Shown: piece by piece, positions 1-64,000 of the stretch
How positions within the stretch are numbered: position 1 is the first letter of the stretch
Layout of the letters: each line of letters opens with the position of its first letter
NCBI GenBank assembly: GCA_965229325.1
Contig: OZ245873.1
Span: forward strand, 914,716-978,715
DNA length: 64,000 bases
Direction of reading: 5' to 3'
Source: Kaistia sp.
Lineage (GTDB): Bacteria > Pseudomonadota > Alphaproteobacteria > Rhizobiales > Kaistiaceae
Program-made: the position numbers and the translations under genes
Notes under the pieces: generated by a model
What the model saw: only the letters and a program-made list of their open reading frames with translations
What the model was told of the DNA's origin: nothing
The model's database searches: none

Positions 1-581
1 TTGTCGGGATCCATCCAGATGCGCATGGCATAGGGGCCGGCGCCGAAGACGTTGACATTGCCGACGCCGGGAATGCGCGCCAGCTCGTTCTGGATGTTGA
101 TGACGGCGTAGTTCGAGAGATACAGCCCGTCATGGCTCTTGTCGGGCGAGAACAGCGTGATGAACTGCAGGATCGCGGTCGACTTCTTCTGGACGTTGAC
201 GCCCTGGACCTGGACCGACTGCGGCAGCGAGGCGAGCGCGATCGAGACACGGTTCTGCACCAGCACCTGCGCCTGGTCCGGATCGGTGCCGATATCGAAG
301 GTCACGATCAGGTTGTAGGTGCCGTCGCTGGCGCTCGTCGACTGCATGTAGATCATGCCCTGGACGCCGTTGACCTGCTCCTCGATCGGCAGGGCGACGG
401 TGTCCATGATCGTGCGGGCGCTCGCGCCCGGATAGCTGGTCGAGACCTGGATCGTCGGCGGAACCACGTTCGGATATTGCGCGATCGGCAGCGTGTAGAG
501 CGCGACGGCGCCGAGCAGCACGATGACCAGCGCGAGAACGTTCGAAAGAACCGGCCGGTCGATGAAGAACTTGGAGATCAT
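1..581 (-). CDS. RND efflux permease (AcrB/HAE1 family), N-terminal part; runs off the window
   Basis: Manual translation from ATG at 581: MISKFFIDRPVLSNVLALVIVLLGAVALYTLPIAQYPNVVPPTIQVSTSYPGASA..., the typical AcrB-family N-terminus. Confidence 0.95.
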   Translation of the reverse strand, partial: MISKFFIDRPVLSNVLALVIVLLGAVALYTLPIAQYPNVVPPTIQVSTSYPGASARTIMDTVALPIEEQVNGVQGMIYMQSTSASDGTYNLIVTFDIGTDPDQAQVLVQNRVSIALASLPQSVQVQGVNVQKKSTAILQFITLFSPDKSHDGLYLSNYAVINIQNELARIPGVGNVNVFGAGPYAMRIWMDPD

Positions 582-630
582 GGAAGCCGCCTAGCCTGTG
601 GTCGCCGTTCGAACAGTGGGAGCAGAAACC

Positions 631-1956
631 TCAAGGCTTCGCCGGTGTCGCCGGCGCCGCATCGGCGGGAGCCGGCGCGGCATCCGTAGCGGCCGGCGCA
701 GGCGCTGCCGGGGCTGCCGGTGCTGCGGCGGCCGGTGCCGGTGCCGCGGCAGGGGGCTCGGGCGCGGCATTGGCCGGCGTGCCGTCCTGCGGCGTCGGCG
801 GGCTCATGCTGCCCTTCTGCGGATCGACCACATTGCCGGGCACGGCACGCTGGTTGCCGCCGACCAGAACCCAGTCGTCCTTGGTGATGCCCGATTCGAT
901 GACGCGCAGCTGGCCCTGCAACTGGCCCGTCTTGACGATGCGCTGCTCGACCTTGTTGTCGGCGCCGAGCACCAGCACATAGCTGCCGGCCTGGCTTGAG
1001 GCGATGGCGGTGTCGTTGACGAGGACCGCATCCGGCTGCGTCTGCAGCGGCACGCGCACCTTGGCGAAGAGGCCGGGCAGCAGCGCCGAGTTCTTGTTGT
1101 CGAACACGCCGCGCACGGTCAGCGTGCCGGTATTCTGGTCGATCTCGGGGGCGATGTAGTCGATCACGCCCTTGTAGGGGAAGCCGCTGTCGACCGAGAG
1201 GCCGATCTCGACCGGGATGTCGTGGACATCGCGCAGCGTGCGGCCGCGCTTGGTCAATTGTTCCTTGATCAGGAGCACCTGACGCTCGTTGACGCTGAAA
1301 TAGGTGTAGATCGGATCCATCTGGACGATCGAGGCGAGCTTGGTCGGGCCGCTATAGCCGACGAGCGCGCCGATATCCTGAAGGTGGTTGCTGACGATGC
1401 CGTCGAACGGCGCCTGGATCTCGGTGTAGCCGAGATTGATTGTGGCGACCTCGACATTGGCCTGCGCCTGCGCGGTGGCGGCGATTGCCTGGTCGAGCTG
1501 CGCCTTGGCGTCGTCGGCCTTGGCGACGGAGGTCACCTGCTGCTGCACCAGCGTGTTCTGGCGATTGAATTCGAGCTGCTTGTTTTCCTGCGCCGCCTGG
1601 GCCGAGGCGAGCTCGGCCTTGGCCTGATCGAGCTGCGCCTGGTAGGTGTCGCGCTGGATCGTGAACAGGACGTCGCCGGCCTTCACTTTCTGGCCGTCGA
1701 CATATTTGATGCCGGTCAGGAAGCCCTGCACGCGGGCCTCGAGGTCGACCTGATTGTAAGCCGACGTATTGCCGGTCACTTCCATGTAGAGCGTCACCGG
1801 CTGCTGCACCGGCTGGGCGATGGTCACCTTCTGCGGCGGCGGCGGAACGTACTGATTCTTCTCGTTGCAGGCGCCGAGGGCCAGCGCCGCCAGAGCGGTC
1901 GCGCCGAACAGACATCCCCGGACGACCCTGAGACTGCGACTATCGCGACCGTTCAT
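631..1956 (-). CDS. RND efflux periplasmic adaptor (MFP) subunit
   Basis: Lipoprotein-like signal (ALGAC), VDLEARVQG, coiled hairpin, INLGYTEIQAPFDG motif; directly upstream of the permease; Pro/Ala-rich tail. Confidence 0.93.
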   Translation of the reverse strand: MNGRDSRSLRVVRGCLFGATALAALALGACNEKNQYVPPPPQKVTIAQPVQQPVTLYMEVTGNTSAYNQVDLEARVQGFLTGIKYVDGQKVKAGDVLFTIQRDTYQAQLDQAKAELASAQAAQENKQLEFNRQNTLVQQQVTSVAKADDAKAQLDQAIAATAQAQANVEVATINLGYTEIQAPFDGIVSNHLQDIGALVGYSGPTKLASIVQMDPIYTYFSVNERQVLLIKEQLTKRGRTLRDVHDIPVEIGLSVDSGFPYKGVIDYIAPEIDQNTGTLTVRGVFDNKNSALLPGLFAKVRVPLQTQPDAVLVNDTAIASSQAGSYVLVLGADNKVEQRIVKTGQLQGQLRVIESGITKDDWVLVGGNQRAVPGNVVDPQKGSMSPPTPQDGTPANAAPEPPAAAPAPAAAAPAAPAAPAPAATDAAPAPADAAPATPAKP

Positions 1957-2197
1957 GCCAACCCCCAGAAGCGGCCCCTGCTGCGGGGCCAAGCCCATCA
2001 ACGGCGTCACGCCGCGACATCGATCATGCGAATCCGCCTGCGGATTCCGCAAGCGACAGAACCATATAGCCCGCCCATTGTTAAGGAGCGATGGCGAAGG
2101 GAAAAGGTCGAGACCCCACAGGCAAAAAGAAAAGGCCGCCGACCGGATGGTGGCGACCTCTCTTGGCGTCCGTGATGGGCGTCCGTGACCCGCGTCG

Positions 2198-2926
2198 TCA
2201 GAACGCGTTGGCGTGCAGGAGCGAGGCCGGGGTCAGCAGCAGGATCTTGACGTCGTAGAGCGGCGTCCACTTGCGGATATAGGCCCGGTCGCAGCGCAGA
2301 CGCATCTGGATCTTGTTCATCGCGTCGGTCGGTCCGCGATGGCCCTCGATCTGGGCGAGGCCCGTGAGGCCGGGGCGGACGAGATGGCGGTCGGCATAAT
2401 TCGGCAGGATGCGGCCGAACGTATCGTCCATCGGCACAGCATGCGGACGCGGGCCGACCAGAGACATGTCGCCGGTCAGCACATTGAAGAGCTGCGGCAG
2501 CTCGTCGAGGCTGGTGCGGCGCAGGAAGGCGCCGACCCGCGTGATGCGCGAGTCCCCCGCCGACACCTGCTTGAAGGCGCCGTGGGTTTCCATGACGCTC
2601 ATCGAGCGGAACTTATAGAGCGTGAAAATTTCGCGGCCGACGCCGTAGCGCTTCTGGCGGAAGAGCACGGGGCCCTTCGATTCCAGCTTGACCGCCAGCG
2701 CGATCATCAGGAGCGCCGGCATCAGGACAATGAGCAGTCCCGCTGCGCCGACGATATCCAGCGCCCTTTTGAAGCGCGAACTGTTGATGTCGGATGCCCG
2801 AGTCACCAAACGTGCGCTCGGTACGGAGACGTCGCCGACCTCGGCGGCATCGCTTCCTGCTGAACGGAACAAGCCGACATTCGACGCGTCAGATACAAGT
2901 GCTTGAGCAGATTCATCAAAAAACAT
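2198..2926 (-). CDS. Bacterial sugar transferase (WcaJ/ExoY-like priming glycosyltransferase)
   Basis: [62 protein letters not shown] motifs; start chosen at MFFDES after GGGGA RBS. Confidence 0.92.
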
Positions 2927-3799
2927 CGGTAGTCCCCGCGGATCGCCCGACTTTTGCGCTGCACAATCGCTATCGCACAGCAACATTTCAGTCTTGTACC
3001 GGCTGTCCTCGCCGCCATCAAGATCATTCTTGCGGCGACGCAACATGGGAGGTGCCCACGATTCAGGCAAGAGAACGAGACCTCGACATCGCCGTCTTCA
3101 TCTCGCGCACCTGCCCGTTCACTGCAGACTGCACCACCGACATGACGCTTTTGAGGCACAAGCCCCCAAGCCTCCCGGCAAGAAGCCGCCCCCTCCCCCT
3201 AAGAGAAGACGTCTCCCAAGCCTGCGCCCGGCGGCCGATGGCCAAACCCGGACGTGTCGCGCTGCATATCAGCCTTAAACCGTGCTCCCCACCACCGTTG
3301 CCGCGCACGAGCCCCCTGCTCCGGACTCGATTGCATACAACACTCCAGTTTTCTCAGGCTTCCGGTCCATTTGCAAGCGTATCCTTCGCCGGCGACGGAC
3401 CCCCGTTCGGGCACTCGCGATTCGCGCGACCAACCCCCGATCGCGCAGCCGCTAGGTTGCAGATATCGGGCAGATCTCCGGCATGGCGGCATCTTTCGCC
3501 GGCGTGTCATTGTTCTGTAGAAGTACTGTCATATTGCAGCGCGACATTTTCGCAACGACATGGAACCACAGGCCCATCTGAGGCAATTGTGACGTTCTCT
3601 TCACATGCCATCGTGGAACCGCCCGGCTAGGTTCGCTTCAACCCGGCGCGAGGGGTCGCGGCGGGCGGCGGTTGCTTCACTCAGCCGGTCTATACATCAA
3701 TCGGGGGCACCTGACCGACAGTAGAACTGCCGTGGCGCGAAGAAGCGCCGTGGCGTTTTGCTTTCGCGTCTTCGTCCTTCCTCAACGCGAGGTCAGACA

Positions 3800-5077
3800 A
3801 TGAATTTCAAGAACCTGCTTCTTGGCACCGCTGCGGCGATCTTCGCTTGCGGCGCCGCCGAAGCTGCCGACCTGACGGTCGCCGAGCCGGTCGACTACGT
3901 GAAGGTCTGCGACGCTTTCGGCAAGGGCTTCTTCTACTCGCCCGGCACCGACACCTGCATCAAGGTCGGCGGCTACGTGAAGTTCGGCACCTCGTTCGGT
4001 GACACCGACTTCGGTATCTACAACAAGATCTATCCGAACAGCCAGTGGTCGAACTTCTACACCGAAGCTTCGGTGCAGCTGACCGCCTCCTCGGTCACCG
4101 AGTTCGGCAACCTGACCGGCTTCCTCGACTTCCGCGCCCAGACCGGCAACACCGGTTCGTTCACGCAGTCGGCGTCGCAGACCGTCAACTCGGCCACCAA
4201 TTCGGCCTATGTCGACAGCGCCTATCTGTCGCTCGGCCCGGTCAAGGCCGGCCGCTTCGACTCGCTCTATGATTTCGGCCAGGGCTACACCGATACCGGC
4301 AGCTTCGCGTCCGACACCAAGACCGACCACATCCAGCTGACCTATGCCGTCAACGGCTTCGGTCTCTCGGTCTCGGTCGAAGACCAGCGTGACCGCGGCG
4401 CCGCCGGCAACACCGGCGATGCCGTTGCGAGCGGCTCGAACTACTACCAGGGCGGCCAGACCAATATTCCGGACTTCGTCGGCGCCGTGACCTATGCCTC
4501 GGGCATCTTCTCGACGAAGATCGCCGCGGCCTATGTCAACAACGCGGTCGATATCAATGGCGGCGCGGGCACCCTGCTCAACCCCTACGAGATCAACGCC
4601 AAGAGCGGCTACGCCATCGGCGGCAGCGTCGAGTTCGCGCTCGACAGCTTCTCGGCCGGCGACAAGTTCTTCGTCACCGGTTCGTATGGCGACAACGCCA
4701 ACTCCTACACCGGCATCGCCGGCGGCACTTCGGTCGCCAACCTGACCGGCACGGTCGACGGCAGCTTCATCGCCGCCGCCGCTCCCGGCTCCAGCTGGTC
4801 GGCCCTCGCGTCGTACAAGCATGTCTGGACCCCCTCGGTCTGGTCGGCGGTCACCGGCGGCTACGCGTCGTATGATGGCGATGGCTACTTCGACAACTTC
4901 ACCGTCGACGCCTACCGCTTCGTCGGTTCGACCGGCTGGACCCCCGTCAAGGGCCTCGACCTGATGCTCGACGGCCAGTACTCGCATGTCGACCTCAGCG
5001 ACGGCGCCGGCCCATCCAAGTCCGAGAAGGACGGCGACGCCTGGACCGTCAATCTCTGGATGAAGCGCTCCTGGTAA
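3800..5077 (+). CDS. Alphaproteobacterial porin (Omp2b/RopA-like)
   Basis: Signal peptide + ADL..AEPVDYVKVCDAFGKGFFYSPGTDTCIKVGGYV signature; C-terminal aromatic residue (W). Confidence 0.93.
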   Translation: MNFKNLLLGTAAAIFACGAAEAADLTVAEPVDYVKVCDAFGKGFFYSPGTDTCIKVGGYVKFGTSFGDTDFGIYNKIYPNSQWSNFYTEASVQLTASSVTEFGNLTGFLDFRAQTGNTGSFTQSASQTVNSATNSAYVDSAYLSLGPVKAGRFDSLYDFGQGYTDTGSFASDTKTDHIQLTYAVNGFGLSVSVEDQRDRGAAGNTGDAVASGSNYYQGGQTNIPDFVGAVTYASGIFSTKIAAAYVNNAVDINGGAGTLLNPYEINAKSGYAIGGSVEFALDSFSAGDKFFVTGSYGDNANSYTGIAGGTSVANLTGTVDGSFIAAAAPGSSWSALASYKHVWTPSVWSAVTGGYASYDGDGYFDNFTVDAYRFVGSTGWTPVKGLDLMLDGQYSHVDLSDGAGPSKSEKDGDAWTVNLWMKRSW

Positions 5078-5086
5078 GCCTTCCGG

Positions 5087-5106
5087 AGCCCGGCTTTCGC
5101 CGGGCT
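5087..5106 (+). terminator. Hairpin after porin, likely intrinsic terminator
   Basis: AGCCCGGC-TTTC-GCCGGGCT perfect 8-bp stem 10 nt after the stop; U-tract weak. Confidence 0.55.
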
Positions 5107-5185
5107 TCCTCGATCAATTCGGCCGGCGTCGCGATCCAGCGGCGCCGGCCGTTCGTTTCTTGAGGGCAACCCAGCGAGGACAACC

Positions 5186-5602
5186 ATGCTGAACGCCCTC
5201 ACCTATGTCGTCACTCTCGTCATATTCGCCGCCATCGACAGCGTCTGGCTCGGCAGCATGGCGGCCCGGATCTACCGGCCTCTCCTCGGCGATATCCTGC
5301 TCGACGGCTTCAGGCCCGCGCCGGCGATCGTCTTCTATCTCTTCTACGGCGTCGGTCTCGTCATCTTCGCCGTAATGCCGGGCGTCAAGAGCGGCAATGC
5401 CGGCACCGCCCTGCTCTGGGGCGCGCTGTTCGGCCTGTTCGCCTACGGCACCTACGATCTCACCAACTACGCCACGCTGCGCAACTGGGGCCTCGCGATC
5501 ACCGCGATCGACATGACCTGGGGCACGGTTCTCAGCGGCGTCACCGCCTATCTGGCAACGCTGGTGACGAGCTGGCTCGGCAAGCAGTTCGGCCTGCTCT
5601 GA
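5186..5602 (+). CDS. DUF2177 family membrane protein
   Basis: IDSVWLG..A..Y..LLG, GALFGLFAYGTYDLTNYATLRNW, DMTWG pattern; GAGGA RBS. Confidence 0.85.
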   Translation: MLNALTYVVTLVIFAAIDSVWLGSMAARIYRPLLGDILLDGFRPAPAIVFYLFYGVGLVIFAVMPGVKSGNAGTALLWGALFGLFAYGTYDLTNYATLRNWGLAITAIDMTWGTVLSGVTAYLATLVTSWLGKQFGLL

Positions 5603-5665
5603 TCCGCTCCGGTGCACGAACACCCCTCACCCCGGCGCTGGCCGCCGGGGTGGGGCGAGGCCCGG

Positions 5666-6475
5666 TCAGCGCCGCGGCGGCCGCGGGAAGAAGGCCGGGA
5701 CGCGGGCGCTGTAGCGGGCGAAGGCTTCCGGCCGGCTGCGCTGCATATGCGCCTCGAGCGGCGGAATGCCGGAAACGTGCACGAGCAGCCAGTACATGAA
5801 GGCCGGGCCGGTCAGCGCGACGAAGCCGAGCGGATGGCCGCCCGAAAGATCGATGGCGAAGAGCGGATAGGCCACCCAGCCGAGCCATTCGAAGAAATAG
5901 TTCGGATGGCGCGACCAGGCCCAGAGCCCGTCCTCGCAAATCTCGCCGCGGACCTCGCGCGGCTTCTCGCGGAAGCGCTGCAACTGGCGATCCGCCGTTC
6001 CGGCGCCGACGATCGCTGCGATGATGAGGACCACGGCGATCCCATCCTGAAGCCCGAGGCCCGGCCGCGGATTCTGCGCCGCGGCGATGACCGACAGGCA
6101 CAGGAACCAGCCCGCCGCCGCCTGGATCATCAGGAACACGAACAGGCGGCGCTGGAAATCCGCGCCCCATTCGGTGCGGAAGGCCGCATAGCGCGCATCC
6201 TCGGGCGCCCCGCGCGAGCGCGCCGCGATATGGCTGCCGAGACGCAGCGACCAGAGGCCGACGGCGAGCGCCACGAGCAGCTGGCGGCCGGTCGGCCAGC
6301 CCTCGCCCATCACGGGCACCAGCGCAACCACGACGCCGGCCGCGCCGGTGCCGAACGACCAGAAGGCATCCGACCAGCCGGCATTGCCGGTCGCTCTCTG
6401 CGTCGCCCACGCCGCCGCCATGACGGCGACGAGCAGCAGCGCGGCGGCGGCAAGGCCGACCACGACCCCGGTCAT
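5666..6475 (-). CDS. DUF1295 family (steroid 5-alpha-reductase-like) membrane protein
   Basis: GNAGWSDAFWS, EDARY, GLWAWSRHPNYFFEWLGW, SGIPPLE motifs. Confidence 0.88.
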   Translation of the reverse strand: MTGVVVGLAAAALLLVAVMAAAWATQRATGNAGWSDAFWSFGTGAAGVVVALVPVMGEGWPTGRQLLVALAVGLWSLRLGSHIAARSRGAPEDARYAAFRTEWGADFQRRLFVFLMIQAAAGWFLCLSVIAAAQNPRPGLGLQDGIAVVLIIAAIVGAGTADRQLQRFREKPREVRGEICEDGLWAWSRHPNYFFEWLGWVAYPLFAIDLSGGHPLGFVALTGPAFMYWLLVHVSGIPPLEAHMQRSRPEAFARYSARVPAFFPRPPRR

Positions 6476-6704
6476 CGGCTCACTCCACGGGCAGGCTTTG
6501 TCATGACGGCAGGTCCATCCAGGCTGGAGAGCGCGCCGACGAAGCGGCGCCTCGCCACCAGATAGCGGCCGGCGCCGGCATTGAAAGTGGCGGGTTGGAC
6601 CTCGCGTTGATCCGCGCGACGTTTCGCTGTCCGCGACCCGCACCCGGCATCGGCTGGCGAAGTGGCCCCTCTTCTGCCACTACTCACCGCATCACCATGA
6701 GGGA

Positions 6705-6965
6705 ATGCCAACCATGCCGATCGACAGGCCGCGCCGCCCGCAGGATCCGTTCGCAGCCGCCGAGGCGATGTTCGCCAAGAAGCGCCAGCCGGATCCGAAG
6801 TCGCCGTCCTCGCTGCCGGCGGCGAAGGAACTCGTGTCGCTGCGAATCGATCGCGACGTCGTCGAGCATTTCCAGGCCGCCGGTCCCGGCTGGCAGGAGC
6901 GCATGAACGACGCCTTGCGCGCCGCCGCGATCGCCGACGGCCTAGCGCCGAGCGAGCCCGTCTAG
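6705..6965 (+). CDS. BrnA-family antitoxin (orphan)
   Basis: KELVSLRIDRDVVEHFQAAGPGWQERMNDALR ribbon-helix-helix signature; no BrnT neighbour. Confidence 0.8.
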   Translation: MPTMPIDRPRRPQDPFAAAEAMFAKKRQPDPKSPSSLPAAKELVSLRIDRDVVEHFQAAGPGWQERMNDALRAAAIADGLAPSEPV

Positions 6966-6972
6966 CGGACGA

Positions 6973-7221
6973 TCAGGCGCCGAGGCCGAGCGAATAGGCC
7001 GCCAGCGGACCGAGCGTGATGATGGCCGCCCCAACGAAGGCGGCGATATCCTTGCCGTCGACCATCGGCGCATTCAGAACACTGGCCGGAAAGAGCCCGT
7101 TGCGGCGGGTGGCCGGAGAGTGTTCCGCGTCAGGGCGAAGCACGTTGCGGGCGTCGGCGCCAGAAAAAGCGGCTTCGCTCAGAATGCGGTCTTCGGGGCG
7201 AGTCACGACATCACTCATCAT
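6973..7221 (-). CDS. Small hypothetical protein with C-terminal TM helix
   Basis: 82-aa ORF with GGAGA RBS; hydrophobic C-terminus IAAFVGAAIITLGPLAAYSLGLG. Confidence 0.5.
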   Translation of the reverse strand: MMSDVVTRPEDRILSEAAFSGADARNVLRPDAEHSPATRRNGLFPASVLNAPMVDGKDIAAFVGAAIITLGPLAAYSLGLGA

Positions 7222-7458
7222 TTCTCTCCATTGCTGTCATTGCTGCAGACTCAACGGGAGATCCACTGACGGGTTCCCCGACATGTCGATCGATCCCGGC
7301 GCCCGGCCTCCGCGATCTCAGCGGAGATTGCAGGCGAGCGGCGACGACAAAGGCTCACGCTTTCACACGAATGAATGATGGAGAGCCCAACATCGGCTCT
7401 TCCCGTCCGACGATCCGCCGGCCAATCTGGCCGGCACCACGCAACCGCGGAGATGACA

Positions 7459-8337
7459 ATGGCGGAGTCCAACGACTACGTTCCCCCGAAGGTCTGGACC
7501 TGGGAAAAGCCCAGCGGCGGCGCCTTCGCCAATATCAACCGGCCGATCGCCGGCCCGACGCACGACAAGGAGCTGCCGGTCGGCCGCCATCCGCTGCAGC
7601 TCTATTCGCTGGCGACGCCGAACGGCCAGAAGGTGACCATCCTTCTCGAGGAGCTGCTGGCGCTCGGCCATTCCGGCGCCGAATATGATGCCTGGCTGAT
7701 CAGGATCAACGAGGGCGACCAGTTCGGCAGCGGCTTCGTCGCCGTGAACCCCAATTCCAAGATCCCGGCCCTCATGGACCGGTCCGGCCCGACGCCGATC
7801 CGCATTTTCGAATCGGGCGCGATCCTCGTTTATCTCGCCGAGAAGTTCGGCGCCTTCCTGCCGGTGGAGCAGCCGGCGCGGGCGGAGTGCCTCTCCTGGC
7901 TGTTCTGGCAGATGGGCAGCGCGCCCTATCTCGGCGGCGGCTTCGGCCATTTCTACGCCTATGCCCCGGTGAAGATCGAATATGCCATCAACCGCTTCGC
8001 CATGGAGGTGAAGCGCGAGCTCGACGTGCTCGACCGGCGGCTCGCCGAGAGCGAATTCCTCGCCGGCCCCGACTACACGATCGCTGACATGGCCGTGCTG
8101 CCCTGGTATGGCGCGCTCGCCAAGGGCTGGCAGTATGGCGCCGGCGAATTCCTGTCGGTGCACGAATACAAGAACGTGCTGCGCTGGGCGGATGCACTGT
8201 TCGCAAGGCCCACCGTGAAGCGCGGCCGCATGGTCAACCGCGCCTTCGGCGAGCCGGCGGAGCAACTGCACGAGCGCCACGACGCGAGCGATTTCGAGAC
8301 GCAGACGGAAGACAAGAAGGCCGCCGCGAAGGGCTGA
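7459..8337 (+). CDS. yghU: Glutathione-dependent disulfide-bond oxidoreductase (YghU-like GST)
   Basis: YVPPKVWTW..GGAFANINRPIAGPTHDKELPVGRHPLQLYSLATPNGQKV; NPNSKIPAL; WLFWQMGSAPYLGGGFGHF. Confidence 0.93.
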   Translation: MAESNDYVPPKVWTWEKPSGGAFANINRPIAGPTHDKELPVGRHPLQLYSLATPNGQKVTILLEELLALGHSGAEYDAWLIRINEGDQFGSGFVAVNPNSKIPALMDRSGPTPIRIFESGAILVYLAEKFGAFLPVEQPARAECLSWLFWQMGSAPYLGGGFGHFYAYAPVKIEYAINRFAMEVKRELDVLDRRLAESEFLAGPDYTIADMAVLPWYGALAKGWQYGAGEFLSVHEYKNVLRWADALFARPTVKRGRMVNRAFGEPAEQLHERHDASDFETQTEDKKAAAKG

Positions 8338-8465
8338 CCCGCCACCGCCATCGAGGACGCCCGGCGCGATGCCGGGCGCCCAAGCCACCTCCGTCGCCCG
8401 GCCAGCGACAAGGCGCCCGCCCGGGCGCGAGATGCGTGAGGCTTGAGCAGCCCCTCGCGATCGCG

Positions 8466-8948
8466 TCAGGAAATGGCGACAATCTCGAGCTGGCGTGGGC
8501 CGAGCTGAACGACGTCACCGACCGATTTCCCCATCAAGGCGAGCGCGACCGGCGAGCCATGCGAGATCGAGGCGCGGGCCGGATCGGCCTCGTCCTCGCC
8601 GACGATGCGGAAGGTCTGGGTGCGGCCGTCGTCGCGCTCGAAGGTCACGGTGTGGCCGAACGCGACGACGTCGGTGGACACCGGGACGGGCGAAACGCGC
8701 GCCGTGCGAAGGCGTTCGGCGAAATAGTTCATGTCGCGCAACGGCACCGCGGACTGTCGCCGCCGCTCGTTGGCATCATCGAGCGCGCTGGCCGCCTCGA
8801 GCGCCTGCTTGGCGCGGGCGAACTCCTCGCGCAGCCGCTCCAGCCCCGCCTCGGTGACCAGATTGATCCGATCCGAGATCGCGCGCGCCGGCAGCACGGT
8901 CTCCGCCGCCGCCTCGGCACTCTCCTCCCTGACAAACGCGACGCTCAC
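8466..8948 (-). CDS. GreA/GreB-family elongation factor-like protein
   Basis: GTG start with AGGAGA RBS (MSVAFVREE); NLVTEAGLERL, VAFGHTVTFERDDGRTQTFRIVGEDEADP..SISHGSPVALALMGK. Confidence 0.85.
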   Translation of the reverse strand: MSVAFVREESAEAAAETVLPARAISDRINLVTEAGLERLREEFARAKQALEAASALDDANERRRQSAVPLRDMNYFAERLRTARVSPVPVSTDVVAFGHTVTFERDDGRTQTFRIVGEDEADPARASISHGSPVALALMGKSVGDVVQLGPRQLEIVAIS

Positions 8949-9070
8949 GACACTTCTCCTGCTCGACTGATCCCGACCGACAACGCGCAAGCAGCACGAA
9001 GGCTGCGGGGGGCGGCGACGAACCGCCAGCCGACCGTCACCGCGCCGGGTGGCTGGTTTCCCATCAGTAG

Positions 9071-9208
9071 GACCGCGATGTCGCCGCTTGACAGCTTCCG
9101 CCAACAGACGAAGCGATGCTCGTAGCGGAAGAGGAACCCATCGACGCCGAACTCGGCCGGAACAAGCTTAGAGGTAACGCCCTGCGAGATGATCCGGTCA
9201 AAGGCGGC
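9071..9208 (-). pseudogene. RelE/ParE toxin fragment
   Basis: AAFDRIISQGVTSKLVPAEFGVDGFLFRYEHRFVCWRKLSSGDIAV resembles the C-terminal half of alphaproteobacterial ParE toxins (from memory); no proper N-terminus, no antitoxin. Confidence 0.6.
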
Positions 9209-9281
9209 GGGTGCGAGACATGAGTTTGGCTCCTGCGCCAAAGGCGTATTCAAGATCACCGAAATTGAACACGGTGCGACC

Positions 9282-9399
9282 TTGCCCACGTACCCGATTA
9301 TGCTGCACCGCATCACGCTTGAACTCGTCGTAGTTGCTCGTCCCCATCGCGGCCTCCTTGCCTCAAAGGTTGGGGGCGAAGCGGATGGGCGCCACCACA
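9282..9399 (-). mobile_element. IS3-family left-end / OrfA stub
   Basis: TG-starting end, AAGGAGG RBS, then MGTSNYDEFKRDAVQHNRVRG at 9347, resembling IS3 OrfA starts (xxFKRDAV..I..RG); similarity lost after about 21 codons. Confidence 0.6.
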
Positions 9400-9490
9400 G
9401 TCGGGCTTGCCGCGATCCATCTGTCGCTGCTGTCTCGTCCTCGTGAAGTTGCCGGGCTGATCCTGCCGGCCGCGGGGCGCGCCTGATCGC

Positions 9491-9934
9491 CTAGGAGCCG
9501 GTCCGCTGCTCCTCGAGCGCTTCGATACGCGCCAGGCTGTCTGCGACCGTCACCGACGCGAGTTGATCCATCACAACCCGATCGACGCCGGAGCTCACCT
9601 CACCGAAGAAGTTGGTGATGTTCCGGCTCACAATGCAGACGTTTGGCACGTCGGACCGGCCGGTGAACAACGATTTATCGTCGGTGACGGAGAGATACAC
9701 GTCCTTGAGCGTGATCGCGTCGGGTGAGCGGCCGAGCCTCAAGCCGCCGTTCTTCCCCGTCGAGGAGATGATGATCCCGTCGGCGACGAGCGGCACCGCC
9801 AGCTTTCGAACCAGCACCGGATTTGCGCCGAGCCCCGAGGCAAGCGCGGCGCTCGTGCAGCGTTCGCCCTTTCTCTCGGCGACCGCGAGCGAGAGCACCA
9901 TCTGGATCGCAGTTGGGAACCGGACATCGATCAT
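9491..9934 (-). CDS. Rrf2-family transcriptional regulator
   Basis: RFPTAIQMVLSLA, TSAALASGLGANPVLVRKL, GKNGGLRLGRSPDAITLKDVY winged helix. Confidence 0.88.
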   Translation of the reverse strand: MIDVRFPTAIQMVLSLAVAERKGERCTSAALASGLGANPVLVRKLAVPLVADGIIISSTGKNGGLRLGRSPDAITLKDVYLSVTDDKSLFTGRSDVPNVCIVSRNITNFFGEVSSGVDRVVMDQLASVTVADSLARIEALEEQRTGS

Positions 9935-10053
9935 CTATCGGCTCGCGGCGTCGTCATACTGCAATAGTGACCCTTGCAATATCGCATTTTAAGTGTAGCA
10001 ATCATAAGAACATTATGCGGCCATGCCGCGATTTTCGCAAGGGTGACAGGACC

Positions 10054-11076
10054 ATGAAACGTTGGATCGTGCCTGCAGGCGCTGCATCGATTGAGGACCT
10101 GGAGTTGGAGACCGTTCCGATGCCGGAGCCGGGCTCAGGGGAAGTTCAGATCAAGATCCATGCGGTCTCGCTGAACCGCCGGGACGAGCTCTTGGTGCGG
10201 GGCGCCTATGGGCCCACGCCGACGCCTTTCGTGGCGGTGTCAGATGGTGCCGGCGAGATCGCCGGGCTCGGCGCGGACGTGGCCGGTTGGTCGATCGGGG
10301 ATAGGGTCACGCCGCACTATTACCCGAGCTGGAACGATGGGCCGCCAGCGACGAATCAGGGGTGGGGGCTGGGGTCTCCAGGTCAAGACGGCGTCCTGTC
10401 CGAATATGTCGTCCTGCCGGCATCGAGACTGAGCCTTGCCCCTCAGACCCTCTCCTTCGAGGAAGCCGCTTGCCTGCCCTGCGCCGGCCTGACGGCATGG
10501 ACCGCGCTCAACGGCAATCGTCCCTACACGCGCCAGATCGGCCCGGAGGACCGGGTGCTGGTCGTCGGGACGGGAGGTGTCTCGCTGCTCGCCCTGTTGA
10601 TCGCAAAGGCAGCCGGTGCGGAAGTTGTTGCGACCACTCGCTCGCCATTGAAGATCGAGAAGGTCAAGCAGCTAGGTGCCTATGGCACGCTGGACATGAA
10701 CGGATCGTCGAACTGGGGCGAGATCGCCGCCGAGCGGTTCGGCGGTTTCACAAGGGTCGTCAACGCCGCAGGCAGCGCTGCGCTCGATCAGTCGATCCTG
10801 GCGCTCGCATCAGGCGGCGAAATCGCATTGATGGGTCTCTTCGAGCATGCCTCCACATCGCCGGACTTCATCCAGCTGATGATGAGGGGCGGCGCGATCC
10901 GTGGCATCTCCGTTGGAAGCGCGATGGCATTCCAGGATCTGGTTGCCTTCGTCGATAAGCACCGCATTCAGCCGCCGATCGCCGAAACCTTCGCATTCGA
11001 TGACGCGCGTGCCGCGTATCGATCGGCGGCTGGCAGCGATCACATCGGCAAGGTTGTGATCCGCGTCGCGTCGTAA
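10054..11076 (+). CDS. NAD(P)-dependent Zn-binding (MDR) oxidoreductase
   Basis: PEPGSGEVQIKIHAVSLN, SDGAGEI, EEAACLPCAGLTAW, GTGGVS Rossmann motif, GKVVI end; divergent from Rrf2. Confidence 0.9.
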   Translation: MKRWIVPAGAASIEDLELETVPMPEPGSGEVQIKIHAVSLNRRDELLVRGAYGPTPTPFVAVSDGAGEIAGLGADVAGWSIGDRVTPHYYPSWNDGPPATNQGWGLGSPGQDGVLSEYVVLPASRLSLAPQTLSFEEAACLPCAGLTAWTALNGNRPYTRQIGPEDRVLVVGTGGVSLLALLIAKAAGAEVVATTRSPLKIEKVKQLGAYGTLDMNGSSNWGEIAAERFGGFTRVVNAAGSAALDQSILALASGGEIALMGLFEHASTSPDFIQLMMRGGAIRGISVGSAMAFQDLVAFVDKHRIQPPIAETFAFDDARAAYRSAAGSDHIGKVVIRVAS

Positions 11077-11234
11077 CTGCTGAACGGGGCGGCGTATCAT
11101 GACACTGTCCAGCGGCGCGAGGTGTTTGCCTTGAACGAGCCGATCGGTGCGACCGCGCCAGTGTTCAGGACCGCCGCCACACGGGGCGCAAATCCGCCGT
11201 GAGTGGGCAAGACTTGGAGGTTGCGAGGGGGAAA

Positions 11235-11255
11235 TGGCGGAGAGGAAGGGATTCG
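11235..11255 (-). other. Putative prophage att core: displaced 3' end of a tRNA-Ser
   Basis: Reverse complement CGAATCCCTTCCTCTCCGCCA = T-loop, T-stem, acceptor 3' strand CCTCTCC, discriminator G and CCA; no 5' tRNA half present. Confidence 0.8.
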
Positions 11256-11334
11256 GAACGACAGCGACCTGCCGTCGAAAATGAGCATCTGCTTGGAGAT
11301 CGAGAGGCGATCAGCGGCGAGACTGGCGCGGATG

Positions 11335-11356
11335 CTGGTACAAAGCCTGATACACA
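11335..11356 (+). repeat. Candidate integrase arm-type direct repeats
   Basis: CTGGTACAAA (11335-11344) and CTGATACACA (11347-11356), 80 bp inside the att core. Confidence 0.45.
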
Positions 11357-11428
11357 GCGTCGGCCGGTCGATGCCTCGGGGCATTGATGCGCTCGCTGAG
11401 CGCGCGCCGTCAAGAAACTCTTGATGGC

Positions 11429-11448
11429 TTGTGGTCAATGTGCCACAA
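11429..11448. promoter_or_regulatory. Inverted repeat TTGTGG-N8-CCACAA at the head of the late region
   Basis: Perfect 6-bp arms (contains TGT-N12-ACA), followed by GATGAT (-10-like) at 11461. Confidence 0.4.
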
Positions 11449-11530
11449 AACCGCCTGTCAGATGATGGGCTGGCGAATTGCGTCGCGGTTTCGCTTCAAC
11501 GATTCGACCGACCCTCTCTCAACCAATTCG

Positions 11531-11557
11531 AAGCCGGGCCCAGCGCTCGGCTTTTTT
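11531..11557 (+). terminator. Intrinsic terminator in the late leader
   Basis: AAGCCGGGC-CCAGC-GCTCGGCTT stem running into a T6 tract. Confidence 0.65.
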
Positions 11558-11683
11558 GATTCTTGCCCGAAACCGGGGGTTTGGCGGCCCCCGGCTCCTC
11601 GGCCGGATCGGACCGCGGCAACAGCAGGGCCGGCCGTGGCGCGGCCGGCCCTGTCTTCCAACGGCCACGACGGCGAAGGGTCC

Positions 11684-11917
11684 ATGAGCAGCATCTCGAT
11701 CAACGGCCGAATGGTGGTCGTCGTCGAGAAGAAGCTTGGCCGTCGCACGATGCCGGTCCCCGTCGATCGCCGCCGCGAGCTCGCTCAGAAGCTTGCGTCG
11801 ATCGAGGAGCGCATCAGCCGCCTAACCGTGTCCCGGCATGATCCGGAGCGGTTCTTCGTCCAGCGATCCGAGATCTCCGACGACCTTCGGCGCGTGATCT
11901 CCGATCTGCAGCCCTGA
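11684..11917 (+). CDS. Phage hypothetical protein
   Basis: 77 aa, GAAGGG RBS, helical C-terminus; first ORF of the late-strand cluster. Confidence 0.6.
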   Translation: MSSISINGRMVVVVEKKLGRRTMPVPVDRRRELAQKLASIEERISRLTVSRHDPERFFVQRSEISDDLRRVISDLQP

Positions 11918-12071
11918 CCATTTGGCTTCGACACGGCGCGTCACCGCCTGACCGATTTCGTTCTGCGTCTCGGTCTTCGCCTTGGTGGCCGCCCGGGGTC
12001 CCGCCGCCTCACCGCCTGCCGAGCAGGCTGGCCTGCGCTGGCGCGCCGTGTCGGACAACTCTGGAGACCAT

Positions 12072-12329
12072 ATGCGCAGAGCTTCTCTTGCTGCCGCGAT
12101 GCTTGCGGCGTCCGGCCTTTTCGCAAGCATGGGAGCAGGCGTCAGCCTGCTTCGCGCTCCGGACATCGGCATGCCCGCCGAGATTACGGCCAAGCCCTCC
12201 CGCCCCTCCCGGCGCAAGCGCTATTGCAGCGGCACGAGGTGGTTCGGCCAGGGCGAACAGGAACGGGCGCGTCGCCGACGCCAGATCGCGGCCGGCCAGC
12301 TCACGGCTGCCAACGGGCTTATCGTCTAG
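12072..12329 (+). CDS. Phage hypothetical protein (hydrophobic N-terminus, Arg-rich C-terminus)
   Basis: GGAG RBS; MRRASLAAAMLAASGLFA...ERARRRRQIAAGQL. Confidence 0.55.
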   Translation: MRRASLAAAMLAASGLFASMGAGVSLLRAPDIGMPAEITAKPSRPSRRKRYCSGTRWFGQGEQERARRRRQIAAGQLTAANGLIV

Positions 12330-12474
12330 TCGAGGAGCGCTCGCCGGCATTGCGGAGCGGCCGTTCTGCTCGGCGAGGCGGGCGGCCGAACGACGGGGAT
12401 CAGTCAGCATGAACAGGGTCAGTCTCAGGCCGTGATAGTGATCACGCTCGGACAATCCAGGCGCTGAACGACTC

Positions 12475-13227
12475 GTGGCCAACGACCTCTTCCACAAGGG
12501 AAACCTTGCCTCCGGCGGCTGGATCGAGAACGGCGGTGTCCGCTTCGACCTTAGCGACTTCGAGCGCCTGACGGCGAAGCTCGGAGGCGCCGCCGATCAG
12601 CTCCCCTTCGCGCTCGCGAATGCGATGTCGCGGGCAGCCTTCGTCCTGCGCGACGTCATGACGGACGACGTCTGGCCGTCGCACGTGACGACCAGGAACA
12701 AGCGTTTCCTCTCTGCGGCGCTCAGGGTCGAGAAGGCCACGAAGCGAAAGCTAAGCGTGGCTCTCTACGACAGCATTGGGCGCGGGCACCTTGCGCTACA
12801 CGCCCGCGGCGGCATCAAGCGGTCGAAGAAGCGCCTCGCCATTCCGCCGACGGGCGCCGTCCGTCGCACGGCCAAGGGTGTCTCGAAGAGCCAGAGACCG
12901 CGCGCCATCATCGACACCACGCCGAAGCGCGCCCTCCGCGTGCTTCCGCACGGCATTTTCGTCGGCAAGGGCGGCCGGCTGCATCTCGTCTATGCGTTCA
13001 GCAAGCTGGCTCACCAGGAGGCGGACGTCCCGTTCGACCACGCATGGAACACCATTTATCGCGCTCAGGCGCGGAAGGAGTTTCCGCGAGCGCTGCAGTT
13101 GGCCATGGCGACGAAGCGCGTCACAAGCCGCTACGACAAGGAACTTGCGAAAGGCCGTCGTCAGATCAAGACGAAGGGCGTCCACGGCAACAGCGGCATG
13201 TTCAGAGGTTCAGCTGTCGTCCGCTGA
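12475..13227 (+). CDS. Basic phage protein, possibly lambda gpZ-like tail completion protein
   Basis: ERLTAKLGGAADQLPFALANAMSRAA N-terminal pattern and high Lys/Arg content; no gpZ-like gene in the head-tail block. Confidence 0.5.
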   Translation: MANDLFHKGNLASGGWIENGGVRFDLSDFERLTAKLGGAADQLPFALANAMSRAAFVLRDVMTDDVWPSHVTTRNKRFLSAALRVEKATKRKLSVALYDSIGRGHLALHARGGIKRSKKRLAIPPTGAVRRTAKGVSKSQRPRAIIDTTPKRALRVLPHGIFVGKGGRLHLVYAFSKLAHQEADVPFDHAWNTIYRAQARKEFPRALQLAMATKRVTSRYDKELAKGRRQIKTKGVHGNSGMFRGSAVVR

Positions 13228-13254
13228 TTCACGTTGCACCCAACAGGTATCGAT

Positions 13255-13536
13255 ATGCCAACGTCTCAGAACTTCCGAAACCTCACCGAGGTCCACGTCA
13301 ATGAGCGCCGGGTGAGCTGCACGTTCGATCGCGCCGACGTACGCCGCCTGGTCGCGGAAGCAGCGGCCGACGCCGCCGGCGTCAGCCTCGACAGCCCGGG
13401 TGTGGACTTCGACGTCAAGTTCGAAGATCGTATCGACGGAACGCTCGCCTATCGCGGCGGCACCGGCGCCGAGGTGACCATCACCATCGATGTCACCGCC
13501 GGCGTTCCCGACCCGGATCCGGTCGCGGCCGGCTGA
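13255..13536 (+). CDS. Phage hypothetical protein
   Basis: 93 aa with AGGT RBS and phage-like codon use, immediately before cos. Confidence 0.6.
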   Translation: MPTSQNFRNLTEVHVNERRVSCTFDRADVRRLVAEAAADAAGVSLDSPGVDFDVKFEDRIDGTLAYRGGTGAEVTITIDVTAGVPDPDPVAAG

Positions 13537-13595
13537 ACCGGCCCGGTCCCGCTCCGTCGACTTCCGGGCGGGCCCGCCGCCCCCCCCACCCCTTT

Positions 13596-13696
13596 GGGTC
13601 CTCCGCCGCCCCACCCCCTCGGGGGGGTACGCGCGACCCCGGAGGCTCTGCGGGCGCGGGGTCCCGAAAACCGGGTAACAAGGTAACAGGGTAACA
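13596..13696 (+). other. Putative cos packaging site
   Basis: GGGTCCT (identical to lambda cosQ) at 13596; GCGACC-containing cosN-like segment about 13628-13639; three tandem RGGTAACA octamers at 13673-13696 just before terS. Confidence 0.6.
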
Positions 13697-13705
13697 GCCC
13701 GCCCG

Positions 13706-14404
13706 ATGCCGAAACGCGATCCGGGGTTCGTCAGCCAGGCGGAATACGGCCGCCACCGCGGCGTTTCGCGGAAGACGGTAACCGGCTGGAAACAAAAGGG
13801 TCTTCTGATCCTCGACGGCCATGGGCGCGTCGACATCGCGATGACGGACGCGGCGCTCGATGAGCGACCTCCGACCTATCGCGGCGGCGTTACCTCCGCA
13901 CGGAAGGGTAACAGTTCGGCGTCTCGACGCGGCAAGGTACCTGAAGAACCTGCAGGCGGCCGGCGTCAGGTACCCGCGCAGCGCGATCCAGTGCCGGAGG
14001 ATCTCGCCGACGACGAGTTCGATGGGGCGCCGGTCGACCTGTCCGAGTTCGGCATCGAGATTGCCGGCGGCTGGTCGCTGGCCGAGGCCTCGCGGGTCAA
14101 GGAGATCTACCTCGCGCTGAAGCGGCGCCAGGACTTCCTCCTTGGAGAGAAGCTGCTAGCCCCGATCGAGGACATCGCGCAGCAGGTCGAAGCCGAATAC
14201 GCGATCGTGCGCGAGCGGCTGCTCGGGATCCCGGGCAAGCTCGGCGCCTCGCTCGTCGGTCTCGACCAGGCGGCGATTGAGATCGCGCTCGAGGAAGAGA
14301 TCAGCGAAGCGCTCAGGGAATTGCATGAACCAGGCGTCGACCGGTCGGCCGGCGATGGTGGAGAGGCTCGCCGGCCGTCTACGGACAGCGAGGCAGGCGC
14401 TTAG
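13706..14404 (+). CDS. terS: Terminase small subunit (Nu1-like)
   Basis: N-terminal wHTH SQAEYGRHRGVSRKTVTGWK; C-terminal VRERLLGIP..IEEEISEALREL; overlaps terL. Confidence 0.88.
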   Translation: MPKRDPGFVSQAEYGRHRGVSRKTVTGWKQKGLLILDGHGRVDIAMTDAALDERPPTYRGGVTSARKGNSSASRRGKVPEEPAGGRRQVPAQRDPVPEDLADDEFDGAPVDLSEFGIEIAGGWSLAEASRVKEIYLALKRRQDFLLGEKLLAPIEDIAQQVEAEYAIVRERLLGIPGKLGASLVGLDQAAIEIALEEEISEALRELHEPGVDRSAGDGGEARRPSTDSEAGA

Positions 14405-16352
14405 GCCGCCGCCGCGGCTCAATCTCATCGAATGGTCGGACACGTTCCGGCACGTGTCCGCAAAGACGTCGGCCTCGCCTGGTCGTTGGAAGACCAGCTC
14501 GCAGCCTGTTGCCTACGGGCCGTTCTCCGCTGTCACGGCGCGCGACACGCACACCGTTACCGTCATGGCGGCGACGCAGGTCCTCAAGACCGAGCTCGAC
14601 ATCAACGTCGCGCTCTACTTCATCCACCAGGATCCGTCACCGATCCTATTCGTCCAGCCGACGCAAGGTGCGGCCGAGGCGTTCTCAAAGGAGCGCATCG
14701 AACCGACGATCGAGGTCAGCCCTGATATCCGGGCAGCCCTCGCACCCTATGCGGCGAAGTCGACGATCACGCACAAGGAGTACAAGGGCGGCTCGATCGA
14801 TTTCGTCGGGTCGAACAGTCCGACCGATCTCGCCTCGCGCCCGAAGCGCGTCATCATCGAAGACGAGATCGACAAGTATCCGGCTTCGGCTGGCAAGGAA
14901 GGCGACCCGCTCAAGCTCGCCGAAGAGCGCGCCTCGACATATCGCGCGATCGGCCGCGCCAAGTTCATCAGAACCTGCTCGCCGACCGACGAGGACACCT
15001 CGCGCATCGGCCGCGAATACAAGGCGAGCGACCAGCGCCGCTGCTTCGTGCCGTGCCCGCATTGCGGCCACCGCTTCGAGCCGCTATGGCGCCACGTTGT
15101 CTGGGACAAGGACGTCAATGGCGAGAACGTGCCGGCGAGTGCCGGCATCGCCTGCCCGGGCTGCGGCGCTGTTTGGTCGGAGGGCGACCGGTTTCGCGCC
15201 CTCGATGCGCTGGCGGATCTGCCGGACTACGGCTGGCGCCAGACGCGGGTCTTCACCTGCTGCGGCGAGCGGCAGTCGCCTGAACTCTGGGACGATTGCG
15301 GCCGTTCGAGCTGCAAGAAGTGCGGCGGCGCGTCGACCTATGGTGGCCACGCCGGCTTCGTCGTCTCGAAGCTGATCTCGCGCCGCCATCGGCTGGCGGA
15401 CGTCGTTACCGAGTTCCTCGACACCGACGGCGATCCGGAGGCGCTCAAGAAGTTCGTCAACACGGCGCTTGCCGAACTCTGGCGCCCGATTGGTCACGAG
15501 ACCTTCGACGGTTCGGGGCTCATCGCCCGCGCCGAGGTCTACGGGCCCGAGGACCTGCCGAAGGCGGTGAAGGTCATCACCGGCTTCTGCGACGTGCAGG
15601 GCGATCGCCTCGAGGTCCAGCTGATCGGCTGGGGCTCGGAGGAAGAGTGCTGGCCGTTCCTCTACGAGGTGATCCACCAGGATCCTTCGCAGGCGGCCGC
15701 GTGGCGCGAGCTCGACGCGCTGCTGCGCCGTTCGTTTCGGCGCGTGGATGGCAGCGTCCTGCGGATCGCGGCCTTCGGCATCGACGCCGGCGGCCATCAC
15801 GGCGCGCAGGTCTTTGCCTTCACGCGGGTCCGGCGGAAGCGCCGCGTCTTCGCGACCTATGGCCGGAACGGCAACCTGCCGCTCTGGCCGGCGAATTTCC
15901 GGAAGACCAAAAAGGGCGAGGTGTTCTGGCCCATCGGCGTCGACACCGGCAAGGAGGCGATTTACACGCGCCTCAAGATCCAGCCGCCCGAGGATGGCGG
16001 CAGCAAGCCGGGTTACATCCACTTTCCGGCCGCCGAAGGTTTCGGGCCCGGCTACTTCGAGCAGCTGACGGTCGAGCGGCGCATCACGCGCCGCCGCGCC
16101 GGCCGGGTGATCGCGATCTGGGATCTGCCGAAGGGCAAGCGCAACGAGGCGCTCGACACCTTCGTGGGCGCGCTGGCAGTCAGGAAGTCCCTGCCCCGCC
16201 GGCTCGATGCCTCGCTCGAGTTCGATCTCAACGCCGACGCCGATCCGGCGCCGGCCGAACCGCCGCCGCCGCCTCCGCGGCCGGCCGCTCCACCGCGTCA
16301 GGACGACTGGCTCGGCGGCAGCGATCTCAGCACTCCCGGGAAATGGCTATGA
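14325..16352 (+). CDS. terL: Terminase large subunit (lambda GpA family)
   Basis: PGRWKT, TQVLKTE Walker A-like, DEIDKY Walker B, CPHCG Zn finger, DVQGDRLEVQ, RNEALDT nuclease motif; start could be 14355. Confidence 0.95.
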   Translation: MNQASTGRPAMVERLAGRLRTARQALRPPPRLNLIEWSDTFRHVSAKTSASPGRWKTSSQPVAYGPFSAVTARDTHTVTVMAATQVLKTELDINVALYFIHQDPSPILFVQPTQGAAEAFSKERIEPTIEVSPDIRAALAPYAAKSTITHKEYKGGSIDFVGSNSPTDLASRPKRVIIEDEIDKYPASAGKEGDPLKLAEERASTYRAIGRAKFIRTCSPTDEDTSRIGREYKASDQRRCFVPCPHCGHRFEPLWRHVVWDKDVNGENVPASAGIACPGCGAVWSEGDRFRALDALADLPDYGWRQTRVFTCCGERQSPELWDDCGRSSCKKCGGASTYGGHAGFVVSKLISRRHRLADVVTEFLDTDGDPEALKKFVNTALAELWRPIGHETFDGSGLIARAEVYGPEDLPKAVKVITGFCDVQGDRLEVQLIGWGSEEECWPFLYEVIHQDPSQAAAWRELDALLRRSFRRVDGSVLRIAAFGIDAGGHHGAQVFAFTRVRRKRRVFATYGRNGNLPLWPANFRKTKKGEVFWPIGVDTGKEAIYTRLKIQPPEDGGSKPGYIHFPAAEGFGPGYFEQLTVERRITRRRAGRVIAIWDLPKGKRNEALDTFVGALAVRKSLPRRLDASLEFDLNADADPAPAEPPPPPPRPAAPPRQDDWLGGSDLSTPGKWL

Positions 16353-16561
16353 CCGACTACACGGCCGAGATCGCGGCGCTCGAAGAGGCGATCGCGAGCG
16401 GAGCGACGCGCGTCAGCTATGACGGCAAGTCGGCCGACTACGACTCGCTCGACGGGCTGCGCCGGCGGCTGGCCTGGCTCAACGGCCGCCAGCAGCAGTC
16501 GGTGACAGGCAGGCGCCGCCCGGCTGCCGGGTTCGCCGGCTTCGATCGGGGCGATCGTTGA
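16349..16561 (+). CDS. Head-tail joining protein gpW-like
   Basis: 70 aa between terL and portal; IAALEEAIASGATRVSYDGKSADY. Confidence 0.85.
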   Translation: MTDYTAEIAALEEAIASGATRVSYDGKSADYDSLDGLRRRLAWLNGRQQQSVTGRRRPAAGFAGFDRGDR

Positions 16562-18069
16562 ACTGGATCGACGCCGCCGTCGCGCTGGTCGCGCCGCGCG
16601 CGGCGCTCGATCGCACCAAGGCCCGCGCGGCGCTGAAGGCCTATACCCGCTCCTATGACGGGGCGGCACAAGGCCGGAACACCGATGGCTGGCGGACCGC
16701 AAGCACCTCGGCCGATGCCGAGATCGCGTCGGCGGGTCCGCGGCTACGGGATCGCTCGCGAGATCTGACGCGAAACAATCCCTACGCCGCGCGCGCCGTT
16801 TCGGCATGGGTCACCAATCTGATCGGCGAAGGCATCATGCCGTCGCCGGCATCGACGGACGACAAGCTCAACACGCTGGTCGCAGCGGTTTTCGCCGAAT
16901 GGGCGCCCGTCTGCGCAGCCGACGGACAATATGATTTTGCAGGCTTCCAGGGCCTGATGGTCCGGGAGATGGTCGAGGGCGGCGAAGCGCTGACGCGTCG
17001 ACGTTTCCGCCGCGACACCGACGGGCTGCCGGTTCCGCTGCAGCTCCAGATCCTTGAAGCCGACTTCCTCGACAGCGCCAGGACCGGGCCGCAGTCGAAC
17101 GGCAACACGGCGATCCAGGGTGTCGAGTTCGACCTTCGCGGGCAGCGCGTCGCCTATTGGCTGTGGGCCGAGCATCCCGGCAACAGCTTCGTCTCCTATG
17201 GCACTCGGCTGCTTTCGAGCGCCGTGCCGGCCAGCGAGATCTTGCATCTCTACGAGAGCCAGCGGGTCCAGGCGCGTGGCGTTCCGTGGTCGGCGCCGGT
17301 CATCCGCCGGCTGCGCGACCTCGACGACTACCAGTTCGCCGAGGGTGTCCGGAAGAAGATCGAGTCGTCCATGGTCGGCGTGGTCGTCGGCGAGGACGAG
17401 GATGAGGGAATCAACACCGCCGATCCGTCTGAGCCGTCGCACGCCCGCGTGGTCGACGGCCGCGGCAATCTCCTCGAGCGCTTCGCGCCGGGCATGTTCG
17501 CCTATCTGCGCGGCGGCAAGGACATCAAGTTCAACGCCCCGGCTGCGGTCGCGGGCTTCTCTGAATACGAAACCACGGCGCTCCGAGCGATCGCCTCGGG
17601 CTGGCGGCTGCCCTACGAGCTGCTGACCGGCGACCTCTCGAAGGTGAACTTTTCCAGTTCCCGCCTTGGCCTCATGGAGTTCCGCCGGCTGGTGCGGATG
17701 CTGCAATGGCAGCTGATCATCCCGGTACTGCTCGATCCGATCTGGCGCTGGTTCTGCGAGGCAGCCTATCTCGCCGGCCGAATTCCGGTGCCATACGTGC
17801 CGGTCCAGTGGTCGCCGCCAAAGTTCGACTGGATCAACCCCGTCGACGATGTCCGCGCCGCCCAAATGGCAATGCGCTCCGGCCTTCGATCACCGCAGGA
17901 GGTGATCCTCGAATCCGGTCGCGATCCGAAGAAGCTGATTGCTGAGTTCAAGCAGTGGTTCGCGCTCGTCGACCAGGCCGAGCTCATCTTCGACAACGAC
18001 GCCCGCAAGGTCAGCCAGGCCGGCCTCGCCCAGACACAGACGCCGGGCGCGGATACCGGCGCCGGCTGA
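16558..18069 (+). CDS. Portal protein, lambda family
   Basis: SADAEI..LRDRSRDLTRNNPYA, RGVP, LPYELLTGDLSKVNFSSSR, WINPVDDV motifs; TTG start. Confidence 0.95.
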   Translation: MNWIDAAVALVAPRAALDRTKARAALKAYTRSYDGAAQGRNTDGWRTASTSADAEIASAGPRLRDRSRDLTRNNPYAARAVSAWVTNLIGEGIMPSPASTDDKLNTLVAAVFAEWAPVCAADGQYDFAGFQGLMVREMVEGGEALTRRRFRRDTDGLPVPLQLQILEADFLDSARTGPQSNGNTAIQGVEFDLRGQRVAYWLWAEHPGNSFVSYGTRLLSSAVPASEILHLYESQRVQARGVPWSAPVIRRLRDLDDYQFAEGVRKKIESSMVGVVVGEDEDEGINTADPSEPSHARVVDGRGNLLERFAPGMFAYLRGGKDIKFNAPAAVAGFSEYETTALRAIASGWRLPYELLTGDLSKVNFSSSRLGLMEFRRLVRMLQWQLIIPVLLDPIWRWFCEAAYLAGRIPVPYVPVQWSPPKFDWINPVDDVRAAQMAMRSGLRSPQEVILESGRDPKKLIAEFKQWFALVDQAELIFDNDARKVSQAGLAQTQTPGADTGAG

Positions 18070-18088
18070 CATCGAGAGAGAGGCAAAC

Positions 18089-20188
18089 ATGCCCAAATTG
18101 CAGAACCTGCAAATTGAGACGCCGCCGCGCGAGCAGACGATGGACCTGCCGCTTGGCACGCGCGCCGCCGAGCTGCGACCGGCCAGCTTCAATCCCGACG
18201 ACAACACGATCGAGATCTGCTGGACGACCGGCGCGAAGGTGCAGCGCTATTCCTGGTGGGATGACGAGTCCTATCTGGAGGAGCTGGTTCTCGATGCGGG
18301 AAGCGTGCGCCTCGATCGGCTGAACTCCGGCGCCTCCTTCCTGAACACCCACAATTCCTATGATCTCGACGCGGTGCTCGGCGCCGTCGTGCCGGGTACG
18401 GCTCGCATCGAGGGTGGCGAGGGCCTCGCCCGTATCCAGCTCTCGAAGGCGCCGGGCGACGCCGACATCGTCAGCAAGATCCGCGACGGCGTCATTCGCA
18501 ACATCTCGGTCGGCTACCGGCGGCACAAGATCGTCAAGACCGAGAGCGACGACGGCACGCTGCCGCTCTGGCGCGTCGTCGACTGGGAGCCGGTTGAGAT
18601 TTCGGCTGTCCCCGTTCCGGCCGATGCCGGCGCGCAGGTGCGCAGCCAGCGGCCCGAAGGTGGCCGCCGCCACCCCTGCATCATCGCCCGCAACAAGGAC
18701 GAAGTCCCCGCCGCACCGTCGGCGCACAGAGGAGTGACTGACATGCCGAACGGTGCTGAAACCGCTCAGGTTCCCCCCGCGTCGGAGACGGCCCGCACCC
18801 AGCCGGCTCAGCCGGCCGCTGCGGCCCAGCCCTCGACGCTCGACGCCGCGGCGATCGACGAGGCCGCGCGCAGCGCCGCCACCAACGCGATCACCGCCGA
18901 GCGCATCCGCGTATCCGAGATCTCCGCCCTTGCCGCGCAGTTCGGCGAACGCGCGCTCGCGGATGAGCACGTCGGCAAGCCCACCTCGCTGGAAGAGTTC
19001 CGCAAGCTGCTGACCGACAAGCTCGCCCAGCGGAGCGACGCCGGCGGCCCACGCAACTCCAATGTGCAGGTCGGCATCTCCGACGCCGAGAAGCGCGGCG
19101 CCGCCATCCAGGACGCGCTCCTGCATCGCTATGACCCCGCCCTCGCGCTGTCCCCCGAGGGCCGCGAGTTCCGCGGCATGTCGCTGCTCGAGATGGGCCG
19201 CGACTATCTCGAAGCGCGCGGTATCCGCACCCGCGGCCTGTCGAAGAATGAGCTTGCCGGCGCCATGCTGGCGCGGCGCGTCGACAGCGACGAGATCCTG
19301 GTCCGCGGCGCCGGCGGCATGCTCTCGACCTCGGACTTCCCGAACATTCTCGCCAACGTCGCCAACAAGACGCTGCGCATGGGCTATGACGCCGCGCCGC
19401 AGACGTTCCGTCCGCTCGTCCACGTCGTCACCGTGCCCGACTTCAAGCAGGTCTCGCGCACCCAGCTCGGCGAGGCGCCGCAGCTGGAGAAGGTGAACGA
19501 GCACGGCGAGTTCAAGCGCGGCAAGATGGGCGACGGCGCGGAGAAGTACGCGATCGCGACCTATGGCAAGATCGTCGCGATCACCCGCCAGGTCATCATC
19601 AACGACGACCTCCAGGCGTTCACGCGGATCCCGCGCGCCTTCGGCGTCGCCGCTGCCAACCTCGAGAGCGATCTGGTCTGGGGTATCTTCACCGCCAATG
19701 CGGCGATGAGCGATGGCGTCAACCTGTTCCACGCCACCCACAAGAACCTCGGCACCGGCGCGGCGATCGACGTTGCCTCAGTCGGCAAGGGCCGCGAAGC
19801 CATGCGCAAACAGGTGGGCCTCGACGGCAAGACCCTGCTCAACATCTCGCCGGCTTTCCTGATCGGCCCCACCGCGCTGCAGACGCTGATCGAGCAGTTC
19901 CTGACCTCGATCACGCCGGCCGATATCGCCAAGGTCGTGCCGGAAGGTATGCGCAAGCTGCAGCCGATCACCGAGCCGCGCCTCGATGCCGCCTCGGCTT
20001 CGAACTGGTACATGGCCGCCGACCCGAACCAGATCGACACCATCGAGCTCGCCTATCTCGAGGGGCAGGAGGGCCTCTACACGGAGACCCGCACCGGCTT
20101 CGACGTCGACGGCGTCGAGGTGAAGGTGCGCCAGGACGTCGGCGCCAAGGCGATCGACTGGCGCGGCCTGTTCAAGAACCCGAACTGA
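18089..20188 (+). CDS. Prohead protease / major capsid protein fusion
   Basis: N-terminal HK97-type protease (LNTHN, RNISVGY, WEPVEISAVPVPAD), linker, then capsid (STSDFPNIL, DFK, TYGK, VRQDVGAKAIDWRGLFKN). Confidence 0.92.
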   Translation: MPKLQNLQIETPPREQTMDLPLGTRAAELRPASFNPDDNTIEICWTTGAKVQRYSWWDDESYLEELVLDAGSVRLDRLNSGASFLNTHNSYDLDAVLGAVVPGTARIEGGEGLARIQLSKAPGDADIVSKIRDGVIRNISVGYRRHKIVKTESDDGTLPLWRVVDWEPVEISAVPVPADAGAQVRSQRPEGGRRHPCIIARNKDEVPAAPSAHRGVTDMPNGAETAQVPPASETARTQPAQPAAAAQPSTLDAAAIDEAARSAATNAITAERIRVSEISALAAQFGERALADEHVGKPTSLEEFRKLLTDKLAQRSDAGGPRNSNVQVGISDAEKRGAAIQDALLHRYDPALALSPEGREFRGMSLLEMGRDYLEARGIRTRGLSKNELAGAMLARRVDSDEILVRGAGGMLSTSDFPNILANVANKTLRMGYDAAPQTFRPLVHVVTVPDFKQVSRTQLGEAPQLEKVNEHGEFKRGKMGDGAEKYAIATYGKIVAITRQVIINDDLQAFTRIPRAFGVAAANLESDLVWGIFTANAAMSDGVNLFHATHKNLGTGAAIDVASVGKGREAMRKQVGLDGKTLLNISPAFLIGPTALQTLIEQFLTSITPADIAKVVPEGMRKLQPITEPRLDAASASNWYMAADPNQIDTIELAYLEGQEGLYTETRTGFDVDGVEVKVRQDVGAKAIDWRGLFKNPN

Positions 20189-20263
20189 TCGGCATCGAGC
20201 GCGGCCGAGTCCTGACGGGCCCGGCCGCCCCCTCCTCAACCACTCGCGCAGAAGGCGGACATC

Positions 20264-20593
20264 ATGCAGAACTACAGCAAGTCCGGTGACGTGATCACCG
20301 TTACCGCGCCGGTCGGCGGCGTCGTCTCCGGCGTGCCGGTCCTGATCGGCGCGGCCCTCTTCGGAATCCCCGCGGTCACCGCGGCAGCCGGCGAATCCTT
20401 CGAGCTGCTGCGCAAGGCCCAGGCGCCCCTGCCGAAGGCGGCCGCGCTGGCGATCACCGCCGGCGACCAGCTCTACTGGGACAACACCGCGAAGGTTCTC
20501 AACAAGACGGCCTCCGGCAACACGCTCGTCGCCATCGCGGTGCTCGACGCGCTGGCTGCGGACACCACGGTCGAGGCCGTGCTCCTCCAGTAA
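20264..20593 (+). CDS. DUF2190 family capsid-associated protein
   Basis: MQNYSKSGDVITVTAP.GGVVSG..V.IG, G..LYWDN pattern after capsid. Confidence 0.85.
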   Translation: MQNYSKSGDVITVTAPVGGVVSGVPVLIGAALFGIPAVTAAAGESFELLRKAQAPLPKAAALAITAGDQLYWDNTAKVLNKTASGNTLVAIAVLDALAADTTVEAVLLQ

Positions 20594-20598
20594 GCACG

Positions 20599-20961
20599 AT
20601 GCTGAACTTCGACCGCATGGTGCTGCGGCCGGCCATGGGCGCGTTCGCCCGGCCGGTCGCCTTCCTTCCGAAGGAGGGCACCCCCTATCTTGGCCGCGGC
20701 GACTTTCGTATGCCGACGACGGATATCCAGCTCGATGACGGGTCGCTCACCACGGCGACGCCGACGCTCGGCATTCGCGCGGCGGAGTTCGCGACGCTGC
20801 CGAGGCAGGACGACAAGGTCTATGTCGGGGTTGTTCGCAACCCGTCGAGCCCGGGAGGCTTCGACGTCGTCCCGACCACGCTCCGCTACATCGTGATGGA
20901 TGTCAGACCGGACGGTGAAGGCGACATCAAGCTCGTGCTCGCCGAGGTCTCCAGCCCGTGA
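20599..20961 (+). CDS. Head-tail joining protein (gpFII-like)
   Basis: Position, size, P..DD.V and Y.V.DV.PDGEG...LVL pattern. Confidence 0.65.
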   Translation: MLNFDRMVLRPAMGAFARPVAFLPKEGTPYLGRGDFRMPTTDIQLDDGSLTTATPTLGIRAAEFATLPRQDDKVYVGVVRNPSSPGGFDVVPTTLRYIVMDVRPDGEGDIKLVLAEVSSP

Positions 20962-21500
20962 CCAATTTCGCGAGAGAGATCCGCGACGCGGCGATCGAGC
21001 GGCTGAAGTTGCTCGGTCGCTATGCGCCGCGCGGTAGGCCGGGAACCCCGGCCCGCATCCGACGGACTCCGGTCATGCCGGCGCAGGCCGACGAGGTGCC
21101 GTGCCTGATGGTCTATCTCGGCAACCAGACCATGACGGCGGACGGCGATGCGAATGCCGGCGAGCCGAGCTTCGTCAACGAGGTGCAGCTCGTCATCGCG
21201 TCCATCCTGAACGCCGACGACGCCGACGATCTCGACGACCGGATGGCGGACGCCGGCACGGAGGTCCTCGAAACCCTGCTCGAGGATCCGGACTGGCTCG
21301 CGCTCAGCGAAGGCGTGCCCACCGTCACGCAGCAGAGCCGGTTCGACGACAGCAAGTATCTCGCTGCGATCGTCATGACGACGATCACGGTCACCTATCG
21401 GACGCTCTGGCCGCCGCGCGTCGCCGGCGACTTCCTGGCGATCCGCATGCGCACGCCCGACGGCGGCGGCGCCGACTATCCCGTGAACCCCGAGGCCTGA
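20958..21500 (+). CDS. Tail terminator / completion protein
   Basis: REIRDAAIERLK, P.L.VY, LDDLDD..TEV..TLL.DP; position before sheath. Confidence 0.65.
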   Translation: MTNFAREIRDAAIERLKLLGRYAPRGRPGTPARIRRTPVMPAQADEVPCLMVYLGNQTMTADGDANAGEPSFVNEVQLVIASILNADDADDLDDRMADAGTEVLETLLEDPDWLALSEGVPTVTQQSRFDDSKYLAAIVMTTITVTYRTLWPPRVAGDFLAIRMRTPDGGGADYPVNPEA

Positions 21501-21502
21501 TC

Positions 21503-21682
21503 ATGAAGCTCATTCCTGCCGACCCGGCGGTGCCGCTCTATGGCCCCGCGGGCGAGCGCATCGACCCGTCCGAAGGCGTCGAGACCGACGACGACAACGT
21601 CTTCTGGAATCGTCGCATCCGTGCAGGCGAGGCGGTGCGCGCTCCCGAGAAGCCTGCTGAAGCGGTCGCCAAGAAGGCCTGA
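21503..21682 (+). CDS. DUF2635 (Mu gp38-like) small tail protein
   Basis: 59 aa with FWNRRIRAGE motif just before the sheath. Confidence 0.75.
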   Translation: MKLIPADPAVPLYGPAGERIDPSEGVETDDDNVFWNRRIRAGEAVRAPEKPAEAVAKKA

Positions 21683-21736
21683 GGCCGCGGCGACCAGACA
21701 GATCCCTTTCACGCCTTCATCTGACGGAGCGCGCTC

Positions 21737-23242
21737 ATGCCCATTTCGTTTTCCTCCATTCCGGCCGACTGGCAGCTGCCGCTCTATTACGTCGAAGTCG
21801 ATCCCTCGAAAGCCGGCCAGGCCGTGCTCGATCAGCCGGCGATGCTGATCGGCCAGAAGTTCGCCGCCGGCTCTGCCGTGGCCGACACGCCGATCGCGGT
21901 TGGAAGCCTCGCGCAGGCGCAGGCCTATTTCGGCATCGGCTCGATGCTCGAGCGCATGGTGGCCACCTTCTTCAAGAACAATCAGGCGCAGGAGCTCTGG
22001 TGTCTGCCCCTCGCCGAGCCCGGCGCCGGCGTCGCCGCGAGCGGTTCGATCGCGCTCACCGGCCCGTCGACCGCGGCCGGAACCCTCAGCGTCTATATCG
22101 CCAATCAGCGCGTGCAGATCCCCGTTGCCGCGGCCGCCTCGGCAACCACGATCGGCGCGGCGCTCGCGGCCGCGATCAACGCCATGACCACCCTGCCCGT
22201 CACGGCGGTCAACACGACCGGCACCGTCGCGCTAACCGCGCGCTGGAAGGGCCTCACCGGCAACGACATCCATGTCGGCATCAATCTCGGCGGCGTCGCG
22301 GCCGGCGAGGCAACGCCGGCGGGCGTCGGCGTCGCCATCACCGCGATGGCAAGCGGCACGGCTGCCCCGTCGCTGACCATTGCGACCGCGGCGCTCGGCG
22401 ATGACCCGTACGAGTATGTCGCCTTCCCGTTCACCGACTCGACGTCGCTCAACGCGATCGAGGCCGAGTTCGGCTTCGGCGATGCCGGTCGCTGGGGCTG
22501 GATGCGCCAGCTCTATGGCCATATCTTCTCGGCCGCGCGCGGCACCTATTCCGCGCTGATCACGCTCGGCGCCGCCCGCAACTCCGGCGTCACCAGCATT
22601 CTCGGGATCGAGGTCGCGACGCCGACGCCGATCTGGGAAATCGCCGCCGCCTACACGGCGCAGGCGGCCCGGGCGCTTCTCAACGACCCCGCCCGCCCGC
22701 TGCAGACGCTGCCGCTCCTCGGCGTCAGCGCCGCCGCCAAGGGCTCGCGCTTCTCGATGCTGGAGCGCAACACGCTGACGAAGACCGGCATCGCCGTCAC
22801 GGCGATCCAGGCGGACGGAACCGTGCAGATCAGCCGTGAGGCGACCACCTACCAGACCAACACGCTCGGCACCGCCGATACGGCCTATAATCTGGTGACG
22901 ACGCTCGCGACCCTCGCCCGCCTCTTCCGCAACCAGAAACAGGCGATCACCTCGAAATATGCGCGGCACAAGCTGGCCAACAACGGCACGCGCTTCGGCG
23001 CCGGCCAGGCGATCGTCACGCCGAATGTGATCCGGGCCGAGCTGGTCGCGCAGTATGAGACGGACGAGTTCAACGGCCTGGTCGAGAACGCCGACGCCTT
23101 CGCCTCCAACCTCATCGTCGAGCGCGACAGCAGCAATCCCAACCGGGTCAACGTGCTCTATCCGCCGGATCTGGTGAACCAGCTGCGCATGTTCGCCGTG
23201 CTGGCGCAGTTCCGCCTCCAGTACACCGCCGCCGCGGCCTGA
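21737..23242 (+). CDS. Contractile tail sheath (Mu gpL-like)
   Basis: MPISFSSIPADWQLPLYYVEVD, FGIGSML, RWGWMRQLYGH, PARPLQTL, NPNRVNVLYPPDLVNQLRMFA. Confidence 0.95.
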   Translation: MPISFSSIPADWQLPLYYVEVDPSKAGQAVLDQPAMLIGQKFAAGSAVADTPIAVGSLAQAQAYFGIGSMLERMVATFFKNNQAQELWCLPLAEPGAGVAASGSIALTGPSTAAGTLSVYIANQRVQIPVAAAASATTIGAALAAAINAMTTLPVTAVNTTGTVALTARWKGLTGNDIHVGINLGGVAAGEATPAGVGVAITAMASGTAAPSLTIATAALGDDPYEYVAFPFTDSTSLNAIEAEFGFGDAGRWGWMRQLYGHIFSAARGTYSALITLGAARNSGVTSILGIEVATPTPIWEIAAAYTAQAARALLNDPARPLQTLPLLGVSAAAKGSRFSMLERNTLTKTGIAVTAIQADGTVQISREATTYQTNTLGTADTAYNLVTTLATLARLFRNQKQAITSKYARHKLANNGTRFGAGQAIVTPNVIRAELVAQYETDEFNGLVENADAFASNLIVERDSSNPNRVNVLYPPDLVNQLRMFAVLAQFRLQYTAAAA

Positions 23243-23288
23243 GCCGCAGCCGCCCGCCCTTTCACACCCATCTGAAGAGGAGACCTCC

Positions 23289-23654
23289 ATGGTCCAGAAA
23301 GCCCGTGGCGGTATCGCCTATCTGAAGGCGGATGGTCGCCAGTATGACCTTCGCGGCAACTTCACGGTCTCGCCGGATATGACGGAGCGTGAAGGCATCG
23401 CGGGGCAGGACGGCGTGCATGGCTTCCTCGAGCGGCCGCGCGTGCCCTTCATCTCGGGCGACATCACCGACAGCGCCGGCCTCTCCCTCGCCGATCTTCG
23501 CGCCATCACCGATGCCACGGTGACGGCCGAACTCGCGACGGGAAAGGTCTATGTGCTCCGCGGCGCCTGGACCTCGGACGCCCACGAGATCAACACCGGC
23601 GACGGCCAGATCAGCGTCAAGTTCGAAGGGCTCAGCTGCCGCGAGCTGATGTAG
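23289..23654 (+). CDS. Tail tube protein (Mu gpM-like)
   Basis: GIAYLKADGRQYDLRG, REGIAGQDGVHGFLERP, TVTAELATGKVYVLRGAW. Confidence 0.9.
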   Translation: MVQKARGGIAYLKADGRQYDLRGNFTVSPDMTEREGIAGQDGVHGFLERPRVPFISGDITDSAGLSLADLRAITDATVTAELATGKVYVLRGAWTSDAHEINTGDGQISVKFEGLSCRELM

Positions 23655-23706
23655 CCGGACCGCTCGGACCACCGATCTCATTTCGCGCCCAGCAAGAGCA
23701 CCCCTC

Positions 23707-24045
23707 ATGACCGAAGCAGCCCCTCCTTCCGACGGCAAGATCCGCGTGCCCCTGTCGAAGCCGATCGAGGCCCATGGCGAGAGCCTCGCTGCGCTCGCCT
23801 TCCGCGAGCCGAACGGCGGCGACATCGCGCGCTGCGGCAATCCGGTGAAGTTCAACCTCGCCGCGGCGGATCCGGAGCCGAGCTTCGACGAGGCCAAGAT
23901 GACGGCGATGATGGCGGCGCTCGCCGGCGTACCGCCCTCCTCGATCGCTCTGATGACCTCGCGCGACTGGATGACCTGCGCCTGGGTGCTCGCCGATTTT
24001 TTCGCGCCGGACCTGACGACGCTGTCGAGGTCTGCTGCCGGCTAG
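23707..24045 (+). CDS. Tail assembly chaperone (Mu gp41-like)
   Basis: LSKPIEAHGE....L.FREPNGGD; ends near a slippery site. Confidence 0.85.
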   Translation: MTEAAPPSDGKIRVPLSKPIEAHGESLAALAFREPNGGDIARCGNPVKFNLAAADPEPSFDEAKMTAMMAALAGVPPSSIALMTSRDWMTCAWVLADFFAPDLTTLSRSAAG

Positions 24046-24164
24046 CCCGTTTCTACCATTGCGCGCCGAACGCCTTCTTCGCCGAGCCGCTGAGCGTCAT
24101 CACTGTGATTTCCGCCAAGACCGTCGAGCTGATGGAAGAGGAGGCGTCGAACCATGAGCGATGA
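23997..24164 (+). other. Programmed -1 frameshift (T TTT TTC) and extension frame of the chaperone
   Basis: Heptamer at 23997-24003; -1 frame is open (FRAGPDDAVEVCCRLARFYHCAPNAFFAEPLSV...HER*) to TGA at 24162-24164. Confidence 0.8.
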
Positions 24165-26496
24165 ACGCCTCCGCCTTATCGCCGAAATGCGCGACCGGCT
24201 CTCGCCGCAGCTGCGCAGGCTGAAGGCGGTGATGGAATCGACCGGCCGGGTTCAGGCCTTCCGCCGTCTCGCCGCCGAGATGGGCGTCGCCGAGCGGGCA
24301 GGCTACCGGCTCGGCTTCATGCTCGGCCGCACTGTTCGCTATGGCGCCATCGCCGCGGCCGGTGGCGCCGTCGTCGCCGGCGCCGCCTTCGTCAAATTCG
24401 GCAGGCAGTCGGCCGACGCGCTCGACGACCAGGCCGCCTTTGCCAAGCAGATCAACTTCTCGGCCGACAGCCTGCGCACGCTCGAGGGCGTCGCGAAGCG
24501 TTACAATGTCAGCCAGGAGGGTCTCCGCGGCGGACTGCAGAAGTTCACGACGCAGTTCGGGCGGCTGAAACAGGGCCAGGGTGGCTTCTACACCTACCTG
24601 AAGAAGACCAATCCTGCGCTCGCCGAGCAGTTCAGGCATGTCGCCACCAGCGAGCAGGCCTTCGTCCTGCTCTCGGATGCAATTGCCAAGACGTCCGATC
24701 CCGCCAAGCGGGCAGCTCTCGCCAAGGCCGCCGGCGTCGGCCAGGAGTTCCTGCGCTTCTTCGCCGATGGTCCCGAGGACCTCCGCAAGACGATCAAGGA
24801 AGTGATCCGCTTCCAGGGCCGTCTCGGTCCGAAGGCATTCCGCGATGCTGCCGACTATGGCGACGCCATGGACAATATCGGCCTCGCCTGGCAGGGCCTT
24901 CGTGACGAGCTGACCGCCTCGGCCCTTCCGGTCGTGACACCCCTCCTCAGCGATCTTGCGGACTTCATGGCCGACAACCGCGAGGGCATCGCCTCCGGCT
25001 TCCGCGAGATCGCCGCCGATGCCGGGACCGGGCTTCGAGCACTCGGCGCCTGGGCGGCGACGCTGAAGAAGGACGATATCGCCGCGTTCTGGGACGAGAT
25101 GAAGCAGGGCGGCTCGGCTGTGGCCGAGGTCGCTGGCTCGGTGCGTGACCTCGCCGTGGCGATCAAGGATCTCGGCGGTTGGAAGGCGGTCATCGGCGCC
25201 ATCGTCGCCTACAAGATGGTCGGCGGAGTGCCCGGTCTGTTCAACATGACGCGCGGAGTTCCACCGGGGCCGGCCGGCCCGGGCTCCTCGTCAGGCGGTG
25301 GGCTTGCCGGCTTCCTGGGGATGTTGGGTCCGTTCGCGCCGATGCTCGCTTTGGGCGGTGCTGCTTTCCTAGGATCCCTATGGGCGACGAAGGACATTCC
25401 CCGCAATGTTCAGATCGACCCCGCTACTGGCCTGCCTTGGAATGCTCCGCCGGGCTACCTCCCGCCTGGGAGCAACCAGTCTATCGAGGACCGCGCCACG
25501 CGCGCCGGGGCCGATGCTGCGGGGCGGGCGGAGGCGGCCCTTTCGGTGAGCGATCTCAAGAAGCGCGCCGACGACCTCGACGGGCTCGCCAAGCGTATGG
25601 ACGCCGAGCTCAAGCAGTGGGTCGCTGCGGGCCAGGACAAGAGCGATCCGACCGGCTTCGCCGAGTTCACGCGGCGCCGGTTCGACATCGCGCAGCAGCT
25701 CGTCGCCGTGCAGCGACGCATCGCGCGGATCCTCGCCAGCGAGGCCGACAAAATCGGCACCAAGATCGGCGAGACGGCGGCCGGCGCGATGCTCCAGCGG
25801 ATGATGTTCGCCTTCGGCGGGTCGCGCAGTGGCGGCGGTTCCGGTGGCGCCCGCCTGTGGAATGCGAGCTACCAGCCCTCCGGCGGCGGCCTCTCCGGGC
25901 CGCGGGCCAATGGCGTCGGCCAGTCCTTCAGCGGCATGGGGATGCTCGATCTCATCGCCGCGGCCGAGGGCACCGGCAAGAACTACAACGAGACGCTCGG
26001 CTATGGCCGCTTCACCGGCGGCAAGGTCAACCTGACCGGGATGACGCTCGACCAGATCGATGCGCTTCAGAGCCGGATGCTGCGCCACCCCGGCAACAGC
26101 TTCAACTCCTCGGCGCTCGGCCGTTACCAGTTCACGCGGACGCGGCTCCGCAATCTTCGCAAGCGCTATGGCATCTCTGGCTCGGCGCTGTTCGATTCCA
26201 ATCTGCAGGATCAACTCGGCAAGCTGTCGCTCGCCGAGCGCGGCGGCACGATGCGGTCGCTGCGCAACGAATGGGAAGGGCTCCGTCGCGTCCCCGACAG
26301 CGCGCTGAAGGATGCCATGCAGCGGCATCGCCGCAAGAAGCGGGAGGAGCGGCAGAAGGTCGAGGGCTCCGCCTCGGTCGACATCCGCTTTCCGAACGGC
26401 GTTCCGGCCGGGACGCGGGTCGGCAGCAAGGTCGCCGGCCTCTTCAAGGCGGTCAATCTCGACACCGGCCGCAGCATGAAAGAAGCGATGGCATGA
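24154..26496 (+). CDS. Tape measure protein with C-terminal lysozyme-like domain
   Basis: Ala/Gly helical repeats; C-terminal LDLIAAAEG..NYN...SSALGRYQF...QDQLG...NEWEGL (lambda-R/GH104-like). Confidence 0.88.
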   Translation: MSDERLRLIAEMRDRLSPQLRRLKAVMESTGRVQAFRRLAAEMGVAERAGYRLGFMLGRTVRYGAIAAAGGAVVAGAAFVKFGRQSADALDDQAAFAKQINFSADSLRTLEGVAKRYNVSQEGLRGGLQKFTTQFGRLKQGQGGFYTYLKKTNPALAEQFRHVATSEQAFVLLSDAIAKTSDPAKRAALAKAAGVGQEFLRFFADGPEDLRKTIKEVIRFQGRLGPKAFRDAADYGDAMDNIGLAWQGLRDELTASALPVVTPLLSDLADFMADNREGIASGFREIAADAGTGLRALGAWAATLKKDDIAAFWDEMKQGGSAVAEVAGSVRDLAVAIKDLGGWKAVIGAIVAYKMVGGVPGLFNMTRGVPPGPAGPGSSSGGGLAGFLGMLGPFAPMLALGGAAFLGSLWATKDIPRNVQIDPATGLPWNAPPGYLPPGSNQSIEDRATRAGADAAGRAEAALSVSDLKKRADDLDGLAKRMDAELKQWVAAGQDKSDPTGFAEFTRRRFDIAQQLVAVQRRIARILASEADKIGTKIGETAAGAMLQRMMFAFGGSRSGGGSGGARLWNASYQPSGGGLSGPRANGVGQSFSGMGMLDLIAAAEGTGKNYNETLGYGRFTGGKVNLTGMTLDQIDALQSRMLRHPGNSFNSSALGRYQFTRTRLRNLRKRYGISGSALFDSNLQDQLGKLSLAERGGTMRSLRNEWEGLRRVPDSALKDAMQRHRRKKREERQKVEGSASVDIRFPNGVPAGTRVGSKVAGLFKAVNLDTGRSMKEAMA

Positions 26497-26981
26497 GCTG
26501 GCGCGCGCGCCTCAGGCCTGCCTTCTTCCGCGCGGTGCCGTTCCATGTCGATGAGAACGAGATCGAAGGCGGCCGCCGCGCCGTGCCGCACGAATATCCG
26601 AAGCGGAATGTCGGTTACACCGAGGACATGGGCCGCCGCATGCGGGCCTATCGCGTCCGCGCCTATCTCATCGGCGACAATTTCGACATCGTCGGCCGGC
26701 TGCTCATGGCTGCCCTCGAGGCGGACGGCGCCGGACTGCTCGTGCTGCCGCTGGTGGGCGAAGACACCGTCATCGCCGTCAACTTCGCCTATGCGGAAAC
26801 GCGCGAGGAAGGCGGCTATGCCACCGTCGACATGGACTTCCTGGAGGCTGGACAGCCCGTCGCTGCCGCCGCCGGAACCGACACCGTCGCCGCGGTCAGC
26901 AGTGCCGCCGACACGGCCAAGGCGAGCGTCGCCGACAGCCCGATGGCCGGCATCGCACCCTCCGGGATCGGAAGCCAATGA
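26493..26981 (+). CDS. DNA circularization protein N-terminal domain (Mu gpN-like, part 1)
   Basis: MSWRARLRPAFFRAVPFHV..EGGRR...HEYPKR..GYTEDMGR. Confidence 0.85.
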   Translation: MSWRARLRPAFFRAVPFHVDENEIEGGRRAVPHEYPKRNVGYTEDMGRRMRAYRVRAYLIGDNFDIVGRLLMAALEADGAGLLVLPLVGEDTVIAVNFAYAETREEGGYATVDMDFLEAGQPVAAAAGTDTVAAVSSAADTAKASVADSPMAGIAPSGIGSQ

Positions 26982-27646
26982 GCACGCGCGATCTCGCCGA
27001 AGCGATCGATCTCGCGACGGAGCTTTCCGATCTCCTGCTGGTGCGTGGTGGTCCACGCGGCCAGCCGGCGTCCGATCTCCGCCGGGCCGTCACGCGCTTT
27101 CAGGCGAACCTCGAGACGGGCTTTCGCCGCCGGACGCTCGGCGCATCGATCGCCGGGCTGTTCGACGCGGCGATCGCCGCCGGCGTCTCGGCCTCCAGCT
27201 TTCGCGCGCTGCGCGACGCCGCGACGGCGGCCGGCACGCTTGGGTCGCTGGCGGCCTGGACGCGGCGCTCGTTTCGTCGGCAGGCGCTGATCGCCGAGGC
27301 GCGGCGGCTCGCCTCGGTCGTCTTCACCGATCGCGACGCAGTCGAAGCAGCGCGGGCGGGTCTGATCACCGGGTTCGATGCGCTGATCGAGGATGCATCT
27401 GACGTGCAAGAATTCATCGTGGTGCAGGATCTCACCTCGCTGTTCGCGGCGATCCAGCGCCACCTCGCGACCACGGCGATGCCGCTGCCGCGCCTCGTCG
27501 CCTATGAGACGGCCGCGTCGCTGCCTTCCCTGGCGCTGGCGCATCGCCTTTACTCCGATGCCGGCCGCCGGCAGGAGATCGAACGCGGTAACCGGGTCAC
27601 GCATCCGCTCTTCATGCCACGCGTCGGGAAGGCCCTGGCGTCATGA
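26978..27646 (+). CDS. Mu gpN-like C-terminal part (part 2)
   Basis: C-terminal LPSLALAHRLYSDAGRRQEIERGNRVTHPLFMP motif; ATGA-coupled to part 1. Confidence 0.75.
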   Translation: MSTRDLAEAIDLATELSDLLLVRGGPRGQPASDLRRAVTRFQANLETGFRRRTLGASIAGLFDAAIAAGVSASSFRALRDAATAAGTLGSLAAWTRRSFRRQALIAEARRLASVVFTDRDAVEAARAGLITGFDALIEDASDVQEFIVVQDLTSLFAAIQRHLATTAMPLPRLVAYETAASLPSLALAHRLYSDAGRRQEIERGNRVTHPLFMPRVGKALAS

Positions 27647-28845
27647 GCCTCTTGCCGCTCTCGCCTTCCATGATGACTGCCGCCGGGCCGGAGCTCTGCC
27701 AGGTCTATTGCAACGGCCGCATCTTCGAGGGCTGGACCGCCGTCTCCGTCAGCCGCAGCACGCAGGACATGGCCGGGCGCTTTCGCCTGTCGGTGACCGA
27801 AGCCGTCGACGGCGCCGGCAAGATATTCGGCTGGCAGATCCGACCCGGCGATCCGGTCCAGATCAAGCTCGGCGGCGTGCTGGCTGTCGATGGCTTCGTC
27901 GATATTCGCCAGGCCGCCTATGATGCCGAAAGCCATGGCGTCGAGATCGCCGGACGCAGCAAGACGGCCGATGCGATCGAGGCGGCGGCTGTGACCGATG
28001 ACGGCAAGCCGGCCGGCCCCTTTGCTGGCTACGCCCTCGACGAGATCGCCCGTGCGCTGCTCGCGCCCTATGCGATCGGCCTCAAGGTCATCGGTGAAAT
28101 CGGCGCCGCATTTCCGATGGTGACCGTGCAAGTCGGCGAGAGCGTGTTCGAAGTGATCGAGCGGCTGGCGCGGCTGCGCGGCTTCCACCTCACCGACGGT
28201 TCAGATGGCACCCTTGTCCTTGCCAACAAGGTGGAGCCCGAGGCGGAGCCAGTCGGCCTCGTCGAAGGGGTAAACATCCTCGCCGCCAACGCGATGATGG
28301 ATGTCAGCAAGACTGCCTCGGAAATCTTCGTCTTCGGCCAGACGCCCGGTGATGACGACAGCTCCGGCGCGGCGGTCGCGAACCAGACGGCTGTCGTCAA
28401 GAACGACAAGGCTCCCCGTAAGCGGCCGAAGGTCGTCGTCATGGAGGAACCCGGCGACAAGGAGGCGATGAAGGCGCGCGGAAACCGCGAGATCGCGCAG
28501 GAAGCCGAGCGGCAGGCTGCCGTTCAGGTGACTGTGCAAGGCTGGCTTCTCGCCGACGGCACGCTCTGGGCACCGGGAAAGACCGTCAAGCTGACCTCGC
28601 CCATGCTGCTGATCGACCGAGATATGCTTGTCGCGGGCGTCGAGTTCGCGCAATCCGATAGCTCCGGCACGATCACGACGCTGGATCTTGTGACGCCGGA
28701 AGCCTTTGCGCTCGACGCACCGTCTGAGGAGGCGCCTGCGCCCGAGACGGAAGACGGCAGCGATTCGGGTGATGAGCCTGCCGACGACGACATGGGCGAT
28801 TCCGCCTCGCTGTGGTCGCCTCGGTCGACAGGATCCGCGGCATGA
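27643..28845 (+). CDS. Baseplate hub protein (Mu gp44/P-like)
   Basis: GRIFEGWTAVSVSRS, F.LSVTE, IRPGDPVQI..GG, GRSKTADAIE, W.PG..V. Confidence 0.88.
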   Translation: MSLLPLSPSMMTAAGPELCQVYCNGRIFEGWTAVSVSRSTQDMAGRFRLSVTEAVDGAGKIFGWQIRPGDPVQIKLGGVLAVDGFVDIRQAAYDAESHGVEIAGRSKTADAIEAAAVTDDGKPAGPFAGYALDEIARALLAPYAIGLKVIGEIGAAFPMVTVQVGESVFEVIERLARLRGFHLTDGSDGTLVLANKVEPEAEPVGLVEGVNILAANAMMDVSKTASEIFVFGQTPGDDDSSGAAVANQTAVVKNDKAPRKRPKVVVMEEPGDKEAMKARGNREIAQEAERQAAVQVTVQGWLLADGTLWAPGKTVKLTSPMLLIDRDMLVAGVEFAQSDSSGTITTLDLVTPEAFALDAPSEEAPAPETEDGSDSGDEPADDDMGDSASLWSPRSTGSAA

Positions 28846-29351
28846 GAATAACCGCGAAGGACAGCGGCCGGCGCGGCCTGCTCGGCATCGCGCGCGGTGT
28901 GGTCAAGGCGGTGTCGTCGCGCGCCCGACAGACGAAGCTGCAGCATCTCGATATCGAGGCCTTCAGCGGCGAGGCCCATGACGGCGCCGAGCATATGGAG
29001 GGCTACGGCCTGACGGCGAGGCCGCACGCCGGTGCGGAAGCCGTTGTCGTTTTCGCCGGCGGCAACCGCAATCATCCGCTGGTGATCAGTGTCGCCGATC
29101 GCCAGTACCGCCTGCAGGGCCTGGTCGACGGCGAGGTCGCGCTCTACGACGACCTCGGCCACAAGGTTCACCTGACGCGGACCGGTATCGTCATTGCGGG
29201 GGCGGCGATCACGCTCGAGGGCACGGTCACCATCAACGGCAACCTCGCCGTCAATGGCGCTGAACTCACGCATAACGGCGTCGACATCGGCGACAGCCAC
29301 CGGCATGGCGGCGTGACGCCAGGCGCCGGCAATACCGGAGTTCCCGTCTAG
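28842..29351 (+). CDS. Baseplate spike (Mu gp45-like)
   Basis: EHMEGYGLTARP, GGNRNHPLVI, GEVALYDDLG, C-terminal HRHGGV metal-tip motif. Confidence 0.9.
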   Translation: MRITAKDSGRRGLLGIARGVVKAVSSRARQTKLQHLDIEAFSGEAHDGAEHMEGYGLTARPHAGAEAVVVFAGGNRNHPLVISVADRQYRLQGLVDGEVALYDDLGHKVHLTRTGIVIAGAAITLEGTVTINGNLAVNGAELTHNGVDIGDSHRHGGVTPGAGNTGVPV

Positions 29352-29353
29352 CC

Positions 29354-29824
29354 ATGGCCGACATTCGCACGGCACAGACCGCCTCGCTCGAGGCGATCAC
29401 GACCGATTGGCTGGTTGCGTCCGGCGGCGCGCTCGACGACGGCGAAGAACTAGCGACTGCCTTCCGCATCGCCCTACTGACCGATCGGCAAGCGCTTCCA
29501 GACGACACCCTGCCGAGCGACAGCGACGATCGCCGGGGGTGGTGGGCGGACATGGATGCCGAGGCCTTGTGGAATGGTTGGCCGATCGGCTCGCGGCTGT
29601 GGCTGCTCTCGCGCGCATCGATCACCGCCGACACCGTCACGCGGGCCGAGCAGTATTGCCGGGAGGCGCTCGATCCGTTCGTCAAGCGGCGCATCGTCAG
29701 CCGTGTCGATGTCGCTCTCGAGCGGGTCGGCATCTCGGCGATCGGCGGCATCATCACGGCCTGGCGCGGACCGCGCCGTGCCGTCGACCTCCGCTTCGAA
29801 ACCCTCTGGTCAGAGATCGGCTGA
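29354..29824 (+). CDS. Baseplate protein (Mu gp46-like)
   Basis: LATAFRIALLTDR, DDRRGWWAD, IGSRLWLLSRA, AEQYCREAL. Confidence 0.88.
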   Translation: MADIRTAQTASLEAITTDWLVASGGALDDGEELATAFRIALLTDRQALPDDTLPSDSDDRRGWWADMDAEALWNGWPIGSRLWLLSRASITADTVTRAEQYCREALDPFVKRRIVSRVDVALERVGISAIGGIITAWRGPRRAVDLRFETLWSEIG

Positions 29825-30876
29825 TGGCCTTCAACACCCCCACCCTTAAGCAGATCCGCGCGCGGGTCCGCGACGACGTCACCGCGCGCCTGCCCGGCGC
29901 GGATGCCGGTGTGCCGAACTCCAATCTCCGCGTCATCGCGGAGGCGAATGCCGGTCTCGCCCTCCTCGAGCATTCGTTCCTGCTCTGGCTCGGCCGCCAA
30001 CTGATGCCCGATACCGCCGAATCCGAGTGGCTGGAACGGCACGCCAATATCTGGCTACGGCGAGGCCGCAAGGCAGCGACCTTCGCCACCGGCACGGTGA
30101 CCTTTACCGGCACCGCCGGAACGCTCATCCCGGCCGGCACGGTGCTTCTCTATGGCAGCCACGGCTATGAGACGGTCGACCCGGTGACGCTCGGCAGCGG
30201 AGCGACCGCGGCCGACGTCGAAGCGGTCACGGCCGGCGCGGCGCCGTCGCTCGAAATCGGCGGCACGCTGCGGCTCAAGGCGGCGATCGCCGGCGTTGCC
30301 GCCTCCGCGACGGTCACGGCGTCGGCCCCGGGCGTCGATGAGGAAAGCGACGACGATCTTCGCATTCGCGTCCTCGACCGGATCCGCAAGCCGCCGATGG
30401 GCGGCGACGCCGACGATTATGTCGCCTGGACTCTTGAGGTTCCGGGCGTGACGCGCGCCTGGTGCGCGCCGCTCGAGATGGGAAACGGCACGGTGACCGT
30501 CCGCTTCATGATGGATGATCTTCGGGACGGCGGCTTTCCGCTCTCCGGAGACCTCGCAACCGTCGCCACCTATCTCGACACGGTTCGCCCCGTCGCGGTC
30601 AAGGATCTCTTCGTGGAGGCGCCGGTCGCCGAAGTGATCGACCTGACGATCGCCGATCTCGACAAGGACACGGCCTCGGTTCGTGCCTCGATCGCCGCAT
30701 CGCTCGCCGACATGCTGGCACGCCGCGCCGCGCCTGGGCAGACGATTTATCATTCCTGGGTGTCCGAGGCGGTCTCGGCCGCCACCGGCGAGGATCACCA
30801 CGACCTCACCTTCGCCGATCACCCAATGCCGACGGCGGGCCATATCGCGGTGCTCGGGGTGATCACCTATGCCTGA
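29824..30876 (+). CDS. Baseplate J/gp47 family wedge protein
   Basis: RQLMPDTAESEWLERHA, G.DEESDDDLR.R, PPMGGDADDYVAW, GNGTVTVRF. Confidence 0.92.
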   Translation: MAFNTPTLKQIRARVRDDVTARLPGADAGVPNSNLRVIAEANAGLALLEHSFLLWLGRQLMPDTAESEWLERHANIWLRRGRKAATFATGTVTFTGTAGTLIPAGTVLLYGSHGYETVDPVTLGSGATAADVEAVTAGAAPSLEIGGTLRLKAAIAGVAASATVTASAPGVDEESDDDLRIRVLDRIRKPPMGGDADDYVAWTLEVPGVTRAWCAPLEMGNGTVTVRFMMDDLRDGGFPLSGDLATVATYLDTVRPVAVKDLFVEAPVAEVIDLTIADLDKDTASVRASIAASLADMLARRAAPGQTIYHSWVSEAVSAATGEDHHDLTFADHPMPTAGHIAVLGVITYA

Positions 30877-31492
30877 TCCGCTCCGGAGGTCCGGCGAGGA
30901 CTATGCCGAGGGCTTCGCCGCGCTGCTGCCGACGGGCATGGCGTGGCCGCGCGAGCCCGAAAGCGTCCTGATGCTGCTTGTACGCGGCTTTGCCGAGGAA
31001 TGGGCCCGCGTCGATGGCCGCGCCGCCGACCTGCTTGGCCGCGAATCCGACCCGCGCGCGACGATCGAGCTGCTCGACCAATGGGAGTCGGCCTTCGGCC
31101 TTCCCGATCCCTGCGTCGCTGAACCGCTGACGCTGGAGGATCGGCAGGGCGCCTTGCTCGGCCGAATGACCGCCGAGGGCGCTCAGTCGCGCGCCTTCTT
31201 CGTCCGGATGGCCGAGGACCTCGGCTACGAAATCTCGATCACCGAGTATGCGCCTTTCATGTTCGGCGTCTCGCGCTTTGGAGACACCGGTCGGCGCTGG
31301 GAAATCGGACCGCCCGAGATCCGCTTCCACTGGAAGGTCAAGCTCGCCTCGGCCCGCGTCCGTTGGTTCCGCGCTGGGTCGGGTCGCTTTGGCGTCGATC
31401 CGCATGCGCGCATCGGCCTTGCGACCGACATCACCTGCCGGTTCGAGAAGCTGAAGCCGGCTCATAGCAACGTCATCTTCGATTACAGCTGA
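30869..31492 (+). CDS. YmfQ/DUF2313 (Mu gp48-like) baseplate protein
   Basis: LLPTGMAWPR, ELLDQWESAFGLPDPC, GAQSRAFF..MA..LGY, LKPAHS. Confidence 0.9.
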   Translation: MPDPLRRSGEDYAEGFAALLPTGMAWPREPESVLMLLVRGFAEEWARVDGRAADLLGRESDPRATIELLDQWESAFGLPDPCVAEPLTLEDRQGALLGRMTAEGAQSRAFFVRMAEDLGYEISITEYAPFMFGVSRFGDTGRRWEIGPPEIRFHWKVKLASARVRWFRAGSGRFGVDPHARIGLATDITCRFEKLKPAHSNVIFDYS

Positions 31493-31504
31493 GGATCGTC
31501 AGCC

Positions 31505-32326
31505 ATGAAATACTGGGCACCTTTCGGGCAGCCGGATCCCGACGCGTCGTTCGTGAACGGCGATCCCGGCTCTGGCATCGAAGGTTCGATTCCGGACTGC
31601 CGTGGCTTCGAGCAGCCGCAGCGTGAAATCGTCGCCGTCATCGAGGCGGCGGGGCTCACCCCTACCGGCTTGGATCTGACCCAGCTGCTGCAGGCGATCC
31701 GCCTGCTGAATGGCGGCCGCCTCATCAACATTCAGGTCTTCGCGACGCCCGGAAGCTACACCTACACCAAGAGCGCCGGCGTCCGAGCCGTCCAGGCCGA
31801 GGTGCAGGGGGGCGGCGGTGGCTCCGGCGGCGTGCCGGCCACGAGCTCCGGCCAGAACGGAATGAGCGTGCCCGGCGGCTCGGGAAGCTACGGCAAATCC
31901 TCGCTCATCACCTCCGGCTTCGACGGCGTGACCGTCACGGTCGGCGCCGGCGGCGCGGCGGGCGCGGCCGGGGCGACGCATGGCAGCAGTGGCGGATCGA
32001 GCTCCTTCGGCACGCTGCTGTCTTCACCCGGCGGCAGCGCCTCGTCGACCAATGGCAAGGTGATCAGCGGCTATCCGGACAACACGTCCTTTTCCTTCGG
32101 CGCCGCCGATCCGACCGGTTCAGCCATCGTGCGGGCCGGCGGTTCGCGATCCTCGCAGCCGATCCTGGTCGCCGACGGCTACGGCACGGGCTTCGAAGGC
32201 GCTCAATCCGTCTTCGGCCGCTCCTACGGCGCCGGCGCGGACGGCGTCTTCACCTATGGCAGCACGGCCGCAACGGTCGGAAAGACCGGCAATGGCGGCA
32301 TCGTCATCGTTTGGGAGTTCTCCTGA
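31505..32326 (+). CDS. Short glycine-rich tail fibre protein
   Basis: QREIVAVIEAAGLTP..DLTQLLQAI baseplate-attachment motif; GGGGGSGG glycine-rich domain; GIVIVWE end. Confidence 0.8.
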   Translation: MKYWAPFGQPDPDASFVNGDPGSGIEGSIPDCRGFEQPQREIVAVIEAAGLTPTGLDLTQLLQAIRLLNGGRLINIQVFATPGSYTYTKSAGVRAVQAEVQGGGGGSGGVPATSSGQNGMSVPGGSGSYGKSSLITSGFDGVTVTVGAGGAAGAAGATHGSSGGSSSFGTLLSSPGGSASSTNGKVISGYPDNTSFSFGAADPTGSAIVRAGGSRSSQPILVADGYGTGFEGAQSVFGRSYGAGADGVFTYGSTAATVGKTGNGGIVIVWEFS

Positions 32327-32865
32327 TGTGGGCACGTATTGACGCCGGTCGCGTCGTCGAGCTGACCGATCTCGATCCCGCCGGCCGCTACCATCCGGAC
32401 TGGATCTGGCATCCCTGCGCATCGGATGTCGAGCCTGGCTGGATCTATGACGGCGCGAGTTTCGCGCCTCCGCCGCCGGCCCCGCCGCTCACCGGCGATG
32501 CGCTGGCCGCGCTGAAGGCTGCCTTGCGTGCCGGCATCGACGCCGAGGCCGAGCTCCAGCGTCTCCGCTACATCACGGGCGGCGCCGGCCAGGCGATGAC
32601 CTATGCCCGCAAGACGGAAGAGGCGAAGGCGGCCAGCGTCGATCTGGCGCCGACTGCCGAGGCCTATCCGCTGCTCGCCGCCTCCGTCGGCATCGACGGC
32701 GCCGACATCGCCGAGGTCGCGGCCGTGGTGCTGGCGATGGATGCGCAGTGGTCGATCATCGGCGCGGCGATCGAGGCGGCGCGGCTCGCGGCGAAGAAAG
32801 CAGTCTCCGATGCTGGCGATGAAGCCTCGGCCCGCGCTGCGGCCGTCGTCACCTGGCCGGCCTGA
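32326..32865 (+). CDS. Tail fibre assembly / chaperone-like protein
   Basis: MWARIDAGRVVE, V..GW.YDG..F.PP, QAMTYARKTEEA pattern. Confidence 0.65.
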   Translation: MWARIDAGRVVELTDLDPAGRYHPDWIWHPCASDVEPGWIYDGASFAPPPPAPPLTGDALAALKAALRAGIDAEAELQRLRYITGGAGQAMTYARKTEEAKAASVDLAPTAEAYPLLAASVGIDGADIAEVAAVVLAMDAQWSIIGAAIEAARLAAKKAVSDAGDEASARAAAVVTWPA

Positions 32866-33269
32866 TGATGCCCGTCCTCGTCGACATCGATGTCTGGCGC
32901 GGCAACAGCCTGCCGCCGATCGCCTGGGACTGGCCTGACGGCTATGCCGCGACGGTCGCCTGCCAGATGACGGTCTGGGTTGCCGGCGAGTTGCTGTTCG
33001 TCGTCGAAGGCGGTGGCGGCCTCGTCATCGACGCCGGCAGGCGGCGTTTCCTCTGGGATCGCACGATCGAGCAAAGCCGGGCGATCCCATTCGGCCGCAT
33101 CGCGCGATACGAGATCGAGGATCGCAACGGCAGCGAGACCACGATCTTCTACGGCGGGATCAACGGGCTCGGCGGCCTCAACCTCGACGCCGATGCGCCG
33201 GAGGCGACCGGACAGCTCGACTTCTCCAATCCCTACAATTCCGGCCTCGAACTTGACGGGTGGATCTGA
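32865..33269 (+). CDS. Tail-associated hypothetical protein
   Basis: Coupled ORF with DIDVWRGNS beta-rich pattern typical of fibre adaptor proteins. Confidence 0.55.
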   Translation: MMPVLVDIDVWRGNSLPPIAWDWPDGYAATVACQMTVWVAGELLFVVEGGGGLVIDAGRRRFLWDRTIEQSRAIPFGRIARYEIEDRNGSETTIFYGGINGLGGLNLDADAPEATGQLDFSNPYNSGLELDGWI

Positions 33270-33270
33270 C

Positions 33271-34023
33271 ATGCCTCTTTCGATCACGACGACATTGATC
33301 CGCGACGGCGCAAACAATCTAGTCGCTCGCCAGACCGGCGACGTGTCGGGTACCGGCGCGGGCCCGAAGCTCCCGCTGATGCTGCTCGCCACGGCCGATG
33401 GCCTCAATGTGGTGGACCTCCAGGAGTTGCTGACCGATATCGCCGACGCGGTGGCGTCTGGCGCATCGGTGCTGCCGACCGGCGCTGCCACGGATGCCGC
33501 GCTCGCTTCGATCCTCGCCAAGCTCTCGGCCGATCCCGCCACACAGACGACCCTCGCGGCCGTGCTGGCGAAGCTCAATGCCGGCCTGGCGCTCACGGCC
33601 GGCGCGGCTGTCATCGGCAAGATCATCCAGCAGGTCGGCGGCAGCGACGTTTCGGCTAGCAATCCGGTCCCGGTCGGCGGCGCGCAGATCGCCACCGCCA
33701 CCGCCACGATCGCCTCGGGCACCAGCCTCTCGTCCGCCACCGATCTCGGCACCGGCCGGCTGGTCGGCATCATCATCCCCGCCGCATGGACGACGGCGGC
33801 GATCACCTTCCAAGGCTCAGCCGACGGCGTGACCTATTTCGACCTCTACGATGACGCGATCGAACGCACCATCGCTTCCGGCAGCGTCGTCGCCTCGCGC
33901 TTCATCGCTCTCCCGATCGCCGACTGGTTGATGGTGCGGGCTGTGAAGATCCGATCGGGCAGCGCCGCATCGCCGGTCAACCAGCCGGCCGATCGCATCG
34001 TCACGCTCGTCACGGCGCGCTGA
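33271..34023 (+). CDS. Tail-associated structural protein (coiled segment + beta domain)
   Basis: Start MPLSITT; repeated LASILAKL/LAAVLAKL helices; ATIASGTSLS..IPAAWTTAAITFQGS.DG domain. Confidence 0.6.
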   Translation: MPLSITTTLIRDGANNLVARQTGDVSGTGAGPKLPLMLLATADGLNVVDLQELLTDIADAVASGASVLPTGAATDAALASILAKLSADPATQTTLAAVLAKLNAGLALTAGAAVIGKIIQQVGGSDVSASNPVPVGGAQIATATATIASGTSLSSATDLGTGRLVGIIIPAAWTTAAITFQGSADGVTYFDLYDDAIERTIASGSVVASRFIALPIADWLMVRAVKIRSGSAASPVNQPADRIVTLVTAR

Positions 34024-34026
34024 ACC

Positions 34027-36303
34027 ATGTCGACGCTCACCGCCCGAAAGCTGGCGTCGCAGCCCAGCTGGCTGCCGCGCGGGGCCATCGAACACGCTGA
34101 TCTCCTTGCCGGGATCTACTATGCCGGCAAGCGCCGGCGCGCGTCGATCGACGCTCATCTTGCGGCCAGCGGCTGGACCTTCGCTCGCGCTAGCGAGGCG
34201 AGCTACACCAGCGCCTCTGGCCTTTTGGCCTTTGCCGCTGCCAATGCATTGCGCCTCAACTGTGATCCTTCGACCAATACTCCTCTCGGGCTTCTGCTCG
34301 AGGGCTCTCGGACGAACCTCGCCTCGTACACCGAGAGCTTCGACAACGCCTATTGGCCCAAGACAGCGGGCGCAACCGCCGGCGGCATCACCGTCACGGC
34401 GGATGCTGCCGTAGGTCCGGACGGTGCCACCTCGGCCGACAAGATCATCGAGACGACGGGCAACCTCTCTCACTCGATTTTCAAGAGCACGACGTGGACC
34501 GCGACTCCCTTTGCGATGTCGGTCTACATGAAGGCCGGTGAGCGCAACCGAGGCGGCCCCTACTGGTACGACAACGCCGCCGAGCGCAAGTCGTGGTTCG
34601 ACCTTTCGGCCGGCGCCATCTCACCCTCGGGCCTCGGCACCAAGCGCATCTATGCCGCCGCCAACGGATTCTGGCGCTGCATCGTATCTCGCTCGCCCGG
34701 CGCTGGCTCGGGCCGCTTCGGCGTTGCCATCAGCTCCGCCGACAACCAGGCGGTATATGTGGGCGACGGCACGTCCGGCGCCTATGCCTGGGGCATCCAG
34801 ATCGAACCGGACTTCGAAAGCTCTTACATCCGAGAGCTCGCCGGTGGCTCGGCGACGCGCGCGGCCGACAGCCTGATGCGCACCATCGCACAGCCGACAC
34901 GGCTCGCGATCGTGTTCAAAGTGCGGACGCCTGTCGGCGTGCCGAGCGCAGGCAACCAGGTCATCTGGTCGATCGGCGATGCGACCAATGGCATAATGCT
35001 GCGCCGCAGCTCGACGGGTCACGTGTTTCTCAGTGTCTATGCAGGCGGCGCCACCACGGCCAATCTGGATCTCGGCGGCGTCGGCGGTCTCGGCGTGCAC
35101 AAGGTGGCGCTGTCGCATGACGGCACCACCGCCAAGGCCTGCCTCAACGGCGATACGGTCGCCTCGGCGGCCTGTTCGATCCCAACGCTGACCACGATGA
35201 CCGAGCGCCTCGGCTCATCTGCCGCGGGGGAAGGCTGGTTCGGACACCTGCAGAGTTTCACCCGCTTTGCAGCCCTGACCGACGACGCGATGCTCGCCTA
35301 TACGGCGCCGCCCCAGTACATCAACGCTCTGATCGGCATTGACAGCCTCAGCGACCCAGCCAGCACCGGGCTTGGCCGGCCGATCCGCGACATCATGTGG
35401 GGGCGCATCGGCAAGGCGTCGGCCGGCTGGATCCCGCTCATCTTCCCATCCAACGCTCGCGTCGACAGCCTCAACTATTCTGGCGTGTCCAACATCGACC
35501 GCAACACCGCCTTTCCAGGCGATGATCGGACCCTCGACTTCCAAGGACAGCGCTGGCTTAACCCCAATTCGGGCACAGCCATTGCGACCTTCACGCCGCG
35601 CGAGCCCTATGACCAGCTCGACATGATCTATGTGTCCAACCCCGGCGACGGCAGCTTCCGCTTCCAGGCGACCGGCAACGGCACCACGACGGTCGATGCC
35701 AATGCCGCCATCGCCGCGCGCTCCCTGCGTGTCGAGTGCTTCGCAGCGCCCAATGCCGCCGTGCGGTGGGACCAGTTCGTGACGGGCGTCCCTAACACGA
35801 TCGTCGGCGTCAATTTCTCCCGCGCCGGCGCCGGAGGCTTCACATACAACCCGTTCGGCAACGGTGGCTGGAAGGTGCAGTGGCTCGCCGAGATCGACGA
35901 CGCCGCGATGCGCACCATAATCGGCGCGATCAAACCGACGCACTTCCTGTTTAACGGCGGCATGAACGACCGCGTCGACCGCACGGCTGTGCAGTTCGAC
36001 GCCGATTGCCGCAAGGTGCTCGCCAACGTCTTGGCGGCCGCGCCGCGCTGCAAGATCGTCATCTTGCAATCACTTGATCCAGGTCCGGCTGACACCAGCT
36101 ATTTCCAGAGCTACGTGCCGGTCAAACAGCAGATCGCGATCGACTTCCGCTGCCAGTACCTTGACATGCGGACGATCAATGCCAACACGGCCAACTACAC
36201 CCTCGCCAACGCGGCAGGCTACATGCAGGACGGCGTTCATCCGGCGCCCGCATTCAACAGCGGCATCGGGGCGCCCTGGGTCTGCGACAACGTCGCATGG
36301 TAA
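34027..36303 (+). CDS. Tailspike / receptor-binding protein with C-terminal SGNH hydrolase
   Basis: N-terminal GLLLEGSRTNL fibre motif; C-terminal SGNH blocks IGIDS, GNGGW, NGGMND, DGVHP. Confidence 0.8.
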   Translation: MSTLTARKLASQPSWLPRGAIEHADLLAGIYYAGKRRRASIDAHLAASGWTFARASEASYTSASGLLAFAAANALRLNCDPSTNTPLGLLLEGSRTNLASYTESFDNAYWPKTAGATAGGITVTADAAVGPDGATSADKIIETTGNLSHSIFKSTTWTATPFAMSVYMKAGERNRGGPYWYDNAAERKSWFDLSAGAISPSGLGTKRIYAAANGFWRCIVSRSPGAGSGRFGVAISSADNQAVYVGDGTSGAYAWGIQIEPDFESSYIRELAGGSATRAADSLMRTIAQPTRLAIVFKVRTPVGVPSAGNQVIWSIGDATNGIMLRRSSTGHVFLSVYAGGATTANLDLGGVGGLGVHKVALSHDGTTAKACLNGDTVASAACSIPTLTTMTERLGSSAAGEGWFGHLQSFTRFAALTDDAMLAYTAPPQYINALIGIDSLSDPASTGLGRPIRDIMWGRIGKASAGWIPLIFPSNARVDSLNYSGVSNIDRNTAFPGDDRTLDFQGQRWLNPNSGTAIATFTPREPYDQLDMIYVSNPGDGSFRFQATGNGTTTVDANAAIAARSLRVECFAAPNAAVRWDQFVTGVPNTIVGVNFSRAGAGGFTYNPFGNGGWKVQWLAEIDDAAMRTIIGAIKPTHFLFNGGMNDRVDRTAVQFDADCRKVLANVLAAAPRCKIVILQSLDPGPADTSYFQSYVPVKQQIAIDFRCQYLDMRTINANTANYTLANAAGYMQDGVHPAPAFNSGIGAPWVCDNVAW

Positions 36304-37232
36304 TCGCCTGATTGTGTGGCTGATGTCGGCGCGAGACGGGTGACGGGTTGGTAACCAAGCGCCGCCGCCATTGTCCTAGCGAGCTTTCGCGCTCCATCCG
36401 GAGTCGGGTGAATCGTGTCAGCGTAGAATTCCACCGACCAATTGTCAGACGTTGTTGCGAGGTGAACCGTGGCACCTTCGCGCTCAAGGTCATCAAGAGC
36501 TGGGGCCGCGCGATAGTTGCCAGCGATAAAGTCGTCGCGGTGAGAATAAAAAACAACGTCGACCGGTTTTCCGAACCGTGTTGCAACTTCCCTGAACATG
36601 TCGACGTAGGAGGCACGCGGCACGCGGTACTGATCTTTCAAGACCAGCTTGCGCTTGTAGATCCTGCGTATGATAGCTTTCTCAATCACATAGACCAACG
36701 CCGATCGAGGGCGTGATCGAGGATGGGTTAGGTCGGATCGCCATGATGCCGGCGCTCCGAAATCTTCTCTGTTCACAACAAGGACGAGACGCCCAGCTGC
36801 GGCAAGCACGTCCGGGTTGTCAAGAAGGTACTGAAGTTCGTTCTGGAACGCCCAGCTCGGCGTCGAAACTGGCCAGACCATCGTCCCTGTAGCGAATTCG
36901 AGCTGGGGACCAAGCCGTTCAAAGGCGCGATAATTGGTGCCGCCGTAGACTACGCTGTCACCCACCAGGACGATATCGTTACTGCCAGGCTCGAACGGGC
37001 GCCAAGTTCCCATGCTCCGCTCGTTGAACTCCCAAGCGGTGCGGCCAGCGAAAACGCCGATCTGTTGAGGCTTCGGAATATAACCGATGCGTGCATTGGC
37101 GTCGAAAATCGGAAAGTTGATGACGCCGAGCAGACGCAGCGCGAGTTCGGCTGCGGCCACCATCGCGACTGTGCATAGGATAACGATCGCTGCTGTAAGC
37201 ACGTAGGCCCCCTGAAACGTGTTCAACCGCAA
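36237..37232 (-). CDS. Membrane-anchored SGNH/GDSL hydrolase (moron)
   Basis: N-terminal TM helix; VLVGDSVVYG (block I), DTIHPTPDG (block V); visibly more AT-rich; antisense to late operon; TTG start. Confidence 0.8.
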   Translation of the reverse strand: MRLNTFQGAYVLTAAIVILCTVAMVAAAELALRLLGVINFPIFDANARIGYIPKPQQIGVFAGRTAWEFNERSMGTWRPFEPGSNDIVLVGDSVVYGGTNYRAFERLGPQLEFATGTMVWPVSTPSWAFQNELQYLLDNPDVLAAAGRLVLVVNREDFGAPASWRSDLTHPRSRPRSALVYVIEKAIIRRIYKRKLVLKDQYRVPRASYVDMFREVATRFGKPVDVVFYSHRDDFIAGNYRAAPALDDLEREGATVHLATTSDNWSVEFYADTIHPTPDGARKLARTMAAALGYQPVTRLAPTSATQSGDYHATLSQTQGAPMPLLNAGAG

Positions 37233-37563
37233 ACCTACAATTCAGGACGCGCAAATTGCAATCGGCGATTCTCACAAATGAGGCACTAGGTTGTAAGGGG
37301 TACGAATTATCGGATCGATGCACAATTTTGGTGATATTGCCTCTCTGCGGGTTCAACCGACCGTTCAGAGTAGCGCCTTCAGCAGAAATGGTTGCGCCGC
37401 AACAAAGTCCGCCAACCGGCGCGAGAACGATGAGCTGACGCAGGGCTTTTTAATCTGATGCGCTGCACAACCGACGATCGGCCTTTGCCCCGCGGTCCGA
37501 CGCGCGGCCGAGTCTCGAGGTCACCCGTTGCCGATCTCTGCAACTGAACGCTGGGGGAGCAGA

Positions 37564-37695
37564 TCATAGCCCTCCGACCACCCGCCAAAGCGCGACGAGC
37601 GGCGGCACGAACTGCGCCGCAATGATGATCGCAGACAGGATCAATAGCCCGACGGCGAGCAGCCGCTCGGATCGGTTCGGCGATGGATCGCCCAT
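37564..37695 (-). CDS. Possible 43-aa single-TM protein
   Basis: MGDPSPNRSERLLAVGLLILSAIIIAAQFVPPLVALWRVVGGL; weak RBS. Confidence 0.35.
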   Translation of the reverse strand: MGDPSPNRSERLLAVGLLILSAIIIAAQFVPPLVALWRVVGGL

Positions 37696-37819
37696 CCGGG
37701 CAGAGTAGACCATCGGAGCAAGAGCGCCCGCCATTTCGGCGGGGCAGATCATGTGCCTTCTCGCGCGACCGGCGTTTCTAGACAGCCTTTTCTGACATTT
37801 CATCCCCCGGAGACACGAC

Positions 37820-38329
37820 ATGACCGAACCTTCTTGGCTCGCGGTTGCGCGCCGCTATCTCGGCGTCGCCGAGATCAAGGGCCCGCACCACAATCCGACG
37901 ATCCTCAAGATGCTCGACCGCGCCGATGGCAAGGTCGACGGCAAGCCGCTGCAGGGCATCCGCGACGACGAGGTGCCCTGGTGCGCCTCGTTCACCTCGG
38001 CCGTCCTGGAGGAGGTCGGCGTCGTCTCGGCGCGGTCGGCTTGGGCGCGCTCCTATCTCAACTGGGGCAAGGCGCTCAAGCAGGCAGTGCCCGGCGCCAT
38101 CGTCGTGCTCGATCGCGGCCAGGGGCGCGGCCATGTCTTCTTCGCGATCGGCCGTGACGCGCGCGGCAACATCGTCGGCATCGGCGGCAATCAGAAGGAC
38201 GCTGTGACGATCGCCTCCTTCGCGCCTTCGCGCGTGATCGGCATCCGCTGGCCGTCGAACCTCGCCATTCCCGCCGGCGGCCTGCCGCTCGTCTCGAGCA
38301 CCGGCAAGGTCTCGACCAACGAGGCGTGA
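37820..38329 (+). CDS. TIGR02594-family (NlpC/P60-like) putative endolysin
   Basis: PSWLAVARRYLGVAEIKG, DDEVPWCASF (Cys), GHVFF (His), GIGGNQKDAV. Confidence 0.85.
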   Translation: MTEPSWLAVARRYLGVAEIKGPHHNPTILKMLDRADGKVDGKPLQGIRDDEVPWCASFTSAVLEEVGVVSARSAWARSYLNWGKALKQAVPGAIVVLDRGQGRGHVFFAIGRDARGNIVGIGGNQKDAVTIASFAPSRVIGIRWPSNLAIPAGGLPLVSSTGKVSTNEA

Positions 38330-38388
38330 GCCGCGGCTATCGACCCGATGACGGCGGGTGTCCGTCAATCCCATCAGGAGAAACGACT

Positions 38389-38649
38389 ATGAGCACACGC
38401 ATGCGCGCCAAGGTCCGCGTGACGGCCGTCAAGCCGTACCAGCACGGCGAGACCGTCACGCAAGAGACGCTGATCTTCAGCTTCCCGGCCAAAGACAGCC
38501 CCTATCCGGCCGATGGCAGTGACGAGGACCAGCAGTTCGCCAAGTTCTCGCCCGCCGGCGCGCTGACACTGACGGTCGCCAATCCCGCGCTGATCGGCAA
38601 GTTCGCGGTCGGCGACACCTTCTATCTCGACTTCGTGCCGGCCGGCTGA
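38389..38649 (+). CDS. Conserved small phage protein
   Basis: MRAKVRV...EDQQFAKFSPAG.L.LTVANPA....F.VGD.FYLDF.P; AGGAG RBS. Confidence 0.75.
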   Translation: MSTRMRAKVRVTAVKPYQHGETVTQETLIFSFPAKDSPYPADGSDEDQQFAKFSPAGALTLTVANPALIGKFAVGDTFYLDFVPAG

Positions 38650-38713
38650 TCGGCACCGCGGCGCCCGTGCGTCGACACGGGCGCGCAACTCCCCACCATC
38701 CTCGGAGATCATC

Positions 38714-39190
38714 ATGCTTTCTCGCCTTTTCGGCGCGATCACGCTCGCGCTTGCCGTCCTCGTCCTGTCGACGTTTGGCGCCAGCGCCGCCACCGTGGAG
38801 ATTCCAGTCGGCAACTGGGCGGCCACGGCGATCACCTTCGCGTTGCCCTTCGTCGGTGCCGGCGTGATCTGGGTGCTCAACAGGATCCGCGCGCCTTGGG
38901 CCCAGAAGCTGCGGACCGAGGCGGCCGAACAGCTGCTCGCCTATGCAATCAGCTTCGGCTTCAACGCGACCGCCGGCGCCGTGAGGGGCAAGGCGGTCTC
39001 CGTCAATGTCGGCAACGAGGTCGTCGCGCGGGCGCTCGCCTATGCCATCGCCAACGGGCCGGCATGGCTCCTCAAATGGCTGGGCGGCGAAGCCGGCATC
39101 CGCGACAAGATCCTCGCACGCCTGACCGTCCCGGAAGACGCGGCGATCGACGCCGGCAAGATCGTTTCGGCCCCGCCGTCGCAGGCCTGA
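38714..39190 (+). CDS. Membrane protein of the lysis cassette (holin-like)
   Basis: Two N-terminal hydrophobic helices; GGAG RBS; after endolysin. Confidence 0.6.
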   Translation: MLSRLFGAITLALAVLVLSTFGASAATVEIPVGNWAATAITFALPFVGAGVIWVLNRIRAPWAQKLRTEAAEQLLAYAISFGFNATAGAVRGKAVSVNVGNEVVARALAYAIANGPAWLLKWLGGEAGIRDKILARLTVPEDAAIDAGKIVSAPPSQA

Positions 39191-39249
39191 TCAGCGGACA
39201 GCGGCGACAGGCACTGGCTGCCGCTGGCATTTCCTACCAGAGAGCTCAC

Positions 39250-39492
39250 ATGAACATCGATGCGATCATCCAGCAGTATGGTCCGCAGGGGCTGATGATC
39301 GGCGCGCTGCTGCTTGCATGTCGCCATCTCTGGGCAAAGCTCGCCGAATGCCAGGAAAAGCGGATCGCCGAACTCCGCGAGACGTTGGTGGTGATGGCGG
39401 CGTCGACCGCCGCGGCGCAGGCCGTCGCGGCTGGTCTTGCGGCATTGAAGGTGGCGATCGAGCAGCGATCGCAAGGAGGACATGGATCATGA
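39250..39492 (+). CDS. Single-TM coiled-coil protein (lysis cassette)
   Basis: QYGPQGLMIGALLLAC TM followed by heptad-rich helix. Confidence 0.6.
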   Translation: MNIDAIIQQYGPQGLMIGALLLACRHLWAKLAECQEKRIAELRETLVVMAASTAAAQAVAAGLAALKVAIEQRSQGGHGS

Positions 39493-39746
39493 CCATGATG
39501 AAGACCATCTGGGCGAGGATCCGGAGTGCGCTTGTCGGCCGGTCGCAGCGCGCTCGCGACGCCGAGGAGGATGCACTGCGACGCGAGATCGTCGGCCTCG
39601 GCGAACAGCATGCGGAGGCGGTCCAGCAGATCAGCCTCGGCTGTGAATTCCTGACGCGCTTCGTGCGCGAGGGCGCCCCCAGATCCAGCGCTCCGTCGCC
39701 ACGACGCCGAGGACCCCGTAGTTCCGGGCGCACCCAGCCGGCCTGA
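39489..39746 (+). CDS. Hypothetical protein
   Basis: ATGA-coupled to previous ORF. Confidence 0.45.
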   Translation: MTMMKTIWARIRSALVGRSQRARDAEEDALRREIVGLGEQHAEAVQQISLGCEFLTRFVREGAPRSSAPSPRRRGPRSSGRTQPA

Positions 39747-39809
39747 GCCCTTGTCAGCCGGTGCCGCGCTGGTGCCCTGACTGTACGATCATCCGCATTT
39801 ATTGCGCGA

Positions 39810-40070
39810 TCACCGTGCCATCGGCCCGGTCGGCGTCACCGGACTGATCCGGATCGACGTGTTGTAGGATCGACATGCGCTCACGCCGCAGCGGAGCGCC
39901 CTCCCGCCGATCCTGGCTGGCCCGATATCGGCCGAGCCCTGCACGCGCGCCTCGGCGCCGAGTTCCACTGCCATCGCCTCGAGGTCGATCTCCCGCGAGT
40001 GCTTGCACCGCTCGCAATAGGCGGAGACCGAGTAGCGGCCGACGATCAGCTTGCCGAGAGTCGAGGTCAC
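39810..40070 (-). CDS. Small Zn-finger protein (CxxC...CxxxxC), candidate SOS-induced antirepressor
   Basis: YCERCKH and LRCGVSAC motifs; GTG at 40070 overlaps the stop of the upstream mini-ORF (alternative start 40091). Confidence 0.65.
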   Translation of the reverse strand: MTSTLGKLIVGRYSVSAYCERCKHSREIDLEAMAVELGAEARVQGSADIGPARIGGRALRCGVSACRSYNTSIRISPVTPTGPMAR

Positions 40071-40138
40071 GGCGAAGCGCCGCGGATCCACGCCCGATCC
40101 GATTTCGTGCGACAGCGGCGCGATAGCCGATCGCTCAC
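40067..40138 (-). CDS. 23-aa basic leader ORF
   Basis: AAGGAG RBS 7 nt before GTG; MSDRLSRRCRTKSDRAWIRGASP; GTGA-coupled to the Zn-finger ORF. Confidence 0.45.
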   Translation of the reverse strand: MSDRLSRRCRTKSDRAWIRGASP

Positions 40139-40190
40139 GGGCTCTCTCCTTCGAGGCGGCGCCAGATCGCGTCCGCCGTCATCGTTCACT

Positions 40191-40205
40191 GTTCCTCTTT
40201 CGTTC
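40191..40205. promoter_or_regulatory. Alphaproteobacterial LexA (SOS) box
   Basis: GTTC-CTCTTTC-GTTC = GTTC-N7-GTTC; extra GTTC at 40184 and 40208; TTGACG on the minus strand at 40224-40219. Confidence 0.75.
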
Positions 40206-40317
40206 ACGTTCCCGAGGCCGTCAAGCCTCGCGGGCGCGACCGCACTTGCCGGCGACCGCCTGCCGGCCCAACTGCCGACCCCGCGCCACCGGGCGGCGAG
40301 CAGCAAGAGTGCTGAAA

Positions 40318-40830
40318 ATGACCGAGACCACCCTCCCCGCCTTCGCCGATGACGAGGCCTGCGCGACGGCGATCGGCCGCATGGGCGAGATCGATCGCGA
40401 CCTCGCCTTGATCGAGGCAACGAAGTCCGAGGCGATGCAGAAGGCCGCGGCCACGGCCGAGACGGCGGCCGATCCGCTGATCGCCGAGCGCGCCGACCTC
40501 TTCGCGAAGGTCAAGGCCTATTGCGAGGCGCACCGGACCCGCCTCACCGATGGCGGACGCAGCAAGACGGCGACGTTCACCGCCGGCACGGCCGCATGGA
40601 AGCTCGGGCGCCTTCGCGTCGTCGTCGACACGGTGCTCAAGGACAAGGTCATCGCCCTCCTCAAGAAGCGCGGGCTCGCCGAACTCGTCCGCACCAAGGA
40701 AGACATCGACGTGACCGCGGTCGGCAAGGCGCGCGACAAGGTCAAGGGGATCAAGGGCCTCTCCTTCGTCGAACCGACCGAGGATTTCTCAGTCAGTCCG
40801 ATCTCGGCCGAGCTGGCGCCCCGTCTCTAG
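40318..40830 (+). CDS. gam: Host-nuclease inhibitor Gam (Mu Gam family)
   Basis: AIGRMGEIDRDL..IE, KAYCEAHRTRLTDGGRSKTATFTAGTAAW, VRTKEDID. Confidence 0.88.
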   Translation: MTETTLPAFADDEACATAIGRMGEIDRDLALIEATKSEAMQKAAATAETAADPLIAERADLFAKVKAYCEAHRTRLTDGGRSKTATFTAGTAAWKLGRLRVVVDTVLKDKVIALLKKRGLAELVRTKEDIDVTAVGKARDKVKGIKGLSFVEPTEDFSVSPISAELAPRL

Positions 40831-41047
40831 GCCGTCGCTCCCGGGCGACGCGATCATGCAGCGCCGCGCCACCCGCGCGGCGCGGCCACACGAACCCGGC
40901 TGGCGCAACAGCGCCGGCCGAGCCCCGTGCAGCGGGGGCCGGGCAAAGCCCGGCAGGCGGGACGCCATGAGCAAATGTGACCCGCCCCGACGCCTCCAAG
41001 GATAACGCCGCCCCGCCAAGTCGGAGCGTGCCTATCCCGAGTTGAAA

Positions 41048-41851
41048 ATGTCTGAAGATCAATTCCGCGTCGTTCCCACAGCGCGGCCCGTCGCCGGCTA
41101 TGTCGGCGGCAAGAAGCAGCTCGCCGGCCGCCTAGCCCAGATGATCGAGGCGACGCCGCATGACCTCTATGGCGAGGTGTTCGCCGGCATGGCGGGCGTC
41201 TTCTTCCGCCGGCGCCGCGCGCCCAAGGTCGAGGTGCTGAACGACATCAGCCGCGACGTCATCACCTTCTTCCGCGTGCTGCAGAACCACTACCAGGCGC
41301 TGACCGACATGCTGAAATGGCAGCTGTCGTCGCGCGCCGAGTTCGAGCGTCTCGTCGGCCAGGATCCCGAGCGGCTCACCGACCTGCAACGCGCCGCGCG
41401 GTTCCTCTTCCTTCAGCGCCTCTCCTTCGGCGGCAAGGTCCAAGGCCGCACCTTCGGGATCGATTCCCGTGGCCCCGCCCGGTTCAATGCCGTCGCGCTC
41501 GAGGAGACGCTCGCCGCCGCGCATGAGCGGCTTGCCGGCGTCTGGCTGGAGTGCCTGCCATGGGAGGAGATGCTGAGCCGCTGGGACCGCCCCGGCGCGC
41601 TCTTCTTCCTCGATCCGCCCTATCGCGGCACCGAGACCTACTACGGCAAGGGCCTCTTCGCGGCCGAGGATTTCGGTCGCCTCGCCGAACGGCTCTCAAC
41701 CCTCAAGGGTCGGTTCATCCTGACGATCAACGACCACCCCGACACCCGCTCGGTCTTCGCGCGCTTCCTCATCGAGGAGGCGACCGTCACCTATACGACT
41801 GGCGGCGGCTCTCAGAAGACAGGCCAGGGCGAACTGATCATCAGCAGCTGA
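41048..41851 (+). CDS. Dam-like (D12 class) N6-adenine methyltransferase
   Basis: YVGGKKQLA, EVFAGMAGVF, LNDIS, FFLDPPY motifs. Confidence 0.93.
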   Translation: MSEDQFRVVPTARPVAGYVGGKKQLAGRLAQMIEATPHDLYGEVFAGMAGVFFRRRRAPKVEVLNDISRDVITFFRVLQNHYQALTDMLKWQLSSRAEFERLVGQDPERLTDLQRAARFLFLQRLSFGGKVQGRTFGIDSRGPARFNAVALEETLAAAHERLAGVWLECLPWEEMLSRWDRPGALFFLDPPYRGTETYYGKGLFAAEDFGRLAERLSTLKGRFILTINDHPDTRSVFARFLIEEATVTYTTGGGSQKTGQGELIISS

Positions 41852-43207
41852 TCAGGCGCGGCGCGGCGGCCAGTTGATCTCGCGAGGTCCGTCGGGGAGC
41901 TCGCGGACCTCGCCCGGCCTGAGGCCGAGGAGATAGGACTCCGTCTCCGGAGGCAGGTCGAACGATGCAACCAATGGAGTGCGGAGGCCGATTGCCATGA
42001 CGTGATCACGCGCCATTTGGCGCAGCCTATGCGTGTCAAATCCCTCGATTTGCCTGAGCATCCGGCGGGCGACCTCTAGTGCTGCTCCGGGGGCGCGGCA
42101 CCCTAACTGCGTCTCAAGGCGACTAACCTCTGTCGCGGTCAGTGGCTGCATCCGGGCAAATGCCGTGGCAGCCGCTTGCAGAACAGGTTCCGGCGGCCTC
42201 TGGTTCGAGGCCGCCCGGATCTGGGCGACTTCGAAGCGGGGCACCTCATCGCTGTGATAGAACTGCGGGAAAGGTCGGCGCGCGATCTCCATCGTTGCGA
42301 TGCGGACGCCGTTCGATCGAATACCGTAGATTCGGCTGACGCCCGAGAAGACATCGTCCCAATAGCTGCCGACGCAGTGCGTAAGCGCACTGCCCTCCTC
42401 GAAAAGCTCCGCCCGCGTGCGCAGCGCGACGAACTCGAAGCCGTCGACATCAAGGCGTAGCGGCAGATCGCCATAGTCGGCGACGCATTGGTCTTCGGCT
42501 GCGTCCCGCCGCGCCTTTTCCGTCGCCAGCTCCTCATGCCAGCGCCGCGCCGCGGCCAAGGCCTCCTGCAGCGACCAGCGGACATCGAGCATGCCCGGCG
42601 AACGCCACAGATAGTCGGCAACCGCGTCGACATCGCGTGACACTTCTTCAGCCAGAATCCCCACACTGAAAGGCCCGCTCACGCCCCCGAGCGCTCGCAA
42701 CGCCTCATGGCCGATCGCACCGACGGCCCATTGGCGATAGTCCTCCGGCCATTGTCCGCGAGAAAAGCGAGATATCTCGCGCAAGAAATACTCCTGGTGC
42801 AGCCTGCTCCCATTCAGAACCTGCCCGAGCACAGACGGATCGCTTCGGGCGAGAATCACCAATTCTGTATGCCACTGCGGCCCTACCACTCCCGGCCGCA
42901 GCAACCGCATGGGCAACGGCAAGCCGATCGCAGCCATCACGGTCTTGAGCTTGCGGCCGTCGGCGAGGATCGACCGGAACCGGCGCTCCACGGCATTCCC
43001 CATGCCGACAAAGCTCCGCCGTTGCGTATTGTCCGGGGAGACCTGGCGCGCAAGGCCCCAGGCAATGATCGGCGCTTGCTCGAGATAGTCCGCGCCGTAA
43101 GGGTCGGCGCGCGCGATCCGATAGGCGACGCGACGAAGAAAAGCGTCGTCATACTGATTGATCGCCCTGCCGATCGCGCTCGCCATCCAATCCTTCCCGC
43201 CCGTCAT
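41852..43207 (-). CDS. PcfJ-domain protein
   Basis: FEFVALRTRAELFEEGSALTHCVGSY...IATMEI; ATGA-coupled to rep gene. Confidence 0.85.
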   Translation of the reverse strand: MTGGKDWMASAIGRAINQYDDAFLRRVAYRIARADPYGADYLEQAPIIAWGLARQVSPDNTQRRSFVGMGNAVERRFRSILADGRKLKTVMAAIGLPLPMRLLRPGVVGPQWHTELVILARSDPSVLGQVLNGSRLHQEYFLREISRFSRGQWPEDYRQWAVGAIGHEALRALGGVSGPFSVGILAEEVSRDVDAVADYLWRSPGMLDVRWSLQEALAAARRWHEELATEKARRDAAEDQCVADYGDLPLRLDVDGFEFVALRTRAELFEEGSALTHCVGSYWDDVFSGVSRIYGIRSNGVRIATMEIARRPFPQFYHSDEVPRFEVAQIRAASNQRPPEPVLQAAATAFARMQPLTATEVSRLETQLGCRAPGAALEVARRMLRQIEGFDTHRLRQMARDHVMAIGLRTPLVASFDLPPETESYLLGLRPGEVRELPDGPREINWPPRRA

Positions 43208-44286
43208 CCCCGTCCTCCCGCCGCGCGCCGCTGGCCCGCGCTGGCCAGCGCCTCGGCCACGAGCTGGGCCGGCGCCCAGCATCCGGCCTCACCCGGCGGT
43301 GGCCCCATCGCCGGCCGCCAGCGCGCCCAGTCCGGCCATGCCCGCTGGTCCGCGCCCTTTTCGCGCACCATCCGCCCGAAGATCTCGAGCGGCTTTCGCC
43401 AGTGCTCGAGGTCGGCTGTCCGCCAGTCGATCACCCTCCCCTCGCCAGCTGCCTTCTTCGCCGCGGGCGATGCCGGGCGAGTCCTTCGCTTGCGCTGGTC
43501 GAGGATCGCGCCCTCGAAATAGCGCAGCGATGTCGGCAGCTGGCCGTTCTGCCGCGCCAGCACGACGGCAACGCCGTCGCGGATCTCCGTTGCGGAGAGC
43601 CCGCCATCGAGCCACCCCCTCACCACGCCGAGATCGTCGCGATACCCGGCCGGTGCTCCGGCCCGCTCGCAGATCCACCGATGCAGGTCGACCGCCTCGT
43701 CGGTGTTCACTGCCTTCCGGGCACGATCCCTCTCCTCCCCGAAATCGACCAGAGCGGCAGCGGCAGCAGCCCCGGCCGTCTCGCTCGCCGGCGCCGGCGG
43801 TGCAGCTGCAGCTGCTGTCTGGATTCTGGCTTCTGGCTTCTGGGGGATAGGGTCCCTATCCTCCGACCTATCGGCCGCGGCAGGTTCGGCGGCCGGTGTC
43901 TCCGCCGAAGCGCCGATGGCGGGCTGATCCTTCTTCTTCCCCCAGCGCTTCGTGACCGCCTCGCGGCCGGCATCGCTCTGCCGCGCCTCCTCGAGGATCC
44001 GGCGGCTATAGATCCGCCCTTCATCGTCACGCGAGAACACCCCCGCGGTTTCGAGCTCGTCCAGGAGGCCGAGCAGCTCGTCCTCGCCGACGCCGCCGGC
44101 GACACGCATCAGCTGCGCCGTCGTCATCGGCCTTCCGTCGATCGCGAGATAGCCGGCCGGCTGCATCTCCTGCATGATGCAGACGCACCGCATCCAGAGC
44201 CCCTGCGCCGCGAGCGAGCAGAGGCCGAGCCGCGGATCCCCCAGCCAGTCCGTGCAGTAGAACTTGATCCAGACCTTGCCGCTCAT
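43204..44286 (-). CDS. Phage replication initiation protein
   Basis: WIKFYCTDWLGDPRLGLCSLAAQGLW N-terminal wHTH pattern, YSRRILEE, QKPEAR repeat-coded linker. Confidence 0.8.
   Translation of the reverse strand: MSGKVWIKFYCTDWLGDPRLGLCSLAAQGLWMRCVCIMQEMQPAGYLAIDGRPMTTAQLMRVAGGVGEDELLGLLDELETAGVFSRDDEGRIYSRRILEEARQSDAGREAVTKRWGKKKDQPAIGASAETPAAEPAAADRSEDRDPIPQKPEARIQTAAAAAPPAPASETAGAAAAAALVDFGEERDRARKAVNTDEAVDLHRWICERAGAPAGYRDDLGVVRGWLDGGLSATEIRDGVAVVLARQNGQLPTSLRYFEGAILDQRKRRTRPASPAAKKAAGEGRVIDWRTADLEHWRKPLEIFGRMVREKGADQRAWPDWARWRPAMGPPPGEAGCWAPAQLVAEALASAGQRRAAGGRG
43817..43860. repeat. Candidate origin: tandem heptamers + palindrome inside rep
   Basis: GTCTGGA/TTCTGGC/TTCTGGC/TTCTGGG (43817-43844) and GATAGGG-T-CCCTATC (43846-43860). 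Confidence 0.55.
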
Positions 44287-44546
44287 GGTGCGAGGCCCCT
44301 GCGTGGCGGCGGCGCCGCCAGTTCCATCAGGATCCGGCGAATGTCCTGCCGGGAGAGGTTGACCGCGGCCTCGACGGAGCGCGGCGTGCAGCAGAGCGGC
44401 TTCGAGACACGCCGCCCGCCCCGCTCGACGACCAGCTTCGGATGCCGACCGCCGGTGACGAGCGCGCAGGTCGCGCCCTGCGCGGCGCAGTCCCGGCGCG
44501 CCGCGGCGAAGATCAGGCGAATGTGCTTGGCGAGGCGTCCTGACAT
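44283..44546 (-). CDS. Small basic phage protein
   Basis: 87 aa, GGRHPKL..CTPRS motif; coupled to rep. Confidence 0.55.
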   Translation of the reverse strand: MSGRLAKHIRLIFAAARRDCAAQGATCALVTGGRHPKLVVERGGRRVSKPLCCTPRSVEAAVNLSRQDIRRILMELAAPPPRRGLAP

Positions 44547-44554
44547 GGTGGCCC

Positions 44555-45442
44555 CTATTTGCCGAACTGCGCCTGGATCGCCGGCTTCGCGCGCGCCACC
44601 GCCGTGATGAAGGCGCCGAGCGCGCGCTCGTTCGGCACGCGGTCCGGATTCACATAGACCTTGGCGACCCACGACAGCGTCGACTTGCCGGAGAACCAGC
44701 CCTGCAGCGATTGCGGATAGGTGCCGCTCGGAATCTTGGCATAGCTGTAGAGGGCCTTGCCCTGCGGATCGACGGCGTCGTCGAAATCGCGGTCGTTGAC
44801 GCCGACCAGCGCCAGGCCGTCGCCGAACTGCTCGTCCGCCTGGCGCACCAGCGTATTGCCGATCGCCGCCGGCTGCAGCAGGCAGGTCGTCTGGTTGGCG
44901 GCGACCGACGCAAGCGCGATGACGCCGCTTTCGGTCGTCACCGGAACCTCGCCATAGTCGGCATCCTCGGCGACGAAGTTCTGCCAGATCAGCCAGGCAC
45001 CCGAGCCCTGGTCACCGAGCGCGATCGACCAGCCGTTGCCCTTCGGATCCCCCTCGAGGTCGCCGATGTCGCCGACGCCGCTCTCCTTCGAGCAGAGGGC
45101 ATGCAGATATTCGCGGTGCAGATCCGCTATCGGCTTCAGCGTCGCGGCGGCGGCCGGGTTCTGCCGCTTGAGATAGGCCGCGCCGTCGGGCTGCCCGATC
45201 ATCGCATCGCAGCCCTCGCCGAGCACGGTGCGCTGGATGTTCCCCCAGGTCCCGCCCGTGTCGGCGACGACCTCGACGCGAATGAAGGGGTCGCCCTTCG
45301 CCATGCCGGCGATCATCTGGCCGGCCTGGTTGTAAGGGCCGCCGGCGGCGCCGGTGCAGAGATGGATGACAGCCGGCTCGGCGAGCGCGGTCGAGGAAGC
45401 GGCGACGAGCAGGCCGCAGGCGAGAATGGATCGCATGGTCAT
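44555..45442 (-). CDS. TAXI-family (TRAP-type) periplasmic solute-binding protein
   Basis: Signal peptide; TGAAGGPY, TGGTWGN, LHREYLH, LGDQGSGA motifs; no transporter membrane subunit nearby. Confidence 0.75.
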   Translation of the reverse strand: MTMRSILACGLLVAASSTALAEPAVIHLCTGAAGGPYNQAGQMIAGMAKGDPFIRVEVVADTGGTWGNIQRTVLGEGCDAMIGQPDGAAYLKRQNPAAAATLKPIADLHREYLHALCSKESGVGDIGDLEGDPKGNGWSIALGDQGSGAWLIWQNFVAEDADYGEVPVTTESGVIALASVAANQTTCLLQPAAIGNTLVRQADEQFGDGLALVGVNDRDFDDAVDPQGKALYSYAKIPSGTYPQSLQGWFSGKSTLSWVAKVYVNPDRVPNERALGAFITAVARAKPAIQAQFGK

Positions 45443-45585
45443 TGGCTCCGTGAGGATGAGGAGGGGTCGGGCGTGGACCGGCGGCGGCGCCATCGCTCGA
45501 ACCTGCGGCCGGCGACGAACACGACGGCGGACCAGCAGACACCGAGCGCCAGCTGCGGCAGGTTGGCGATGACGATCGCGGCCAT
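45439..45585 (-). CDS. Small single-TM protein coupled to the TAXI gene
   Basis: MAAIVIANLPQLALGVCWSAVVFVAGRRFERWRRRR (TM + positive-inside); ATGA overlap. Confidence 0.55.
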   Translation of the reverse strand: MAAIVIANLPQLALGVCWSAVVFVAGRRFERWRRRRSTPDPSSSSRSQ

Positions 45586-45589
45586 GGCT

Positions 45590-45799
45590 TCAGGTCGCCG
45601 ACGCGACGGGCGGCCGCGTCTGGATGCTCTCGATTTCGACGCGGGCCTCGTCGAACCACCGCGGCTCGGCGTCGCCCCGACGCTCGATCTGCACGCGCGA
45701 AGGGCCATGCAGATATTCCGCGCGCGCCGTGGCAACGCCGGCGAAACCGGAGACGCTGTCGCGAACGTCCTTCCCAAGGATGGCTTGCATGATCGTCAC
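45590..45799 (-). CDS. Small phage protein
   Basis: LGKDVRDSVSGFAGVATARAEYLHG..RVQI...WFDEAR pattern; AGGAG RBS. Confidence 0.7.
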   Translation of the reverse strand: MTIMQAILGKDVRDSVSGFAGVATARAEYLHGPSRVQIERRGDAEPRWFDEARVEIESIQTRPPVASAT

Positions 45800-45816
45800 G
45801 CTCCTGATCGGGCCTG

Positions 45817-45864
45817 ATCGCCCGGTGACGCGGCCCCGGCGGAGCCGCGCTGCCGGAAGGTCAG
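45817..45864. repeat. 48-bp direct repeat, copy 1
   Basis: ATCGCCCGGTGACGCGGCCCCGGCGGAGCCGCGCTGCCGGAAGGTCAG; identical to 46149-46196. Confidence 0.97.
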
Positions 45865-45868
45865 GGCA

Positions 45869-46126
45869 TCAGCGTGTGATGTGCTTGACCGCCCACATGA
45901 CCGACTCTTCGATCTTGGTGGCGGCGAGGCTCAGCTCGCGGGATCCGAACCTGTCGCCATCCGGATCCGTGCCGCCGATCTGGTGCAGAAGCTTGATCGC
46001 GTCGAGGCCGAGATCCTTCACGCTCTTCATCGCGTCCTTTTCGGCATCCGAAAGAACGCGGTAGTTGTGGCGCATCACGTTGTTGATAACGCGCGCGTCG
46101 GACGTGCTCGATACTTCGTCTGCCAT
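45869..46126 (-). CDS. Acb2/Tad1-like helical-hairpin protein (candidate anti-defence sponge)
   Basis: 85 aa; NYRVLSDAEK resembles Acb2 GYRDLSQEE, and SRELSLAATKIEESVMWA resembles Tad1 SRENACALTHVEEALMW (recalled sequences); AAAGGAG RBS. Confidence 0.7.
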   Translation of the reverse strand: MADEVSSTSDARVINNVMRHNYRVLSDAEKDAMKSVKDLGLDAIKLLHQIGGTDPDGDRFGSRELSLAATKIEESVMWAVKHITR

Positions 46127-46148
46127 TGTCGTCTCCTTTGGGCGCCCA

Positions 46149-46196
46149 ATCGCCCGGTGACGCGGCCCCGGCGGAGCCGCGCTGCCGGAAGGTCAG
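46149..46196. repeat. 48-bp direct repeat, copy 2
   Basis: Identical to 45817-45864; includes the TGA stop of the upstream gene. Confidence 0.97.
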
Positions 46197-46459
46197 AACG
46201 GGATTCCATCGTCGATCTCGGCGGGGCCGGGCCGATCGCGCATGGGGGAGGCCCGGTCGACGGGATCGCCGATGAAGCGGCGCTGCACCGGCGGCATCGG
46301 CAGCAGAAAGCTCTGCCGTGCTTCGAGCACGACGAATTCCTGCCCCGGATTGGCGCGCGCGAGCCGCTCGGCCTCGCGCTCGGCGATAGCAGCGCTGGGG
46401 TGCCGCACGGATGGAGCGCCGCCACCGGTCGCGTGAATCATCCAGAATTGATCTGCCAT
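46193..46459 (-). CDS. Small phage protein
   Basis: APSVRHPSAAIAEREAERLARANPGQEFVVLEA; ends DDGIPF. Confidence 0.7.
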   Translation of the reverse strand: MADQFWMIHATGGGAPSVRHPSAAIAEREAERLARANPGQEFVVLEARQSFLLPMPPVQRRFIGDPVDRASPMRDRPGPAEIDDGIPF

Positions 46460-46527
46460 GTCGGTTGTCCGGTCGGTTGGAGGGACGGCGGATGGTCAGC
46501 GCGTCGGCGCGTCTCTGGGCACGGAAG

Positions 46528-46579
46528 CGCACGAAATCGTGCGAATGTGCTTGCACACCGCACGAAGTCGTGCGATAGT
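46528..46579 (+). promoter_or_regulatory. hicAB sigma70 promoter with two palindromic operators
   Basis: TTGCAC(46551)-17 bp-GATAGT(46574); CGCACGA-NN-TCGTGCG at 46528-46543 and 46559-46574. Confidence 0.8.
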
Positions 46580-46604
46580 CCTTGCATTGAAACGGAGACG
46601 GGAG

Positions 46605-46799
46605 ATGACGCGAGACCAGCTCATTCAGGAGCTTCGGAAGCTGGCCCGGAAAGAGGGCAAGGACTTCGAAGTCTTCACGAACAAGGGCAAGGGGTCTCAC
46701 TACCGGGTGCGGTTCGGCGGCGCGATGACGACAGTCAAGGGCGGCGAAATGACCCCGGGTTATGTGAGGCTCATCAAGAAGCAGCTGGGGATCAACTGA
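46605..46799 (+). CDS. hicA: HicA-family toxin
   Basis: 64 aa, GKGSH motif, GGAG RBS. Confidence 0.88.
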   Translation: MTRDQLIQELRKLARKEGKDFEVFTNKGKGSHYRVRFGGAMTTVKGGEMTPGYVRLIKKQLGIN

Positions 46800-46862
46800 T
46801 CCCCAGCCCTTCCTCGCAAGGTCTCTCCCGTCGATGCGTTGGAGCCCAAGGAGGGGCAGAGC

Positions 46863-47297
46863 ATGGACTATATCTATCAGGCCCGGTTCGAGCCGGATCC
46901 GGACGGCGGCTTTCTCGTGACGTTCCCCGACGTCCCGGAGGCGATCACCCATGGCGCGACGATGGACGAAGCCAGGGCGAGCGCCGCCGAGGCGCTCGGC
47001 CTCGCGCTGCGCGGCATCGTCCAGGCCGGCGGCGCCGTCCCGCCGGCGCGCGCCTATCGCGGCGGCCGCGACACGGCGATCGCGGTCCCGGCCGACGACG
47101 CGCTGAAGCTCGCCGTCATCGAGGCCTTCCGTGCTGCAGGAATCACGAAGTCCGAACTCGCCCGCCGGCTCGGCAAGGGCGAGAACGAGGCGCGCCGGAT
47201 CCTCGACCCGGACTATCCCTCGAAGCTCGAGATGCTGTCGGCCGCGCTGGCCGCGCTCGGCCGCACGGTCGTGATCTCCGTCCGGGAGGCGGCATAG
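46863..47297 (+). CDS. hicB: HicB-family antitoxin
   Basis: GGFLVTFPDVPEAITHG.T.DEA; C-terminal HTH KSELARRLG...RRILDP. Confidence 0.92.
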   Translation: MDYIYQARFEPDPDGGFLVTFPDVPEAITHGATMDEARASAAEALGLALRGIVQAGGAVPPARAYRGGRDTAIAVPADDALKLAVIEAFRAAGITKSELARRLGKGENEARRILDPDYPSKLEMLSAALAALGRTVVISVREAA

Positions 47298-47300
47298 ATC

Positions 47301-48089
47301 TTGAGCGAACCCGCGAGGACTATATCGATCAAGACGTTCCGCCTCTGGGTCGCAGTGGTGGCTCTGATGCTTGCCCTTGTAGTGGCCGGATGGAAGTGGC
47401 CGACTTTCATCGAGCAAATCGATCGCTGGCAGACCCTGATAACAGGCATCCTCGCGCTCATTGTCGGGTTTCTGACGATCACGCGCATCGACCACCAGAT
47501 AGCAGAGACCCGCCTTGAGCAGGAACGCAGCCGGCGCGCAATGATCGCGGGCCAGAATCAGCCCGCGATTGAAAGGATCAATCTGATCGGTCTGGCTGTC
47601 GCCAGCTTTCGCGACCGGCTCAGATCGGTGGGCGACAATGCAACGTGGAAGCTCCGGGATACCGTGACCGAGGAGCTGCACCTTAATCGACAACGATACT
47701 TCGACCTCGAAGAGGTAGAGGCCTACTATCTGGCTCGATTTCGGGTGTTGGCACTTGCCGACCGATTCTTCAGCGACAGCGACCAAGAAACGACGCCGAA
47801 GGCCAAGCGGCACCTGGACGCGATCGAGGAGACCGCCATCCTCACGAGCCTGCTGCGCGACATGGCCCTGCTGCTCGGCGAGGGCTACACCCTGCGAGAG
47901 CTGAGCAAGCTCACGAGCCGTCAGATTGCCGAAGCTGCTCATGATATCCGACCGCCGCGTGAAAACTGGCTTCTTGCTTTGCGCCCTTCTCCGGGCGGAC
48001 CCTCTGCCGGCGCCTCCCAACCCCAGACCTCCCAGCCCGGCCGGGCCCGGCGGGCGTTGAGCTCGATCTTCGGCAGCGTCGGGAAATAG
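47301..48089 (+). CDS. Two-TM moron protein of unknown function
   Basis: Two N-terminal TM helices, WQTLITGILAL pattern; AT-richer; overlaps the MT-A70 3' end. Confidence 0.6.
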   Translation: MSEPARTISIKTFRLWVAVVALMLALVVAGWKWPTFIEQIDRWQTLITGILALIVGFLTITRIDHQIAETRLEQERSRRAMIAGQNQPAIERINLIGLAVASFRDRLRSVGDNATWKLRDTVTEELHLNRQRYFDLEEVEAYYLARFRVLALADRFFSDSDQETTPKAKRHLDAIEETAILTSLLRDMALLLGEGYTLRELSKLTSRQIAEAAHDIRPPRENWLLALRPSPGGPSAGASQPQTSQPGRARRALSSIFGSVGK

Positions 48090-49354
48090 GCCTCGATCAG
48101 CTCGGCGAAGATCTCGGGCTTCTCGGAGTGGCGGCCGACCGGCGCTTCGATGACGGACGGCCATTGGGTGCCCTGCGCCGGCGCCGGCGGCTCTCCGCGG
48201 GTCCCGTAGAGCAGGATCTCGTGCTTGTTGCGGTTGATGTGGCCGGTGCCGAGACGGTCCTTCAGCCAGATGAACTGCGTCTTGTAGGTAAAGCCCCAGC
48301 CCTTCATGACGTAGAGGGCGGACAGAAGCATCGGCGCCGTCGCCCAGAGGAACAGCGCGCAGTCCTTGGCCGCGATGTCGCCGACCGGGCGGAGCACGAT
48401 GTCGTTGAGGGGCGAGGTCGGATAGTGGTTGTCGGCCGAGCGGTCCATGCCCGTCTCGTCGCTCCACGTCTCAAACTGCCATTCCGGGTCGGCATAGATG
48501 ACGCCATAGCGCTTGTCGGGGAGCGCGCGCTGACGCTTGCCGAGTTCGCGCTCGCGCACCTCCCGCCGTTCCTTCTTGGCGTGCTGGTCCGCTGCGCGAA
48601 GGTCCTTCACGACCGATCGGAATGCCGAGACCGTGTCGCTGCTGCCGGCGATTGCCGCGATCACCGCCTTCTGTTCTTCCTTCGGCAGCGCCGCGACGGT
48701 TGCGGCCGCGGCGATCGATACGGTGCCTGCGCGCACCTGGTCGACCAGCTCGCGGCCGCCATGATCGCGCACCAGCTTCGCGCGCTCGACGGTGCGCTCC
48801 GGAACGCCGAGCGCCCTCGCCGCCTCCGCCGTCGACAGTGCGGACCCGGACGAGCTTATTCCGCCAATTGGCGGATTTTCCGGGGACTGCTCGCGCGGCC
48901 GGCCGCGGCCGCGGGTCGCGAGATCCGCCGCGATCAGCGCGCGCTGCGCATCGGTCAGATGGCGCCGATGCAGGTTCCGCGAGATCACGGTTGCAAGCGC
49001 ATCGACGCCGGGCACGCCGGCCACTGTGAAATCGTTCGGCAGATGCGCCAGCGCCTGCGGCAGCCGGCTCATTTCCTCGTCGGTCACCGCCCGGCCGGCC
49101 AGCGCCGCCCGAAGCGCCAGGAGGGGCGCTTCGATCGCAAGGCCGAGGATCGCATAGGCGGGCTCGATCCCAATCACCTGCAGGGCGCGGTACCGGTTGC
49201 GCCCGTCGAGGATACGGCCCTGGTGCAGGATGATCGGCTCCTGCTGGCCGTTGTCGCGGAGGTCCTCGATTAGCCCGACAAGCGCTTCGCCCGTCATCAG
49301 CGGAAAGATGTTCGCGAGGTCGTGGAAGGCCGCGCCTTCCGCCAGCATGGTCAT
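47939..49354 (-). CDS. ParB-N / MT-A70 fusion adenine methyltransferase
   Basis: N-terminal G..EPI..ILDGRNRYRA, SRNLHRRHL; C-terminal YGVIYADPEW, DCALFLW, HSEKP, IELNAR. Confidence 0.88.
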   Translation of the reverse strand: MTMLAEGAAFHDLANIFPLMTGEALVGLIEDLRDNGQQEPIILHQGRILDGRNRYRALQVIGIEPAYAILGLAIEAPLLALRAALAGRAVTDEEMSRLPQALAHLPNDFTVAGVPGVDALATVISRNLHRRHLTDAQRALIAADLATRGRGRPREQSPENPPIGGISSSGSALSTAEAARALGVPERTVERAKLVRDHGGRELVDQVRAGTVSIAAAATVAALPKEEQKAVIAAIAGSSDTVSAFRSVVKDLRAADQHAKKERREVRERELGKRQRALPDKRYGVIYADPEWQFETWSDETGMDRSADNHYPTSPLNDIVLRPVGDIAAKDCALFLWATAPMLLSALYVMKGWGFTYKTQFIWLKDRLGTGHINRNKHEILLYGTRGEPPAPAQGTQWPSVIEAPVGRHSEKPEIFAELIEAYFPTLPKIELNARRARPGWEVWGWEAPAEGPPGEGRKARSQFSRGGRIS

Positions 49355-49659
49355 GGCCGCGGCGCTCCCTCGCGGCCGGCGATGGCCCGGACGCGCGCCA
49401 GCGAGGCGTCGCGCTGCTCGAGCTCGCCGCATGCGCTATCGAGGCGATCGAAGATGCCGAGATAGTGCTCGCCATAGTTCAGCACGGCGAAGGCAGCGAG
49501 CGCCCGGCCATGCTGCAGCTCGGCAAGGCCGATCGGCCCTGCCCGCCGGCCGCGCCGCGCGCCGCGGATCGGACGTCGCGTCTCCTCGTCCGCGTCAATG
49601 GGCGAGCCATCGCGCTGTCCCTGCGGCGTAGGCAACTCTGCGGAGCGGCGCGCCTGCAT
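49351..49659 (-). CDS. Hypothetical protein
   Basis: Coupled between DUF2312 and MT-A70. Confidence 0.5.
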   Translation of the reverse strand: MQARRSAELPTPQGQRDGSPIDADEETRRPIRGARRGRRAGPIGLAELQHGRALAAFAVLNYGEHYLGIFDRLDSACGELEQRDASLARVRAIAGREGAPRP

Positions 49660-49661
49660 GA

Positions 49662-49913
49662 TCACACCATGCCCAAGGCTTCTTTGTAGAGATCGAGGAT
49701 CGCGTCCTGTTCCTCGCGCTCGCTCGCATCCTGCTTGCGGAGGCGGATCACGGTCCGCAGCACCTTCGTGTCGTAGCCGTTGCCCTTGGCCTCGCCGTAG
49801 ACGTCCTTGATGTCGTCGCCGATCGCCTTCTTCTCCTCCTCGAGGCGCTCGATCCGCTCGACGATGGAGCGCAACTGCGCGGCGGCGACGCCCTGGACGT
49901 CCGTGTTGCTCAT
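49662..49913 (-). CDS. DUF2312 (GapR-like) DNA-binding protein
   Basis: [63 protein letters not shown]. Confidence 0.95.
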
Positions 49914-50425
49914 GACGCCGACCGCCGCTTGAAGAGGATGATCGGATCCGCGCCGGAACTGTTGATGCTGTCGTGGACAGCATCGCCGCGATCCTGGAGG
50001 GCGCTCACCTTCTGGGCGATCTGCTGCTTCTCGGACGGAGAGATGACGCCGTCAGCCGCGGCCCTGTTGATGGTGTCATAGGCATCGAGGGCCGCCTGGC
50101 CGAGGCCGATCTGCGATTCGACGAAGTCGGCGCCGCCGCCGCTGGGACCGCCGCGGGCCGACAGCCGCGCGATGATGTCGGTGTAGTCGGTCGCGCCAGT
50201 CTCGCGCTGGAGCGCAATCGCCGCGACCGCCGGAATGATGTCCGGCTTGTTGTTGTCGCGATACGCGTTGAGCCGGGTGATCGAGCGGCCGCAGATCCGC
50301 GCAGCCCGATCGAGAGTTCCGGCTCGATCCGTCAGGTCGCGGGTCGCGCCCTTGATCGCATAGAACCACTCGGCCGGGATTGGCCCGGCATCCTCCCTGT
50401 CGGAATCACTCTGGCCGGCTGCCAT
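49910..50425 (-). CDS. CII-like regulatory protein
   Basis: Position downstream of cro; [23 protein letters not shown]...Y HTH-like; [11 protein letters not shown]. Confidence 0.55.
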
Positions 50426-50569
50426 GGAACACCTGCGGTTGGCAATGAGGGGGCGGCCCGGAAAAAGGCGGTCGCCTTTTCCGGTGAAGTCAAAGCTCGG
50501 AACTGGGAGAAGAGGTCGTCCCGCTTGCCTACGGAGGGCCTGTCACATGCCTGTCGCTGCCACGAACCA

Positions 50570-50848
50570 TCAGAGCCTCCGCTCTTCGCCGGCGAGGCCC
50601 GAAAGCGTCTCTTCCGGGATCGCGCCCGCCATGCGGGCCGCTTGCTCGGCAGAGAATGGCGGCGCTGCAGGCGGCGATGCGCCGCCGGAAGACCGCCGCC
50701 GCGCATCAAACGATGCCCTCGTGACGGCCACGAGGATTTGGATCTCTACGTTCCGTTTCAGACGGGAGATTGCCCGCGCAAGAAGGATCACCGCGACCGT
50801 CAGTGCGACGATGGAGACCGATTGGATGTGGTCGATCCACACGTTCAT
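50570..50848 (-). CDS. Small single-TM protein
   Basis: GAGG RBS; SVSIVALTVAVILLA TM. Confidence 0.5.
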   Translation of the reverse strand: MNVWIDHIQSVSIVALTVAVILLARAISRLKRNVEIQILVAVTRASFDARRRSSGGASPPAAPPFSAEQAARMAGAIPEETLSGLAGEERRL

Positions 50849-51000
50849 GCATACCTCAGGAAAATCGCGAAAAGTCGAACGTTTTCAGCGACATGGCGGT
50901 GACCATGATGCCTACAATCCGTTGAAAATGCGATGCAACTTGCGGGAAGCTGTTCGTCCGGCCGGAAAGTCTGGCCGAGGAACAGTGGGAACGCAGGAAG

Positions 51001-51267
51001 ATGTCGATCACACGACTGGAAGAAGAACCAATTGCTTACGAACCAACGCCAATTCCAGATACCGTCGTGACCGGAGCGATGCCCGTCGAAGCGCTCGGAG
51101 GCCTCGTTCGACTTACCTTCTACTCCGACCGGAGAGACGGCTTTGGCACGCCGGAGCGTACGATTGTCGCGCGCCTTGTTTTGGCAAGATCCGCGCTCGC
51201 GGAGATTCTGAGCGCCGTGCATGCGCCTTCGGAGGAGGCAGCCGGCGTGCGCGAAAATCTGCACTAA
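51001..51267 (+). CDS. Small hypothetical protein antisense within the cro operon
   Basis: AGGAAG RBS; 88 aa, GGLVRLTFY..R...VARLVL. Confidence 0.6.
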   Translation: MSITRLEEEPIAYEPTPIPDTVVTGAMPVEALGGLVRLTFYSDRRDGFGTPERTIVARLVLARSALAEILSAVHAPSEEAAGVRENLH

Positions 51268-51272
51268 GTGCC

Positions 51273-51512
51273 TCATTGGCCGCTTCCCGCCGTGGTTGCT
51301 CGGCGCTCGAATTTGAGCCCCAGAATCTCATCGGCCGTGAGCCCCGTTTCTCTGGCAATCCGACCCAGTGCATCTCGATCCGGGAAGCGCGTACCCGCCT
51401 CCCAGCGAGACACGGTCCCGCGGGTGACTCCAACTTGGCGGCCAAACGCCTCTTGGCTGAGCGGCGGAGTCTGGCGCTCTCGATAAACCCGGATGGGATG
51501 AAGGGTGACCAT
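51273..51512 (-). CDS. Cro-like XRE HTH protein
   Basis: LSQEAFGRQVGVTRGTVSRWEAGTRFP; divergent from the repressor. Confidence 0.85.
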   Translation of the reverse strand: MVTLHPIRVYRERQTPPLSQEAFGRQVGVTRGTVSRWEAGTRFPDRDALGRIARETGLTADEILGLKFERRATTAGSGQ

Positions 51513-51520
51513 GGCAACGC

Positions 51521-51548
51521 TGTTACCATGCTGGAAACATTCGGTCAA
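51521..51548 (-). promoter_or_regulatory. pR with operator TGTTTCC-N5-GGTAACA
   Basis: Minus strand TTGACC-gaa-TGTTTCC-AGCAT-GGTAACA; weaker copies at 51555-51573 and 51579-51597. Confidence 0.75.
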
Positions 51549-51607
51549 CCTGCTTGGTTCCGGATTGGGTGACGCGCATGTTTCCAGCGTGGCCTAAACT
51601 GCCAAGC

Positions 51608-51928
51608 ATGAGCATCAGGTCGACAGCGCCGAAACCGCGCCTCTTCATAAAGGAGTGGCGAAACCACCTCGGCATGACGCTTGAGCAGGTTGGAGAGCGC
51701 CTGAATGTCGCCCGGGGCCAAGTGTCCAAATGGGAAAATGAGCAGCATAGGCTCAACCCCCAGAAGCTCGCTAACCTCGAGGCGGCGATGGGGCTAGCGC
51801 CCGGGACTTTTCAGCGGCCGCCGGGTCGCCAGAGCATCGATGCTATGCTTCAAAATGCCGACGATGAGCTATACGCAACCGCCGTGGACATCGTTGCTCG
51901 GCTCGTGAGACCGAAGGATCGAGACTAG
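51608..51928 (+). CDS. CI-like XRE repressor lacking an S24 peptidase domain
   Basis: LFIKEWRNHLGMTLEQVGERLNVARGQVSKWENE HTH; only 106 aa (alternative start 51578). Confidence 0.8.
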   Translation: MSIRSTAPKPRLFIKEWRNHLGMTLEQVGERLNVARGQVSKWENEQHRLNPQKLANLEAAMGLAPGTFQRPPGRQSIDAMLQNADDELYATAVDIVARLVRPKDRD

Positions 51929-52735
51929 CTAGTCGGTCTGGATGTTCACGTTCGTCCAGATTTGCTGGTCTCGCTGCTCAAGGGTGAACTCGATGTTCAC
52001 AACCCGTCCTAGGCTCGTGCTGACGGCTGCGCGGCACGTGCGAAGCTGATTTGCGAAAGAGACCTCTTGAATCCCGTCGATGGTGACAGCGCGGCTGCCA
52101 GTCAATTTTGCCAATGGGATTTCATCGAATAGGCGGCTGGCCTGACCCTTTGCGAAGCCGCTGCTGCAATCCGGAATGCCGCTCCCCCAGTACAAGTTGC
52201 CATTTGTCTGGATCGCCAGAACGGCCAAAGGAGCGCCAGCGGCTGCAATCCACGCAAACACCCAGAGCCAGCTCGTCCTGGCAATTCGAGCGCGCAGGAT
52301 GAGATAGATCGGCAGGAGCAAAAACCCCCACACAATCGGGGAGTCCTGGCGAAGCCGCCCGGCCTTTTTCAATGCGGCAACGTCGAGCGAGCACAACATC
52401 CAGTAAGCGACCGCAGAGCCACCAAGAGTCCAGAGCTGCGGGATGGATTGGCCCGAGACGTTCAGCGCAATTGCGTCGGCCGCCCAAGCGACAAGTGGAA
52501 CAGCGACGATACCGGCAACAAAAGCGACCGGCGCTGGAAGCGCTGGAGGCGTCACGGCCAGTCCAACAATACCGCTGTCGATTTCCGCGAGAGGTAGCCA
52601 GTCGTTGGGCCCGCCCTCGATCCAAGCCAGCGTGTCGCCGTCGACAACGCCGCGATCTCGCATCGACCGGACCTCGTCGGTCGAGTACGGCCCCTTCCGG
52701 CCCCCACCCAGTGCCAGGAAAATTCGCTTATCCAT
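51929..52735 (-). CDS. GYF_2/DUF4339-domain membrane protein (moron)
   Basis: GPYSTDEVRSM...G.VDGDTLAW.EG...W; four TM segments; periplasmic C-terminal Cys pair; AT-richer. Confidence 0.8.
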   Translation of the reverse strand: MDKRIFLALGGGRKGPYSTDEVRSMRDRGVVDGDTLAWIEGGPNDWLPLAEIDSGIVGLAVTPPALPAPVAFVAGIVAVPLVAWAADAIALNVSGQSIPQLWTLGGSAVAYWMLCSLDVAALKKAGRLRQDSPIVWGFLLLPIYLILRARIARTSWLWVFAWIAAAGAPLAVLAIQTNGNLYWGSGIPDCSSGFAKGQASRLFDEIPLAKLTGSRAVTIDGIQEVSFANQLRTCRAAVSTSLGRVVNIEFTLEQRDQQIWTNVNIQTD

Positions 52736-52828
52736 ATCGTCCCCACTTGATCGGATTGCACGCCATCATTCGCGCAACCGCCGTCAAAGTCATCAGCCGC
52801 GAGAAGCCCTGGAAACGCCGATCGCAAT

Positions 52829-52882
52829 GGGTTCCATTTTGGAAACATATGGCTTGACGATCGTGTTTCCATATTGGTAACT
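52829..52882 (+). promoter_or_regulatory. pL with two operators
   Basis: GGGTTCC-ATTTT-GGAAACA (52829-52847); TTGACG (52854); TGTTTCC-ATATT-GGTAACT (52864-52882). Confidence 0.78.
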
Positions 52883-52915
52883 TCGATCCATCACCACCCG
52901 TGATGGAACCCGGCG

Positions 52916-53110
52916 ATGCCCGCACCGACGCCAAGCGCTGCCATCCAGCTTCTGATCCTCGATCACAGCGCCTTCCTCGGCCGCGCGGCGGCCGCCTGCG
53001 AACGCTCCGCGGCGCGCAGTGACGCGGCCGCGCTCGTCGCTGCGACCGAGGCGCGCCAGCTTCGCGCCGAGCAGGCGCATCTCGAAGCGATCGCCCGGGG
53101 AGGCCGCTGA
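52916..53110 (+). CDS. Small helical protein, first gene of the pL arm
   Basis: 64 aa; coupled to the MTase. Confidence 0.55.
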   Translation: MPAPTPSAAIQLLILDHSAFLGRAAAACERSAARSDAAALVAATEARQLRAEQAHLEAIARGGR

Positions 53111-53901
53111 TGCGCGTCTCCAACGAGGTCCTTGATGTGCTCGGCCAGTCGATTTGTGATGGCCACACCTTAACCTTGCCCGCGCGGCTCGAGCGCGCGC
53201 TCTATACCAAGGTCGCCGCCGCGATCGATGCTGCTGGCGGCCGTTGGGATCGCCGGGCGAACGCGCATGTCTTTGGTGCCGACGCGGCTACCCTGATCGA
53301 CGCCATCCTGATGACCGGCACCGTGACCCGGGAAAAGCAGGAGCTTGGACAGTTCGACAGCCCGCCGCCGGTCGTCGACCGCGTCATGGCGAAGGCCGCG
53401 ATCGAGCCGGGGATGACCGTCCTCGAGCCAAGCGCCGGCCTTGGCAATCTGGCCGTCGCGGCGATCGCCGCCGGCGCGCGCGTCACGACCTGCGAGATCG
53501 ACCCGAAGCGCGCTGCTGCGCTGCTGTTCCGGATCACCGACCTCCATCGCAACGGATCCTGGCCGGCGGCCATCGTCTGCGAAGGGATGCTGTGCGACTT
53601 CCTGACGGCCGATCCCGACAAGGTCGGCCGGTTCGACCGCGTCGTCATGAACCCGCCATTTGCTCAGCAGGCGGAGATCGACCACGTGATGCATGCGACA
53701 CGCTTTTTGAAGGCAGGTAGCCGCCTGGTTTCCGTGATGTCGGCGGGCGCTCTTTTCCGCACCAACGTCAAGGCGAAGGCGTTTCGCGCCTTCGTCGAGG
53801 ACTTTGGCGGGTGGTTCGAAGAGCTGCCGGAGCATGCGTTTGCCGCTTCCGGGACATCTGTCCGCGCGGTGATCCTCACCCTGCCGGGAATGCCGGCATG
53901 A
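53110..53901 (+). CDS. SAM-dependent amino-methyltransferase (NPPF type)
   Basis: VLEPSAGLGNL motif I; VVMNPPF motif IV. Confidence 0.88.
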   Translation: MRVSNEVLDVLGQSICDGHTLTLPARLERALYTKVAAAIDAAGGRWDRRANAHVFGADAATLIDAILMTGTVTREKQELGQFDSPPPVVDRVMAKAAIEPGMTVLEPSAGLGNLAVAAIAAGARVTTCEIDPKRAAALLFRITDLHRNGSWPAAIVCEGMLCDFLTADPDKVGRFDRVVMNPPFAQQAEIDHVMHATRFLKAGSRLVSVMSAGALFRTNVKAKAFRAFVEDFGGWFEELPEHAFAASGTSVRAVILTLPGMPA

Positions 53902-54248
53902 TCGCTGCCCCGACGCCCAAGATCTTCAACGCCGGCGATCTGGCGCGGCCCGCCGGACGGCCCGCGACCGCCGACGATATCGGTCAGCCGGTCGAGTTCT
54001 GGCTTGTCGGCCGGACTGCCGGCGCCAGCGGTCACCTCGTCAACGTCTTCGACGACACGCCGCTGCTCGATTTCGGCGGCCCGGTCGGCGTCGTCGTTGT
54101 CGCGCGGATCGGCCGCTTCGCCATGCCGCTCGACTGCATCTCCGTTCTGCCCGTCGACCCCTCCCCGGCGGGCATCCTGCCGCCGTCCGGCGCGTCCCCC
54201 CGCGCGCCGGACGGCGGATCCTTTTCGGGAGGCGCCCAACATGCTTGA
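53898..54248 (+). CDS. Hypothetical protein
   Basis: ATGA-coupled. Confidence 0.5.
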   Translation: MIAAPTPKIFNAGDLARPAGRPATADDIGQPVEFWLVGRTAGASGHLVNVFDDTPLLDFGGPVGVVVVARIGRFAMPLDCISVLPVDPSPAGILPPSGASPRAPDGGSFSGGAQHA

Positions 54249-54450
54249 CCTTGGTACCGACATCGCCTTCGGGCTTGGCGCCTGGTTCCTTGTCGCCGTC
54301 GCGACCTTCCAGCTGCTCTCGGTTGCCCGCGCCCTCCGCCATCCGGATGGCCTGCCGCTCGACGGTGCGCTCGTTCTCGCCACGACCGGAACCATCACGG
54401 CGCTCGCCGGCGGCCAGGTCTTCCTCGACTTCATCACCAGGAGCTTCTGA
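54241..54450 (+). CDS. Small two-TM protein
   Basis: MLDLGTDIAFGLGAWFLVAV...; GGAGG RBS. Confidence 0.55.
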   Translation: MLDLGTDIAFGLGAWFLVAVATFQLLSVARALRHPDGLPLDGALVLATTGTITALAGGQVFLDFITRSF

Positions 54451-54857
54451 TGAGCGCAGCGGCATTGTCTGCCCCGATGACGACACCGCGCTTCGACGGC
54501 GCCACCGCGTGGGATCGGCTCGACGACGACACCAAGGCGCGGATCGGCGCGGCAGCGCTCGAGGCCGTCATCGCCGAGGTCGGCCACGAGTTGGCATCCG
54601 AAGCCCGCGAGCAGCGAGCCTTCGCCGCGGCATGGGAGCACTGCTCCGGCGTGCTTGCCGACGTCGTCATCGCCGCGCTGCCCGAACTCGACGAGCTCCT
54701 CGCCTCGGACCAGGCCAGCGCCGCCAGCCTTCCGCTGCCCGCATCGCTTGGCGCGGTCTGCCGCCTCTGCGGCTGTTCGCAGAACGACGCCTGCGGTCTC
54801 GGCTGCAGCTGGACCGAGGACGATCTCTGCTCGGCCTGCGACGGAGCGCCGTCGTGA
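54450..54857 (+). CDS. Hypothetical protein with C-terminal Cys-rich finger
   Basis: CRLCGCSQNDAC..GCSW...LCSAC. Confidence 0.7.
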   Translation: MSAAALSAPMTTPRFDGATAWDRLDDDTKARIGAAALEAVIAEVGHELASEAREQRAFAAAWEHCSGVLADVVIAALPELDELLASDQASAASLPLPASLGAVCRLCGCSQNDACGLGCSWTEDDLCSACDGAPS

Positions 54858-55072
54858 CCTTCGAGGAGTTTCACCACCGCCTGAGGATCCTCCTGCGGAT
54901 CGAGCCTGAGGAAGCACGCCAGGCCGGCGCTTTCGACGATCAGGACGCAGGCGCGGCGCGGCGCTTCGAGGCGAACCCCTTCACCTTTTTCATCCGCGCC
55001 GGCGACGCGTCGGCCCGCCGTCTCTGGGCTCTGATCCAGTCGATCGCCGCCGGCAATCGGAGGGCGCCATGA
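54854..55072 (+). CDS. Small hypothetical protein
   Basis: GTGA-coupled; MTFEEFHHRLRILL..NPFTFFIRA. Confidence 0.55.
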   Translation: MTFEEFHHRLRILLRIEPEEARQAGAFDDQDAGAARRFEANPFTFFIRAGDASARRLWALIQSIAAGNRRAP

Positions 55073-55281
55073 CGGTGGCCGCGCCCTTCGCCGCGGTGCT
55101 CGCCGCCGGCGCGGCCGGCGTCGCCTGCGTCGTCCTCGGCGTGACGCTGCTCGCGATGCAGGCCGGCGTGATCATCTCCGGCGACGCCGCACGAAACCCC
55201 GCTTTCACCCTCGTGAAGTCGGTCTGCGGCATCGCGCTCGCGACGCTCGGCTTCGAGATCCTGATCCTCATCCATCCCTGA
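55069..55281 (+). CDS. Small two-TM protein
   Basis: Two hydrophobic helices; coupled. Confidence 0.5.
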   Translation: MTVAAPFAAVLAAGAAGVACVVLGVTLLAMQAGVIISGDAARNPAFTLVKSVCGIALATLGFEILILIHP

Positions 55282-55293
55282 CAGGAGGCCTTT

Positions 55294-55671
55294 ATGGGCA
55301 ACGGAAAAGTTCCACAGCCGGTCGACGTCATCGTCGGCAGCAGGGTGCGCCAGCAGCGCATGAAACTGGGCATGAGCCAGGAGAAGCTCGGCGAGGCGCT
55401 CGGCATCTCGTTTCAGCAGATCCAGAAATACGAGAAGGGCACCAACCGCATCGGCGCGAGCAGGCTGTCCCAGATCGCCGCGGCGCTCGGTATCGCCCCG
55501 GCGGCACTCTTTCCCGACACGGACGCGCCGGCGGCCGTCGAGATGCCGGTGTTCGACGCGTTGACGATCCGCGTCGCCAACAACTTCGCCCGGATCGGGA
55601 ACCAGCAGCTGCGTCGTTCGCTCGCCGGCGCGATCGCCGCGGCGGCGCATGTCGCCGAGGAGGCCGCCTGA
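55294..55671 (+). CDS. XRE-family HTH regulator
   Basis: VDVIVGSRVRQQRMKLGMSQEKLGEALGISFQQIQKYEKGTNRIGASRL. Confidence 0.92.
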   Translation: MGNGKVPQPVDVIVGSRVRQQRMKLGMSQEKLGEALGISFQQIQKYEKGTNRIGASRLSQIAAALGIAPAALFPDTDAPAAVEMPVFDALTIRVANNFARIGNQQLRRSLAGAIAAAAHVAEEAA

Positions 55672-55672
55672 G

Positions 55673-57421
55673 ATGGCCTCGCTCGTCCTTGCCCTTTCCG
55701 CCCTGCGCTTCGGCCATGAAGCCGAGCCGCCGATCAATGTTCGCCAGGTCGGCCGCGACAGCGACATCCCGGCCCTCGCCGGCTCGATCCTCGCGCATGG
55801 CCTGATCCAGCATCTTGAGGTGCAGGAGCGAGACGGCATCTACTTCGTCGCCGACGGCAATCGCCGGCTGGCGGCGCTGCAGTTGCTGCAGCGGCAGGAT
55901 GCCATTCCCGCCGATCACCCCGTCCAGTGCGACGAGGTCGACCCAGCCGCGGATCCGGTCGAGATCTCGCTTGCCTCGAACGTCATGCGGACGGCGCTTC
56001 ATCCGGCCGACGAATATGTCGCCTTCAGCGATCTCGCTGCTCACGGGCTCAGCGAGGCCGGGATCGCGTCGCGCTTCGGCATCGAACTTCCGCGCGTCCG
56101 CCGCATGCTTGCCCTCGGTCGGCTGGCGCCCGGCGTCATCGAAGCCTGGCGATCGGGAGCCTTCGAGCATCGGGGGCTGGAGGACGTCGCCGCGTTCTCG
56201 CTCGCTCCGTCGATCGAGGAGCAGGAACGCGTTCTCGCCCTCCTGCTGCGCACGCGCAATCTCTACGCCCACACCATTCGCCAAGCGCTGGGCGCCAGCG
56301 ACGCCGCGGCTCTCTCCAACCTCAAGCTCGTCGGGAAGGAAGCCTATCTCGCCGCCGGCGGGACGATGATCGAGGACCTCTTCGGCGACCATCACGTCAT
56401 CGGCGACACCGCGCTTCTCCAGGAGCTTGCCGCCGATACGGTCAAGGCTGAACTCGAGCGGCTGCGCGCCGACGGCTGGAGCTGGGCCGAACCTGAATGG
56501 GAACTGCCGAACGGCGCCCGCTACAGCTGGGCGACCGCGCCGTCCGGGACGGTGAGCGGGAGGAAGGCCGAGAAGGCGCGGCGCGACGAACTGCAGGAGA
56601 AAACCAACGCGCGCGGCGCCACCGAGGAAGAGCGCTCCGAGCTTGCGGCGCTGAAGAGCGAGCTTGAGCTGGCGGCCTTTTCGAAGGCGGCAAAGGCGAC
56701 GTCCGGCGTCATCATCTCCCTGCAGAGCGGCCGGCTCGTCCTCACCCCCGGCAAGCAGAAGCCGAGCGGCAAGGTCCGCGCTGCGAAGGCCGACACGGGC
56801 GACGGCGACGAGGCAGCCGCCGAACCGTCGATCTCGAACGCTTTGCACGAACGGCTGTCGATCCAGCTCACCCTCGCCGTTCGCAAGGCCCTCGAGAACG
56901 AACCGACCGTCGGAATCTCGGCGCTTCTGGCCGGCTTCCTTTGCTCCGAGCATGCATCGCCCATCCGGGTACGGCTGAACGGCCATGGCACCGAGGTCTA
57001 TCAAGACCGGGAAGCCTATGAGGCCGCCTTTGCTCGCGTGCTCGCCATGTCGGACGGAGATCGTCTGGCGCTCGCGGCCGGACTCGCGGGCCAGGCCGTC
57101 GACATGGTGCGGACGATCACGGTCCAGAAGCCGCTGGCCGACCCTGGCATTGCCCTCCTGACCGCGCGCATGGATGGCTTCGGCCTCGAGGGGGCCATCG
57201 CTGCCGCGTTCGATGCCGAGGACTATTTCAAGAGCGTCTCGCGGCCGGTCCTTCTCCGTGCCCTCGCCGAGGCGGGGCTTGCCGGCGAAGGCGATCGCAA
57301 GGCCGCGAAGATGCCGAAACCCGAACTGGTGGCCTTCGCAGAGGCGAACCTGCCCCAGCGGGGCTGGCTGCCGCCGGAGCTCCGGACCGTCCACTACGCC
57401 GGACCCGGGAGGCAGGCATGA
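55673..57421 (+). CDS. Large ParB/RepB/Spo0J-family protein
   Basis: LAGSILAHGLIQ.L.V, VADGNRRLAAL, SNVMRTALHPADE, HTH, LALGRLAP. Confidence 0.85.
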   Translation: MASLVLALSALRFGHEAEPPINVRQVGRDSDIPALAGSILAHGLIQHLEVQERDGIYFVADGNRRLAALQLLQRQDAIPADHPVQCDEVDPAADPVEISLASNVMRTALHPADEYVAFSDLAAHGLSEAGIASRFGIELPRVRRMLALGRLAPGVIEAWRSGAFEHRGLEDVAAFSLAPSIEEQERVLALLLRTRNLYAHTIRQALGASDAAALSNLKLVGKEAYLAAGGTMIEDLFGDHHVIGDTALLQELAADTVKAELERLRADGWSWAEPEWELPNGARYSWATAPSGTVSGRKAEKARRDELQEKTNARGATEEERSELAALKSELELAAFSKAAKATSGVIISLQSGRLVLTPGKQKPSGKVRAAKADTGDGDEAAAEPSISNALHERLSIQLTLAVRKALENEPTVGISALLAGFLCSEHASPIRVRLNGHGTEVYQDREAYEAAFARVLAMSDGDRLALAAGLAGQAVDMVRTITVQKPLADPGIALLTARMDGFGLEGAIAAAFDAEDYFKSVSRPVLLRALAEAGLAGEGDRKAAKMPKPELVAFAEANLPQRGWLPPELRTVHYAGPGRQA

Positions 57422-57449
57422 GCACCGTAACCGCACAACTTCAAGATGC

Positions 57450-57462
57450 GGGGGGGGGGGGG
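57450..57462 (+). repeat. G13 homopolymer
   Basis: 13 consecutive G between ATG 57418 and ATG 57467 (length consistent with both ORF translations). Confidence 0.9.
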
Positions 57463-57466
57463 CGGG

Positions 57467-58303
57467 ATGAGCCGTTTCCGCGCGATCGAGCAGCCGAAGG
57501 TCGACGAGGGGCACCCTGCCCGGCTGTCGGCCGGGCCTCCGCCGCAGCTGGACTGGATCCGGATCGAACGGCTCGTCGTCGCGGAAGCATATCAGCGGCC
57601 GATCACCTCGGCCGGTCGACTGAACGTCCGCCGCATTGCCGACCGCTTTCAGTGGTCGCGCTTCTCGCCCGTGATCGTCGCGCCGGTGGAAGGCGGTCTC
57701 TTCGCAATCATCGACGGTCAGCACCGCACGACGGCCGCGGCGATGATCGGCATCGAATCCGTGCCCTGCCAGATCGTCCTGGCGACGCCTGGCGAGCAGG
57801 CCGAGGCCTTCACCGCGATCAACGGCGCGGTCACGCGCGTGACACGGCTGGCTCTGCACCGCGCCGCGGTGGCGGCAGGCGACAGCGACGCGAAGCTGAT
57901 CGCCGACACGACACGGCGCGCCGGCGTGACCGTGCTCGCCTATCCGAAATCGGAGCTCAACCAGGAGCCCTGCGAGACGATGGCGATCGGCGCCCTCTCC
58001 GACGCGCTGCGCAACTACGGCGCGGCGCCGGTCGAGACCGCATTGCGCTGCATCGTGAACACGCGCAACCGCGTGCGCGGCGGCCTGTCGGCACCGATCG
58101 TGGCGGCCGTCTGCGCCTTTGCCGCGCGGCGGCTCGCGCGCGGCATCGAAGAGAAGGCGCTGCTGGCCTTCTTCGAGGACGTGATCCTGATCCGCGAGGC
58201 GGACAAGGCCCGCATGGCCGAGCGCGAGAAGGGCGTGGCCGTCTGGACCGTCCTGGTCGAGCGGCTCGAAGAGCGCTGGGCGTCGAAACGGCTTGGAGCG
58301 TGA
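57467..58303 (+). CDS. ParB/Srx N-terminal-domain protein
   Basis: YQRPIT, FQWSRFSPVIVAP, AIIDGQHRTTAA. Confidence 0.8.
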   Translation: MSRFRAIEQPKVDEGHPARLSAGPPPQLDWIRIERLVVAEAYQRPITSAGRLNVRRIADRFQWSRFSPVIVAPVEGGLFAIIDGQHRTTAAAMIGIESVPCQIVLATPGEQAEAFTAINGAVTRVTRLALHRAAVAAGDSDAKLIADTTRRAGVTVLAYPKSELNQEPCETMAIGALSDALRNYGAAPVETALRCIVNTRNRVRGGLSAPIVAAVCAFAARRLARGIEEKALLAFFEDVILIREADKARMAEREKGVAVWTVLVERLEERWASKRLGA

Positions 58304-58304
58304 A

Positions 58305-58616
58305 ATGACCCAACAAGGACCAGCCGAGGAACTGAGGGCGGCCGGTGCCGCCATCGCGGTGGCGCTCGCGCTGCTGGAACCGCACCGGAACCTCTTCGAG
58401 CGTTTCGAGGACGAGGCGCGGAACCTCTTGAGCTTCGGCCACATCATCGACCCAACGCTGTTCAAGCGAGCGACGAGCGAGCCCTGGCGCGAGACCTATG
58501 GGGAGATCCTCGGCTCCGCGCATCGCTTCCTGAAGGACGCCGGCAGCCATCGCGAAGTGCTCGAGCAGCAGCTGGCTGCAATGGGCCACGAGAAAGGGGG
58601 AGCCGATGTCGGCTGA
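58305..58616 (+). CDS. Hypothetical protein
   Basis: GGAG RBS; in operon. Confidence 0.55.
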   Translation: MTQQGPAEELRAAGAAIAVALALLEPHRNLFERFEDEARNLLSFGHIIDPTLFKRATSEPWRETYGEILGSAHRFLKDAGSHREVLEQQLAAMGHEKGGADVG

Positions 58617-59049
58617 AATCAAGCGCATCACGGTCGCGGAGCTTCACGAGGCGTTCAAGGCGCAGGGCGTCGGAGCGCGCGAGGACGTGGCGGTCAAATG
58701 CCCGATCTGCGGCACGGTTCAGTCGCTCCGCATGCTGCAATTGGTCGGCGTCGGCAAGACGGCCGACGAAGCAGAGCGCTACCTCGGCTTCTCCTGCGTC
58801 GGGAGGTGGACCGGTGCCGGCCCGTTCAAGAAGAATGGTCCGCCCGCCGTCGGCTGCGACTGGACGCTCGGCGGCCTCTTCCAGCTGCATCGGCTGATCG
58901 TGGTCGACGGGCTCGGCGACCCGCATCCGTATTTCGACATCGCCTCGCCCGAAGAGGCGCAGGCGCTGGCGGCGCAGATGGCGGAACGTTCGCCGCTGGC
59001 CGCCAAGCCGTTGCCGACGCCGGCGAGCGAGGCCGCGCACCATGGCTGA
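58606..59049 (+). CDS. VVA0879-like Cys-rich protein
   Basis: KCPICGTVQS, GFSCVGRW, GCDWTLGGLF. Confidence 0.75.
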   Translation: MSAEIKRITVAELHEAFKAQGVGAREDVAVKCPICGTVQSLRMLQLVGVGKTADEAERYLGFSCVGRWTGAGPFKKNGPPAVGCDWTLGGLFQLHRLIVVDGLGDPHPYFDIASPEEAQALAAQMAERSPLAAKPLPTPASEAAHHG

Positions 59050-60220
59050 AACCTCCTCGATCGAATGGACCGACGCGACCTGGAACCTCATTACGGGCTG
59101 TTCAGTCATCTCGCCGGGCTGCACGAACTGCTACGCGATGCAGCTTGCCGGCACGCGGCTGAAGCACCTTCCCTCGCGCGTCGGCCTGACGCGCGAGACC
59201 AAGGGCGGCCCCGTCTGGACCGGCGAGGTGCGCTTCAACGAGCAGTGGCTGATGCAGCCGCTGCAGTGGCGGCGGCCGCGCAACATCTTCGTCTGTGCCC
59301 ATGGCGATCTCTTCCACGAGAGCGTGCCAGACGCCTGGATCGACCGGGTTTTTGCAGTCGCGGCTTTGGCACCGCAACACACGATGCAGGTGCTCACCAA
59401 GCGCGCGGCGCGGATGCGCGCCTATATGACAGCGCCGGGCGTGGCGCGCCGGATCTACGAGCTGGCATGCGAAATGGTGCTCGACCAAGGCATCAAGGTC
59501 GTGCTGATCGCTCCTGGAATGAACCCGGCGCTAGCGCCGCCCGGCCCGCGCATCTTTCTCGACACATGGCCGCTCCCCAATGTCTGGCTCGGCGTCTCGA
59601 CCGAGGACCAGCGGCGCGCCGATGAGCGCGTGCCGGATCTGCTCGAGACGCCGGCGGCGGTGCGCTTCGTGAGCGCCGAGCCACTGCTCGGGCCGATCAA
59701 CTTTCGCTCGATCGACATCAGTGGCGATGAAGAAATCCTGCCGCTCGGTGCGGCTTGGCTTGATCGACTTGAGGTCGGCGAAGTCGAGGGCACCCGCCTC
59801 GACTGGATCATCGTCGGCGGCGAGAGCGGCAAGGGCGCGCGACCGATGCATCCCGATTGGTCGCGGTCGATCCGCGACCAGTGCACCGCCGCCGGCGTCC
59901 CGTTCTTCTTCAAGCAATGGGGTAGCTGGCTTCCAATTTGCGAGATGGTCGACGGCGGAAGCGACGAGCTCTATGAGCCGCCGCCCGTCGAGCGTCCTGA
60001 TGCGCGCCGCCGCTGCAAGGTGCCGGCGCTGATACTCGATCGCGACGGGGCTCGCTTTGACATGGACGCGTGGTCTCGCGTCGTGCGCCGCTCGGTCGAA
60101 GGCCGTAGCGAGTTTCAGCAGGGCTTCGGCTCCATGACCATGTTCGAAGTCGGCAAGAAGGCCGCTGGCCGCCTTCTCGACGGCGCCGAGCACAACGCCT
60201 TTCCGAGGGCTTCGGCATGA
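59042..60220 (+). CDS. DUF5131 / phage Gp37-Gp68 family (radical-SAM-like)
   Basis: SSIEWTDATWN.ITGCS.ISPGCTNCYA, DLFHE, QVLTKR, NVWLGVSTEDQ, SAEPLLGP, WIIVGGESG, FFFKQWG. Confidence 0.92.
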   Translation: MAETSSIEWTDATWNLITGCSVISPGCTNCYAMQLAGTRLKHLPSRVGLTRETKGGPVWTGEVRFNEQWLMQPLQWRRPRNIFVCAHGDLFHESVPDAWIDRVFAVAALAPQHTMQVLTKRAARMRAYMTAPGVARRIYELACEMVLDQGIKVVLIAPGMNPALAPPGPRIFLDTWPLPNVWLGVSTEDQRRADERVPDLLETPAAVRFVSAEPLLGPINFRSIDISGDEEILPLGAAWLDRLEVGEVEGTRLDWIIVGGESGKGARPMHPDWSRSIRDQCTAAGVPFFFKQWGSWLPICEMVDGGSDELYEPPPVERPDARRRCKVPALILDRDGARFDMDAWSRVVRRSVEGRSEFQQGFGSMTMFEVGKKAAGRLLDGAEHNAFPRASA

Positions 60221-60522
60221 GCGCCGCTCGCCTCACGACCCGCCATCTCTCGGGCCGCAGCGCGCCGCCCTGCCCGCATTGCGGCGCGGCGATGGACGCC
60301 GCGACGGTGACCCTCGAGGCGCTCGTCGAGGCGTTGCCGCTGGTCGCGTTCGTCGCGACCGACCTCGACGGCTATGCCTTGACGGCGACCCTGCACGGGA
60401 CGCTCAGCGTCGACTGCCCGTCCTGCCTGAAGCCGTCCGCCTTCGCGCTCGACCGCCGCATCGCCAAGCTCATCGCGATGCGCACGCCGGCCGATGAGCG
60501 CCTGATCAGAGGCAGCGCATGA
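60217..60522 (+). CDS. Small Zn-ribbon protein
   Basis: CPHCG and CPSC. Confidence 0.6.
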   Translation: MSAARLTTRHLSGRSAPPCPHCGAAMDAATVTLEALVEALPLVAFVATDLDGYALTATLHGTLSVDCPSCLKPSAFALDRRIAKLIAMRTPADERLIRGSA

Positions 60523-61058
60523 CGATGATCCTCGAAACCATGGAGAAGCGCGTCTGCGTTCGGCGCCAGGCCGGACGGGATGCCCTGATTATCTCGCGGA
60601 CGATGGCCGGCGAGCTGCCGGAGCAGATCGCGCGCGATCTCCTGCTGTCGCTTGCCGCCGTGCGGTCGGTCCTCAGCCGCGCCAGGGAGCGCGGCGTTGC
60701 GGTGCCGTCGGTGTCCGAGATCCGGAAGGCGCGCGACGCGAAGATGGTCGAATGGGCGTGCGGCGGCATGCAGCCGAAGGTGATCGCCGAGCGGCTTGCC
60801 ATCGAGCCGTCGGAAGTGTCTTCCCGGCTGGCCGAGCTGCGGAAGGAAGACCAGAGCATCCCTAAGCTCCCGTGCGGCAAGCCCAGGAAGGCCCCGGCCA
60901 GCCCCGCGGCTCCAGTCTTGCCAGAGCCCGAGATCGTCGAGCGCGTCATGGACCTCAAGGGGCGTGGGTTCCGCGCCACCGGCATCGCCGCCCGGCTGCG
61001 GCTTCCCTACGCCGTCGTCAACGCAGCGATGGACCAGCGTGCGGAGCCGGCAGAGTGA
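60519..61058 (+). CDS. Protein with tandem HTH-like segments
   Basis: PKVIAERLAIEPSEVSSRL and ATGIAARLRLPYAVV. Confidence 0.55.
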   Translation: MTMILETMEKRVCVRRQAGRDALIISRTMAGELPEQIARDLLLSLAAVRSVLSRARERGVAVPSVSEIRKARDAKMVEWACGGMQPKVIAERLAIEPSEVSSRLAELRKEDQSIPKLPCGKPRKAPASPAAPVLPEPEIVERVMDLKGRGFRATGIAARLRLPYAVVNAAMDQRAEPAE

Positions 61059-61582
61059 CCATCGGCGACGCACCCAAGTCCTATGCGCTCGCCATCGCTG
61101 CCATGCGCGAGAAGGGCATCCGGGCCGGCACGATCGCGCCGCGCGCTGGCGACGTCCTCGAGGCGCAGTGGGCCGCCGAAGGCGTGGTGGCCGACCGCGA
61201 TCTGGCCGCGGTGAAGCATCCGGCGCATGGCGTCGGCCTGCTGGACCTCCGGCAGATGATCGAGCAGACGCGCGTCGATCTTTCGACGGAGAAGGCGGCG
61301 CAGCGCGACCTTGAGGAGATGCTGACGGGCCGTGGCGTCGCGTTCGATCGCGAGGCGCGCCTCAACGATGCCGATGTGCCCGACTTCCTCGTCGCCGGCG
61401 GCATCGTCATCGAGGTGAAGATCGGTGGCTCGGCGCCGAGCATCTATCGCCAGCTCAAGCGCTATGCGGCGCATGAAACGGTCACCGCGCTGCTGCTGGT
61501 CACCGCGGTGGCGATGAGCCTGCCGAGCCAGATTGAGGGCAAGGCCACCGCCATCGCGCGCCTGGGGGTGTCATGGGTCTGA
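61055..61582 (+). CDS. PD-(D/E)XK nuclease-like protein
   Basis: VPDFLV.GGIVIEVKIG and RQLKRYA. Confidence 0.75.
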   Translation: MTIGDAPKSYALAIAAMREKGIRAGTIAPRAGDVLEAQWAAEGVVADRDLAAVKHPAHGVGLLDLRQMIEQTRVDLSTEKAAQRDLEEMLTGRGVAFDREARLNDADVPDFLVAGGIVIEVKIGGSAPSIYRQLKRYAAHETVTALLLVTAVAMSLPSQIEGKATAIARLGVSWV

Positions 61583-63297
61583 TCCTCACGACGGAGGCGG
61601 CGCGCGCCATGGGCGCGCTTCGGCGAGACGGCCAGCGGTGGATCATCGACCGCGCCGAGCCGCACGTCTCCATCCGGCTCAAGCAACTGTTCCCGCGCAT
61701 TCCGAAGACGGCCGTGCCGCCTTTCGCGCTGCCGGGCGATCCGCTCACCTGCGCCGACATCGACTGGTTCACCAGCCGCTATGCCTTCGAGATGGACGCG
61801 CGCGATCTCGACGACCTTCGGGCCGGCCGCGACCTCTTCCATTCGAATTCGGCCGATCTCGATCGGATCCTGCTGCCCGACTGGCAGCCGCCGGCCGGCG
61901 GCGCCGGCCTGCGCGATGGCCAGACGGGCCGCCCCTACCAGCATCAGGCCGTCGAAATCGTCATGCGGCGCGGCTCGCTGCTGCTCGGCGACGTCGGCGG
62001 CCTCGGCAAGACCTATGTCGGCGGCCTGCTCTGCGTCCGCCCGAATGTCCTGCCGGCGGCGATCGTGGTCGAAGCGCACCTTCAGCAGCAGTGGAAGGAG
62101 AAGCTCGAGTCCTTCACGACGCTGCGCGTCTATTGCGTGAAGTCGACCCAGCCGCAGAAGGAGAAGCTGCCGCCGGCGGATGTCTATATCTGGCGCTACA
62201 GCCAGGTGGCGGGCTGGGTTTCGGTGTTCGCGGATCTCGGACTGCCGACAGTCATCTTCGACGAGATCCAGAAGCTGCGCACCGGCATCACGTCGCAGAT
62301 GGGCCAGGCCTGCCGCCAGCTTTCCATGATGGCGCAGCGCCGCCTCGGCCTGACCGGCAGCCCCATCTACAACTATGGCGCTGAAATCTTCGAGGTGCTG
62401 CAATTCCTCGACGGCCTCGTCCTCGGCAGCCGTGAGGATTTCCTGCGCGAATGGACCAAGGACGGCAAGCACCTGTCCGACCCGAAGGCGCTCGGCACCT
62501 ATCTGCGCGAGCAGCATGTCTATCTGCGGCGGACCAAGGAAGACGTCGGCCAGCAGATGCCGCCGGTCAACCGCGTCGTGCAGACGGTCGAGCACAATCA
62601 GTCCGATCTCGACGCGATCGAGGACGTCATCCGCAAGCTGGCGACGCAGGTCGCCTTCGGCAGCTTCGTCGAGCGCGGTGACGCCGCGCGCGAGCTGGAC
62701 TGGCGCCTGCGGCATGCGACGGGCATCGCCAAGGCGCGGAGCGTCGCGGCCTATGTCCGCCTGCTGCTCGAGAACGATCAGCCGGTGCTGCTCGCCGGCT
62801 GGCACCACGACGTCTACGACATCTGGCGGCACGAGCTCGCCGACTTCAATCCCGTCTTCTACACCGGCAAAGAGACGCCGGCGCAGAAGGAGCGCGCGAA
62901 GAAGGCCGCGATGGCCGGCGAGACGAACCTCGTCATCATCTCGCTGCGCTCCGGCGCCGGCCTCGACGGCTTGCAGGCGCGTTTCGCGGACGTGGTCATC
63001 GGCGAGCTCGACTGGGCGCCGGGCGTTCACCAGCAGCTTATCTGGCGCCTCGAGCGCGAAGGGCAGGAACAGCCCGTCACGGCCCACTTCCTGGTGTCCG
63101 ACGACGGCTCCGATCCTGTCCTGATCTCCCGGATCGGCATCAAGTCGAGCGAGGCGCGCGGCGTGAACGATCCGCATCTCGGCGTCGAGACCGTCCAGAG
63201 CGACCTCACCAACATTCAGGCGCTGGCGCGCCGCTACCTCACGAAGGCGCAGTTGCGCGCCCTCGACGAGGCCGAGAAGCAGGAAGAGCCCGCATGA
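61573..63297 (+). CDS. SNF2-related helicase
   Basis: LLGDVGGLGKT, IFDEIQKL, LGLTGSP, LRRTKEDV, SLRSGAGLDGLQ, Q...RL.R.GQ. Confidence 0.9.
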   Translation: MGLILTTEAARAMGALRRDGQRWIIDRAEPHVSIRLKQLFPRIPKTAVPPFALPGDPLTCADIDWFTSRYAFEMDARDLDDLRAGRDLFHSNSADLDRILLPDWQPPAGGAGLRDGQTGRPYQHQAVEIVMRRGSLLLGDVGGLGKTYVGGLLCVRPNVLPAAIVVEAHLQQQWKEKLESFTTLRVYCVKSTQPQKEKLPPADVYIWRYSQVAGWVSVFADLGLPTVIFDEIQKLRTGITSQMGQACRQLSMMAQRRLGLTGSPIYNYGAEIFEVLQFLDGLVLGSREDFLREWTKDGKHLSDPKALGTYLREQHVYLRRTKEDVGQQMPPVNRVVQTVEHNQSDLDAIEDVIRKLATQVAFGSFVERGDAARELDWRLRHATGIAKARSVAAYVRLLLENDQPVLLAGWHHDVYDIWRHELADFNPVFYTGKETPAQKERAKKAAMAGETNLVIISLRSGAGLDGLQARFADVVIGELDWAPGVHQQLIWRLEREGQEQPVTAHFLVSDDGSDPVLISRIGIKSSEARGVNDPHLGVETVQSDLTNIQALARRYLTKAQLRALDEAEKQEEPA

Positions 63298-64000
63298 ACA
63301 ATCACGCACTTACCTCGGATGTCGAAATCCGGGTTTTCCACTTCTTCTGCGGCCTCGGCGGTGGCGCCAAGGGTTTCAATCGAGGCGCGGCGCGCATCGG
63401 GACGATGCGGGCCAAGTTCCGCTGTCTGGGCGGTATCGACGTTGACCCGGCATCGATCCGGGATTTCGAGCGTCTCGCCGGCGTCAGGGGCACCGTGCTC
63501 GACCTGTTCTCGCTGGAACAGTACCAGGCCTTCCACGGGAAGATGCCGCCGTCCGGCTGGCGGGAGGCGGGCATAGCCGACATTCATCGCGCCGCCGGCG
63601 ACGAGCGGCCGCACATCGTCTTCCTGTCGGCGCCGTGCAAGGGCTTTTCGGGACTGCTGTCTGAGACTGCCTCCAAGACGGCCAAGTATCAGGCGCTGAA
63701 CGGCCTTACGCTGCGCGGCGTCTTCCTGATGCTTGAGGCGTGGAAGAATGACCCGCCAGAGCTGATCGTCTTCGAGAACGTGCCGCGGATTGCCAAGCGG
63801 GGCCGCCGGCTGCTCGACCAGATCGTCGCCCTCCTGCGCGCTTACGGCTATGCCGTCGCCGAGACGACACATGACTGCGGCGTCATTGGCGGCCTCGGCC
63901 AGAGCCGGAAGCGCTTCCTCCTGGTCGCACGTCACATGGAGAAGGTGCCGCCCTTTCTCTACGAGCCCCCGAAGCATCGGCTGAAGGGCGTCGGCGAAGT
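63294..64000 (+). CDS. C5 DNA cytosine methyltransferase (5' part; runs off the window)
   Basis: Manual translation: FHFFCGLGG (motif I), GGIDVD, SAPCKGFS (motif IV PC), VFENVPRI (motif VI), QSRKRF (motif VIII). Confidence 0.92.
   Translation, partial: MNNHALTSDVEIRVFHFFCGLGGGAKGFNRGAARIGTMRAKFRCLGGIDVDPASIRDFERLAGVRGTVLDLFSLEQYQAFHGKMPPSGWREAGIADIHRAAGDERPHIVFLSAPCKGFSGLLSETASKTAKYQALNGLTLRGVFLMLEAWKNDPPELIVFENVPRIAKRGRRLLDQIVALLRAYGYAVAETTHDCGVIGGLGQSRKRFLLVARHMEKVPPFLYEPPKHRLKGVGE

Follow-up and report, generated by a model that had tools for sequence, protein, structure and literature searches.

Why should a single small gene in a Kaistia prophage be framed by two identical copies of a 48-bp sequence, and does that sequence serve the exchange of genes, the transcript in which it lies, or both? 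The question bears on a wider one: the counter-defence genes of phages are replaced rapidly, and only for a few phage groups is it known which sequence features make this possible. In the window, by which we mean the whole 64,000-nucleotide stretch of a Kaistia genome (hereafter G000) that was analysed, the exact 48-mer CTGACCTTCCGGCAGCGCGGCTCCGCCGGGGCCGCGTCACCGGGCGAT, read on the minus (coding) strand, stands on both sides of one 85-aa open reading frame (Table 1), the product of which belongs to the Acb2/Tad1 family and is, judged from its sequence, a candidate cyclic-nucleotide sponge. Copy A lies upstream, at the end of gene U, and copy B lies downstream of Acb2, before gene X′. The earlier note had described identical 48-mers that bracket only the sponge gene and are each followed by a gene-specific ribosome-binding site, and both points are borne out: the matches are exact, this ORF is the sole gene between them, and a separate Shine–Dalgarno sequence and ATG come after each copy.

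A comparable 48-bp match appeared in none of 100 dinucleotide-preserving shuffles of the window. A search that allowed up to three mismatches over a 44-nt core of the 48-mer returned two copies in the 4,996,853 bp of the genome, and the similarity between these two reaches 64 nt at 89% identity. An assembly artefact, which had been kept in view as an alternative when the repeats were first described, is excluded, because the identical locus with both copies is present in an independent ENA assembly (ERZ1793611 NODE_101, 156 kb) and the layout recurs in the related genome G007. A Logan contig ends 30 nt into copy A, as is expected of a k=31 assembly graph at a 48-nt repeat.

Table 1. Positions and properties of the repeat copies and genes of the variable slot (window coordinates unless a locus is named).
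Feature	Coordinates	Strand	Details
NMT1/TAXI-like solute-binding protein (SBP)	44555..45493	−	88–91% nucleotide and 93–96% amino acid identity across all related prophages
Single-TM peptide (TM), 48 aa	45439..45585	−	Conserved start ATGGCCGCGATCGTCATCGCCAACCTGCCGCAGCTGG, the right anchor of the slot
Gene X′, 66 aa	45590..45790 (ATG at 45790)	−	phrog_16275; ENA gene call also 66 aa
Repeat/hairpin copy B	45808..45866	−	Exact 48-mer at 45817–45864; R1 covariance model, 84.2 bits; fold, −35.9 kcal/mol; starts 4 nt past the Acb2 stop, upstream of the ribosome-binding site of X′
Acb2/Tad1-hairpin family cargo (Acb2), 85 aa	45869..46126	−	Candidate sponge; Pfam PF24729, 63.3 bits versus a cut-off of 27, E 2.4e-17
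Repeat/hairpin copy A	46140..46198	−	Exact 48-mer at 46149–46196; R1 covariance model, 81.3 bits; sense fold, −30.1 kcal/mol; overlaps the final codons and the TGA of U and precedes the ribosome-binding site of Acb2
Gene U, 88 aa	46193..46459	−	phrog_17352; conserved, and anchors the slot on its left side; C terminus EIDDGIPF-TGA
Gene Y (G007), 150 aa	L004 2507–2959		Behind the third repeat copy; in no other locus
Gene Z (G015), 75 aa	L009 1570–1797		Matches phrog_1761 and phrog_5120

The repeat turns out to be most of a larger structure, an imperfect stem-loop of about 56 nt and 21 bp (copy B; z −3.1 for the minimum free energy in Table 1). From base to tip, CCUGA pairs with UCAGG, a single C–G pair and a UCCGG/CCGGG helix follow, and a symmetric 2 × 2 CA/CA internal loop leads to a 10-bp GC-rich helix, GCGCGGCUCC/GGGGCCGCGU, closed by a loop of 3–4 nt. 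The exact 48-mer corresponds to the 5′ 48 nt of this stem-loop, the hairpin running about 8 nt beyond the repeat, and the divergence between the two G000 copies is limited to the final strand of the basal helix (AUCAGG versus AUUGGG). The G+C content of the element is 78–80%. The hairpin GCGGCTCC-GCC-GGGGCCGC that the earlier note had picked out is thus present, but as the tip of the 21-bp structure. Much the same applies to its reading of the leading CTGA as a stop codon: this is true at copy A, where CTGA closes a conserved gene terminus of the form ...IPF-TGA, but it is incidental to the element, CTGA being retained even where it does not serve as a stop, because CUGA pairs with UCAG in the basal helix.

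Among related prophages the hairpin is better conserved than every flanking gene. With the loop excluded, the stems of copy B in G000, of the second and third copies in G007 and of the copies in G010, G016 and the metagenome contig L061 are 92–100% identical, whereas the flanks are 73–89% identical or unrelated. Variation is greatest in the loop (GCC, TCC, CAC, AGC, AGG and a shortened UUCG). Both G000 copies have the loop GCC and any other pair of copies differs there, which suggests recent gene conversion or recent acquisition in G000. In G015 the inner helix carries three double-sided compensatory changes and one extra pair on an unchanged outer sequence. Over the alignment 94% of cells pair, compared with 33–47% when the partners are slid by one to three columns. 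The covariation supports a paired structure, although it falls short of strong evidence, as all of the compensatory changes come from the single lineage of G015. Conserved G–U pairs make the fold of the sense strand the better one in 7 of 10 copies; of the remainder, two fold about equally well on both strands and the decayed first copy of G007 folds better on the antisense strand. This bias leans towards a structure that is formed in the transcript, without proving either the strand or the RNA level. The decayed copy, which stands before Acb2 in G007, has lost its outer helices while Acb2 has been kept, and an intact element is therefore not strictly needed in front of this gene.

How the element is placed among the genes can be seen from the related prophages. 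Written along the coding strand, with R for the element, the G000 locus reads U-R-Acb2-R-X′-TM-SBP (two copies), and G007 has three copies in the order U-R*-Acb2-R-X-R-Y-TM-SBP. The layout U-R-X′-TM-SBP of G010 and L061, with one copy and no Acb2, is that of an empty site; G016 (U-R-X-TM-SBP) likewise has one copy, followed by the other allele of the next gene, and in G015 (U-R-Z-TM-SBP) the single copy, with its compensated stem, precedes unrelated cargo. The earlier note had proposed looking in related prophages for the repeat with different genes or none, and that search found the element without Acb2 (G010, L061) and with other cargo (Z, Y, X or X′).

Relationships among these loci change along their length. 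U and Acb2 pair G000 with G007 (84% and 89% nucleotide identity, respectively), Acb2 being missing from G010, G016, G015 and L061. To the right of copy B, the next gene pairs G000 with G010 and L061, which share allele X′ (74%), and G007 with G016, which share allele X (89%), the two alleles being 44% identical in amino acid sequence; upstream of U, the end of the methylase gene again pairs G000 with G010 (83%) and G007 with G016 (91%). From these switches of grouping it follows that the U-R-Acb2 block lies in two different backgrounds and that its right-hand joint is the repeat. Wherever contexts differ, the homology starts with CTGACC and ends with GGCCC, in every comparison. No other stretch of the locus is as conserved as the element, which is also the sole sequence common to otherwise unrelated neighbours, and in these Kaistia prophages accessory genes are present, absent or replaced precisely at its edges. 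The layouts of the relatives and the switch of relationship at the repeat thus speak for the idea, put forward in the earlier note, that genes are gained and lost here as cassettes by recombination, as far as a comparison of six loci from one genus reaches; amplification, which that note also envisaged, was not seen.

We consider it probable, at roughly 0.6, that the hairpin spacer is a promoter-less joint resembling the promoter-early stem-loops (PeSLs) of T4-type phages (Arbiol et al. 2010, PMC2839356; Comeau et al. 2014, PMC4122927), that is, a transcribed intercistronic stem-loop that is also a patch of homology for cassette exchange. The element has its home position directly 3′ of gene U, with further copies before successive small accessory genes, and the patches of 48–56 bp would act as crossover points for homologous recombination, either with co-resident or co-infecting relatives or between copies within one genome. 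Recombination of copy A with copy B in G000, for instance, would drop Acb2 and restore the U-R-X′ layout of G010. The hairpin itself may be kept for a cis-acting role in the transcript, most likely as an RNase III-type processing site or an exonuclease barrier; its 21 bp, 2 × 2 internal loop and variable terminal loop are features of RNase III substrates, a resemblance of structure only. Each cassette would thereby gain a standard, self-contained 5′ context, so that a gene could be swapped without upsetting the expression of its neighbours. Homologous recombination between repeats alone cannot build the first array: R-Y stands between X and TM in G007 and there is no R at that point in G016, which requires at least one illegitimate (non-homologous) join.

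An alternative is a purely cis-acting RNA for processing, stability or translation, the position of which at mosaic joints would be incidental; cassettes would then have moved by illegitimate recombination, and the copies would be alike only through selection on the RNA sequence. Stems that are more conserved than the coding flanks, the compensatory changes in G015 and the sense-strand bias are all compatible with such an element, and a non-homologous join has in any case to be assumed for R-Y in G007. We nevertheless regard it as rather unlikely, given that the edges of homology are independent of context in every case and that the identity of the G000 copies extends to the loop, which is under no constraint; copying or conversion fits this better than independent selection. 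A transcriptional signal repeated in an early operon, whether an attenuator or terminator or an antitermination site of the nut/boxB or put kind, would account for a strong GC-rich hairpin between the cistrons of an early-type operon, but the sequence after the hairpin is CCCGAUCAGGAG or CGCCCAAAGGAG, with no U-tract and no terminator-like site at either copy, and the Rfam search assigned it to no family, its best matches being chance ones far below the gathering scores. Its stem of 21 bp also compares with one of 5 bp in boxB. As boxB is recognised through its loop, which is the most variable part of the Kaistia element, the suggestion of a boxB-like signal in the earlier note is disfavoured. 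PeSL stem-loops do terminate (PMC2839356), yet a transcriptional signal here is, taken together, distinctly unlikely.

Other readings concern the DNA. Promoterless ORFs that all point the same way and are bounded one by one, at precise edges, by imperfect hairpins with bulges and a variable terminal loop call to mind a dedicated, integron-like site of site-specific recombination, at which a phage or host recombinase would read the folded hairpin and move single-gene cassettes. This we hold to be extremely unlikely: no integron integrase was found, the best match to TIGR02249 reaching 80 bits where the cut-off is 265 and lying elsewhere in the genome; the attC cores RYYYAAC/GTTRRRY are absent, the repeat being without any GTT; and the element occupies one slot in one prophage lineage, with at most three copies per genome. 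A Pfam search for a phage recombinase among the neighbouring early ORFs gave no matches. It is very unlikely, too, that a dedicated cassette-exchange system directed by hairpins recognises the element, as a phage 'mini-integron' possibly tied to U; were that the case, anti-defence genes would be actively shuffled rather than passively recombined. A double-stranded DNA site, in the form of a long imperfect palindrome for a phage regulator or replication protein, would explain the palindromic sequence and an outer part that is conserved even where the inner stem of G015 has changed, but a 56-bp imperfect palindrome between every small gene would be an unusual operator layout, the conserved G–U positions are A–C mismatches on the other strand, and the DNA symmetry is imperfect, so that the prospect is remote. 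The last alternative is an RNA anti-CRISPR, a solitary mimic of a CRISPR repeat beside an anti-defence gene. The element is indeed a hairpin repeat unit adjoining such a gene, and solitary CRISPR-repeat units are known in phages (PMC10651486); with Cas1 absent from 21 of 22 Kaistia genomes, no CRISPR array in G000, no arrays matched by the covariance model in 401 genomes of the order and outer helices unlike those of CRISPR repeats, its likelihood is negligible. In a crude CRISPR-like scan of G000, the one regularly spaced repeat, outside the window at C1:3995600–3996000, is a Gly/Ser-rich low-complexity coding repeat, not an array. The element probably works through general homologous recombination rather than by an integron-type route.

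The cargo of the slot is diverse. The 85-aa Acb2 protein returned no matches at E ≤ 0.01 in a sequence search of the PDB, and gene Y of G007 has neither a Pfam nor a PHROG match, whereas X, like X′, matches phrog_16275. Gene Z of G015 was considered as a divergent Acb2 and set aside, BLASTP similarity being absent and a weak shared match to phrog_1454 the sole link. By their position beside Acb2, genes X, X′, Y and Z are candidate counter-defence genes. A further Acb2 homologue, in another genus of the family (G026; L008 1240–1640) and 74–80% identical in nucleotide sequence over parts, adjoins a lysis-type gene and is flanked by two different terminator-like hairpins and no direct repeats, in a classic moron layout; Acb2 genes in general are therefore not framed by such repeats. 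On the other side of U, two near-identical 16-bp palindromes, CGCACGAyTTCGTGCG (window positions 46528–46543 and 46559–46574), lie in the divergent region between U on the minus strand and a HicA-like/HicB-like pair on the plus strand (about 46605–47297), and are likely to be operators of a divergent promoter. G007 is without the HicAB insert, and the methylase gene there runs straight into U.

Gene U has a distinctive tail. U and all 13 collected homologues (window 46193–46459, minus strand; L004 1501–1767; L005, L006, L009, L055, L057, L058 and L077–L082) end in an acidic run followed by (I/L/V)(P/L)F and the stop, as in EIDDGIPF of U and DIDDDIPF of the G016 protein. The same motif forms the C-terminal tip of bacterial SSB (DDDIPF; PMC5872125), and one like it has been described in further prophage proteins (PMC13687109). 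A possible role for U is to hijack or block proteins that partner the SSB of the host. Its AF2 model (pLDDT 75) consists of a small β-α-β core and a disordered tail and had no match below E 0.7 in a Foldseek search against the PDB; with no such neighbour for the model, the idea that U binds the hairpin found no support. Prophages of Mizugakiibacter and Pseudoxanthomonas (Xanthomonadales; L057 and L058, 3190–3265) provide a parallel case, in which the TGA of the U homologue is directly followed by an imperfect hairpin that is also long (GCCTAAC...GTTAGGC), shows compensation in its inner pairs and is unrelated in sequence to the Kaistia element. The cargo behind it is a P-loop kinase-like gene (131 aa) in one and a methyltransferase-like gene (172 aa) in the other. 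The six other distant relatives that were examined showed no such long hairpin.

We searched whole genomes of 61 relatives, 87 members of the family and 401 members of the order. The element is confined to a small prophage lineage, represented by G000, G007, G010, G016, G015 (K. dalseonensis) and a remnant in G004, to which a metagenome scan added the contig L061 (two true loci and one chance match in that scan). In G004 (L007 1483–1620), the last 90 nt or so of a U-like gene and one copy of the hairpin with five mismatches sit amid unrelated chromosomal genes, in what looks like an old prophage relic. Outside the lineage, the R1 covariance model matched nothing beyond weak generic GC hairpins (25–32 bits) in the order genomes, and within the window it found nothing besides the two copies. 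No additional prophages of the lineage were retrieved with the neighbouring binding-protein gene as query, and the element was matched neither in an exact-pattern search of IMG/VR nor by blastn against cultured phages and plasmids. A dispersed palindrome of the REP/BIME type was considered and ruled out, with two copies in 5.0 Mb and a distribution confined to related prophages across the family and order genomes.

Within the scope covered so far, one genus and six loci, the prophages form a natural series at a single locus, from the empty site through the single and double cassette to alternative cargo, around one 56-nt hairpin. This makes the locus a small and tractable model of how a temperate phage can add or drop an anti-CBASS-type sponge while its operon stays intact, and the hairpin is a practical flag for unannotated accessory or anti-defence genes, such as X, X′, Y and Z, in these prophages.

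Several known systems share parts of this picture. Under the modular theory of Susskind and Botstein, and in comparisons of the HK620 and HK97 type, boundary or 'linker' sequences mark the joints between lambdoid modules. Like these linkers, the Kaistia element is a short conserved sequence at gene boundaries that is the only homology between alternative modules and a likely place for crossovers, whereas it differs from them in being a long structured hairpin that occurs in tandem order in one operon and is more conserved than the genes. Integron attC sites share with it the imperfect hairpin, the variable terminal loop and the single promoterless ORFs in one orientation, but the Kaistia locus has no IntI, no R and L core sites and no attI/Pc platform. 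On the side of RNA, RNase III processing hairpins lie between the early genes of phage T7, where such sites flank the anti-restriction gene 0.3, and stabilising intercistronic hairpins are found in the Rhodobacter puf operon and, as REP, in malEFG. They share with the Kaistia element roughly two helical turns of imperfectly paired double-stranded RNA, interrupted by internal loops, between the cistrons of a phage early operon, and a loop the sequence of which is irrelevant; in sequence there is no similarity. The lambda-type nut sites have a short stem and a conserved loop that is read by protein, in contrast to a 21-bp stem with a loop that is its most variable part.

The PeSLs of T4-type phages are the closest system that has been described. 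Their layout is an upstream stop, a stem-loop with G–T pairs, a Shine–Dalgarno sequence and a downstream start (PMC2839356, Fig. 2), and they precede ORFans and bound indels (PMC2839356, PMC4122927). The same succession of stop, stem-loop, Shine–Dalgarno sequence and start is found in both systems, each time ahead of small accessory genes and within a plastic region, indels and replacements between relatives are bounded by the motif in both, and for both homologous recombination has been proposed as the means. The Kaistia element differs in that it has no terminator U-tract and no sigma-70 −35/−10 promoter (no promoter-like site was found in 44000–48500 of the window), it is GC-rich whereas PeSLs are AT-rich, and it consists of one 21-bp hairpin with a conserved sequence, present in one to three copies at one slot of a temperate alphaproteobacterial prophage, compared with about 50 PeSLs across a lytic genome. 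Since an early promoter defines the PeSL and is absent here, the element is best described as PeSL-like in its working rather than as a PeSL.
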